A stretch of DNA of 61,970 bases, the filler included, from Choristocarpus tenellus KU-1152 (taxonomy: Eukaryota; Protista; Phaeophyceae): assembly GCA_964200185.2 (NCBI GenBank). It is 9 parts of 9 records of this genome, joined end to end, with 100 filler letters (N's around TTAATTAATTAA, not from the genome) between each part and the next. Parts side by side here need not be neighbours in the genome. Positions count along the whole stretch, not along the records: positions 45,409 to 52,688 come from CAXNAD020006415.1; 8 more parts are not named here. One strand, written 5' to 3'. Position 1 is the first letter of the stretch. Each line of letters opens with the position of its first letter. The translations under genes and the position numbers were made by a program. Under the pieces are notes generated by a model, which saw only the letters and a program-made list of their open reading frames with translations, was not told where the DNA came from and made no database searches. Shown piece by piece: positions 1 to 61,970 of this stretch.

Positions 1-242
1 GAGGGTAGAGTCGCGTCCATTTGGGGGCCAAAATCCAGTGTTTCAATTTCAATGTAATTTTGACTATAGTGTTTGTTAGGAAGTATCAACACCCTTGTTC
101 CAAACACACCTTTTCATAACGTATACATTTTACCTACTCCGAAATATTTTGGAGTAGGAAAATGTCATAATAACCCCGAGGGAAGCCAAGCCCCAAATGG
201 ACAAACAGAACAAAACTCGTACCCTCTAAGATACTCTCACTC
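1..242 (-). mobile_element. MITE family A copy, truncated by window start
   Basis: Ends ...accctctaagatactctcactc; the internal sequence matches the reverse complement of the copies at 11602 and 12131. Confidence 0.9.
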
Positions 243-530
243 ACTAGTAAGCAACAACCATTTTTGCCAGCGATATGAGCAGGGACAAATGTACAATGGA
301 AACAAAGGTTGCAAAATATAGCTCCCCCCACCTCCACATGTTTCCTACACCCCCCTTCCTATATGCAGAAAAATAGCAAGTGCATACAATTTATACAATA
401 TCTCAACTCAAACGTTGTACAAATATGATCCCAATGCACAATCCCCATCCCTCACACTAAGACCCCAAGTACCCCAGCTCTGCTTGACGACTTACTCTTG
501 GTTTGTGGCTACTCCGTTGAAGTCTAATTA

Positions 531-868
531 AGATGGATCCCCTGCTCTTGTGCTTCACATCTTCTTCGCATTTCATTAGACGAAGTGGGGGTAAATCCAT
601 TCGGGGATACACGATAACCATGGCAGCCCCCAAGTGTGAGGTAGGGCTTCCCATAAGGTGTGTTCTCCCTCGGAGATTCTCCACTCAATATCTTCACATT
701 AATCCGTTACTGAGTAGAGAGGCTCCAAGGGAGAAGACCCCTTGGGGGAAGGACTACCTTACACTCGGGGGATGCTATGGTTATCGTGTAGCCCCGAATG
801 GATTTACCCCCACTTCGTCTAATGAAATGCAAACAAGATGTGAAGCACATGAGTAGGGGGGTCAATCT
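531..868. repeat. Foldback inverted repeat with ~160-bp arms and a 17-nt loop
   Basis: 531-690 is the reverse complement of 708-868, including a 39-bp perfect core (gcatttcattagacgaagtgggggtaaatccattcgggg). Confidence 0.9.
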
Positions 869-1869
869 ACAATGTTTTTCAACAGAGCAGCCATAAATCA
901 TAGAGAATCGAGGACCAGAGCTGGGCTACTCTGGGGCTTAGTATTTGGAATGGCGGTGGGGTTGGCATTAGGATTACATTGGAGCAATGTTTGGGTTGAG
1001 TGATTGTGTAAGTTGTAAGCACTTTCCATTTTCTGCAAATAGGGAGGGAGATGTTTTATGCCTGCAAATAAGGGGGATACCACAAGTGTTTAAAGCATTT
1101 CTCCTTCATATTTTTGTCTCTACTCATATCTCTGTCTAAAATGCTTGCTGCCTGTTGAGTCAGAAGATGCCACCGACTAGGAAAAGAGAACTTGAAGCGG
1201 GATTGGGTGCTTTTCTGTTTCTCTGTTGAAGAGCGCCAGAAGAGGTGGTTACACTACCGATAGCGAAATGGAGATCTCAACCAGGTAGAGCCCATAGCCC
1301 ACTATGTATTGTGCTTAACATACGTGAGCCAAAGTCAATCACCACACCCCTCGCAACCCCATATTTCACTTTTACTATCAAGTTTTGAAACTTGATGTCC
1401 AAGTGGACAAGGTTGCTTGTGTTTAGGTAGGCTATGCCCCTTGCACACTCTCTGAAGGACTTGGGTGTAGATACTCAACATGTGCTAGTGATGTATTGAG
1501 CAGCCCATTGCTGACTGCAGCAACGACAGGGGTGATAATATTTTTGGTACCATCACAGAGGTTGCTTGAAGTCCTTGCTCGCGGCTTCCTGCTAGCATCA
1601 TGTCATCAAGGCTTTCCTGACTAGCTTCCATGGTCATTGTCAACTGTACTCTGGGAGTGGAAAATGTTAACAGTTACACCACATTCCTGAGGTAGAGCAA
1701 CCTGAATGAGGTGTTGATGAAAAAAGGGGTCATGGGATGCACTAGGGGTCAAGACTGGCAAAATGTACAGAACAAAATGATATGATCTACTATCTCGAGG
1801 GTGCATACATAACTATCGTTCATGTAGAGCATTACCTCTACTAACAGTGGCAGCTAGATATCTCTTAAA

Positions 1870-2420
1870 GGGTTGTTGATACTACCTGAGACCTGCACAA
1901 ATACAACTCAATGCGATCCCTGTGACTTAGTTGTCGCTTGCCTTTGTGGTCATGGTGATCTTGGGTATAAGATTGCCTATCTTGTAAGAATATTGATATC
2001 ATGCTCTCGGGTTGCCATGGCAGCATCATCCTACGGTGTAGGCCGCAAAGAGATGGTGCAAGGCATCACATACGGACTCTCACAAAATGAATACGTTTCT
2101 GGCCTCATCTTGTCACTGATCATTATCTCAGTTGGGCAAGAGCTGTAACATTGGAATTTAGTACCACAAGACAAATTGTGAATATTTCTTGCCCCTGGGA
2201 GTGCAACATGCAGTTGGTAGTGCCACTGTAGATCTGCGATCAAACATGCATTTGGTCTTCTGCAACTCCAAGGTGGGCAACAAGGCCAATACAAGTTTGG
2301 ATTTTAGGGGGAACCTTGAAACATTGAAAGACAGACAGGCTTTACAGCCGTGGTTGACAGATGAGGGGCGTGTGGGTGAGAAAGATAACCCTTGAATGCA
2401 ATAGCATCTTTGGAAGGTAC
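1870..2420 (+). pseudogene. Degenerate non-LTR (CRE-like) reverse transcriptase fragment
   Basis: Across stops and frameshifts it reads IISVGQEL, EYFLPLGVQHAVG and SLDFRGNLETLKDRQAL. These resemble the RPIAVGE / Q.GVG / LDF.NAFN..DR motifs. Confidence 0.45.
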
Positions 2421-3599
2421 CTTCACAGTCCCCTCTCCCACTATTTTGCTTCTATTCAGTGTTGATGAATTTGGTTGAGGTCCTTTTCGTTGGTTCCTTA
2501 TTCTTGACAATCCAAACTCTCTAGTTTCTGCTTGTCTCTGCTGGAATTGCCAAGGGATCACAAACAAGTTCATCAATCAGAGGACAAGTTCTGCCCTGTT
2601 GCTCCCATGTTGTCAAACAAATGGTGATGAGGGAGAGGGATATCTTTCTCCTTTTGTTGGTGGACCGGTCCATCTGGAGCCATCAATAGGGACCCAAACA
2701 GTACTGGATACATCTCTAAGGTCTCTAGCTGGAAGGAACAAAGCTCAAGAACCTACTGGAGATGTATATATCAATTACCTTCAAGTGCTCCATAATATAT
2801 TCGTATACATAGATGATGTCAACTGGAATACATGTGGGTGTCGTAGAGGAAGTAGTGTAAATGTTGTTATTGCGCAATATAATGCCAATAAATAGAGGCG
2901 GAGGAGATGCTATGTTGCCAATGTTTTGCAGGGATGAGTACCAAGACTCGACAAGAGAGGTGCATATTGTGGAACATGTTTGACCCCGTTCTCCTAATCA
3001 CCCTCCCACCCCCTGGAATAGTAGATAAGGCGTTCAAACGTAGGAGGAGATATGATCACATCTTACTTTGAGGAGGATGTGGTGGTCATGTGTGGGTAAG
3101 CAACAAAAGCTATAAATCTGACTGTGAGCACAAATGGTGCTGTTGCCTTCTGACAAGCAGCTCAAGTTCTGGAGATGTCAGGGACATGAAAATTGGACTG
3201 CTCAGTGCAGGTTTCTGCGTGATTAGAAATAAAATGCATGATTGCAGCAAGTATAAGCTTTGCAAATGTTGATGCTAGTCGAAAGAGTTAGTAACGCACA
3301 AATTGGGTAGGCAAAGGTTGAGATCCTGTAGTTGCTCTAGCGACTAGCCCTTTTCAGTTTGTTAGAGTATTTCTCCATATGTCGCCAGCTAGTTTTGCAA
3401 GTCCTTTCTACTTGGTTTGTGAGTGTATGGAATCGGTGGAAGCTGGACTATGGCTTCTTGGGGAGGAATGATGGCTTCCGGATGACTGTCAGGTAGTTCT
3501 GGTGACAAGTATCTAGTTTTTGGGTTCGTAGATCGATAAGAATCTTGCCAGTAGAGGGGAAGAAATAATCTAACAATTCATTGATTAGACTGCTTAGAT

Positions 3600-4091
3600 G
3601 CCCAGCAAATAAGTGAGGACTAGGCTAGATGACAATTAGCAGATGTCCTGATTTTTGCAGAGGACTGCCAGCAATTTTTAAAAACATATCAAATAGATTT
3701 TTAGTACAAACTATGGGAAATGGATGCTTGCAAGGTTAGCAACACATCGCTTTTTTGGGGGTTATGCAAATTATATACCATGAGTGGACAGGCAGGATTC
3801 CAATCAGAAAACTGCATGTTGAAGCCATAGGTTCATTCAGCTTTTGGGTTATTAGGTGTGAGATATTTGGGTCTTAATCAAGAACTACTTCATTGGAGTG
3901 TATGTCGCATGTTCAGGAGAACATATTATGTTGTAACAGGTGCACTGGTCGGGATTGCTCTAAGACAAAACCGGATGTGTATACAAAGATTGGCGGGCTG
4001 GATTATATATCAAGGTGAGGGGTGGGATTTAAAGTTAAATATGCATATCCAGTTGGGGTTGACTGCGCCCAAAGAAGTCTGCAGGGGCTAG
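3600..4091 (+). pseudogene. Degenerate LINE RT fragment
   Basis: SGQAGFQ...VCRMFRRTYYVV resembles QAGFR...F.DF.KAYD.V; many stops. Confidence 0.35.
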
Positions 4092-6179
4092 AGGAGCACT
4101 ACAACAGTAGTCATTTGAGGCCTGTCATGATGAACACGTGAAGGGGTGGTCACAGGATTGATATAATAGTGTTTGTAAGCAGAAGGCACGCCTAGTCTGG
4201 GTAAATGCAGATGCAAAGCCATAGAGGATGGGATGGGAAAGTATCGCATGTTGAAATGCTCATACGCTCCACACCATACAAACATTCCTCAAATCGAGTC
4301 TTGTCGTTTTCTTCAGCACCAAGTCAACACCCTCTGCGTGCAACATGGGCCTGGCCAAGTTCCACCATGCCAAAGCCTCCCTGCCCGATGTACCCCAAGA
4401 AGTCCTGGTCATTATGACTGTTGAACACCCCGAACTTCTTGACTCCAGGGTGCACTATTGTGCGGGTGTGAAGTATTGCAGTGAGTGAGTGAGGGTAATG
4501 CTCCCTCCAACAAGCCCACACTGGTACCAGTCGTAATGTTCAGATGCTGTGTTCGAATGAGGGTACCGCTGATGAGGACACAGGGCATAATGAGGGTGTA
4601 TCCCTTGCAAGAGAAGCTCGACTCCCTAAGACCAATACCAGGAAAATATTAAACTTGAGGGCCTTGAAAAAAAACGAAACTCCACAAGCACAGCGAGTCA
4701 GTACGATGGGGGAAGGAAACATCCTTGGAAGGTGAGTTGTATTTACGTTTGAGTGAAATCCCTCGTACAGTAAGGTAAAAATGGTTGTCCGCAGGTTTTG
4801 GATTTCTGGCATGGGTAGGAAGTGGTTGGTGGCTGCCTTACTGCAATGTGGCGAATAGTTGGGTCTTCACTATTGAGGGGAAACGTCGATCGAGTATGGG
4901 GCAGTGTATACGCAGACTCCATAGAATCGCCACGACAGCTTGGCCACAGAATCTACTTATCCACTCGACGAATCCACCAAAAGTATCCACCTTGGAATAG
5001 GTAGCACACATCCTCGCCTGGAGCAAGTCGAAGAGCAATCGCTCAGAGCGCTACCAAACAAGGGGCACAAGAAGGAGTACACCGACCTCTTGCAGCAGCA
5101 GCAATGAGTATTAGCCCCGTGCTCACCGATGGATGTAAAGAAACAATGCTGCACAACTCAGGCAGTCAATATTTCTAAGGGATGAAAGTAGGGAATACGT
5201 GAACAACCATGGCTACATTGCTGTACTGCCATGTCCTGTACCCTTGCCTGGTGTGGAAGGTCAACTGGTAGTCTCGAGAGTGCTGTGTGGAAAGACCTTT
5301 AGAAGGTGATGAAATTATCAACCGCATCCATACGTGTCATCCGCTCAAACACCATAACAATGCTGTCAAAAATACGACCTGGAGGTCTGCTCTTTCAGGT
5401 GTGATGCGTTGAGGTACAAGATATAGATGTTGCAGTTCTAAGTGTTCTTCTGGACGGCCTCAAAATGGCGATCAACAGGTAGGCTTGGACATGACTTAGG
5501 TGTCCTCAATTTCTAGGCTGAAGTCGGGGGTGATTGAAATACGGCACAGTCAGTGTGTTTGGTTTCACTCACGAAACTCCCAGGCAACCATACTGTCAAT
5601 ACTACATAGAAGGGGAACAGAGTTCTGGGGCTCCAATCAATGAAGTCTGATGCGGGTCCCATCTCCTAATCAGCTGAGGCGGCCTCTTGCGTTGTTCGTC
5701 ACCACCCTGCGTACGTCTTGCTATAGCATATAGTAGTCAAACTTGATCATCCTTGCAGCACGGTATGGATCGCCATTCCAGATGGAGAACAAACAATAAA
5801 ACGAAGCCTACTTCAATGGAGGACAAGACACAAGACCCTACATCGCCCAAAACTATGGCGAGTTTGAAATCGGGGACTAGCGATGGATTGGGTTAATGTA
5901 CTGGGATCCTCTACTCTAATGTTGGCGGCGCAACCTGGGCCTCTGGCAGCTTCTACCCGCGCAATTGATAGAGACAATGAACGGTTAATTTGCCTCCCAT
6001 AAGAAAGTAAGTGGCATGCATAGGTTACTCGAGGGTGATGATCGTTGCACTCACTTCGCTCTCTATCCAGGGCCTCCTGCTGGGGAATTCATGCCTTCTA
6101 CTCTGAAGTCCTTTCGCTCTTTACTTCCTCGTGTTCGTGGATCCTTGTGAGCAAATATGGTCACAGCGAAACTTTGAGT

Positions 6180-8050
6180 AGTGTTTTTTTTTTTGTCAGA
6201 CAAAAAAAGAAATGTCAAAATTGGAAATCCATCACTCAACAACTACACAGAAAAGAAAAGAATTATCATTCGAGGATCGGGTCCAGCATCAAGGACCATA
6301 ATTCCTTCAAGAAGGGGCATATATCCGTATGTATGGACTCACTTATCCATTACCATTTATACCACAAACACCAAGAAGAGTATCGCTGTGGGTTAGGGAA
6401 AGGAACCTGGTGTCCTTCCTTTCCAAAAAAGAAAAGAAACAGAAGCATCTCAGGAGGCATTATCACACCTTGCTCATGTCCGCAAGGTTTCTTTCGTGTG
6501 ACGGACTGTGGCCACTTCAATCTCAGTGGTATGATGGCGTGTTTATGTATCTATTTCAGGCATCGATTTCAAGATTCTGCTCCATGTTCCATGTAATATA
6601 TATTTGTGCCATCTCTTTGAGTTTCCTGTAAGAGAAACCCACTGATCCGGTGTGATGTTTAAATCCTTGGCGCCGTCTTGGTGGCACCACCACCATTTTT
6701 TTCTGAACCTCCCCTCTCACCCTCTGGTTTCTGAGTGTTAGGTTCCCTAAATGTGAAATTCTTGGGCGGATTATCATGGGCTATCCGCAATATCGAATTT
6801 GAAGATATTGACATCCCTTTTATGTGGATACTAGTCTCAATACATTCACATCCAGTTCTCTTAAGGGCTTCTCTGTATGACATGGGGTGGCCCGTGCCTT
6901 TCCGTTTGTCGAACCCAGTATAAACACAGGATCTATTGAATACGTGGTCACTCATTGAAACCCAAAGAAAGTTTGGTAGAAATTGTTTGTCATTGATCAG
7001 TTCTCTGTGAGAGGGAACAAGAACGGAATTTCTCATGCATAGTAGCGTATGGAGATTGTTGACATGAGGCCTGTTCTGGCACTGTGTCATGCGCTCGAGT
7101 CCGCTCTGTTTCACATTTCAAGCCTTGTCGTACCCACCTCATGCAGTGACTACGATCGTGTTTGTTTCTTTGTTTTGTCGTAACCCATGTATTGTGTGTG
7201 AGCGTGTGTGGCACTGTGTACCCCAGCAACCTCCTCAGCTGCCACAGGAAATGGACATTAAGGTGTTCCTTAACCTCGATTTATCACAAAGAGGTTTACA
7301 CTACTCCTACCTAGCAGGGTCTACCTCTACCCGACAACATTTAGTGCTATTATTGTATAATTTGTCACACATAAGGGCAGGCTAGAAGTGCACTCTTCCT
7401 ATTCTTCTACTGTAAATACAGACTGAAAAATTTGAAGAATTGTTTTACTTGGGTTCTATACAAACAGTTGCGAATTCCGGACATATACATACCCGATCAA
7501 AGTAAAGAGCTTGGCACACTTGACAATTTTTATCCTTCTGCACTACTATTTCCAAGTTCATCTTATCACAAAAAATAGTGTAACACACCGGATGGCTGGA
7601 GGATGCATTTGGCGTGTTACATTATTACATTTTACAAAGGTGAAAGGGGGAAATTGGAAATTCTTGTCGCCTTGAAACTCCAACACTGCACCTGGATCAT
7701 TGCGAATCCCCATTGTATGTTAAGATAACTCTTTCCGTTGTATATATGCCAAGGGCATCAAGATCAAGAAGGTAGCCTGAATCGTTCTGGACACCTGCAA
7801 TACTCATCCCTCGCAACAACATACTACCGACTTTCCTCGTCATCCACAGTTGTCAGCAGTGCTAGGATTTTTGGAAAGGAGAAGCCATAAGCACTTGGTC
7901 ACTCTTTTAACTAATACTGGGGTACTATGGACTATACAAATTACACTTTCTGAGTCACAATTAACAACCTTACAGCAAATTTGTACTAATGCATATAATC
8001 CTGGAGTTGCGCTACCTTGTCCTATCATGGGCCTTTGACATACTTCTTGA
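6180..8050 (-). mobile_element. Decayed Cys-rich, possibly transposase-like repeat (copy 1)
   Basis: Shares KRK.T.H.MSYREALKRT and KP..E.GGSE..WWW with 29950-31900. SMTNNF is weakly MULE-like. Boundaries are approximate. Confidence 0.45.
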
Positions 8051-8991
8051 AACCTTACCCTAATTTGTTCCAACAGAGAATATATATATATATGTATATA
8101 CATTTGAAACGACTGGAGTAAGTAAGATCGGTCAACAATTTATGCATAGTGGTCATGGTAGCCAGGAAGGAAGTGGCGTGTAGATGCGTGACTTTGAAGG
8201 TTTTATGTAGATACAACGAGAGCATGCAAGGGGTGTGTGGATGGGGGTGGTTAAGGGTAAGGGTAAGGTAGAAATTACAACAATGATGGAGATGCCTTCA
8301 TCGATGGTAAAATTACTGTTGGTACCCTTTTTTTCCTCGTATGGTTGCTCTAAAACCAGCAATCACGATACGCATTTACTCAATAGCACTGGTATTCCGA
8401 ATCGTACAGCTTCTTGGTGATTAGCAATTGAGATAATGTTAGTAGGGATACAGAGAAAGTGTCCCTCAATTTCATACGCTTCTGAAAGACTACAAAGAAC
8501 ATACACGATCTGAAGGTCATGAAAACCTCCACTTCCCTGCGTATCACTAAGGGTGAAGAAGTGAGGACACGGACACAGCACAGGCAGCATGATGGATGCG
8601 CACGATGGGAGGGAAGGGAAAGGGATGAGAGTGTGTTTGTCTCCAATGAAAGAGACAAGGCTATGCAAGGCTATGCAAGGCTTTCAACTTTGTAAGGTGT
8701 TCTTTTATTTGGCGGAAATGGACAGCAACAGCTTAGCATGCCGATAACAAACACAACTATCAAGTACGTCTAAGACAAAGTACTCTCTGCGAACCATTTA
8801 ACTATGTTGAGCTACCCCATGCACACACAAAGGAGGTCTCTGCACACCATCCTCCTAACCCTTCTGTAGCAAAAACGCCTCCTAATATCCTGCGCCAAGA
8901 AAATCAGAAGTAGCTAAACACCGTAAGCTTCAAACACAACAAACTCTACACTACCTCATGATCGACATAAAAACCACAACACCACAACAAA

Positions 8992-11392
8992 TCATGATGT
9001 GAAGGAATTACTCCTCATCATGTGACTGTGTCCCCGATCCCGTGCGCCCAGGGAAGTACAGACACGGAGAAGGTCAGCAAACAGCCCGCTGGCAATGGTC
9101 TTGGGCCCTCCCATGGGGGCCTGGACGATGAGTGGGGCACCCATGCGCTGCAGACCCCGCCAGATGAGGCAGCAATCAACATCAAAGGTTAGCAGAGATG
9201 CCATCGAAAACAGCAATGGGTGAAGAGATTGTGGGCATACGTTGTGTACGTCTTGGGGATTGATACTGTTCCTGCCTACATGTTATGTATACAGTGTGGG
9301 CATGTATCGCAACAGGAAAGGCAGTACAAGTGGGACGGGTGAGAGAGAATGGGACTCAAGAGTGACTTGAGGCGGCAGGCAGTCATCAGTGCACAATGCA
9401 CGTGTGTGTAGGCATACTGAGGAGGCTACTGTGCACTTGGTCTAGTAAGGGGAAGTTAGGGTTAGGGTTAGGGTTAGGGTTAGGGTTAAGGTTAGGGTTA
9501 AGGTTAGGGTTAGGGGGAGCAGGAACATCTTGGAAACGCTTCACTCATGGGCATGCGTGTACGCATAGCACGCAGTTGTCAGAGACCGACCTTTCCTCTA
9601 CACCTCTTTGCATCACTTACAGTGTGCACTCTCTCACTGCAGCGGTGACTTCATTGACTATCAAAAGTACAACAGTAAGGGAAATGGTATACAGAAAATA
9701 GGACTGCTACCCACTGCTGAAGAGGTGATTGCTTGGGATAAATCAACTATACAACAAAACGGTTCTTTGAAACCACCGCGTTTTTGTGTATGATGTGTCT
9801 GTTGGGACCTCCCCCGTGTAGACTCTATCAAGTTTACCACTGTGCCCAAACACTTACTCTCCCCTGTTCCCATTTCCCTACTGATATCATTATAGCCTTT
9901 AAACCTACCTCTAGCAGGTGGGGCAATACCTCTTGGACCACTCTCCACATTGCCAAACAGAAGGTTATAGTTGGACACACCCCTTTAGTTAAGGCACTGA
10001 TACACCACTGTACAATAAATACAATACAATTCATCCTCTTCCCACAAACACATCCAAACAAGACGTCCTACAACCCCCTCCCTCCCCACCCTGTCTTTCC
10101 CAACAGAACAAGCAGAATCTGCTTTCTAACCTTGGTGAAGAACACAGCACAAAATGCAGCTCCTTCCAGCCCAGCAAAGGCATGTCGTGCTTCTACTTCC
10201 CTAATGCCGGCTGAAGCCTTTCCTTCCTCTACATCCACTCTACACATGTACCTGCAAAACAAAGAGTTGGTATGATGTAAGGAGGTTGAGGGACACTTTA
10301 GACCTTGCTTGTTATTAATGGAATTTGAAGCTCAAAAAGGTGCATAAATTGATCCCCTCCTAGTAGATGGTTTTAATTAGAGGTCCAGTCAGTATTATGC
10401 ATATATATATATGTGCATATAGGTACATAGTCCTTGGAGTACAAGCGTGGCCTGTCATGGCTCTTAGTCAGAAAGCTGTTCGATGTAGGTCCCAAAATAT
10501 CAACATGAGAACAGAGTAGATATCTAGTAACCTCATCGTTAGTTCACTGTCCTGTTGTAGCGAAGACAGACTTGCAGTCCTAGGAACTGCTGACTGAAGT
10601 TTACTTCAAATGGTATCAAAGTATCGCATTTCAGCTCCAACCTCCCATGGACATCAGGGTACATGTCATACTCTTGGCAGTTATCATCCTTCACAGTACA
10701 TCATGCCCTACATCACTAGCAACAAGATATCACTGCATGTGGGACAATCAACGGTCCATTAGATGCCATAAATGACTCGAAGCCTACCAGCAACACCCAC
10801 GTATGATGGCAACAACTTCTCTGGAGCAAAAATGTAGATTGCACAAAAAAATGATATCTTAGAGCTCTACTTGAACATATATATAAGCAAAGCAACAAGT
10901 CGAACAATGCCCTATTCCAACTTACAAAGCAAAAATCGTGATACCCTTTAGGAGAAAATAATAGAACAGTCTGCTTAAAAAAAAAATAATCAGTAAGAGG
11001 AAGAGATGCCTTCGAGATGTATTACTCAAGGTTACAACCTTCACCACAACACGATATGAATCATATATTATTTTTATCAGAAAACACAACATAAAACCTC
11101 TCAAAAACCACTTCAGTCCAACCCAACCATCAACACTCCAAATGATTGGTAACACACATGAACGTGTACACTAACGCTAGACCTTGCACTTATTACCTAT
11201 ATATATCTATATCTATATATATATACTAAAAAAAAAGAAAAATACCCAAAGATAGCCATCGCCTCCCACGACCAGCAATATCAACTCACCTCAATACATT
11301 ACCTCTGGCATGAGCCTCCTCTGCCCTTCTGCGCATGACGTCATCCAAGGCAGACACCCTTGACAACACATCATTACCGCCCCCGCCCCCGC
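8992..11392 (-). CDS. Homoserine dehydrogenase domain (ThrA/MetL-like), last three exons: ~11392-11290, 10251-10131, 9147-8992; 5' part lies off the contig
   Basis: The spliced peptide VSALDDVMRRRAEEAHARGNVLR|YMCRVDVEEGKASAGIREV...CAVFFTK|RMGAPLIVQAPMGGPKTIASGLFADLLRV follows the HSDH C-terminus (LDD..G.VLRY..PL.V.G.GAG..TA.GVFADLLR). GT-AG junctions are phase-consistent. Confidence 0.85.
9456..9515 (+). repeat. Interstitial telomere-type repeat, 10 hexamers (8 TTAGGG, 2 TTAAGG), inside an intron
   Basis: Read directly from the sequence. Confidence 0.95.
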
Positions 11393-11492
11393 NNNNNNNN
11401 NNNNNNNNNNNNNNNNNNNNNNNNNNNNNNNNNNNNTTAATTAATTAANNNNNNNNNNNNNNNNNNNNNNNNNNNNNNNNNNNNNNNNNNNN
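11393..11492. other. Artificial contig linker; identical linkers at 15394-15493, 18935-19034, 27071-27170, 35657-35756, 40834-40933, 45309-45408 and 52689-52788
   Basis: Each is 44N + TTAATTAATTAA (stops in all six frames) + 44N. Confidence 0.98.
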
Positions 11493-11601
11493 CATGCCCC
11501 CCCCCTTAAGCTCCAGCGTAACATTGAAAATCAAGTACAAGCCCTACTCGTACAGACGGCACCTCGTACCAGATGCTACAGCAACCCAGCGAGAAAAGAT
11601 T

Positions 11602-11859
11602 GAGTGAAAGTATCTTAGAGGGTACGAGTTTTGTCCTGTTTGTCCATTTGGGACTTGGCTTCCCATGGGTTTTTTCATGACATTTTCCTACTCCAACATG
11701 TTTCGGAGTAGTTAAAATGTATACGTTATGAAAAGGTGTGTCCAGAACAAGGATATTGACACTTCCTAACAACACGATAGTTAAAGTGATATCAAAATCG
11801 CAACGTCGGATTTTCACCCCCAAATGGACGCGACTCTACCCTCTAAGATACTTTGGCTC
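11602..11859 (+). mobile_element. MITE family A, full length (258 bp), TSD ATT
   Basis: TIRs gagtgaaagtatcttagagggt / accctctaagatactttggctc, flanked by ATT on both sides. Confidence 0.95.
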
Positions 11860-12130
11860 ATTGTCATCACACGTCTTCGGAGTTGTATGCTTGAACCTTG
11901 GCATCTAACGTCCCTTGCGTGGTATCCATCAAGGGGATAGTTTCAAGCACATGAGTGTACCTACAGTCAATCTCACTGGGGCTGACATCCTCCGTATTCT
12001 CTTTTTCTCGGCGAAGGAGGATGTGGCGTCAGGGTTGATGAGCCCCGGCCCTCCACACAAGTTGGGTTGTCGTACGTTGACATGATTTTTGGGGTGTAAG
12101 TGACCATATCATCTTGAAGGCATTAGCTAA

Positions 12131-12387
12131 GAGTGAAAGTATCTTAGAGGGTACGAGTTTTGCCCTGTTTGTCCATTTGGGGCTTGGCTTCCCATGTTTT
12201 TTTAATGACGTTTTCCTACTCCAAAATGTTTCGGAGTAGGTAAAATGTATACGTTATGAAAAGGTGTGTCCAGAACAAGGACATTGACTCTTCCTAACAA
12301 AACGATAGCCAAAATTACGTCAAATTCGCAACATTGGATTTTGGCCCCCAAATGGACGCGGCCCCACCCTCTAAGATACTTTGGCTC
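12131..12387 (+). mobile_element. MITE family A, full length, no matching TSD
   Basis: Same TIRs and interior; flanks are TAA/ACT. A lone left TIR also occurs at 12619-12641. Confidence 0.93.
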
Positions 12388-12649
12388 ACTCCCACTGTGC
12401 CCCCACACACTGGGTAACCTACGCCACCACCTCCACCTGTATTACACACAATGGCCAATTCATCACAGCATCTGAACTTCTGTTCCCTTTCCTATCAACT
12501 CTCTCGACCTTCTACAAAAATACCTTCCTTTTATCCCTCATCCACCTGCGTGGGAGCATCATCTCCTTGTGTTTTGTTGCTCACTTACAAGAGTTTGAGG
12601 GGGATATTCAAGAGTTTGGAGTGAAAGTATCTTAGAGGGTATCTCCACT

Positions 12650-14450
12650 CCAGCTCATGTTTCTTGTCTGGTGCGTTGTGCAGTGAGTAATACCTTACTT
12701 TGTCTTGGGTACACTTCCATAATGGAGGCTATTCGGTCAAGTCAGGGGGGCTCCTGCGGTGGCTGCTTCACCCAGAGCCACAAGCTTCTGTGCAGTAGTT
12801 GCAAGAAATGTGTTCCATAGTCTGATTGGTATATTCGGTTTGTGCATTGTGCATTGTGCATTGTGAATAGTGGGTATAGTCACAGATCAAGTAGGAGGCA
12901 GGCACTGAGCATCTAGCTGCCATCACACACCCCATGATCGTTCCTGCACACTTCACAGGAAGAGAGGGCGTCTGATTCTGAGGCCAGCCATTGCGATAAT
13001 GAGAGCAGCAACTGTAGCGGTAGAAGTACCCTGTCCCCTCTTGTAAGGGACTTTGTGTGCTGCAACATTAAACGACTAGTGGGAAGGGGGGTGGTAGTAA
13101 ATATATGCTATAGTTGTACCGAGATACGACATAGTGAGACATCTGCTTTTCAAGAATGTATGTAGATCACAGTTGCTCACCTATCCCATTTCAATATGTC
13201 AACGATGTGCGTTTTACACAGCTCTTGGGATTTCCTGCTGTCAAGGAGTCACTCTACATATGTGCTCAACAAAATTCGTCCTCCAGGGGTTCATCCGTAG
13301 CTTATTTTGGCAATCTCTGTGGAGATTGGGGGGGGGTGAGACTGTTTCTCGATTGTGATATCCAAGGAAAACAAAGAGACTACCGAGAGCAACTAAACTC
13401 ATTGTAGACTCTCTTGCTTCCCTCCCCACCTTGGATTGCTCAAGGCTGGGGATGCTGTTGCCGTCCCTGACACTTTTCCCCTGGCTCATGAATTGCTGGT
13501 TGAGAAGAAGAAGACCGTGGAGCTGTGGTGAGCGCCAAGGGGGAAAGTCGCACCTGAACCCAACATTCCTGTTCTTGTTGCCCACCTCGTCATGCATTGT
13601 GATCACATGGTGTGGTCTGACGTCCTCTTCACTTTGTTTTTCATACTTGTCTTGAAGAGATTGTGACTTGTAATTGGGATAGAGCTGTGCTCACCTGGGC
13701 TTTCATGGCATCTTTCCCTGTCTATTGTGGGTAGTGCAACTCGAGGGAGGGGCAGTATCAATGTGACTATCCAAGGAAGGGTCTTTTTGCCAAGGAACTG
13801 AACATGAACCCTCATGCTCAATCCCCCAAATCCCTCACAACTTCCCCCTCGTTTGTCCTTTCTCCTCTCTGATGGGGTCAGCCATATGGTGGACGAGCTC
13901 AAGATAAGGAAGAGGGATCTACAAACAAGGCGGCGGTAAGAATTGCTGCAATCCATCACAAATTATGATGATTAGTCACCTTCAACAAAAAGTATCATGC
14001 TTGGATGCTTCCAACCAACTCTTTACTATGTAGTAACTTATAGTAGTTGTGTCTTATACCTTTGATCCACCATAGCTGCTTCACATGGTAGCTCTCCATT
14101 GAGATGTGTGTATTAGACAGTGGATGGACGGTTAAAAGTAGCAGAAAACTTTGTAGGGCCATGGACTCACCAATGATAGTGAGAGGACAGTCTCCAATAT
14201 ATTGAAGATTATTGCATGTTTGTTTTGGTTAGGTATCATACTGCCCCTCACAGCCAGCTATTCTAAAGCTGGTGGCATTACAGTATTGCCGGCATGCAGG
14301 TACCACAGGTTGCATTAGAATATTGGCAGTATCAGCTATACAGGAAAATATCAGTTTGTCGCTGAGTGTAGGAGGACTAGCCCATTGGTAGAGGGGAAAG
14401 AAAGCTAATGACTGGAATATAATTCACCCACAAGGAAAATAGATGTCTCA
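12650..14450 (-). pseudogene. Degenerate CRE/RLE-type non-LTR retrotransposon remnant
   Basis: Fragments LQYIGD (YLDD-like), GFGGLS...FLG..LP (thumb-like) and SVTIP / VALGEAA (RLE-like) lie in the expected order; heavily decayed. Confidence 0.35.
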
Positions 14451-15319
14451 CAGTTGTTTTTTATTCCTATTCTACTGGTCTTCAAAAAGTAGGAAGAAGA
14501 AGATCCAGGCAAGGCATGAGCAAGGAGACCTCAAGACCAAGTTGGTCGACATGAGCAATTAACTAAAGTTTGTTCTTATAGACAAGGGTGTGGTAGTGGG
14601 GGAGGGGGGGAGTGGATGTGTCATCTCATTCATCCTACTTTTTCGGCGGGGAGGTTGTGAGATTTTGTAGGTTTTCCAGTTCTAAGTATATCGTACAGAA
14701 CCATCTACTGGTTGTTCCCAGCACTTAACTCTTCATTGATTTTGTTTACTTAAAGAAGATAACGTATTTCTGTTCGTTCAATGTGGCAAATCGTTGTATC
14801 ATAATAGTCTATTGTTCCAAATGTCACTCTATATCCCATAACACCAAGATTCAACTATTATCCATTGAGATTGAGACGATGAGAAATATAATCAATGTAT
14901 AAATTTGATGGGAAAGTTTATGAAGTAATCTGAGTTTTGTGGGCAGATGAATTCTGGTTGGTTGGGGGCACAGAGGAAGGGAGGGGATAATAAAGTAATA
15001 AAAATTAGCAAGAAGGGAACGAAGAGTTAAATACTGAGTGGTTGACAGAGATAGGGGAAAGTTAAAATGGTTGGCAGGCGGATGCAGGAGTGGAGAAGCA
15101 AGAGACAGTATTGAATTGAAGAGGAAACCTGAGGCTGGGGTAGCAGGACAAGGAGGGCTAGATCAAGACGACCCCCGAGCAAACTTTCCTGCCCACCCGC
15201 CCTGTCGCTTGCTCATGACCGACTTGGATCTCAGGGTGGGAGGGAAGGTCAAGTTCGGGCGGGGTAGATGTCTTCTAGGTCAAAGGCACTTTATGAAGGG
15301 GATGATGAAGGGGTGTTCT

Positions 15320-15393
15320 GAGTGAAAGTATCTTAGAGGGTACGAGTTTTGCCCTGTTTGTCCATTTGGGACTTGGCTTCCCATATTTTTTAT
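15320..15393 (+). mobile_element. MITE family A left end at a contig break
   Basis: gagtgaaagtatcttagagggtacgagtttt... Confidence 0.9.
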
Positions 15394-15493
15394 NNNNNNN
15401 NNNNNNNNNNNNNNNNNNNNNNNNNNNNNNNNNNNNNTTAATTAATTAANNNNNNNNNNNNNNNNNNNNNNNNNNNNNNNNNNNNNNNNNNNN

Positions 15494-15564
15494 CAAAAAA
15501 GTGAAAATCGAAAAAAGGGTGAAAAACGGACGCCGACATCCCCCCCCCCCAGATACTTTGACCC
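15494..15564 (-). mobile_element. TIR family B terminus (GGGTCAAAGTATCTG(n)ATGTCGGCGTCCG); also at 27171-27222, 40934-40988 and 52659-52688
   Basis: Four similar ends, each at a contig edge; they share the GRGTCAAAGTATCT core with family A. Confidence 0.8.
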
Positions 15565-16722
15565 AGAGATTCTTACCAGCACGTGTAGCTGTAGATGTAT
15601 CAAGCCCAACATTTCCGGTAGCAATTGCCCTTCATAGTGGAAAGGGACCAGATTCCTCCATTAGGGTACGAAATGTTTTAGAGCAACACTTTTTTCTGCA
15701 CATATCTTGTCGCCTTGCCACTCCTCACACATGACCTGAGTGCGATTCGTCGTTATTTCCTACCCATCTCGGCTAGGCCATCCACACAGCAAACGTGGAC
15801 CTTCCACTGTTTGGACAACTTTTGGACATTCTTTCTTGCTATATAGGCTACCACTCCAATCGCTCATGGGATGCGTATTTTGCTGTTGTCTCAGCATCAG
15901 AGGTGGACCATTCTTGCAATATCTTGCCTTCAGGCTAGACGTACCCTCCATTACGATAAATTGTTCTTACTCAATATATCCTCAGCACCTGGCATTTGTT
16001 ACTGCTGTGGATCACATTTATTATTTTTTTCGATATATCTCTGCAAAACAATTGATATTACATGGAAGCTTTCGACTAGCTATCGCATGTATTCCCACAG
16101 TCGATTTGCTTTGAACTTACTTGCGGTGCTAATTGTTTCCTCACAATTTTACCTCATAACAGTTGGTGCTTACTGCACGTTTTGATCTGATGGAACAAAT
16201 TAAATGGTTTCAAGCCAATTCTAAAAAAACGAGATATAATATTTCCGTTCATGACACCTTACTGCGCATTTGTTGTTTGTGCTGAGTGAAGCCGTGAACC
16301 CCAGGGCCCAGTATCAATACTGGATTCCCGGCCAGGATCCTCAGCCACGGCATATGATTCCCAGTCAGGAGTTAGGCATAGCACTGTATGATAGTGTTAA
16401 TATTGGACATCAACATGGTATGCCTCATCTGTACTTGTGATACAGGTGTAGCAACCCAACTTCACTGGGTACTTGGTTGGCAGTGATAGGGATGAAGTGT
16501 TTGGAAGTGCTTTGCTCTGTGACAATTTTTCCCCCATTCCCACTGTGTGCTTGATGTGTACCACTGGTGCTCATTTGAATTGCTTAGGTTCTAAAGCTGT
16601 TTATTCACCAAGCGCTCACAACAAACTACAACAAATATCCGTGTGCGTGCAACTGCTGAGAGTATATTGAGCTCTTTCGCTCAAATTTCTTGTTACTCCA
16701 AAACTAGCACTACTTATGGCAT

Positions 16723-16960
16723 AAGTCAAAGATTACGGTGGCAGATCTGCCACCGTATCTTAGAGGGCAGAGCCGTGTCTATTTGGGCGCCAAGATCCAT
16801 ATTGCAATTTTGATGTAATTTTGGCTATCATGTTTGTTAGGAGATGTCAATATCCTTGTTCCAGACACACCTTTTCATAACGTACACATTTTCCCTACCC
16901 CGAAATGTTTTGAAGTAGGTAAATGTCATTAAAAACCCGTGGGGAGCCAAGCCCCAAATG
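16723..16960 (-). mobile_element. MITE family A, partial; one TIR is interrupted by a palindrome
   Basis: aagtcaaag[attacggtggcagatctgccacc]gtatcttagagggc followed by family A interior; the other end is missing. Confidence 0.85.
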
Positions 16961-17109
16961 TCCCGCACGGTCGATTTTGTAAGACGGAAGGGGGACTATC
17001 TATCTCCTGTGTGCGAAATGTGTTGGTGTTTAGAAGTTTCTTACACGTGATACTGTGCTGTCTGCCGTCCCTGTCCGTCCAATCCTAAGGGTTGTGGTGA
17101 TTGTGCGTT

Positions 17110-18470
17110 AAAGGGGAGGTGTGGTACGTGTTGGAGTCAGTGTCGGCACTGAGGCAGTGTGCTGTAACCGATTCGATGTGATGGCATTTTGTTTGGAGTG
17201 ATATGTGCTACCTATTATTGCTGTAACAAGTGCTTGGTAATGACGGATGGCAGTATGTGATGAAACCCCAAACTTGGAGTTTTGTGTCAGTTTGCCGATT
17301 GGTAGACATCTGAAAGTTATAGGGCGATGGTTGCAAGTGTGCACAGACTTTGTGTGATCGATTAAGAAGTGCGTATGTGCCATCATCATGTGATTCATGG
17401 TGTCGGCATGAAGGGAAGGCGCGGATGTGACATAAAGGGTAAACGAAATCTACTGCCTTGGTGGAATATATGGGTTAGCAAGGGGCAGGAGGGTGCAGAG
17501 TGCCGCGAGTTGCAAACAGCGATTAATTATTGTTAGTGGGGAAAATCATACACATGGTAAATGTGGTAACTATTACAGCAGCCAGCGATGGATATATGAC
17601 CCACATCATTACGTGAAAGGAAACAATAACTTGGAGTTTTGGGTTAGTATATCGATTGGAAGACTCATTGTAAATTGAGGGAGTCAAACTATATTATAGG
17701 GTAGAGCCGGGTCCATTTATTCCCAAAATCCAATGTTGCGATTTCGATCTAATTTTGGTTTTCGTGTTAGTAAGTGTCAATATCCTTGTTCCGGAAACAT
17801 CTTTTCACAACATAAACATTTTACCTACTACTCAAAAAATATTTTGGAGTAGAAAAAGGTCATAAAATCCCTGAGGGAAGCCAAACCCCAAATAGACAAA
17901 CAGGGCAAAGCTCGTACCCTCTAAGATACATTCACTCAGAGCGATGGTTGTGAGTGTGCACGGATGGTGTGCGGTCGATTAATAAATGTGTATGTGCGAT
18001 TATCATGTGATTCGTGGTGTCAACGTGTGAGGGAAGGCATGGATATGACATGAAGGGTCAACGATGATATCTATCGCGTATTTAGTGTATGGGTTATCAA
18101 GGGGCGGGAGGGTGCAGACTGATGAGAGTGGCAAGGAGAGATCAGGTCTAGAGGGCAGGGAGAATCATGCCTGTAGTATATGTGGTATGTATTCCTGCAA
18201 CAAGTGTTGGGTATATGGTCGACGTTGACACTGGAAAGAAAAGAAGAACTTGGAGTTTTGCATGAGTTTACCAATTGGCAGACTTGTACAAAACAGGTGG
18301 CGATGGATGTAAGTGTGTATAGACTATATCTGTGCAGTCAATTGATAAGTGCGTATGTGTTACCTTGATGCTGCGCGTCGTGTCGGCGTGAAGGGAGTGA
18401 CAGATGTGACATAAGTTCAAACGGTACATATTGAGTGTTGCATATGTGAGCAAGGGGTGTCCGTGTTGGG
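17110..18470 (+). repeat. Degenerate tandem repeat, about 3 units of ~358 bp
   Basis: The anchor aacttggagtttt recurs at ~17271, ~17628 and ~18248; spacing is 357, and 359 after removing the MITE. Confidence 0.8.
17681..17937 (-). mobile_element. MITE family A, full length, TSD AGG/AGA
   Basis: TIRs present; the neighbouring tandem unit shows the empty site (agg-gcgatggttg at ~17321). Confidence 0.9.
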
Positions 18471-18673
18471 GTTGTCAACAGTGGCAAGGCAGAGGCAGGA
18501 CTTTGTGAGTGAGGGGGGGTTCGTCATGTGGAGTGTGCCTACCTTTGTAATGATTATCTTCCCGGGAGGAACCTTATGACTTTTGCGGTAGCACCACTCT
18601 TCCTCTGGTGTCGGATCCCTCAAGGTATACTGAGTTTTGGTTGCCTTGATTGTATCCACTAGGGATGAGGTTC

Positions 18674-18718
18674 GAGTGAAAGTATCTTAGAGAGTACGAG
18701 TTTTTACCTTTTTGTCCA
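18674..18718 (+). mobile_element. MITE family A left-end fragment
   Basis: gagtgaaagtatcttagagagtacgagttttt. Confidence 0.8.
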
Positions 18719-18857
18719 ACACGACCCACGTGTCCCAAACCTCAGTGGCATAAAGTCCATGCACAGGTTCCTGACTGGTCGGCTCACCACCGGAGACTCC
18801 CATACATTGATATACACCGAACTGTCGAGCTACTGCACAAACTGTTCCATCGGCAAC

Positions 18858-18934
18858 TGTTCGATTAGACTCTTCCAACTCTATCGGACAGTTACGGTAA
18901 AATATGTATGGAGTAATGGAACAATCAATTAATG
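18858..18934 (+). mobile_element. Start of a putative Copia LTR (TGTTCGATTAGACTC...)
   Basis: Matches 26997-27070 and the reverse complement of ~53670-53745; begins with TG. Confidence 0.65.
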
Positions 18935-20659
18935 NNNNNNNNNNNNNNNNNNNNNNNNNNNNNNNNNNNNNNNNNNNNTTAATTAATTAANNNNNNNNNN
19001 NNNNNNNNNNNNNNNNNNNNNNNNNNNNNNNNNNCAACACCATGATCCCTCATCTCTAGTAGTCTACGCATTTTGCTTACATGTACGATGCATTCGATTC
19101 AGGTTTCAACAGGTTATGAGCCTCACACGATTCCCCTTCGCAAAAGCATAGCACTGGATGGTATGATTGGCCTGAACGTCCAGGTCTCTCCCGGAATCCC
19201 TTTTGCTGCCTCCGAGGAATGGCGAGTCGATTGGGCATCTCCTAGTCTCGACCTCCATTCCTTAAACGTTTTGGTCAGATCCTGTCCTTCTCAATGACGA
19301 GAGGATACATTGCGATCACCCCGAAGGAAAGGTGAAAGTATGAGAGTGGACTCAGACCGTCACGATTGAGCATGCCCCGAGTTCTGCAGGAGGAGTGGCA
19401 CTTGGGCAAACGTGTGGGTGGAACAAAATGAAGCTCAGGATTGTCAGGGGCAGTCATGTTGTTGTGAATGGTGCGGACCCAAAACCGGCGGCGCTTTCAT
19501 CTGTGATTTAGTGTCGGCCATACACCTAGCCTCCGTGCCTTGTTCGTTTGCCAGTCTTACACCCTTCTCCTTGTCCTCCTCCTCGCACAATCGCTTTCTT
19601 ATCATATCCACCAACCTCTACTACAACCTCTGGGTCTATATTAGTGTTTGCGCCCTAAATTCTGTGAGCAGGCCTGGACCGCTTGGTGCCTTGCGGTGAT
19701 TCGTTGGCTTCCATGGGGGAGATCGGGGGAGGGTTCGAGAGGATGGCAGATTTACAGATGGGTTGCCTCATGACCCTTTTTCGTATCTATCGTCCAGGCC
19801 TCGGGTGGTGCGTTTGGCTCCAGAGATACAGAATCGAGTATATAGCGCAGTTGTGACTGCAATAGCACAGAGCACAACTATGGCAAACAAGCCGTTGACA
19901 TTGGCTGTCTTGATGGAACTGGCAAAGTTATTCAGGTTAGATGGTGTAGAGATTTTCCTACACGCTTTGGTGATGACGGATTACAAGCGCAAACATCCCT
20001 TTGACCGTACGTTTTTCAGATGAGATCTTGGAGTAGGAGTAGATACTCTTTCACCTGTAAATCGATTTATTCTATATAAAATCCTGGCTTATCCTGAAGG
20101 TGTCAATCTTTACAGGTTGGTGGGAATTGCGTAATTCTTCTTCATAGTGCTGGAGCCTTGCCAGTTTCTGGTATGTTTACACCAGGACAGGAATATCAAG
20201 GATGTTGATAACATGTGGACACTTGAGGTTACTGTGCTATTGAAGGATACTTCATGAGCATTATGAGGGATAACACAAGTCTCAGAAGGGGTGTGTCGAA
20301 TAACCTGATGTTATCCCTATATTGTCTGTGCTGATACAAGTATTTAACATAGGTTTCATCTACGTTTATCTTTGGTTCGTTACAATACAAAGTAGTAACG
20401 TGCATAGCGGTATAATGAGTCAGCATTCATTCACACGTCGGTGATGATGGATGGCTGGCAGATAATTAATAGTCAGTCTATGTTTTACCATGTGACTCAA
20501 CCAGCGGCTTTGGGCGACAAATCTTTACATGCGCTAAGCTCCTTAACAGCGTGGAAGAGAGAGAGAGAGAGAGAGCAAGATATCACCCCTCACAGCACTC
20601 ACCGCAGAAGAACTCGAGACTAGGAAGAGGGGATGTAATCGACCATCTATTGAACATTA

Positions 20660-20917
20660 GAGCCAAAGTATCTTAGAGGGTGGGGCCGCGTCCATTTGGG
20701 GGCCAAAATCCAATGTTGCGAATTTGACGTAATTTTGGCTATCGTTTTGTTAGGACGAGTCAATGTCCTTGTTCTGGACACACATTTTTATAACCTATAC
20801 ATTTTACCTACTCCGAAACATTTTGGAGTAGGAAAATTTCATTAATAAAAACATGGGAAGTCAAGCCCCAAATGGACAAACAGGGCAAAACTCGTACCCT
20901 CTAAGATACTTTCACTC
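20660..20917 (-). mobile_element. MITE family A, full length, TSD TTA
   Basis: ttgaaca-TTA-[MITE]-TTA-gatcttcag; the paralogous empty site ttgaaca-ttg-gatcttcag is at ~55511-55529. Confidence 0.97.
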
Positions 20918-22358
20918 TTAGATCTTCAGTCAATATTGATGCCAGCCAATATCCTGCATTGGGAAATTTCGTGTAAGGGGTTTCTACCTGTGCTGTGATG
21001 ATCATTTTCTCCCTGGGATCTATATGATGGCAGGAAGGATGCGGTAAGGAGGGACTGGAAGGGGTACTGTTACTGGCGCCCCTCAGAACTCACCTCCACA
21101 GGATATGCAACTCAAATCCAATGACCTTAAAACGATGCTACGGGGGGGGTCCACAGATGATTACCACGTGCAGTGTCAACTTGATGCTTAGCTCAGTCAA
21201 TGTCTTGCTTTTCGCTTCATCAAAAGAGGTACACCAAAATAAATGGTGTGGTGAGCCTTCAGCCTTCTATTAACTTTCATCCACCATTTTTCCACAGCCA
21301 AAGAGTTAAATGAAATCTGCAAACTGCTATATAGATACTTCAATCATAAATCTTTATTCTGCAACTTTCAAGAATTGACATCTATTCTGAGAGGTTATGT
21401 ATAATTCTAATCTTACTCTGCATCTTCTATCAATTCAAAGTTCCTCTTGCATGAATTCTTACGTATGTATACTGTTCGCGCATTTTGGCACGCAGAAAGA
21501 AATGCTTGCGCTATTTGCCTGTAACATGCCCCCCAGCGTGAACTAGCAATACATGTTTAACGCTTACCACAGGCGATTGTCACTGGTGAAGGTAATAGAT
21601 ATCTTCAATCACCTCAGATCATCCTGTGGCAAGTAGAAATAAACAAGAAAAAAATATCTGACTCCTACTAGGCCCAAAACATACATCCTTATCAACTTGG
21701 AAAAATCTGTCTGTATCTAGTCTAATCGGAGTATACATTTACTCTTTCTAAAGTACAGCTACCCTAAGGTGCCAAGTATCATCTGATGATTGCCTGTCTC
21801 ATGCCCCCAAGCACTAAGTATGCTGACAGCTGCTAGTGCGTAAAACAGGCAATAACATCAACATCAGCGATAACGAAAAATAAATAAACAAATAAATAAA
21901 GGACTGAAGAAAGATAGAACAAAACAAGGAACTAAAGGGATCAGGTACCTATTCGGATAAAGAGGAGGGGAAAAAAAAAGTAAAGCAAGGGATAGTGAAT
22001 ACAAAATTGGAAAACATACAAAAAAAAAGAAAATTCAAAAATGAAACGAAAGAATAATATAAAATAAAAGGGGGGAAACAAAATCAATGGAATAAAGGGG
22101 GTCAGCTACCTGATGTACACAGAAAAAATATATATATTCAAAAACACAAAATGACAATAAAAGATATAACATAAGAACATCTAACATGAATTACTATCTG
22201 TTCTGATGTGGGTTACTTCATGTTCCAACTTCTGCTATCCTATGTTCCATGCAGGGACTACCTGTTTCATGCTTACCACAGGCAATAATCATTATCTGGA
22301 TAATAAATATCCTTCACCTTAGATCATGCTGCGGTGGCATGCATAATTGTCATTTGGT

Positions 22359-22500
22359 AACATAGGGGCTTTAGTTCCGACTCTGCCAGTTGCTTCCAAC
22401 ATAGGGACTCCAGTTCCAACTCTGCCAGTTGTTTCCAACATAGGGACTCCAGTTCCGACTCTGCCAGTTGTTTCCAACATAATAGGGACTCCAGTTCCAA
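22359..22500 (+). repeat. 39-bp minisatellite (~3.5 units; ~2.5 units at 56956-57058)
   Basis: Unit aacatagggactccagttccgactctgccagttgtttcc. Confidence 0.9.
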
Positions 22501-23789
22501 ATTAACCTATGGATTCCAACAATGATCAACAATCTCCTTGTTTCCTTTGAGAACAGATCCTCAAAAGTCGTAAGGCACAGTCAAGATCAATATATGTCTG
22601 ACCAGATAAGAGTATATACTTTATTTAAAAAATATATAACTCCAATTATCCCCAAAACAGGTTAACAAATAACCTTGTTTAACCAGGGAAAATTTTCCCA
22701 AGGGTCACAGACTACCATTAGTGTCAGATTTCCCCTGGCCTAGTCTGAGTATACATTTGTTCCTTCTGAAACACACCTTCAAAATTTACGAAGTGTATAT
22801 CTCTGACATGACCTAAAATGAATGAGTCCCCAGTTCCAATCACTCTAATCACAAATGTAATTAACTTATCCACGTTCCCTTCAAGGTGTCCATAAGGTCA
22901 TACAATGCAATCTCCGTTAAATTGTGTATCCCCTAGTCCGAGTATGCACTTGTTTCTTTTGAACTGGACCTTCAAAAGTTACAAATTACATAGCTCTGAT
23001 TGGGCATACAATTCATGTGTCTTCCGTTCCAATCTTCCCAGCTACATAAATGCAAGTGCTATCAAGGAATAGACTTATATTATTCAAGACCTGCACAGCA
23101 TCTGATTATTGCCTGTCCTATGCCCCCCATGCATAAAGCATACTCAAGGCTGCTAGTGCGCAAAACAGGCATTGACAAGATTTAAGATAAATAAATAAAG
23201 AAGGGCCAATGAGAGCAACAAATAGTACTAATAAAAATGGGCAATAAATAGAAAATAAAAAAATAATGTGTGGATGATGAGAGTAACAAAGTGTAAACTG
23301 AATAGTAAATAATATAAAATAAAAGCACAAAAAGTAAAAAGTAAAAAAAAGAAAAGAAAAAAGTCAGTAAATAAGGAGAGTAACAACTATGAAAACAAAA
23401 TGAAATTAAAAACCAGGGGATAATGGGATGAGAACTAAAAATAAATAAACCTTAGAAAAACATAAATGAGACATAGAAGATACAAAAAAATATCAAGATC
23501 ACAGAGAGTTGTTACAACATAGAAAAGAGGAAAATAAAATCAATAAGAATAAAAAGTAGTGAGTTCAGTGTTTATATTTTCTAAGGACTTCAGCCTATTA
23601 TACAACCGATGTATATTACTGTGTGTTCTAATGTGGGCAGCTTCATTTTAACTTCTGCTGTTTCACATTCCTTTCAGTTACTATGATTATCATTGCTTTA
23701 ATCTCTTGTATTAATATGTACCGACTGAACCTCACCTTGTCCTTCAGGCATACAGTTGTTACCTGCTGGGCGGTTTTCTGGAGGAGACC

Positions 23790-25980
23790 CTCATCTTTCT
23801 CCTGCTGAATTCCTCCTTACATCCATCCTTCAGAGTCAAAGTATATTAGAGGGTACAGTCGCGTCCATTTGGGGGCCAAAATCCAATGTTGCAATTTTGA
23901 TGTAATTTTGGCTATCATGTTTGTTAGGAAGAACCAATGTCCATGTTCCCGACACACCTTTTCGTAACATATACATTTTACCTACTCCAAAACATTTTGG
24001 AGTAGGAAAAATGTTGATTAAAACCCGTGGGAAGCCAAGCCCCAAATGGACAAACAGGAAAAAACTCGTACCCTCTAAGATACTTTCACTCTTCAACTAT
24101 ACCCTCCAGTGGGGTGACTTGAACTCAATTACTGGACCCTGTCCTACCGGTCTCTTCAGCTTCATCCTTCCACAATGTTTGACACTAGTACCTATAGGGA
24201 AGAGAGGTAACACATCCAATCGGAGCAAGAGTTGTTCTTGGGTTGGAACATTAGTTGGGCATGATTTTCTGTTAGGGTTGTGAAGGTCCTCGAAGGCATG
24301 ATGAACATCCAACTGTTGTAAGGTAAAGCTGTTCATTTCTTCTATTTAGTTACCTAGTCAGACAATATCCATCTTAGAAGTTTCCTTTGTACTACAATGC
24401 CATTTGCTAAGGTCTGACGAGGGTACATTGTTACTGCTCGATCTGAGTGTTGGAATCCTGACAAAATGCACCCATGGTAACATTGGTGATGGTTGGGAGC
24501 ATGAACCTTCTCTAAATGACAGTTCTGTGCAAAATAGGACAATAGTGAGGTGCACCTTATTTTGTGTATGAGAGATATTTTGATTGAGTCCGTGTGATGT
24601 ACCTAATGAGATAGTACATCCGGATTATGTATGGGATTATGTATTGGTATTTATTCCGCATTCAACTACTTTGACATAACCGTTGACTTAGATAGGAAGC
24701 ACAAATAATAATAAATAAGCACTGAGAAGACTCCACACAAAGGTCACTCTTCTAATTTCATCCATTCTTAACACGTTCAGCAAAAGGGGTCGTGTGAGGC
24801 TTCACACCTTCTTATCTTCACTACTGATAAATAGCATTACCTCCCAAGGTAATTTGCACAAGTTCCCTCTAGTGTTGTCTACAAAATGTTGCTCCTAAAA
24901 ATAATATCGTAAGGTAGCCCCACCATAATCCTAAAAGCCATATTACGCACTTTTTCCTCTGTGGGAAACACTATTAGATGTTTGCATGACCTCAGTACCA
25001 GCATTGGTAGAATATTGCACCCTCTGGGGTTTGCTGCATTTAAGGTACCTTTGCCTGCCATGTTGAGCTGTGGTAAGCAATTTTCACAAAAATAAATGAC
25101 CTGCACCTGTTTCAAGGAGTACCTTGGCAAGCATTCTCAAGTGGAATCTGTGTGGGTGACATAGCAGGGCATATGTCGATACTTGAGTAGTACCATAGGT
25201 CGGTGTCATGATTAATATTATCGAGGTGGAAATGAAAGTCTAAATGTCTATTGTTGGAATGAAATGAGTGGAAACTCAGACTCCATGGTGTAACTTCAAG
25301 ACGACTCTACAGCGTCCGAATCGGTTGGAGGAAATTTCGAGTCTTGCATCGCTGCTAGGTATCGGAGATTCATTTCTGTTAAGGCTACCATTGTACGAGA
25401 CTCTGCAGTGGATTTAGTACCCGGTGGGTTCCCGAAAGGTATGGGAGGATTCCCCTGGGAACTAACGAGTAGTGTTATATAGACCTGCATTCGTCAGTTA
25501 CGGACGTGAAGCAGTCTTGACTGCAGGCATGATGAAAGCATACTCGGTGTGCCTTTAGTCATGTATCGACTTCATCATGGGAGGCAGATGATGGAGGTAA
25601 GCCTTTGCCCGAATCGTGCCGACTTGTATTGCTCGCCTTGTCTGTGGGTAGAGTAAGTGAGGATCAATGCACAGGCTGGGGGATGGATGTGACTGGTCGA
25701 ACGTGTTTTGATGCCTTGCTTTTTGGGAACGAACGAGGTACTGTGTTAGCTGGGAACGGAGGAATGTTCGGTATTTATGGCTGCACAGACAGCGGGTGAG
25801 GAGTTCTGGGTTAATACAGGTTGAAGCATCGGTGTAAGGGCTGCCAGTACACGGTTGACAACCTCTCTGTATAAAGGTGAAGTTTTGCTTGATACCTGTT
25901 CGTGCATGGAAGTCCTGTTGTGGTGATCTAGTCCCTGTTTCTGCCTGACGATCAGGGTTTCGACTGAGGCAGTGCAAGGG
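23790..25980 (-). pseudogene. Ty3/Gypsy gag-protease-RT remnant
   Basis: KVLLETGAG and FRIMVGLPYDII (aspartic protease-like) at ~24880-25140, then LPYRY and IEFKSPHW..LKDG (RT start-like). Confidence 0.6.
23833..24091 (-). mobile_element. MITE family A, full length, apparent 4-bp TSD TTCA
   Basis: TTCA on both sides; removing the element plus one TTCA restores the frame SPHWRV*LKDG of the Gypsy RT remnant. Confidence 0.93.
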
Positions 25981-26359
25981 TGTGACATGCTAGCAAACAA
26001 GCGCATCTACCATCTACTCAAATGAATGTAAGTCTCCTCCTTGTACAATGCAGGTTTTGCAGCATTTTGATTGGCTGGGATAAATCGGTCGCTTCGATTG
26101 GATAACTCTTTTATGAGAACATCAATAGTCCGTTATGGTTTTAATTCGACTGTTTACCATCTCATTCTCCAAAGGATTACTCTGCGAAACTCTTCGTGGA
26201 TGAATTTGGCTTCTAATCTGTAAAGAAAAAATACAATATATAATATATTAGAGAACAGAGGATAATTTGATATGGGTAGGACTTTGGGTAGGAGCGTTGA
26301 GATCGTTGGTACAAATCAATGAGTTGATCTCCACCTATATATCCCCCCCCAAAAGAGCT

Positions 26360-27070
26360 TTGTATATATGAGGCATCCGCAAGTCTACCGTATACATTCG
26401 ATAGTGGAAACTAGGCTATGGTCGCAGCCTTCCGCGTCACACCTTTCTCTCTCTTTAAAAAAAATAACACATGGCAACCTTTACCACGATTTTCTGCTGG
26501 CCATCCAAAAAGGGTGCATTCGCAAACTAAAATATGAACCCACTCAGTTGCCGTCACGTCGTCTCAACGGACCTGTACGAGTTTTCCTTTGATGCGTGGG
26601 ATGTCAATTGCAGACGAAGCACCTGAAAGGACCGCTGTATGTCCTAAGAAAGCCAGACAAGAGTCTTAGACGAGCTCAATGTGGAAAAGGGTGAAGTTAT
26701 TGATGCGTGGACGCGATACATAAACACGTTGAGCCGTCACGACTGCTGCAAGAGTTCTCGCAAAGTCTGGCCTTGGGCAGGAACATCTCCGAATCACCGA
26801 TTCCCAGCGGAACCTGTGAAATAAAAGAACAGTGTGATACACGAAAAACAGATCGTGAATGTGAGTGTACAAATGGCGACGAAGTACTACCTAGGCAACG
26901 TCTATACCATGGCGGTCAAAAACCACCCGTTTACGACTATAGGTGAATGATGTGGCGGTCAGAGAACACTCATTGTACAACGATGAAGGATGATAGTGTT
27001 TGATTAGACTCTTCCAACTCTATCGGACAGTTACGGTAAAATATGTGTGGAGTAATGGAACAATCAATTA
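26360..27070 (+). pseudogene. Possible Copia RNase H remnant, purine-rich tract and start of a 3' LTR (26997)
   Basis: LYHGGQKPPVYDYR weakly resembles YH.RTKHIDIRY; gatgaaggatgatag directly precedes TGTTTGATTAG. Confidence 0.4.
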
Positions 27071-29949
27071 NNNNNNNNNNNNNNNNNNNNNNNNNNNNNN
27101 NNNNNNNNNNNNNNTTAATTAATTAANNNNNNNNNNNNNNNNNNNNNNNNNNNNNNNNNNNNNNNNNNNNGAAAAAAGGGTGAAAAACGGACGCCGACAC
27201 CCCCCCTCAGATACTTTGACCCTGGCCCTGCTACCTGTAACCCCTCTTGTATTTGCTGTTTTATCTTTTCCAGTTCTGCCTGCAGGTACACTTCAACATG
27301 TTTGGGTGTTGTTGGTTTATGATTGCGTGGAGCAAAATCGGTGTCTGATGTGATAGATTCAGGCCTTTGGAGTCACTTGTTCAGGAAGGTTTGTTGTGAG
27401 AAGCCCTATCACCATCCAGAAGATCCTCTCCTGCAGAGCTCTTCATTCTTGCAATGAGCGAAAGGCGGCTTTCCCAAAAATAGTTTTGTGTGTAATGCTT
27501 GCTGACCCTATCTTGAGCATTGGTTCCATTTCTTCCACGTATTGAGGGGGGTATTGACTATTTTAATACTGTTTTTTAAAAATAATATCTTCTGACCGTG
27601 TTGGTCTTACGGTCATTGTCACAATTTCTTTCTTGTAAATAGATTTATTGAAAACCAGTGCTGTCTACTGCTTAATTGTTCAGAATATGTCAGCAATTTA
27701 TTGGAACCATCATAATCCATCAATACACTCATTTAGCATGGATCTTTGGTTGAGAAGATAATTTAAACCAATTGTCCATGATTCGCATTAATGTTGTAAC
27801 ATATGGCATATTCCACTAGAGCTACAGAGCTCCACCACTGGTGTGCTAGATTGCAACACCTTCCCCCAAAGTATCCTATGCATCCTTTCCTCTATCAACT
27901 CTCAGCTTCATCGCTACTGCTTTCGGATGGTTCGCCTTGAAATACTTGTGGTTTGAAAGTGGAATGAAGTGGACTGCGAGGGTATTCATCCTCCCAGCTG
28001 AGTGCTTCTTCTTGTGATCTCCTCCTGACAGCGGTCTTCAAGTGCCTGGCAGTGCCTTTTCTTCCACCTTCTTCGCATAATCTGAACCAGGCAACCTGAT
28101 GAGTGGAGAAATATTATCCCCGTATGTGTATGTCTTGTCTCTTCTCTCTGTATACATACTCAGCGTATCTATTGCTGTTTTTTTAATAAAGTGAGGTAGC
28201 CATCGTAGTCTTCGTCAATGTATTAACCCTGGCATGGTTGGTAATCGTCGACTACGCCATCATCAGTGTTCAGCAAGGCATGTTATATAGACTAAATTAC
28301 TATTTTCTGCTGAGGTCGAGGAAGTTAGGGCTTTGCCCATCCCTGAACTGAACCACATGCTGAAAGCTCGCACAGAATGGCTACTCGAGAGAGACCCAAC
28401 TATGTAGAGAGTTGAGGGTGACCTTGAAAACGAGCATTCCTATCTTTTTTAGTACCTTCAGTAACAAGAGCTGTTTTTACTCTTTTCTCCGACGTTCGAC
28501 TGGGTAACGTTTCCGAAATACTTCAAAGAGCGAAGTACCTTGGTACCCCTTGGACATGGTACCCACCGCCATTTTCTCTCGCGTCATTTCGTGGACCACC
28601 ATACTCGTTGGAACGTCATGTACGGGGATGCTGGTATCTGATTGCTCCTCGTTCATTCTCCTAGAATGGTAGAGGATAGCAAATTAGAAAGAGGATTAAC
28701 CATTACCTGTACCAATGATAAGTATATAAAGTCGAAATGTCGAATCAACGACCGACTCATCAAGTCTCGGCGAATCCCTAAGCCCCGACAAGACTACAGC
28801 TCCTCCAGCAAAACACGCGAAAGGAAAAATATGGCGAGTATTTACGGACTTTACCTAGCACGCCGTAAAAGTTCCTCTCGGTTGAGCCCTCGGCATACTT
28901 CATCGTCCAATGCTTCACCCTCGCTCGCCTGCAGACCCTCCTTCATGACACCTTGACATTATCGACTTGAGGATATCTTGTACCTAGCTGGCTATTGTGT
29001 CGTGTGACAGTTACAAACATGGTGAAAATTAATATAAACCATGATATGACAACATATTTAGGTGCGTTTGGACTTACGTGTTGTGCTGTACTCGATATAT
29101 TTTTTATCTACGTATTATTATTGAATAGAGTAACAATCACCCCGTGGTCCCCATTCCTTTTTTTCCTCTCCTCCCTCTCCCTCTCTCCTCCAATTCAGTT
29201 CCACACAAAACAGAACGTTTAGATCCTTCGAAATATCATTATAATAATATTCCAGTCCCCACGACTGGGGTACCTTCTACTGATTGAGTTCGAATTGGCA
29301 AAGTGTATATCCACAAAGTATTAAAAATATATAATCTAGATATACGCAAATTCCTTGCTGAGCTGATGACTCTTAGTGAGTGGTATAGGGGGCTGAGGAC
29401 TTTAGTAGGAAGGACGCACACCATCGACATATTGTATCAGTCATGCACAATTTTCATGGCAACCTCCAAGCATGCATGCACATTAAACCGAAGACATTGG
29501 ATCAGTGAGCGAGACGAGGTATGACTGACTTGTGGGACTCTTCTATTGCTTTTAGACCGCCTTCATAGCGTCAGTAGGAGCAGTTCCAACTAATCTCTAC
29601 ATGTCTCAGTACTTGTTTTGTTTTGATTTCAAGCACACTACAACACTACAACTCTTGTTTGTGCGTGTGAAATACTTTTCCTACAAAAATACAAATTCTA
29701 TCGTTATGTTTGTCGTTTTGGTTACCTTATGTGTTCTTTATCCCAACATGACATTATCTGCAAAATGTCAGTGCAAATAATTTAGGTTGAAGCAACAACG
29801 TAAAGGTAGAGAAGTGGCAGATTATCTGCTGGCTATAGTGTGTCATAAATACATCACTGATTAATTTATTGATTATCACACATTAGTTCAAACTATGATT
29901 GCAATGATGTCCCCCCACATTTTTTCTGTTGTCAGGTATTGTCAACGAA

Positions 29950-31900
29950 AGTAACACGTAACTTACACCATCATCGAGCCCATTGTAACAGAAGGTGATG
30001 TAAGAGAGATCAAGAATTAGGGTCGTTGTGTAAAAACAAAGATCCATTACCAGTCAAGGATCAGCTCCAACACCAACGATCAAAATTGGTCTAAGATGGG
30101 ACACATATTTGCACGCCCCTCATAGCATCTAGGTTAAGTCCTTACACCTGCTAGACACGACCTACTGCCATCAACAACAAGAAGATAATCTTAGGCTCGT
30201 CAAAGAACCCAAACCCCCTCCACTTCAGAGAAGAAATAGAAGAGAGAAGGAACTCAGGAGATATTATCACATGTAGTAGGGGGCCACACCCACTTTTGTG
30301 TGACAGGCTGTGCCTGCTGTGACCTTAGTGGCATGCCAGACACCCATGAGGTACTTTGCTTCAATCTCCATTTATCTGCCACCTGTTTGAGTCTCCTGTA
30401 AGTAAAACCAACATATCAGGTGCAATGTCGAAAGCCTTCTGGTAATCTTTGAGGGACCACCACCAGTTTTCCTCTGAACCTCCCTTCTCCCTCTTTGGCT
30501 TCTCAGCAGTAAGTCTCTGATCATATGATTCTTGTGCAAGCAATCATCATCCACCTGTGACATAAAGCGTGTGAAGAGGGAACTTTTTTTACGGATACTG
30601 GGCACAACGAAGTCACTTCAAGTGTTACAGGCGCGAATAGCGCAAGTATTTCTTCCCGCGCTTTAACTGGCGCGAGCAGTATACACGCGTGGGGAACCCC
30701 AAAAGGGGGAACTCCGATTGCCTAAAAGTTGCAGAATAAACTGTAACTCGGGTAGTTGCAGAGGGTCATGAATGAATGATCGGAAAGGGTTCTGAGATAC
30801 ATACCAGTATTTACGATCCCGAAAACCCCCCCCAAAACGCAAATGATGATTTAGAGTTCCTAAAGACGGCTCAAAACGGCTCAAAACGGCTCAGTTATTC
30901 TGACCTAACAGAGAGACCCACACATGACCCTCTTAAAACTGATACAAAACTTTATATACATTTTATACTGATTGAATCAATTAAGAGTACTCCTGTTCTG
31001 CTGAGCTGATATTCAATAATCTGGGAATTGGACTTGACTTGTACATCATGGAAAGGTGAGCATCGAGGGGCGCCTGTAACACAAGTTCTCTTAAGAGCTT
31101 CTCTGTAAGACATTAGGTGGTCGGTGTGTTTCCTTTTGTGGAGTGCGATAGTATCCTATAGGGGGAGTGTATTGTCTCGTCCTGTTCGCTTTGCGCACTT
31201 TTCGATTATAGTCTAGCACATCGAAAATTGTCGATCGGGTTACTAACCTATACTTAAAGCTCTTTCAATCACAACACTAGAAATTGTCTTCTTAGGTGTC
31301 CAAATCTGGGCAGCATAACTTACAGGAGTGAGAGGCAAACCGATTGAGAGGTAGGCAGATTTGGACGCTTTTGCAATCTAAGCTATCTTTCTTTTCCTGT
31401 GCAATATTGTCTGTTTAATTGCTGTAAGTGCACAAGAGTGTGCGCAAAATTGATATTCCTCCCTTCCACACACAAAGTGACAGCACGATTCAGCAAAGAC
31501 TCTTTCTACAATTATACAAAATGGGGTCGTTTTGCCCTTCTTTCTCGGGATCCTTAAAATACAACCTTGCCTACCTCTCAATTGTTTTTGCTCGAGATCA
31601 TGACCCAGAGATTAATATGCTTTCTGTAGATCGACAAAACATAGGAATAGGGTTACATGCTTTTCCTGGACAACAAGCTCTTGCGGGTCACGTACAGTGT
31701 AGATGTCCACTACTATTGTGGATCGTTGGGGCTCGAAATCATGCTGTTCCTTCTGTGGAACAGGTTCTGACTCGAACACACAATCTTCTTACGGAAACTG
31801 TAGAGGGTTACAATATACTTCTTCTATAGTCTACGTTCTAATAGCTGAGCTGGAAGGTTTTCGGAACCCTTACTTAGCCTTCCCATTGTCCATTCCCAGA
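29950..31900 (-). mobile_element. Decayed Cys-rich repeat (copy 2), split by a solo LTR
   Basis: KPKREKGGSEENWWW and KRKHTDHLMSYREALKRT match 6600-6900. Confidence 0.5.
30623..31081. mobile_element. Solo LTR, 459 bp, 4-bp TSD CAAG
   Basis: CAAG-TGTTACAGGCGC...GCGCCTGTAACA-CAAG. The host sequence rejoins colinearly with the paralog at ~6845-6860. Confidence 0.85.
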
Positions 31901-32639
31901 GTCCGTCATCCCTCCATAACATTCTTCGTGTACCTAAGAATTATCTGATTTAAATAGAGTTGAGGTTAGTTAGGGCTTTCCATGATAGAGGGTTTAAACA
32001 GTTGAATAGTAAAAACAATACAAAAAATAGTTCTCATTAGTTTTTCCCTTTTCACATCTTCAAAATGTTTGAAGGTACAATAATCTAATTTACGATGGAT
32101 TCTCCCTGTTTAATTCAATAACGACCATGACAATGACAAGGACTGGGAAGGAGGAATGACAGGAGAACAAACAAGGTTGATCTTCAGAAGTTCCAAAGAA
32201 AAATAGTGTGGAAACCAGGTTTGTCTGTTATACCGTTATTGCCGTATGCCATATACCATTCACCGATCGAGTTTCTGTTCTGAGAACTTCGGTTCAACTG
32301 TATAGAGGATATTCGGAGTGGCAATGCAAAATGGCAGTCTAGACGTGTCATGGATTTTAAGCTGGAGTCACCAGAAAGATGGGAAAGGAGGGGCTTGTTA
32401 GATTCTTAGGATGCATCCCGAGGTCCTTACCCTGGGGTGCAGGAATAGGTAAGTTAGAGACAGAAGAAGGGAGTGAGTGGTACACCATAGATGTAAAATA
32501 GCAAACAGATTAATGCTTTTCACATTATTTGTGAGAACTGTTACTTCCTTCAGGATTTTTCTAACATGCGAGTACTTTTCATTAGTTTTGACACATGTAC
32601 AAAATATCTAGAGGCATAATATTCAAAATATTTGAAGTG

Positions 32640-32870
32640 ATAGATTTCTGTGTCTTCCTGTAAAGTCTCTTTATGAGTACATTTTTCCGAAGGCGGATCT
32701 CCCATCTCTATCCAGATCGTGATCCTTCCCACTTCCTTATTGCCCTACTTTTTCCTCTAAGTCCTTTCAGTCTTACTTCGTCTTCGTCCGTTTCGTCCGC
32801 CTTGCCTGCCTGGTGATTCTCTTCACCACCCTTGACCGAGTGAACCACGCCGCCACAGAATCACATGATT
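32640..32870 (-). pseudogene. Decayed coding repeat of unknown family; paralog at 46320-46575
   Basis: Both translate to DS...WFT..RVVKRITR and TERT(W)RK.(W)...G.ITI.IE.GDP.S..VLIKR.Y.K; this copy has two TGG>TAG stops. Confidence 0.7.
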
Positions 32871-33498
32871 CATAGTAAGGTTCATCCATATTGCACACTT
32901 CTTCGTGTTGTGAGTGGTGAATATATGCGGAATGTATGTGCGGGCTATTTCGGACATATTTTTGTAGAATATCGCATAAAAAACAACCTCCTCCAACTAT
33001 ATTGTTCAACGTGTGATGTATTGTATTGGTTGTTGGAGTTCGATGAAATGAGAACGGATTGAGAATCTCGAACTAAAAAATGAAGCTCAAGAAAAGGATT
33101 TTGAGTGCTGTGGGGTTGTGAGTTTGTAGAGAGAGTACACGCCATAAACTGACAATCAATTAAAAATTATCTCTGCGCGCAATTCGAGTGTTTCCGCGCG
33201 TTGTTTCACATCCAACAGATCCGAAATGGAGCTGTTCCTAACAAATTTAGGATCTGTGATGTTGACATTTTCGTCCTCTTAGAACAGAGGAGACTGGTGT
33301 CAACTCTCGATCCACAACATTCCTTAATCTGGATCGCCAGGCACAGGTGTGTTATCGAAATACATATATTCTCGTGTCGCATATTTTTCGGGTAGGGCCG
33401 GACCGTGAGCTAACAAGAGTGGGGATGAGTTTAGACCATCAACCTAATTATAATAGTATCTCGTACCAAAACCACATTTCCAACATGCACAGGTCGGC

Positions 33499-35318
33499 AT
33501 GGCATCCGTCACAGATAGTGAATCTAATGAAGGTAAAGATGGGAAGAAAATGGGCATCGAGAAAGGGAAAGCTGAGGTATCGCCTTCCGATCACCTTGTC
33601 TCTGATGTTGAGGTTGATCCTCGTAGCCCGGTCGAGTTAGCAAATTGGTTGATGTACCTATCATTTGCATGGGCTGGGCCCTTCCTGAAGCTTGGATCGA
33701 CCCAGACGCTAAAGAAAGAAGACATGTACAACATCCCCAAAAGCTACGAGAGGTTAGTGGGTAGGGTAGTCCTGGTTTCCAGCAGGTTGGTTCCCCCCAC
33801 TTCAGTGGTTTGTGTTGTACAGCATACCATGGGACTGAGTGACGATGGTGGATTCAGGGTGAAGCAGCATTGGTTCTCCTGTCGATACTTCAGCCCCCTC
33901 GATGCAGTCAAGTCATTTGGAAACCATTCTCTGTGCACACTTGATCAAAGTATATTGGCAGATATTACAACAAAGGCACATAATGCAAGGATTCTGACAT
34001 GAAACATACACATACAATTAAGAACAGCCATGCAGGTTTGCCCTTAACCCACACTTGTGTGGAGTTGGAGCTGCTACTCAAGATACTACCAGTGGCATTC
34101 ACAAAAATATGATTGGCAGAGAAGAACGTCGTGTTAAAGAGCGTAGATGTTACCCTGCACTCATTTTGTTGACATCAATGAATTTTGTTCCTCCTCGATG
34201 TCGACTCTTCTTGGGCCACGCTACCTCCTTCCTTATGCTACTTGGGACCAACGCGCTGGTGGACCTCCCTTGCGCACAGCCGATATTTGCAGGAGAGACT
34301 TCAGCTTTGCTGGGAAAGGTGCGTCCTAGGGGATGAAGGGTTGGGGTATGGGTTGGGGGAGCTTTTACATTTCTGTGTTTGACTGAAACTTCCCTTGATC
34401 AACTATATCCACTTGGTCCATGGTTTTGGCAGGGACCATGCCCCTTGCACTCAATCTTGTTATCTGAAACCGCCTGCTAGCTAGTCCTTGTCAATCTGTA
34501 TGTAGGTCTCGTACCGACACTGTGATCTGGGTAGTGATCCATGCGCTCGTTTGTATCGTCACTTTGAACATGACAACCCCAAACAACCTTGTGTCTACCC
34601 ACTTAAAGTTCCCCTGTGATATAGGTAGTGATATTCCAAGTCTGGCTTACGAGCATCATGCAGCAGACTGTCATTACTGCCTTGATCCCCTGCAGTCTGA
34701 ACTCGTGCCTAGTCCATTCCCTGTATCCATCTCCCTTGATGCATGGAGCATGTTGTATCTTAGTTAGGACTGGCAGTATCAATTATCCATGCGTAGCTGT
34801 CACCCTTCTAAAAAAGAATGGCCTCTCTCCTCTCCAGGAAGCTGTTCCATTATGAGGCAGCCTTCCAATAGTGCAACCCTGATATTCACTATATTGGCAG
34901 CACAGGCTCAAATCACGACACACTCTACTTACCTACCCAGCAAAGATCCTACAGATGGACTTTCTTTAACTCCCCGATCCCTCCCAACCCCTCCAGACCA
35001 CCAGGACATACAATCCCAAGGAATGACCTCCCATTACCATCCCACTGATGTGCCAGNNNNNNNNNNCCTACCCAGCAAAGATCCTACAGATGGACTTTCT
35101 TTAACTCCCCGATCCCTCCCCCCCCCCATAATGTGTGGTCCATGTGTTGCAATGGTGGCATGCTATCCAGCGAGGTTGCAAGGGTTGCAGGTAGAAATGC
35201 TGGAGTGGATGGGCAGGACGGTATGATGATTCTACGTGCAGCGATCAAATGCTTCAAGCCTCACCTGATTGTTGCTGCCTTAATCCTCATTGGTCACAGT
35301 GCAGTGCACATCTTTCAA
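33499..35318 (+). CDS. ABCC/MRP-type ABC transporter, 5' exons 33499-33752 and 35171-35318 (partial)
   Basis: SPVELANWLMYLSFAWAGPFLKLGSTQTLKKEDMYNIP is the ABCC L0/lasso motif. The next exon, ILRAAIKCFKPHLIVAALILIGHSAVHIFQ, is the start of TMD1. GT/AG sites are phase-compatible. Confidence 0.85.
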
Positions 35319-36134
35319 GTGCGTTTGGTTGGGTTTGTGTCCATATCATATTCTTTTTATTTTTTGTGTTGATGGTTAGGGTGAAAAAAGCGTTAGAGGT
35401 GGAAGGATGCACAAGTGGGGGAGGAGGTGGGTCAAAGAAGATGGAGAGGTATGTAGTTGCCCCCTTGTTGGTGGTACATCCGCTTGTAATCTAATCAATC
35501 TTTGAGTCTTTGCCCCCTCAGAAATAGGGTTTAGGATTTGTGGCAGGTGCTTTTGTGGCTGTATGAACACACACACACAGAGATATAAATGACAGAGTGT
35601 ATGCAGTTGTATGAATCTGGTTTGTGATAGTGAATCTTTCAATCTGAAAGTCTGATNNNNNNNNNNNNNNNNNNNNNNNNNNNNNNNNNNNNNNNNNNNN
35701 TTAATTAATTAANNNNNNNNNNNNNNNNNNNNNNNNNNNNNNNNNNNNNNNNNNNNACACACACCAAAAAAAAAAAACCCCCCCCCCCCCCCCCCCCCCC
35801 CCCCCAAGCTGACCATATACTCTGCCCAGTGCAATGCACCTCACACCAAGTAGGGATTCCTCCCACAATAGGAACGTCTTTGCTAAATAACAAAAATATT
35901 CCCTTCCTCCCCAAAGACACGCCCTACTGACAGGACAACCACAACTACAGGTTTTGCAAAGCCATTGTGATGGGTACTAACAAAAGAACAAAAAACCCTT
36001 ACATAGTATTGAGCTCCATGTGACCACCTTTCTAGACCAATGGCAGTAAGCTACTTATTAAAACACGCCCTTCCATCCTTTTTGCAAATCATTCTGAAAC
36101 AATTCCTACACCGGACTGACTGGGGAAGTCTTGC

Positions 36135-38730
36135 CTGTTGCCAGGCTGCATCGACATCTCCATGCCTAAACATTACAAAGCGGAGGAGGTCTACATCTGT
36201 CAATCCTCCTCCACCCCCAGTTCCTGTGAGCCACGCCTGGAGGTCCTTGGTGTCTGTCCCTGCTGTATCTAACACCTTGCACTGAGCTCGCAGCTTGTCT
36301 ACCTTACTTACCAAGATTCAGAGTAGGAGGTGTGTGTGTGTGTGTGTGTGTGGTAGTGGTGGTGATGGAGGAGACAGTTGCAGCGCAGCAGAAACAAATC
36401 CAGGAGAAGTAGATGGACACACAGTGTAGTATTTCTACAAGGCATTCAATCCACACTTGTAGCAGAAAAGTGTAGAATCAAGCCTGCAATGTTCCAATAA
36501 CGTTGTTCATAGTTTCTTGATTTTTCCACAAGATGTGACCTCTGTCCATATTTCTCCAAATCAAAGGCCCGCCTGATGTTACATCACTTGGGCAGTTAGT
36601 TGATCAGAAAAAGGAACAGGAAAAACACCAGTACAAAGTACAGAAGCACTCGAATTAGCACGTCTCTTCAGCAAAGATAACTCCAAACGGCAAAGCACTC
36701 TGACCTTTGCCCACATCTCTTCTGGCACAGGCTCTCTATCATACAGCTTTGGTCTTTCCGGAATCCCCTTCAGCGCAACATCAACATATTCAGATCCCAA
36801 CCCTTGCATAGCTGTGGTTGCCAGATTGATGCTGTTCCCATCCTGTGAAAGAGTAATCCCACCCTTAGCACTGTCGACCTTCGTGGCATGAGGTGTGCTC
36901 TTTCCCTCAGACTGTTTTTCAATGCCTTCTACACCAGCTGGACAATTTTGTTCATGTATTTTTTTAGACTCAAGGTCACCCTGGTCCAGCACCCTACCCA
37001 GGATCTGGAGGAAGATTTTAGGTCATTATGGGATGGACAATGGTCAGAGTTGGAGTATGGCAATCACTAGGTGTGGAAATGTAGCAAATTTCGGAGGGTG
37101 GAGGAGGCCACATACTCCTCTAGCACACAAACCAGCAGCAGCCAATGGACACACTGACAGAAGAATGAAAAACATGTGTATTTGAAGAACGGAATATACG
37201 TTCAAGATATCACAAACTTCAAGTCGTTCGTAAATTGGGCTTGATGCTGTGAAGGAGGATATCTGAATCCACCTCACCTCTCCTGTAGGGAAGTGCTTTT
37301 CCCACACCCTCCCTGCAGCCTGTGTGAGTTCCTGCTCCAAGGATTGCTTACACTGCCACACAGGTGGCATGACGGAGACAAATTATCATAAACTAGGAGT
37401 CCAAGAGAGGTGAAACACAGTCTCAAGCGTTAGCAATGGGAGGAATGGTGGGTGAGGGATGATTGAGGCGAGAATCATTTCCCAAATAATGAGTTGGTAC
37501 ACGTTTATGCTATTTAGGGTAACAAGTGTGTTTCAAGGATCTCAGGCACAATTGTTCATGAGAAAGAAGCAGAATCATTTATGTCGTTGGTTATTTTGAC
37601 ACAAGCAAGACTGCGTAACAACTTCAACACATTAGCAAACACCCAACGGTGGATGGCAGCTGGCGAGGTCACTTTAGAGAGACGCCATGTACTCAGTAGT
37701 TCGCTCAAATCTTGCAGAGACTGGTAAAGGTAGAAATGAGTGAGAGTAAAGCAGGTCGCTCACATCGTCAATCAAAGTACCAGTATTTTCTCCTGATACT
37801 AGTCCCTGTTCTGTCTGGTGGAGTCCTTCCATAGCTCCTGTATGCATCGCATTTGGTGAAAGGGGAGAACGTATCTCCTGGCACCAGAGGGATATGATGG
37901 TGAGTGGTAAGATCGTAAGTCTGGGTGTGGGCGTTCAAGTAAAAGGCTCAGGTCGCTTGACTTCAATGACGTGAAACAGATTAGTAGATATATAAGCAGT
38001 GTAATAGACCCTGCTTTAGAGGTAACCAAGCACAAGTTGAAACTACAGCATACACATGTTGGGATCACAAAATTTGTTCTAACTCTACACGCACGAGTTA
38101 CAAAGAACCCACTCCACCCAGGCCTCGCGATTTTGGTACAAACTGCAAACTGTTAATGTGTGCTGGCATTGGAAAAGGTATATGAAGCTATAGTGAAGAA
38201 ATGCATACCTTAGATTTAGCTGCAATCGCAGCTTCCCGCTTCAATCCTCTGCCCGTCATCTTCAGTAAGGATTTGAACCTCTCGAGAGATCTGACCGCCT
38301 TCGATCTGGCTGCCTGCCGCAACGTCCGCCACTTTCTAGGCTGGCGGCCATCATGTTCGAGGTTCCCATGTGGAATATCGGCACTGTCAGACTGCTGTTC
38401 ATCTGAGGGGGTGCTTGGGTCTGAGATGCTTGAATCACAAGTACTTGGGAGAAGTTGCAAGGTTGTCACAGACTGCAGCACATCTTGCTGCTTGAAAGAC
38501 ATTGCCAGGGCAGCCCCAGCCACACGAAAACTTCGATTACTCCCAATAAGAAGAGTCGATTCGTCGATACAGCCAACGATCACTCGACTTGGACAAATCG
38601 ACACGAACGCTACGATCTTCCCATATCCCTTATATATCGCAACTCGACCTTGCTGGGGTGCGATCATGGCGGCATTCTGGGCAAGGAGGCCTGCAATGGT
38701 CAGTAGCTGCAGCAGGAGCAAGCAACTCAT
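36135..38730 (-). CDS. CRAL-TRIO/Sec14 family protein, exons ~38730-38209, 37352-37278, 37004-36705, 36302-36135 (3' end missing)
   Basis: LTDVDLLRFVMFRHGDVDAAWQQ is a CRAL-TRIO N-domain motif. All junctions are phase 0. The N-terminus MSCLLLLQLLTIAGLLA is hydrophobic. Start codon uncertain. Confidence 0.75.
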
Positions 38731-39449
38731 TCTATTTGACACACGAACACTCTGGCTGGAGCTTTCGATCGGTCCCATCACTGCTCTCTCACAATCTGGT
38801 GCTTGTAACTTGCAGTACTCCTACCTTGTACTAATTCAAAGTATATGTTTATAATATTTTGTTGTGATTGTTCTTGACCTGTATTCCTCTATAGTTTTAC
38901 CATATTATATATATTATTATGACCTGTGAGATTTTCCAGATGTCAGGGGGGAAACCATTAAAACTATACACATTTTCAGTATAATGTGAGAGCCATCTTC
39001 CACAGAAGGTATACCCTGAAGGTGACCTATCTTGAACGTTATGATATTCATCTGACATTATTTGTTCTTGCATGTTGAAGGTAACATCTGCTTGAAGTAA
39101 GATCGGGTGGTTTGGAGTAACCTTACCAACACCCACCCCCCTCTTTCAGTTACCACCTGAACACTCTTTTCCTAAGTGATCTTCTGAGAGATTGCTCTTC
39201 CTCTTTGACATGCCTCTCTTTGATCTTGCATCCTGTGGGTCTTCCTGCTACAAAGAACCTGTCGGCTTGTTTCCATCTGTTTCACAGTGGCGATGACGGC
39301 AAATCATTTTGAAGTGGGAGAGTACTTTTACAGTACTTTTGGGGGAAACTCTGAGTATATTGCCTGTAATTTGCGCACCACATATGCCATATCAGTTTGA
39401 TTGGAATACAGTTCGATCGAGGAGACGACAGAGTACGTTCCAGACAACC

Positions 39450-40760
39450 ACCAATCGTTTTCAGAGCTTCATGGCAAAGGAATTCGAAGAAAACGAACCA
39501 GATGGACATCTACTACCACCATTTCATGACCAAGACTCTTTATCATTTGATGAGGTCATTTTAGAGGATGGAAGAAAACATTTAGTCCATAAATCCTCTG
39601 GGATTTTTGTAGACGCAGAGTTCCGAGTGGTGGACCAGCGGGTGGTCCAAAAACTGATGTGGGCAGATAATCAACCCATGAGTTAATCTCCCTTACCGCC
39701 AACCCTGCCTATTTCTCAGTCTGCACATGTACCCAACACAAGATCTTTCACAACACCGCCAGCACCACCGTCTACATCATTGGCGACGTTGTCTACTGGA
39801 GACCTGTGCATAAATTTGATCAATGACGAGTTAAAGGCTGCAGTGGAGGAGAAGCGTCCTTCAAATATGAACCTTATCCGGAACTTGATAGCGAGGGATA
39901 TAACTGATGTATGGCAATCCCCTCCAATTGCCCCCATTACTGCTTTGCCGAAAATGTCATTAGCGAATTTTCCTGAAGATATGTGTCTTCCCTCGACTAT
40001 CACAGAGGTACCAACTCTTCTGACAAGTTTCCGTATGCATGTCACACTTCAACTTCATGATTAGCAACTTTCAGGGTATGGAAGGCAAAGTTGAATGGCG
40101 CTCACCTGCCCAATTTCGTGCCATTCAAATGCAGAATAATTCCACCGATCCTGTTACCATTGTGGCCCCTAAAACATGGGATCAATTATGTACGGTTTTT
40201 ATCAACACATTCAGTCACACGAATGCGATGGGAGACTGGGGCAGACAGTGGGTTAATATTTCTCAAAAACTCGATGAAACCCTTGAAGCATATGCCCTTC
40301 GTTTTCGACACCTTCTTGGTAGATTTACTACAGCTGTTGACCGTTCATCTACAGATTCTAGCGACCGTAAATATATTGATCAAATCGCGATTGCCCTCTT
40401 CGAAGGTGGACTACAACCTCATCTTCAGCTAAAACAGTTCAGTGAAGACTTCGCTTCTACATTGTCTAAAGCTATCAATCGCACTAAACGCCATGAAGCC
40501 AACAATCTAACGGGAAAAAGACATGCCCACGCACTTGCCCCTGTTCTTTCGACTCCGCCGACTGTTTCGACTGCTGTTTCTGCTATTTCCGCCGGTCACT
40601 CCGCACCGTCTACGTCCCCTTCGGCTAAAATTGGGGCACTACAAGCTAACAATAAGTGGCTCGAACGAGAAGTTCGAAATTTAAATCGACATTTCATTGG
40701 ACGTTCAAGCAACAGCCATGCTCCTTTGACACCCCCTCCAACACCATCTTCACATAACAG
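39450..40760 (+). pseudogene. Ty3/Gypsy gag (Retrotrans_gag-like) with frameshifted 5' part
   Basis: TWDQLCTVFINTF...ISQKLDETLEAYALRFRHL...LFEGGLQPHLQ...TLSKAI is a typical gag capsid pattern. Confidence 0.8.
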
Positions 40761-41899
40761 AGGATTTTCAGAATTGAGGATGGAGCGGGGCTATGAGGAT
40801 GGTTGTTCTGCGAAAACGGTCTTAAAAAAGTACNNNNNNNNNNNNNNNNNNNNNNNNNNNNNNNNNNNNNNNNNNNNTTAATTAATTAANNNNNNNNNNN
40901 NNNNNNNNNNNNNNNNNNNNNNNNNNNNNNNNNTCGAAAAAAGGGTGAAAAACGGACGCCGGCATCCCCCCCCCCCAGATACTTTGAGTGGACACTCTAT
41001 GATGATGGGAAAAAATCAAGTGTGATGTACCACCAACAAGTCATCAATTCAAACTACATTGTATACAAGTAATTTGTTTTCGGATTGTTTATTGCCAGTT
41101 GTTCATGTATAGAACCTGACAAATTGGATGTTGGTAATATTAAAATTTCTCTTGATGCACATGTTTTTGGTATTTTAATTATATGACATTTTTTCTTCTC
41201 TATAATGTCAATGGTCGTAGCAAAACTTGTTCAATTTTGCCTGTCACTTCCTCAGTAGACTTTCCAAGTTCAAATTTCATCCAGCTGAATTGAAAATTGG
41301 AGGTTTACTAGGAGGTTCTCCAGTTTATAGAGGCAACCCTACTCATATAATCTATTTTGACCAACCCTAACCAAAAATGTAAATGAAATAAAAGGTGCAA
41401 AGAGAACAAATTACATAACATCAATTATAAGTGGGATGCTCCAATAAACCTGGGCACCTGTTTGCCCCCTAAACCTCTTTCTTGAAAATGGCAATACCAG
41501 ACCATATCCCTTGCCGGAGTACATTAAAATTGACTCCGACCGAAATATTGCTCGTTCTGGAGTGTGTTACTTCAGAGAGCAACGGCATCAAAGGAAGCTC
41601 GCTATATATTTCAGCGATAATACTCTTGCTTAACTAGATGTTCAGGGGAGGAATCGACCTCCGCTTACGCCATATCGCAAGAACGCATGCACATGACCTA
41701 CTCGCGCTCACCGGTCTCGACACAGTAGGTACCGTGTTGCCCTCATCGAAACGACCAAACCGACGGGGGTCGACGGATAACCCATCCCAACTTGTTGAGG
41801 GAGCATAAGAAGGGCCGCCAGAGAGCGCTTCACGGCTATGAACTCTCAGGGCCCCAGTTAGGTCGATCCTGCACGTGGTAGATATTGGGGTATAAAAGG

Positions 41900-43010
41900 T
41901 CTAGGATGTTGATGTAGTTGATATCGTTGACGGTTTTGTAAGGACGATTTAGACCTGCTGCCGAGAGTGGTAATCAACCTGGCCGACATAATTCTGATTC
42001 ATCATTGCGAATCTATCTCCGGAAGAGCTGGTTCATTTTATGTTCTCCATGAACCTCACAATCATATCGGAGCTAGACCTCCACACAATACGTTGATGGC
42101 CTCGCATCTCCGCACCGACACACCGGCGCAATACTTTACAAGTTGAGCACCTCTTATCGATGAATTTCTCGAGCTTGTGTGGGCTTGTAGACAGCATCGT
42201 AGTACCTAGTCCTCGGTCGTTGTTGCAAACAATGAGATGTTTGGGCGACTAAAACATTTTCCTACTACATGTAACGCATGAAACCTACTGCCTACTTTTT
42301 TTTGTTGAGAAATGGGGTATGCGAAGTTCTGCATGGCGTTCCAGTCCCCGTACATGCACCATATCATTAGAACAAGTCCGGTCCAAATTGACCCCGCGCC
42401 CCCTTGTCGTAGAAAGCTGTAGACGAATGTTGACTATGCTCAAATGATGTGCAGGGTGCGCTCTTCATATAACCTACACTCACAAAAGTACTTCAGCTCA
42501 GTCCATATAATTGTGAGAGGACGTATTTTAGTTGCGGTCGATTACCCTCTCAGGCCCTGATAAAACAGTACAGAGTCGTATATGGTGGTGACGGGGTGTG
42601 CTTTGTGCGTACGGAGGACCAAGATATTCGAATAGAGCCCTACTTCCGCCAGGAGACCTAGTACAACTGGTGCGGAGTAATTTTTTCCGTTGCGGATCTG
42701 GACTATTCGAGAGACCATGCCCACAAGAACAGGAGCAACCGTGGACAAACATACCAGGCCTAACGAAGGGCCAGCCCAAGGTGTTAACGGTCTGCGAGCA
42801 CTCAGGCATCAAAAAAAGAGCGTAGACACTCTCGGCACGGTGCCAAGAATCTTGCCACATACCGCTGCAGCCACGCCGAAAGATATGGGTGGTTATCTTG
42901 CCCGCTCTTCTGCCGAGGTAACATGCGTGCTCTGAACAAAATGTATCCCTTGAACATCCAGTACTTGAAGGGTAATGTCTTGCACATTAGAACTCTTGCA
43001 TTTCCCACCA
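41900..43010 (-). pseudogene. Degenerate CRE-like non-LTR RT
   Basis: ARMLPRQKSG...LQRYVARFL...LRSFF, IRNGKNYS and GARGQFGPDLF resemble ARL.AL.K..RRLVAK / NAFNS / QGDPLGPLLF. Confidence 0.5.
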
Positions 43011-43770
43011 TTACAGCAAGCTTGTGTCATTTTGTGGATTTACTAACCTTACGAGTCTGAACAAGTACCTCTATCCAACTTCCTTGTGCATGACACATTG
43101 GTATTGATAGGAAAGTCACTCACAGACCCATCGAAAACCCACTATAATTTCCCGCATGGCCTTGGCTAAATATTACCTTAGGTGAAAGCTTTCTGGAAGA
43201 GGGGCGAAGTAGCATTCCAGAGGGGCCGGTATACCGAGAGTGTCATAGCGTTCACAGTAGCTGTTGAACTTTCCCGCAAGCTAGTGAGGGAAGATGGGTC
43301 AACAACGAGATCAGGTCACAAGGAAAACCTTGCCCGACTGTTGTTTCGAAGGTGAGCTACTAATACAGAATACCATCCACTCGAGAAGACCACGAGAGAA
43401 GATGGGAAAATGATTTCGCCCGTGCTAGTCAGAATACCCCTCTCAATCCTAAACTCTTCATTACTTGAATATTTACAACAAAATATCAATAAGAGAGGAC
43501 ATCATAGTGTGCCCTATCACTCCTTATACTACTTTTCTTAAGTTCAAACTGCATGCATAGGCAGGTGCTCTTCATTTTCTGTCCCAAAGGGACTGGTAGG
43601 ACAGCAAAACGATCAAGGAAAGGGGAAGTAAGAATTGAGAGTAAAACAGTTTGCTAACCGCATCATTGCCTTGTTGCGCTACAATATCATGCATCAGGAT
43701 AGGTGATGAGTGTGTTGCTGCATTCCGCAAAAATACCTGCATATAATCTGGAGCATGAATTATTAGGCAA

Positions 43771-44029
43771 GACCCAAAGCATTTAAGAGGGTAGGAGTTT
43801 TTCCCTGTTTGTCCCTTTGGGGCTTAGCTTCTGATGGGGTTTTTGTGCCCCTTTTCGGTTTTCTGTGTGAACACAGTTACCTAAAATGTATGCGACTATG
43901 AAGGGTGTGTCCGGAACAAGGATATTGACACTTCAAAACAAACATGATAGCCAAAATTACATTAAAATCTCAAAATTGGATTTTGGAACCCAAATGGACA
44001 CGACCCTACCCTCTTAAAAGCTTTGACTC
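43771..44029 (+). mobile_element. MITE family A, older divergent copy, TSD CAA
   Basis: CAA-gacccaaagcatttaagagggt...accctcttaaaagctttgactc-CAA. Confidence 0.85.
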
Positions 44030-45102
44030 CAAAGTAAGGGTCAAGACCAATAGGCTATATGCTGGTGGTTCAGTTGATGTTTATTTAATGGTGCATTTCC
44101 AAGCATTGAACTTTCTTAATGGTAAATTTAAATAGTATCACCTGCTTGTACTCTTGACACCTCCACCATTCTGACTGAGGTACTCTACTGACCCCCATCA
44201 GTACCTGATACTATTGATATGAAGGTTTTCAACTTGGGGCATGTGGTTGATCCTTGTAGTACACGGGGCGGGAGGAACCGACTCAACCATTGCATTCATG
44301 ACCCGGCAAAGTTCTTGGATGTGGAACCCGGTCCTGGCTTTTGCACCCACCCTTAAACCTCAGGTGGAACCTTGGTTGGATACGGTGCAAGTCATTCACT
44401 AATGATGGAGACAGATACCCCTGACTTTGGCAAACGCTTTTTACGATAACTGAAGCCACATTTGAATGTCCATCTTAACATCTTGATCGATAAATTGCTC
44501 TGAATTCGTTTGCTTGTCCAAAACCTCATCCTGCTCCTGCGAGGTAAGGGCATGCTCGAGGATTCTCTGCGGTGAGAAGGCACTCAGTACCGTAGAAGAT
44601 CTGGATGAGTCGATTGGACTCTGCCCGTCACAGCCGCTGGCTTTCCTCCAAAAGGGGAAAGTGTTGCTACAGATGAAAGTGAGCATGCACCAGTCACCAG
44701 TCTTCAATGCCGTACACCTCTTTTTTGAAAAAAATGTGATTAGCATGTTCGTATTTAGTGCTCTACTGACTTGCATTGAAGATAATGGAAGCGCCAGACA
44801 CGTGGTGAAATAAAGTAGGAGTTTCACATGGAATCGTTCCTTTCCAGAAATGATGTTTCCAGTGTTCCGGAGAACATTCTCCGAACAGTATCTGGTTTCT
44901 AGACTAGTTATATCTGGAAGCACATAGTAAGATTGAGACGCTTGGGACTTCTTGGACATAGTGTTGTTCTAGACGTCTGTCAGTGGGAAGTAGTAGCAGA
45001 GTCCACTATCAACTCGCCACCAATATAGACCAAGCAATTTAGTCCTACTAGAGAAAGAGACTATTACAAGAAAGGATAGCCGTGTGGGTAAATGAGATAT
45101 TA

Positions 45103-45275
45103 GGCTGAAAGTATCTGGGGGGGGGGTGGCGTCTGTCCATTTGGGGTCAATTTTTTCATGTTGCAATTTTTGTGTGATTTGGTTCCATACGTCGGATGGA
45201 TAATTTAAATGCACGTTTCCTGATTTTGACCCAAATGGACACCCTGGTGTAGACTCTCCTCTCCCCCCACCCCAC
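45103..45275. mobile_element. Element with a family B-like end and family A-like subterminal sequence
   Basis: ggctgaaagtatctg(n)tggcgtctgtccatttggggtcaa..., with the inverted ttttgacccaaatggaca downstream. Confidence 0.55.
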
Positions 45276-45408
45276 TCCCCAACCCTTAACATCAAGTAAT
45301 GTAGAGTANNNNNNNNNNNNNNNNNNNNNNNNNNNNNNNNNNNNNNNNNNNNTTAATTAATTAANNNNNNNNNNNNNNNNNNNNNNNNNNNNNNNNNNNN
45401 NNNNNNNN

Positions 45409-45900
45409 GGATACGCCTGCACCAACTATGCAAGGGGATGGGCATCCCTTGCACTATGGAGGACGGTAGCCCTTTCACAGTGGACAGGAATCTCTGCATG
45501 GATCTGGTGTTCCACGCAGGGGCACTAGCGGACACTGGAACAAACCCCTACAGGGACAAAGGCCTTCTGCTAGATGTCACCTTCGCAGAGGTACAGGCAA
45601 CCTCCCACCTTTCCCACTCATCTACCAGTAATGATGTAACTGCTGCTGCAGCCAAGGCGCAAAAGCGCACCCACTACGAGGGCTCCTTTGATCGTTGTAA
45701 TTATAACCTCAACACCTTCACGGTGGAAAGTTTTGGGGGCCTCAGCAAGCAAGCGGAATGCTTCCTGGACGAGCTGCCTACTCATATGGTAGGGGGGAGA
45801 GGAGCAGGAGGATATACCAGGAAAGGAGTAGTTAAATCCTGACTGCGCCAAATTGTCTCGGTTACTATGTAAGTGGCACTGTCTACACGTACGTGTCATG
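45409..45900 (+). pseudogene. Restriction-like endonuclease (RLE) C-terminus of a non-LTR retrotransposon
   Basis: MDLV...LLLDVT...AAAAK..KRTHY...FTVESFGGLSKQA..FL..L...LRQIVSV fits the PD-D/ExK RLE pattern; in-frame stops near the end. Confidence 0.85.
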
Positions 45901-46119
45901 CATTTTAAGCTAGAATCACAAGGGAGATGGAGACGGAGAGGTTTATTATCGATTCTTGGAATACTTCCCTAGCTCCTCCCGGGGCACAGATATAGGTAGA
46001 TTGGAGACACAGACAGGAGGGCAGTAGTACAACATAGATAGTGGTGGGGTAACCAATGGATTAGGGTTTTCCACATTAATGACATATTATTTCTTTAGGG
46101 CTTATATTGACGATGAAAC

Positions 46120-46325
46120 ACAACTGGTTTTCCCCCTGACACATCTGGAAAATGTCTTAAGGCATAATAATATAACTATTCGAAAGGATACCCTGACACA
46201 CCTCCAAAATGTCAAAGGGCATAATAATAATATAATACATTTCATTAGTTTTTCCCGTGGTATATCTGTAAAATGTTAAAGGGCAAAATAATAAAATATT
46301 CGGAGGGATAGGTTTTCCATATCTT
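46120..46325 (+). repeat. Three degenerate ~60-bp units; a related unit is at 61040-61135
   Basis: ccctgacacatctg.aa.atgtc..a.ggcataataata occurs at both loci. Confidence 0.7.
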
Positions 46326-48383
46326 CCCGTAACGTCTCTTTATGAGTACGTTTGCCGAACGCGGATCTCCAATCTCTATCGGGATCGTGATCGTCCCCAT
46401 GTGCTCTGTACTCCAGTTTTTCCTCCAAGTCCTTTCAGTCTTGCATTTGTCCGACCATAACCTCCTCCTCTAGGTTACGGTTCGTGTTAGTCCGTTTGTT
46501 TGGTCCGTCTTACCTGGTGATCCTCTTCACCACCCTTCCCTGAGTAAACCACACTGTCAAAGAATCATACCATTCGAGTAAATTTCGAATAAAAAAATCA
46601 GAGAGTGCGAACTATATTTTGCAACGAGATATTTTAGTAATTTTAATAAAATACCTTCTTCTGTTGTAATATACTCCCAAGTATATTTTGTGTCTCAGTT
46701 CAAGTCATGGATAACCTCAACAACTCGTCGTCACGCCAAAACATCTCTATGGATTGTTGTTACACCATGACTAGTTGTATCACCTCTTTCCTGCCTCGGT
46801 TCTCGCATGTTGTCTCGCAAGTTGGGTTCAGCACTCCGTCACCCCTAACTCAATCTCCTTTTTCGAATCTTCTGGTGGACCGAATCTTTACATTTTCCAT
46901 CTTGATCTTGGCACGTAGTTTATTTTGCGGTAGAATAGAGAAAGGATAGTAGTCAGATATACGATCCGTTGTGCTTGTTGTTGAGCTTTTCACCACCAAG
47001 GGATAAGGACGCTCATATGGTTAGGGTTATATGGCGACACAGTAGTATAATTAGTAGTATCATATTAGCATTAAGTGGTGGTGGTGATAGTAGTAGTAAT
47101 CATTCATACTTTTTGGTCATCTTTTGTCTGGAACTTCTCCATCAAACGCCCGACCTACCTGCACAGACAACTGGGCTATTTTTTCTCCCATACCCTCTAC
47201 CTGTTGCACCAAACTAATTGGGGTACACGTGCGTACCTTCATTTTTTCTCTTTTTGTTCATTAAACAAAACCAAATTTCCTGCGAAGAAAATCTGGTCTT
47301 TGTAGGTGGTGGTCAAAAACCCCACTCGTTTCACAGAGTAATGTGAAAAACACCATGCATAGAAAAAATAGTAGTAAGTGAGAACATACAATCTACCTTG
47401 AACATTAAAAAGAAATATATTTGAGGAACATGAACAAGTAAGAGAATCAGTGGAATTGCATCCACATAAACCTCTAATTTAATGCGCAACAAATGTCACA
47501 TGTGACATCAAACGAGGTAGGGAAGGTGTTGGAGATACAGATTATTCTACAACTATACTTGAAATTGTGCGTCATCATTCGAATCGGTTCTTTAAATATT
47601 GAAGCATTAGTGATGTATCATCCATGTACTACGCCTTAGAAAAATTCTCTCTCAAGAACCAAAACGATAAATGAAGAGTTTGAAAATTCGAACTCTTATC
47701 AAACATATTGTTTATATATAGAGTATATAGTTTTGAGTAGAATGAAATTGAGGATCTTCCAATTTTTGGGGGATTTGGTTTTGCTGTTCCAACAGCTTCT
47801 TTATCTACATGCTATATCAAAGAAGTGTGAAATGTGTAGGTAAGTGTATTGGTAAGACATTTCATAGTTGATAACTGGTACTTTTTCACCAACATTTCAA
47901 GATATGGATCTTGAAGATATTTCATCTATAATCAATCCTACATGTCTGAAACTACAGGGTACAGTGGACGAATAAGAAAGGGGGTCGAAAGATCTATTCT
48001 GAATCGTTTCACCTCTAGAAACAACCTGAATTAAATATGTGAATGCGAAGTAATATAATTTGCCTCGTTAGGTTTCATTGTCTTTTATAGTAAAAGGGAG
48101 ATGTTGTCCAGGGTTACATTCAGAAAAATAGAAACATTTCTGATTGCTGGAAGGGCATTTGTGGGAGAATAGTCTGGCGAAGAATTGGTACTTGTTGCAA
48201 CTCATCGATTATGGTGAGGATGATGCGCATGATACTCAACGTTTGAGGGGTTCAACCTTCTTTATGGATATTGGTATCGGTGTAAATAGGTACATTGGTA
48301 AGGAGCGCATATCATTTTGGGGAAGTTATTGACGCCAACAAACGAGTTAGGAACTTGAGCCTACGACGAAATCTCTGTTCCAG

Positions 48384-51300
48384 ATGAACTCGTTCTTACC
48401 TTGTCAAGACAGGGACCTTCGCAGCAGGTCACGAATTGATTGCCACAGAGATGCTATTCCGAATGGACCCGTGCGCAATGGTTTGCACGGAAGGGGTTTT
48501 TCCAACCTGCCTCAGTCAGAACCTCAGGAACAACGGGGAGAGTGTCCGACGCTTCCCTCGAAGAACAAAAGGATCAAACTGATCGATGCGAGGTTCAGAG
48601 ATAAATTCTCGGACAAGAGTTGCGACGATAATGTGTCCTCTGGTTCTGCATCAACCACAGGAAATCATGAAGGATCCTCTCTTTGGCCTGGTGCCCGCTC
48701 GCCATCCGATGTGATACGAAATGACATCCGTGATACGAGTCCCACTCATCTGCGATCCTTAGGTTCTCAGGAAAAAGTGGGACGAACGATGCCGACTTCT
48801 GTGTCACTCCAAACCAGTTCTGAGATACTGATGCAGAGGGAGCTACCACAACCAAGGTTACCCTCACCACCTGACATCCTGCAAGAAGGGCAGCATACGT
48901 CTAGGTCTGCCTTGGAAGAATGCACGGCAGAGGATGATCAATCTGTAGACATGGAGAAGTTAAGACGCCCCAAGTGTGGGGAGACAACTTGCTCTGCAAT
49001 ACACGCTGCACAGAACAATGGACCATCAGGACTTAAGTGTGCATTGAATGCAGCATGTTGGTTCTTCAAGACAGTGACAACCCAGGTGATTTCAACTACA
49101 GCAATAGCAGTTTACAACATTTGGTGATGTAATTAATAAATTGGACGGTTATCTTTTGTTTAAATCTTGTAGAAAATCACCAGCTTGTCCTTGGCTACAA
49201 CACACTCGTTCTGAATTGAGACTCTGCAGACTAGAGATCGCTCTACTACACTACTCCCATGGAGTTTTCCTGCATCATATAACTACGTGTTCCAACCATG
49301 CTTTGTAGCTAGGTTACCAAACTTGTGCCGCCGTTATTGAGTTCCAGTTCACAATTATTTTACTGTATTTGCGCTTCATATTTTGAAATGTCAAGTGAAA
49401 ATACTGTCATCCTGAGAAAATGTCGCATATCCTTATGACTAAGAACTGAGATGAGGGATGGTAGAATAATGTATCCGTTCGCATCTTGCCTAGCAGTCTA
49501 CATTTGAGTGCCTGGGTCTCAGTGTGAATAGCAGCATTAGTGAGAAGGCACACGGGTTCTCACTTTTTCCCATGTTCCTAATTTGGCTGTTGCCTCTCTG
49601 CACCTTGCATGTAAGGTGGTTGCAATCGAGGCTAACTCCCTACCATCAGTATTCAAGGAGGTCCCTAAACTTCGAGAAGTGTGCCTGAAGTGGGCATCTG
49701 TCCCGTTTTGCTTAGCTATGGGCTTTGGCAACATGAACCACTTCGAGGTGGGCACTGTGCTTGAAGCATTTGCTCGAGGCTATAACACCCCTTCACTGGG
49801 CGATGCATACAAGGAGGGCACCTATGTCAAGGGTGTAACAGTTGTTAACTATGTAGGATCCCTGCTGACATACCGAGCAAACGAATTTTTGGCATGCAAT
49901 GATCTTACAGATGCTGAAATAGAGAGCGCCCACAAAGGGAAAATGTGGAAAACAAAGAGCGCCTCTCACCCACCTCTCTACAGAGTGTGGGAAGCATTGG
50001 ATGCCCGGGTTGAACAACGTGAGCAGAAAGAAGGCTTAGCTCGGGATAAGGCACAGTGGAAAGCTCATTCCATCTCTATCAATGAGTTTAATATGGTGAA
50101 GGAACGCACAGACCAGTGCATGGTAGAAGCCAGACGAGACGATGATCCGTACCGCTATGCCAAGCATGCTATTGCTGGTGCCGCCCAGGAGATCCTTCAC
50201 CTTGGTGGATGTAGAGCCATGAGTGATCTCGCGAACATCAAATTCTCTGATTTCAAGGTTCAGGAGGACGGGAGTTACTTCTACAGGAATCGCTTCGTGA
50301 GTGTTTGGAGCTCCGTGTTCTATGAGACAGCTGTTGCTGAAAGCATGCATGATTCGTGTACATTGAGTAAACACTGATTAGAGTTTACGTGTATTCCATG
50401 TTTTTTTGCTCAAACAATTCCAGAATCGTATGGTATTCTTTGAATTGTAACATTGTCACATGATTGTATCTGCTCTTGCACAATGCAGTGGTATTTTATT
50501 TTCTTATGTATGTATCATTTGTTTAGACATGCACGTCACATTTTTTCTTTTTCAACTTGACCACTCTCCCTCATCTCACATGTGCTGCTTACATCTTTTC
50601 CGAAAAACATACCCCAAAGTGTCATTCCTATTCCTTCACCACCTTCAGAAGTACAAATTGGTGTTTTTTATTCAGTATTCTAGTCCACCCTCTCCTTGTT
50701 GTTCCATTGTCCCCATCCCCTTGATTTTCCAGGGTGAGGAGTTCTGTGAGCTAACTCCAACATACCACATGAAGCATCCACCTGAGCAGGGCATCTACAG
50801 AAGGGGGTACCCAAGGGAGCCACAGCCTCGAAATATCGCTTCGCGGAGGTTCAAGGAATTGTTCCTTCTCCTCAAAGCCCACCGCCCCCACAATGCTCAA
50901 GACCGTTTCTTCCTCCAGCCTTCCAGGGACCGTAACATTACGTTCATGGCTGACTCTCCCCCCTGGTTCACAACACAGCCAGTGGGAAGAAATTCCGAAT
51001 ACATAAAGTGCATCGTCGGTTACGCTCGGGACCTGGGACTCTCCAACCACCTCACGAATACCTCAATCAGATCCCTAGTGCAAATGCAGCTTGCACTTGC
51101 CAATGTGCCTATGACTGTGATTACAATCGTTGTGGGACACATGTCAGGCAAAAAAGGAAGTGTGCATCCCTCAGCTGAGAGGCGTCTTGGTGCCACTGCG
51201 AAGAACATGGTACTCTATGTTGAGGGGATGCGCAGCCAGCCAGTAAGGGAGCTTGTGGCTGTGATTCTTGATGGGCGTGGGACATGGGACAGTCTCAAAG

Positions 51301-51989
51301 GTGACAAGAGGATCATGGGCAGTGAAGCGATCGATTCTACCGGTACTGCTGGCATCTCCACCAACCCTTCTCCGTCTGCATACTCCACTGCTATGGGTGT
51401 ACCCTCATGCACTGCTTCTGTCTCCCCTCAACCACATTGGCCACAGAATTTGCGTGTTGCACATCATAGTATGCCACAGCTCAGCAACTTGACCAACTAT
51501 GACCCTGGCATTCCTCCTTCTGTATCCCAGCCATATTGTGTGCCATATGCCAGGATGACCCGGCTTCCGCCTGGTGTCTTTGGCACCCCTTACAGCTATG
51601 GTCCTGCCACAAGTGCATCACAATCTTCTCCCATTGTGGCCCCTGAAAATTGGCTGCAAATTGCGAGCTCATCCAACCCCGACCAACTTGTAGGAAGCTT
51701 CCCCCAGTCGCCTGGATGGCACGGTGCAGAGGCAGGACCTTCTAGTGTCAGACCTGGCCGTGCGCTCTCACCACCCTACGCAATGAGATCGGTTGCAAGC
51801 CAGTATCGGGGGGGGGGCGTGGCATCAACACCTCGTTTGGCAAGCATTCAAACTCCTCCCAAAGCGCCTGGATTAGACAGGGTTGAAGCAGGTGGTGTTG
51901 ACCAGGCCCCATCTTGTGGGGGGTGTGGTACACCCTTTTTTAGTTTTCCTAATGTATACTTTTGCATGGTCTGTGGGAGGAAGCGATAG
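48384..51989 (+). CDS. Crypton/DUF3504-type tyrosine recombinase with C-terminal zinc ribbon; predicted exons 48384-49085, 49616-50296, 50733-51989 (879 aa if all are joined)
   Basis: Motifs in order: ALDARV..G..KAHSIS..E, GGCRAMSDLANIKFSDF, HMK, RFFLQP, WFTTQPVGRN, LTNTSIRS, VVGHMS, VLY, CGGC..CMVCG. Intron 50297-50732 (GTGAGT..TTCCAG) is phase 0. Linkage of the first exon is less certain. Confidence 0.82.
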
Positions 51990-52788
51990 GCAGAATTAGT
52001 ACGTAAATATCAGCAGAGAGTACCATTCCATACCTGTCTCACAGTGTCCCTGTCTATGAACAGTTTGAGTGGGTGGACTTTTTGAAATATGCCACTTACG
52101 TCTCCTCTCGGAACCCTGACTTGTAACTTTATAGTAGCTGATTTGAGGAGACTGGGACACAGTGTCTGATAGAGGTAAATGCATGTGTTGTGTCTGTAGA
52201 GGATGAAATTAAACGGAGTCTTTACTTGTTGCAATACCTCAATATATAGCATTTTGTACTTCAACGCCACCACAGCTTGTGGTTCATTGTAGTAGTTGTA
52301 GGCAATTTACGTATTTACAATGTGTGTGTTCTTTCATGTTGTAAATCCTCTTGTTATTGTCCACGCTGTGCTGTGTGTGTTTTTTTGTGCTTTTGACATG
52401 GTGGCTCATGAAGACATGTAGCAGTTTTGTTATTGATGGTAGCTACTTGGACTCCCCTTGAACTTATTGATTAGAATAATTATAGGTTAGGGCGTGCCAT
52501 CAATAAATATGTAGATAATAATTATTAACCATTAATTCTTTCGAATTGCGTACTTGATAGTATATAAAACAAACTCTTTCTGTACATAATTTCAGCTCTT
52601 CACAGGTCGTAAGATAATTTATCTGTCTGCAATGCTTGATGGTTCATTTTCAGCATCTGGGTCAAAGTATCTTGGGGGGGGGTATCGGNNNNNNNNNNNN
52701 NNNNNNNNNNNNNNNNNNNNNNNNNNNNNNNNTTAATTAATTAANNNNNNNNNNNNNNNNNNNNNNNNNNNNNNNNNNNNNNNNNNNN

Positions 52789-53440
52789 AAGCTCGCTCGG
52801 ACTTTGGTGTGTATAGCACAGTGCCCTGGTGGTGGGTGCAACGAGAGCAACAGTAAGTGCATGGTAGGCCTCTTCGGCCATCCAGATATCATTCGCACTG
52901 AAGCCGTCCGAGAGAAGTTCCTCGTAGGAGCGTTCTTGATTGACTGGTCTTTCGCTTGTCAACGCATCCAAACAGTGAGTATATCTGCAATGCACGATGA
53001 AACACCTCCGCCAGTCCCGGTAGTCCGAGTCGTCCAATAATTTAGGTGGTTGGGTTCTTGCTCTTTGTCGTAGGGCGAACAATATGTGCGCCTGAACCCA
53101 AGCTCTCCGAAGAACCGGACCTTCGGCTCGCCCCACTTCTGATGCTCGCAGCATCCAAACTGTTTCCCCTCTCAGGGAAATTTTCCCTCAGCATGGGTTC
53201 CATATGACCCACTTCGACTGGTATGCACCCAGCCGGAGGCCGTGTGCTGGGCACAGTGGCCTGGACGATGGGATGATTTCCGTCGCCGACTCTTTCAGAA
53301 TGAACCATGAGATTGCCGACGTTTCTTGACAACTCCGCTACCGTCGCCACAAGCTGTCTGAATTCTTGGACAGATGGACCCTCGGAAGGAACCAGGTTCC
53401 CACAATTCTTGAATCGCATCTCCTCGTGTAGACATGATGA
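52789..53440 (-). pseudogene. Ty1/Copia gag N-terminal fragment (frameshifted)
   Basis: PPKLLDDSDYRDWRRCF...CLDAL...AYHALTVAL...QSPSEL fits Copia gag; lies just downstream of the putative LTR. Confidence 0.65.
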
Positions 53441-53459
53441 AATGATGGGTGAAAACCTA

Positions 53460-53745
53460 AGGTTTCAATATATTGTGTGTTAAACTCTCTCCCAAATCAT
53501 CAAAGAGGATAAAGGTGATTAACCCAGCGAGATTGCTTGGTGTCTGTAGAGTGATTGATTAAAGTTAAGTGGGGCATGCAATTCCCCATAAAAATCAGAA
53601 ATATTTCCTTTTATATGAGAAACATTCTCATACAACTAATCACTAGTAAAAGGTTCTGATCACTCAACCACTAATTGATTGTTCCGTTACTCCATACATA
53701 CTTTACCGTAACTGTCCGATAGAGTTGGGAGAGCCTAATCGAACA
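53460..53745 (-). mobile_element. Putative Copia 5' LTR; inner boundary uncertain
   Basis: The minus strand starts TGTTCGATTAGG; repeated at 18858 and 26997; precedes gag. Confidence 0.6.
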
Positions 53746-55396
53746 GCTTTCTCGCAAGAAAATGTGAGAAGAGTCGCGTACAACAAGGAGCATGGGACAT
53801 GCTTCTTGATCTCGGCAATGTTTATGTCGAGGATATCCTTGACGACCCAAATTTGTTTGACCTCACTAGTGCTGCAGCGTTTCCTTCTTCCTTGAATATT
53901 TCTCCAGGATTGCTCAAGTATGATGCTAGGGACGGAAATGACAGGGGCGAAGCTGCTTCAAACTGACTAAGCACTACACCTGGCGACAGCATAGCACTGG
54001 ATGGTATGATTGGCCTGAACGTTCAGGTCTCCCCCGGAATCTCTTTGGCTGCTGCCGAGGAATGGCGAGTCGATTGGGCATCTCCTAGTCTCGACCTCCA
54101 TTCCTTGAACTTTGGTCAGTTCCTGTCCTTCTCAATGACGAGAGGATATATTGTGATCACCCCGAAGGAAAGGTGAAAGTACGAGAGTGGACTCAGACCG
54201 CCACGATTATGCGTGTCTTGAGTTCTGCAGGAGGAGTGGCACTCGGGCAAACGTGTGGTGGAACAAAATGAAGCTCAGGATTGTCAGGGGCAGTCATATT
54301 GTTGTAACTGGCGTGAACCCAATACCGGCGGCTCTTTCATCTGAGATTTAGTGTCGGCCATACACCTAGCCTCCGTGCCTTGTTCGTTTGCCAGTCTTAC
54401 ACGCTTCTCCTTCTCCTCCTCGCATAATCGCTTTGTTATCATATCCATCAACCCCTACTACAACTTCTGGGTCTATATTAGTGTTTGCGCCCTAAATTCT
54501 GTGAGCAGGCCTGGACCGCTTGGTGCCTTGCGGTGATTCGTGGGCTTCCATGGGGGAGATCGGGTGAGGGTTAGAGAGGATGGCAGATGTACAGATGGGT
54601 TGCCTCATGACCCTTTTTGCGTATCTATCGTCCAGGCCTCAGGTGGTGCGGTTGACTCCAGAGATACAGAATCGAGTAAATAACGCAGTTGTGACTACAA
54701 TAGCACAGAGCACAACTATGACAAACAAGCCGTTGACATTGGCTGCCTTGATGGAACTGGCAAAGTTATTCAGGTTATTCAGGTTGGATGGTGTAGAGAT
54801 TTTCCTATACGCTTTGGTGATGGCGGATTACAAGCGCAAACATCCCTTTGACCGTACCTTTTTCAGATGAGTTCTTGGAGTAGGAGTAGATACTCTTTCA
54901 CCTTTAAATCGATTTATTCTATACAAAATCCTGGCTTATCCTGAAGGTGTCAAAAGTTACAGGTTGGAGGGAATTGCGTAATTCTTCTCCATAGTGCTGG
55001 AGCCTTGCCAGTTTCTGGTATGTTTTACCACAGGACAGGAATATCGAGGATGTTGATAACATGTGGACACTTGAGGTTACTGTGCTATTGGAGGATACTT
55101 CATGAGCATTACGAGGGATAACACAAGTCTCAGAAGGGGTGTGTCGAATAACCGGGTGTTATCCCTACATTGTGCTGATAGAAGTATTTAACATAGGTTT
55201 CATGTACGTTTATCTTTGGTTCGGTACAATACAAAGTAGTAACGTGCATAGCGGTATAATGAGTCAGCATTCATTCACTCGTCGGTGATGATGACTGGCT
55301 GGCGGATAATTAATAGTCAGTCTATGTTTTACCATGTGACTCAACCAGCGGCTTTGGGCGACAAAGTCTTTACATGTGCTAAGCTTCTTAACAGGG

Positions 55397-55437
<41 letters not shown>

Positions 55438-58213
55438 AAGATATCACCCCTCACAGCACTCACCACAGAAGAGCTCAAGACTAGGAAGAGGGGATACAAT
55501 CGACCATCTATTGAACATTGGATCTTCAGTCAATATTGATGCCAGTCAATATCCTGCATTGGGTTATTTCGTGTAAGGGGTTTCTACCTGTGCTGTGATG
55601 ATCATTTCTTCCTGAGATCTATGTGATGGCAGGAAGGATGCGGTAAGGAGGTACTGGAAGGGGTATTGTTACAGGTGCCCCTCAGAACTCACCTCCACAG
55701 GATTTGCAACTCAAATCCAATGACCTTAAAACGATGCTACGGGGGGGGTCCACAAATGATAACCACGTACGGTGTCAGCTTGATGTTTAGCTCAGTCAAT
55801 GCCTTGCTTTTCGCTTCATCAAAAGAGGTACATCAAAAGAACCGAAGGGTGTGGTGAGCCTTCAGCCTTCTATTAACTTTCATCCACCTTTTTTCTACAG
55901 CCAAAGAGTTAAATGAAGTCTGCAAACTGCTATGTAGATACTTCAATCATAAATCTTTATTCTGCAACTTTCAAGAATTGACATCAATTCTGTGAGATTA
56001 TGTATATTTCTAATCTTACTCTGCATCTTCTATCAATTCAAGTTCCTCTTGCATGAGTTCTTATGTATGTATACTGTTCGCGCATTTTGGCACGCAGAGA
56101 GAAATGCTCGCGCTATTTGCCTGTAACATGCCCCTCAGAGTGAACTAGCAATACATATTTCACGCTTACCACAGGCGATTGTCACCGGTGAAGGTAATAG
56201 ATATCTTCAATCGCCTCAGATCATCCTGTGGCAAGGAGAAAGAAAGGAGAAAAAAATACCTGACACCTACTAGGCCCAAAACTTATATCCTTATCAACTT
56301 GGAAAAATATGTCTATATCTAGCCTAATCGAAGTATACATTTACTCTTTCTAAAGTACAGCTACCCTAAGATGCCAAATATCATCTGATGATTGCCTGTC
56401 TCATGCCCCCCAAGCACTAAGCATACTGACAGCTGCTAGTGCGTAGAGCAGGCAATAACATCAACATCAGCGATAACGAAAAATAAATGAATAAAGGACT
56501 GAAGAAAGATAGAACAAAACAAGGAACTAAAGGGATCAGGTACCTATTCGGATAAAGAGGAGGGGACAAAAAAGTAAAGCAAGGGATAGTGAATACAAAA
56601 TTGGAAAACATACAAAAAAAAGAAAATTCAAAAATGAAACGAAAGAATAATATAAAATAAAAGGGGTGAACAAAATCCATGGAATAAAGGGGGTCAGGTA
56701 CCTGATGTACACAGAAAAAATATATATATATATGCAAAAACACAAAATGACAAAAAAAGATAAAACATAAGAACATCTTACATAAATTGCTATCTGTTCT
56801 GATAATGGTTTCTTCATGGTTCCAACTTCGGCTACCCTATGTTCCATGCAGGGACTACCTGTTTCATGCTTACCACAGGCAATAATCACTATCTGGATAA
56901 TAAATATCCATCACCTTAGATCATTCTGCAGTGGCATGAATAACTGCCATTTGGTAACATAGGGGCATTAGTTCTGATTCTGCCAGTTGTTTCCAACATA
57001 GGGACTCCAGTTCCGACTCTGCCAGTTGTTTCCAACATAATAGGGACTCCAGTTCCAAATTAACCCATGGATTCCAACAATGATCAACAATCCCCTCGCT
57101 TTCTTTGAGAACGGATCCTCAAAGGTCGTAAGGCATAGTCAAGATCAATATATGTCTGACCAGATAAGAGTATACACTTTTATTAAAAAATATATGTAAC
57201 TCCGATTAGCCCCAAAACAGGTCAACAAATAACCTGGGAAAATTTTCCCAAGGGTCACAGAATACCATTAGAATCAGATTGCCCCTGGCCTAGTCTGAGT
57301 ATACATTTGTTCTTCCTGAAACACACCTTCCAAAATTACAAAGTATATATCTCTGACAAGGCCTAAAAAGAATCGGTCCCCAATTCCAATAACTCTAATC
57401 ACAAATGTGATATATCTATCCACGTTCCCTTCAAGGTGTCCATAAGGTCACACAATGCAATGTCTGTTAAATTGTGTCAGCTCTAATCGGAGTATGCACT
57501 TGTTTCTTTTGAACTGGACCTTCAAAAGTTACTAAATACATAGCTCTGATTGGGCATACAATTCATGCGTCGTCCGTTCCAATCTTCCCGGTTACATAAA
57601 TGCAAGTGCTATCAAGGATTAGACTTAAATTATTCAAGACCTACACAGCATCTGATTATTGCCTGTCCTATGCCCCCCAAGCACAAAACATACTCAAGGC
57701 TGCTAGTGCGCAAAACAGGCAATGACAAGAATTAAGATAAATAAAGAAAGAAGGGCCAATGAAAGCAACAAATACTACTAATATTGAATGAAGAGAAACA
57801 AAATAAAAAAAGGGAAATAAATAGAAAAACAAATGTGTGGATGATGAGGGTAACAAAGTGTAAGCTAAAGAGTAAATAAAATAAAATAAAATAAAATAAC
57901 AAAAAGTAAAAAGTAAAAAGTAAAAACAGAACAGAAAAAGTCAGAAAATTAAGGAGAGTGACATCTATGAAAAGAAAACGAAAATAAAATCAGGGGATGG
58001 TGGGATGAGAACTACAAATATATAAACATTCGAAAAACAGAAGTGAGACATAGAAGATATATAAAATATATCAAGATCACAGAGAGTTGATACAACATAG
58101 AACAGAGGAAAATAAAATCAAAAAAAATAAAAAGTAGTGAGTTCAGTGTTTATACTTCTACGGACTTCAGTCTATACAACCGATGTATATTGCGTGTGCT
58201 CCAATCTGGGCAA
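53746..58213 (+). repeat. Unclassified repeat, copy 2 (homology to copy 1 from 53988), with a decayed plus-strand ORF
   Basis: Colinear with 19145-23641; lacks the MITE; longer (GA)n at ~55400-55436. Confidence 0.93.
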
Positions 58214-61200
58214 CTACAAATGCACACTCGGGTGTTTAACTAGCATTATACAAGCAGATGAAAGAGTTTGTTTACCGTGAATGCACCATGAATGATTGAT
58301 GAAGCTATTTTCCCACGGATATCAGTTAAAGGATGCAAACAGCTTGGACTCGTTTTCGTAAGTACTGCCAAGTGCTCTTCTACAGATCTTTCTTTTTTCG
58401 ATACCCTCCATTGGGATTGTTGGGATATATATGCCATGTCGTTGGAGAAACATATTTTAGTCTTTTGCTACCCATTCAATACACTGCTCTGTATGTTGTG
58501 TGTTGCCAATACTTGTATATATGGACGAGTTCGACTTCGTTTTAGCGATCTTTTTTCACACGTTCACACGTAGGAGAAGAGAGATTTTGCCTGGTATATT
58601 GTATACGACTACCTTTAGGATATTTGTTGTTCCAAACATGCAGGAGTGTTTACAATTTGAGACGAATTCATTCGCTACTGTATCAACCGTTTTGATTACA
58701 AAATTGTTGTTTATGTTATGTCTTGAGAGAGCCTTCTTGGCTACAATGATACGGTCTGATGACCAAAATTCGAGGCCACGACGTTAGAAATTGTCTTCTT
58801 GTACATTATAGCTGTTGCCTATTTTTCAATTGATGTGTGGTGTATGACCTTCTGATTATTACATATGTATCTGTGTATTACACGTCACACAGAAACGTAC
58901 AGGACAAATGTCACGAGATTTCAATATGCCAAATATAGTTACCCTAGCAACATCGTCAGATAAGAGCAGCATCTGTGTGTAAACAACCAGGATCACAAGA
59001 GGAAACAAGGGAGTACCGGGTGCTCATACATCTGATTTAGTAACGCTAATCCCGTATCACCAACGTAAAATGTGGCGCAGGGTACGGTCAAACCAATCTG
59101 GGCGGTACGGCATATCTATTGCGCCAGGCCCTTGAAAGAAGAGGTCGAAAACGGATCGAACCTATACGGTCAGTGGTAAGGTGAACACGATGTCCTCATA
59201 GCAGATGCATGACATTTGATGAAGAATATAACATCTGGTGCATAAGTGATAAAAGAACAGAATTGGTAAACTGGGAATACTCGTTGGATTCACAATTGTC
59301 ATCACTATAATGAAATCTCTACTTCGAAGTATATACTTCATATTATTTTCTCGACAATATATAGCGTCTGTATACCTCAGCCAAAGTTGCATGGTCTTCT
59401 CTTCACTACTACCTTTCGACCACTGGTCTGAGAACCCAGAGAATAGCGTGAAGATAAATACCCACTACTGTACTCCACTGGATTAATGATTGTGTGTTTC
59501 TCTTTCTAGTAGTAGCAGGAATATCGAGAACACCAATACATAATTTCGGTGTTGGGTGGTGTGCATGCACCCGAGACTGCTTGAGCGGCCTTGCCTCCTG
59601 CTTCAGTGTGATGTACATCAGCTATCAGGGCTTATCTGCCGTGTCATCGATCCCTGAAGCAGCTGGTTCCATGTACGTGCACCAAACGCACATCACACAT
59701 ACGCGTGGATTTGTTGCCCGTGTAAATCACACACGCCTTCGCCATTATCCCAAGCTTCCAAGACGTCGTCTTACAAACACAAGCGGCGGTTCTCCTTGTT
59801 TGCCCTATTTCGTCTGCGGTACACCTGCAAGTTGCTCAAACATTTAACCATCTGGCAGTTGCTCATCTCCCACCCGCCACTCGCCCCTGAACAGGCTGGC
59901 CGGTAAGTATACTTTCCATTCCCAATCTCCCCAATAAGGAACGGCGTATGCACGCAAAAGGAGGGGTAATGGATTCCGCTACGTAAGTATTCAACAATAC
60001 ACTAGGTGTTGTATACTCTGTGTGTATACTATGTTTATTTGTTGGGATTAGAACCGACCTTGGTACAATTAGTGGAGATGGCGGAGTGTCCATGTAACAC
60101 CATCCGAATAACGAGGTAGCAGGATCTCCAGTAGTAGTAGCGGTAGTAGTGTAACTATTAGACTACTGTTGTCGAGGTTGTAGCCTTGAGCATGGGGACC
60201 ATTTCTGAGGCGTGACGATACACTCTGCCTGTGCTTCTTCTGTCATATAGTACTCGACGGACTGTACCGACTGGGAAGCCAGCCCTAAGACCTTTTGGAT
60301 GTAGATGTCGGCTGATCTCGGCGGTGATTCAGCGTCGTGGGTGATGGTGACTTAAATTGTGGTAGTATATATACGCACTCGACAGTTTTTGTCAGTTTTT
60401 GTCGGTAGTATTTGAAGGAGATGGAGGTTGGATTGGATTTGTGTCCAGTATTCCTAAAGTCGCAAGGATGGAAAAGAAACACGAGGTGGTTAGCCTCCCT
60501 GGAATTGAGTACACGCCACCTCTAAGGAGGTCACAAAAAAAGAACAAAAATTAGACACGAACACGTAGTGCAATCGATTTAGAAAGAAACACGAATTAGA
60601 AAGTGACATTATAGTGGAAATATTACACAACAGAGAGAGAGAGAGAGAGAGAGGCGAAGAAGGAAGAATCGCTTGTGATAGATTGTCATAATATACTTGA
60701 CTTGATGAGGAGTGTTACCTTTTGTTGTTTTCTGATCCATCTTCTTGTATAGGTATTGGTGTATGTGGTATAAGTAGAATGCCTTTTTGGTGGTTTTGTT
60801 GTGTATTATTCTGTGCATGATCTTTCGTCTTTTCTGTTCTTCATTTCCCCGTTCGTTGTGTTTTGCCTTTCTCCCAATTAATTCGTTTTTCCTTCTTCAT
60901 GACAAACTCTGCGACATGTCACCACGTTACAAAACGTTGTACGTACGCATAGGTATGGATGGATATGGATATACCACGCAATGTCTTGTAGTATTCTTAT
61001 GTTTAGGACATTTTATATACACATATATGTATATAGTTTCCATTGGTTTCCCCCTGATACATATACATAGTTTTCATTGGTTTCCCCCCTGACACATCTG
61101 CAAGATGTCAGAGGGCATAATAATAAAATATGGATATACCACAGTTTGAATCTGGGGCTGACTGTTGTTTGTGAAGGCGTCAACATGCGTCATATGATGG

Positions 61201-61878
61201 TTCTTCGTTAGATTCTACTGACTGTTGTACTGACCACTCGCTCAAAAGACGCTTGCTGACCGATGGACAATTTCTTGGTCGATCAATCAAGGACCCCACC
61301 CGATATCGAGATAGGCGATATTTTGTGAGGATGTACTTGATCGATATAGAAATATCTGCAATCCACGGTGGTCTCGAGCACTACCATGACATGATAAGAA
61401 TATACTACTTTTCGATATGTGTGATCTCGCCATACACACACCAGAGGTTTGCACACTACGTTACCTCCTACAACGCAAGGAAAGAACGAGGGACTTGCCT
61501 GCCGCCTTCAGTATACTTCAGTTTAGAGTTCGGAGAGAAAGGGGAAGGCAAGGTCTTGTATCGGGGAAGTGAACAAATATCCATGTTGCAATTCTACGAT
61601 AGTGATATATCGTAACAGACGATCCGATGGGCGGGACATTTGGAGGTTGCCAAATCGTGTATGGTGATGAAAATGAAGGTTGAATATGGTTAAGGGGGTA
61701 CGAAAATGGAAACCAATGGAAATCAAAATGGTTTAACCAACGAAGTGATGTACTGAGTCACATGGCTGTTCCTTTACTTTCATCGCTTCCCCCCTTCCCA
61801 TCAACCCTCATTCCATTCCTCAGTAGCCGTCTGCTCCCTTCTATCTACCCTTGCCTCGTAACACGAACAGAAATCGAG

Positions 61879-61970
61879 ATGAAGACCTCCAACCAGATGT
61901 TCCTTGGCGCCACCGCTGCAGCTGTGTCTGCTACCTCTGCCTTCGTGCAGCCCCTCGTTGGATCCCTGGC
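61879..61970 (+). CDS. N-terminus of a probable plastid-targeted protein (bipartite signal), truncated by window end
   Basis: MKTSNQMFLGATAAAVSATSA|FVQPLVGSL matches the heterokont ASAFAP cleavage motif; pyrimidine-rich leader upstream. Confidence 0.75.
   Translation, partial: MKTSNQMFLGATAAAVSATSAFVQPLVGSL

Follow-up and report, generated by a model that had tools for sequence, protein, structure and literature searches.

The analysed window is the whole stretch of DNA under study (61,970 nucleotides, filler included), along which all positions are counted unless another locus is named. One of its pieces is the complete 7,280-nt contig CAXNAD020006415.1 from the brown alga Choristocarpus tenellus (Phaeophyceae), on which a single gene is called with coordinates of exactly 48384-51989. 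Its product is CAM9587605.1 (P0001, 879 aa), recorded as "unnamed protein product [Choristocarpus tenellus]". The gene consists of three exons and two GT..AG introns (Table 1). Position 48384 is the ATG of the upstream exon, which is joined to the next by a canonical intron, and the translations of 48384-49085, 49616-50296 and 50733-51986 correspond without gaps to P0001 residues 1-234, 235-461 and 462-879. The public record P0001 was used as the full-length protein for searches; each of the three exon translations was verified to be identical to it. The underlying Phaeoexplorer annotation is evidence-based, with transcript and protein alignments combined by Gmove. Neither tRNA genes, Rfam families nor tandem repeats were detected in the piece. 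The interval is a genuine and intact three-exon gene of C. tenellus.

A preliminary description of this DNA had joined two ORFs in phase across an intron at 50297-50732. This junction was recovered: the ORFs 49583-50377 and 50460-51989 join in phase across a 436-nt intron, with GT at 50297, AG at 50732 and a pyrimidine-rich 3' end. The one-intron model itself had to be extended by a second canonical intron of 530 nt (49086-49615), which is not described there. The host, taken at that stage for a probable ochrophyte, is indeed one, and the contig is not of human origin.

Table 1. Features of the C. tenellus recombinase gene and of the protein it encodes.
Feature	Position in window	Strand	Remarks
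Exon 1	48384..49085	+	aa 1-234; translation equals P0001 1-234
Intron 1	49086..49615	+	530 nt, GT..AG, phase 0
Exon 2	49616..50296	+	aa 235-461; helical N-terminal (core-binding-like) domain and first part of catalytic domain
Box-I Arg434	codon 50213-50215	+	in exon 2
Intron 2	50297..50732	+	436 nt, GT..AG, phase 0
Exon 3	50733..51989	+	aa 462-879 and TAG; rest of catalytic domain (to ~aa 655)
Candidate catalytic Lys475, beta-hairpin region	50772..50774	+	K conserved at this alignment column in every full-length family member; putative assignment
Best-supported homology block	50856..51152	+	aa 503-601; FFLQP, PWF..QPVG.N, N-T-S-x-R, G-H
T571 / R574 / H597 codons	51060-51062 / 51069-71 / 51138-40	+	N-T-S-x-R box and G-H
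Candidate nucleophile Tyr623, N-x-x-x-Y motif	51216..51218	+	invariant in 6/6 clade members; putative nucleophile
Zinc-ribbon-like CxxC-x12-CxxC (C856..C875)	51915..51974	+	C-terminal motif seen in sequence

P0001 is built from a central recombinase module of ~420 residues, long disordered tails around it and a terminal zinc ribbon. The product of exon 1 is a low-complexity N-terminal region that is probably disordered (AF2 pLDDT <50); its last ~50 aa are conserved with a paralog of the same alga (P0001 aa 187-273 versus L001 1760-2050, 32% identity, E 1.9e-6). Behind the catalytic domain, exon 3 also encodes a Pro/Ser/Gly-rich tail and then the zinc ribbon, the region of which gave a weak Pfam match to the Auto_anti-p27 zinc-ribbon family (E 0.2). 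The paralog ends in a CxxC-x15-CxxC motif.

For family assignment, direct Pfam searches were combined with comparisons to intermediate relatives. Pfam DUF3504 (PF12012) matched residues 43-88 of exon 3 with E 0.025 and 15.1 bits, and scored 14.1 bits with P0001 and 13.9 bits with P0002. At 14-15 bits these scores fall short of the DUF3504 gathering threshold of 29.7 bits. The match lies exactly on the FFLQP and WF..QPVG.N motifs, which had been noted earlier as DUF3504-like. By phmmer against 1.84e9 proteins, matches with E 1.7e-6 to 1e-3 were obtained to proteins passing Pfam DUF3504 and Phage_integrase. The best of these was P0003 (E 1.7e-6), P0009 and P0011 were matched as well, and all three pass PF00589. 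hhalign against proteins passing both families gave 98% probability with E 2.5e-13 and 1.2e-13, and in a greedier run 411 columns were colinear, box I included. A combined profile (A7) matched the solved recombinases IntI4 (E 4.5e-4), XerC-like, XerA and Tn1549 Int, and the box-I stretch of exon 2 was aligned with the G-L-R-V-S-E-L box of the solved XerC-like protein. Atlas features fell into clusters of Phage_integrase, DUF3504, QRICH1 and Phage_int_SAM_1 over both exons, with QRICH1/DUF3504 and Phage_int_SAM_1 clusters on exon 2.

Similarity to the tyrosine recombinase superfamily was thus found via relatives and profiles. The protein itself had no PF00589 match even at E up to 1, the profile of its own clade alone had no match in the PDB, exon-wise Pfam, PDB-sequence and word-index searches returned nothing past the weak DUF3504 match, and no match was obtained in PHROGs. 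AF2 models were poor both for P0001 (pLDDT 40.6, 9-sequence alignment) and for its relative P0004 (pLDDT 48.5, 11-sequence alignment), and no Foldseek match was retrieved with them at E up to 0.001. With VIA, the N-domain of the poor P0004 model ranked QRICH1 first (9hjt_H, Z 7.4) and the Cre N-domain third (Z 6.6), Z values that lie within helical-bundle noise. By the sequence and profile comparisons, residues ~235-655 are assigned to the tyrosine recombinases, as a highly divergent member of the Crypton/DUF3504 branch. The kinship to Crypton/DUF3504-type recombinases put forward in the preliminary description is upheld by phmmer (E 1.7e-6) and hhalign (98%). Set against the family profiles it holds at the profile-profile level (98%, E 2.5e-13), whereas Pfam DUF3504 stays below threshold and PF00589 does not match.

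Five of the six active-site residues are present in P0001 (R434, K475, R574, H597 and the conserved Y623). The sixth, the histidine of box II (HxxR), is Thr571: profile alignment with IntI4, XerC-like and XerA puts T571 on this histidine, and Thr is found in 6/6 clade members. The R-H-R-Y hallmark tetrad is accordingly altered from His to Thr, and the earlier account of a full tyrosine recombinase motif series does not stand at this residue (codon 51060-51062). Loss of catalytic residues is limited to the box-II His, as both Arg, His-III and the conserved Tyr are kept. The distance from H597 to Tyr623 is 26 residues, compared with the usual ~10, and 20-27 residues separate G-H and Tyr across the clade. 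These sequences delineate a small, so far unnamed clade with two hallmarks, N-T-S-x-R replacing N-H-S-x-R and a G-H-to-Tyr spacer of 20-27 residues.

The retention of R, K, R, H and Y suggests that DNA binding, in the manner of a recombinase-like clamp, is most likely preserved. DNA cleavage and rejoining via Tyr623 may persist too. Work on His mutants of other recombinases indicates that loss of the box-II His would probably slow tyrosine-recombinase chemistry and not abolish it, and the same is probable for the algal protein.

Among 5.8e9 and 1.84e9 proteins, the only close relative of P0001 is the 837-aa paralog from the same alga (47-49% identity). By phmmer, only two proteins were found at E <1e-10, both from Choristocarpus, and each paralog is the sole member of its 90% cluster. 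Both intron positions are common to the pair: intron 1 of the paralog follows ..VVDQ (L001 1898-2153), and the counterpart of intron 2 lies at L001 2820-3025. dS between the paralogs is saturated, and dN is 0.44-0.50 in the domain and ~1.0 in the tails; the pair indicates long-term constraint on the recombinase domain. No second copy of either paralog family and no protein fragments were present among annotated proteins of 131-1538 aa, and an exact look-up of the 509-aa exon-3 ORF had no match. No orthologue was found in another brown alga, a stramenopile or any other species among the 1.84e9 and 5.8e9 proteins, and no phmmer match was labelled oomycete or diatom.

The distant members of the clade come from freshwater metagenomes, where they are encoded by ORFs that lack introns. 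In all, the clade comprises six sequences of 22-36% identity, in which the second Arg and the Tyr are kept throughout. The compact intronless relatives are flanked by perfect 65-nt inverted repeats or by a long palindrome (arms ~54 nt). In L004 the recombinase gene is located inside perfect 65-nt inverted repeats that bear short inverted sub-sites and enclose a unit of ~1.8 kb. In L005 the GC content jumps from ~42% to 25%, and next to the gene is a block of 24-27% GC that contains unannotated ORFs. Compared with these relatives, the algal proteins have ~450 extra residues and the zinc ribbon. A first JGI metagenome scan for close relatives was negative.

The visible flanks of the gene are short, 2.9 kb on the upstream and 0.7 kb on the downstream side. 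Besides the recombinase, no Pfam-recognisable ORF is present on the 7,280-nt contig or on the contig of the paralog. Terminal direct or inverted repeats, palindromes and long flanking repeats were not found around either algal gene, and the two contigs have neither flanking DNA nor termini in common apart from unrelated repeats. Both contigs are tiny (~7 kb each) and end in the same repeats, so that both genes lie in repeat-rich DNA. The gene is bracketed by a 21-nt direct repeat, whose copies at 48189-48209 and 52223-52243 have 81% identity, with a perfect match over the first 12 nt. It was considered as a terminal repeat and rejected, because chance alone should yield ~1-2 exact 12-mers in a sequence of 7.3 kb and the contig of the paralog lacks the motif.

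Within the visible contig the locus has the make-up of a Crypton, i.e. a tyrosine recombinase without reverse transcriptase and without TIRs or LTRs. The best explanation, to which we give an even chance, is a genuine divergent Crypton/DUF3504-type recombinase gene, of which the two algal copies are host-resident and not a young transposon. The young autonomous Crypton envisaged in the preliminary description is unsupported, as no copies, termini or reverse transcriptase were found: neither further copies among the searched proteins nor terminal repeats nor shared termini came to light, and dS of the paralogs is saturated. A related reading, which we consider rather unlikely, is a low-copy and still autonomous Crypton-like transposon that would excise as a circle and reinsert via Tyr623, the paralog being a second old family of the same superfamily. 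Its distribution is patchy (one alga and unidentified freshwater organisms), the clade as a whole retains R, K, R, H and Y, and the contig codes for a recombinase alone, with no reverse transcriptase. Cryptons lack TIRs, may contain introns and are hard to delimit (PMC3212892). The gene also sits on a short repeat-bounded contig, and relatives occur in mobile-looking units, as seen from the perfect 65-nt inverted repeats and the GC jump of L005 from ~42% to 25%. Against it speak the lack of a second copy of either family among the annotated proteins of 131-1538 aa, the lack of terminal direct or inverted repeats and of termini in common with the paralog contig, and the loss of the tetrad His. 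Moreover, two single-copy families surviving to saturated dS are hard to square with upkeep by transposition.

Both contigs break in repeats, so that the wider neighbourhood is unseen, and the gene could belong, as passenger or integrase, to a larger element that extends past the 7.3-kb contig (an integrated virus, a polinton-like virus or a large recombinase-mobilised island). The adjoining low-GC block with unannotated ORFs in L005 would fit, and brown algae contain many integrated phaeoviruses with a tyrosine-recombinase integrase (PMC13236599). However, the phaeovirus integrase forms an orthogroup across brown-algal genomes (PMC13236599), whereas P0001 has one relative at E <1e-10; in IMG/VR no viral relative of P0001, of the L005 neighbouring ORF or of the repeat ORF was found; and a viral integrase would not usually have two spliceosomal introns that are conserved between old paralogs. 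A passenger or integrase origin of this kind is judged improbable. Identity with the phaeovirus integrase in particular was rejected, since both proteins at E <1e-10 are from Choristocarpus and no relative was found in IMG/VR.

In Ectocarpus, ~3% of the genome consists of Ngaro and PAT-like elements, and the curated Ectocarpus library contains no Crypton (PMC12477816). A remnant of a DIRS/Ngaro/PAT-type tyrosine-recombinase retrotransposon that has lost its reverse transcriptase, these being the abundant recombinase elements of brown algae, was weighed and is considered very improbable. Both contigs lack an RT/RNase H ORF as well as split or inverted terminal repeats, the nearest recognisable relatives are DUF3504-type, brown-algal Ngaro recombinases are absent from the HMMER matches, and PF00589 is not matched even at E up to 1. 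A Ngaro/DIRS remnant was rejected, as neither an RT/RNase H neighbour nor terminal repeats were found.

For the algal pair itself, a host-resident and possibly domesticated state is slightly favoured. The two copies would derive from a mobile ancestor and would now be immobilised or domesticated. In favour of residence are the single close relative in the same genome, the lone 90% clusters, the shared introns and the saturated dS. No repeats or shared termini are found at the algal loci, whereas the compact intronless relatives carry repeats. The extra residues and the zinc ribbon are comparable to the added domains of domesticated DUF3504 proteins. Against residence, both paralog genes lie in repeat-rich DNA, and no orthologue was found in brown algae or stramenopiles, although a domesticated gene is expected to be conserved across species. 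The independent domestication suggested in the preliminary description is mildly favoured, although the decisive evidence for it, orthologues in other algae, was not found. Domesticated animal DUF3504 domains have lost the Tyr and the second Arg (PMC3212892). Such catalytic loss is not seen in P0001, and the persistence of both residues in six sequences that share 22-36% identity is in keeping with ongoing catalysis and hence with mobility.

A more far-reaching proposal, taken as a whole, is speculative and somewhat less probable than the low-copy transposon. Here the sequences would form an undescribed eukaryotic tyrosine recombinase clade (box-II Thr, long His-to-Tyr linker), whose compact members would be new recombinase-only units, bounded by inverted repeats or adjoining a palindrome, that move or invert themselves and differ from the TIR-less Cryptons. 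The early-diverging Choristocarpus would have captured and domesticated this clade independently of animal ZMYM/QRICH1, with gain of introns, disordered tails and a zinc ribbon and with a near-complete active site kept.

Animals, fungi, oomycetes and one diatom are the known hosts of Cryptons and of the DUF3504 genes domesticated from them. The locus extends this lineage to the Phaeophyceae, with copies that are intact, spliced and long diverged. Its active-site state (five of six residues, conserved His-to-Thr change) lies between that of an active transposase and that of the catalytically dead animal DUF3504 domains. As a host gene, it would mean that a separate multicellular lineage domesticated a recombinase independently, and it would offer a natural test of whether domesticated recombinases need catalysis; as a mobile gene, it would give the brown algae their first Crypton-type element. 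Either way, the "unnamed protein product" CAM9587605.1 is now placed in a family.

The Flp/FRT system of the yeast 2-micron plasmid resembles only the distant relative L004 in having its gene within long perfect inverted repeats, and resembles the distant relatives in a longer-than-usual linker before the nucleophilic Tyr. No sequence relationship was seen, and the algal loci are without inverted repeats. In comparison with Crypton transposons (Goodwin 2003; Kojima & Jurka 2011, PMC3212892), i.e. CryptonA/I of animals, CryptonS of oomycetes and diatoms and CryptonF of fungi, the algal locus is alike in that a recombinase is the sole coding capacity seen, in the absence of reverse transcriptase and TIRs and in the tolerance of introns. 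With CryptonS it shares a stramenopile host, and the sequence kinship of the algal protein is to DUF3504/CryptonA-like recombinases. It differs from Cryptons by Thr for His in R-H-R-Y, by the 26-residue G-H-to-Tyr spacer and by a C-terminal zinc ribbon in place of GCR1_C; multiple copies, 5-6-bp (4-6 bp) terminal direct repeats and TATGG ends were not demonstrated for the algal gene. In the literature, no report of brown-algal Cryptons was found; mentions are limited to the Ectocarpus transposable element census without Crypton (PMC12477816) and to Saccharina sculpera, with two RepeatMasker Crypton fragments of 111 bp in total.

The domesticated DUF3504 genes (ZMYM2-4, QRICH1, KIAA1958, KCTD1, WOC) likewise contain a recombinase-derived module in a long protein, together with added zinc-binding and disordered regions, introns and low copy number, the algal Pfam match (PF12012) being weak. 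They have lost the Tyr and second Arg and are conserved across phyla, whereas the algal gene has kept Arg, Arg, His-III and Tyr, lacks detected orthologues and scores below the Pfam threshold. Glomhopper, a DUF3504-encoding CryptonA subfamily of the Glomeromycota, is a further DUF3504-type recombinase outside animals, with intron-containing and intronless forms and with the choice between transposon and co-opted gene likewise undecided (PMC13465315). Its copies number in the hundreds to thousands, with the catalytic set intact and with introns at inconsistent positions (PMC13465315), whereas the algal pair is characterised by two copies, the His-to-Thr change and identical intron positions.

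The gene lies on a complete public contig of the brown alga Choristocarpus tenellus (Stramenopiles; Ochrophyta; Phaeophyceae) from assembly GCA_964200185.2, which makes a human origin untenable; feature coordinates are collected in the table. In the preliminary description, two reading frames had been linked in phase across one intron. This intron was confirmed, with GT and AG at its ends and a pyrimidine-rich 3' end, and an additional canonical intron was found to connect the first of three successive long ORFs to the second. Translations of the three exons exactly matched residues 1-234, 235-461 and 462-879 of CAM9587605.1 (P0001, 879 aa), recorded as 'unnamed protein product [Choristocarpus tenellus]' and retrieved, in searches made with one exon at a time, by an all-against-all HMMER query covering residues 1-190 of exon 3. 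The sole gene called on the contig has the same coordinates as the preliminary finding. Phaeoexplorer gene models are evidence-based: Gmove merges alignments of transcripts and of proteins (10.1101/2024.02.19.579948). Judging from this method, transcript support likely stands behind the CAM9587605.1 model, because no protein homologue could have guided it. We are highly confident that a real, spliced gene lies here and encodes a divergent tyrosine-recombinase-like protein of the Crypton/DUF3504 lineage.

Coordinates of features on the algal contigs and on contigs of distant relatives
Feature	Sequence	Position	Strand	Detail
Contig CAXNAD020006415.1	window	45409-52688		7,280 nt
Gene encoding P0001	window	48384-51989	+	three exons
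Long ORF, first	window	48384-49127	+	
Long ORF, second	window	49583-50377	+	
Long ORF, third	window	50460-51989	+	
Additional intron	window	49086-49615	+	530 nt, phase 0
Confirmed intron	window	50297-50732	+	436 nt
Common start repeat	window / L001	45438-45659 / 223-1	opposite	86.5% identical
Common 3' ends	window / L001	52655-52678 / 6839-6862		22/24 identical
134-aa ORF	window / L001	45438-45842 / 1-223	+ / -	open to contig edge from 45411
39-nt unit, three copies	window	46134-46293		74-100% identical, spacing 57-64 nt
21-nt direct repeat	window	48189-48209, 52223-52243		81% identical, first 12 nt exact
Inverted repeats	L004	89-153, 1864-1928		65 nt, perfect, 1,710 nt apart
Recombinase ORF	L004	323-1654		443 aa
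Contig termini in repeat	L002	1-30, 1700-1716		
Kept stretch inside repeat	L004	144-175		first ~30 nt
Palindrome	L005 / L006	130-240 / 178-282		
Two ORFs in low-GC block	L005	2751-4188	-	188 aa and 272 aa

For family assignment, P0001 was compared with Pfam, where DUF3504 was the only match (14-15 bits, threshold 29.7, at the FFLQP...PWF..QPVG.N stretch) and Phage_integrase gave none; searches of PHROGs and of the sequences of solved structures were also negative. Despite this weak family-library signal, kinship to the DUF3504/integrase recombinases is solid, because four lines of evidence agree on it. A phmmer search across 1.84 billion representative proteins gave 11 hits; among the weak ones (E 1.7e-6 to 1e-3) were three proteins (P0003, P0009 and P0011) that Pfam itself recognises as DUF3504 (to E 6.5e-32) and Phage_integrase (to E 1.9e-15). 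When the algal proteins were joined with their two nearest relatives in a profile, it aligned to a profile of these DUF3504/integrase proteins with 98% probability (E 2.5e-13, residues 503-601), and a greedier run was colinear across 411 columns, taking in the N-terminal domain and the region of the box-I arginine. A combined profile matched the solved recombinases IntI4 (E 4.5e-4), XerC-like, XerA and Tn1549 Int. Language-model features of both exons pointed to Phage_integrase/DUF3504 and QRICH1/Phage_int_SAM_1 clusters.

Structure prediction was poor for P0001 (pLDDT 40.6) and the distant relative P0004 (48.5), since no deep alignment was available, and Foldseek output was uninformative. With an exhaustive aligner, the predicted P0004 N-domain ranked QRICH1 first (Z 7.4) and the Cre N-terminal domain third (Z 6.6), values within helical-bundle noise and thus only consistent with recombinase identity. 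The extreme C-termini of P0005 and the L005 protein (..H-G-G-T-V-N-F-H-F..) resemble the C-terminal G-C-T-V-N/T-I-Y of the animal-type DUF3504/integrase proteins P0003 and P0009 in the last ~25 columns of the mixed alignment A7, so that, outside the catalytic domain, these proteins may have another module in common.

Alignments placed box I of P0001 at G-G-C-R434-A-M-S-D-L, the hairpin lysine at K475 and box II at N-T571-S-I-R574, followed by G-H597 and N-M-V-L-Y623. The full tyrosine recombinase motif series claimed preliminarily was not upheld: T571 falls on the HxxR histidine when the profile is aligned with IntI4 and XerC-like, and the classical R-H-R-Y tetrad therefore reads R-T-R-Y. This His-to-Thr change is common to all six clade members, and the sole tyrosine kept throughout the clade comes 20-27 residues downstream of the G-H histidine, whereas this distance is about 10 in the DUF3504/integrase relatives.

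The two large protein collections gave only one close relative, P0002 (CAM9620771.1, 837 aa), which this alga encodes on a separate short contig (L001, 6,862 nt). Identity between the paralogs is 45-49% for the core and 27% for the tails, with saturated dS (above 2.5 or undefined) and a core dN of 0.44-0.50. Both introns of the P0002 gene (256 and 206 nt) occupy exactly homologous positions and have no sequence similarity to the window introns; both proteins also end in a CxxC...CxxC motif of one kind. Each paralog is the sole member of its 90% cluster, and a search for fragments of 131-731 aa returned none. The next relatives (22-33% identical) carry an N-T-S-x-R box; their ORFs lack introns and lie on small contigs, one from a Logan assembly (L002, encoding P0004) and the others from JGI metagenomes (L004, L005, L006 and P0005 on L003).

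On neither algal contig was there a tRNA, another Rfam RNA or a palindrome, nor did inverted repeats flank the gene. Outside coding sequence they have just two stretches in common, a start repeat and 3' ends reading GGGTCrAAGTATCTTGGGGG...; the latter could be another repeat that both carry or a point where assembly broke, and in the window a G9 run comes next. We read both as unrelated high-copy repeats where assembly broke, because the start repeat arose far more recently than the recombinase paralogs diverged and differs in orientation between the contigs. The 134-aa ORF there, whose DNA matches the L001 start over 223 nt in the opposite orientation with respect to the recombinase gene, probably belongs to such a repeat as a fragment; no gene is annotated, and Pfam, PDB and IMG/VR gave no match. 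Its D-V-T...E...K..x.H-Y pattern may resemble restriction-like endonuclease motifs. The 39-nt units lie in an AT-rich region upstream of the gene. One copy of the 21-nt direct repeat lies 175 nt ahead of the ATG and the other 234 nt beyond the stop codon; this bracketing was judged to be chance because the paralog's contig lacks the repeat.

Compact relatives have inverted repeats or a palindrome around or beside the gene, which the algal loci lack. The L004 inverted repeats enclose the recombinase gene only, and the right arm extends to the contig end. Each arm holds an inner inverted pair, TGTTATCCC ... GGTATAACA (spacer about 12 nt), with the look of a core site for a recombinase. Such a unit could be a cassette that inverts itself, or a small element bounded by TIRs and coding for the recombinase only. 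The L002 contig stops within a repeat of this kind, its termini being the inner ~10 nt (TTTTTGAAAA / TTTTCAAAAA); the adjoining stretch (..TGAA..GTGGTATATTTT) is kept between L002 and L004, and the remaining flank differs between them. In L005 and L006, a palindrome (arms 54 and 51 nt, 85-86% complementary, 3-nt loop) with repeated GGTCGAGACC motifs lies just 5' of the P0005-type gene. Because the ORF start called mechanically falls inside this palindrome, translation probably begins farther downstream. The L005 gene block (40-47% GC) abuts a 24-27% GC block with a Lys-rich and an Asn-rich ORF (188 and 272 aa; no match in Pfam, PHROG, PDB or IMG/VR), and this sharp break suggests that the recombinase block was inserted into an AT-rich genome or virus.

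We are half persuaded that the algal pair is host-resident, immobilised or domesticated, because it is single-copy at protein level, the old paralogs keep their introns, tails and a zinc ribbon were added, the repeats of the compact relatives are absent and box II has changed. The kept Arg/Lys/Arg/His/Tyr residues, the failure to find orthologues elsewhere and the repeat-rich setting weigh against this reading and leave a low-copy autonomous Crypton-like element as a less likely rival. Origin as part of some larger element or virus is improbable: phaeovirus integrases form an orthogroup present across brown algae (PMC13236599), whereas P0001 has a single relative. Neither algal contig carried a reverse transcriptase or other recognisable gene, and a Ngaro/DIRS remnant is very improbable.

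The gene was already public without a name. We found no literature report of Cryptons in brown algae; a curated Ectocarpus library has no Crypton entry (PMC12477816), and a kelp RepeatMasker table lists two Crypton fragments of 111 bp in total (PMC12595068). The clade is not a new category. Within a known kind of recombinase, its His-to-Thr box and long His-to-Tyr linker appear to be new, as does the occurrence of repeat-bounded compact members beside intron-bearing algal genes. In domesticated DUF3504 domains of animals, the second arginine and the tyrosine are gone (PMC3212892); unlike them, P0001 keeps R574 and Y623.
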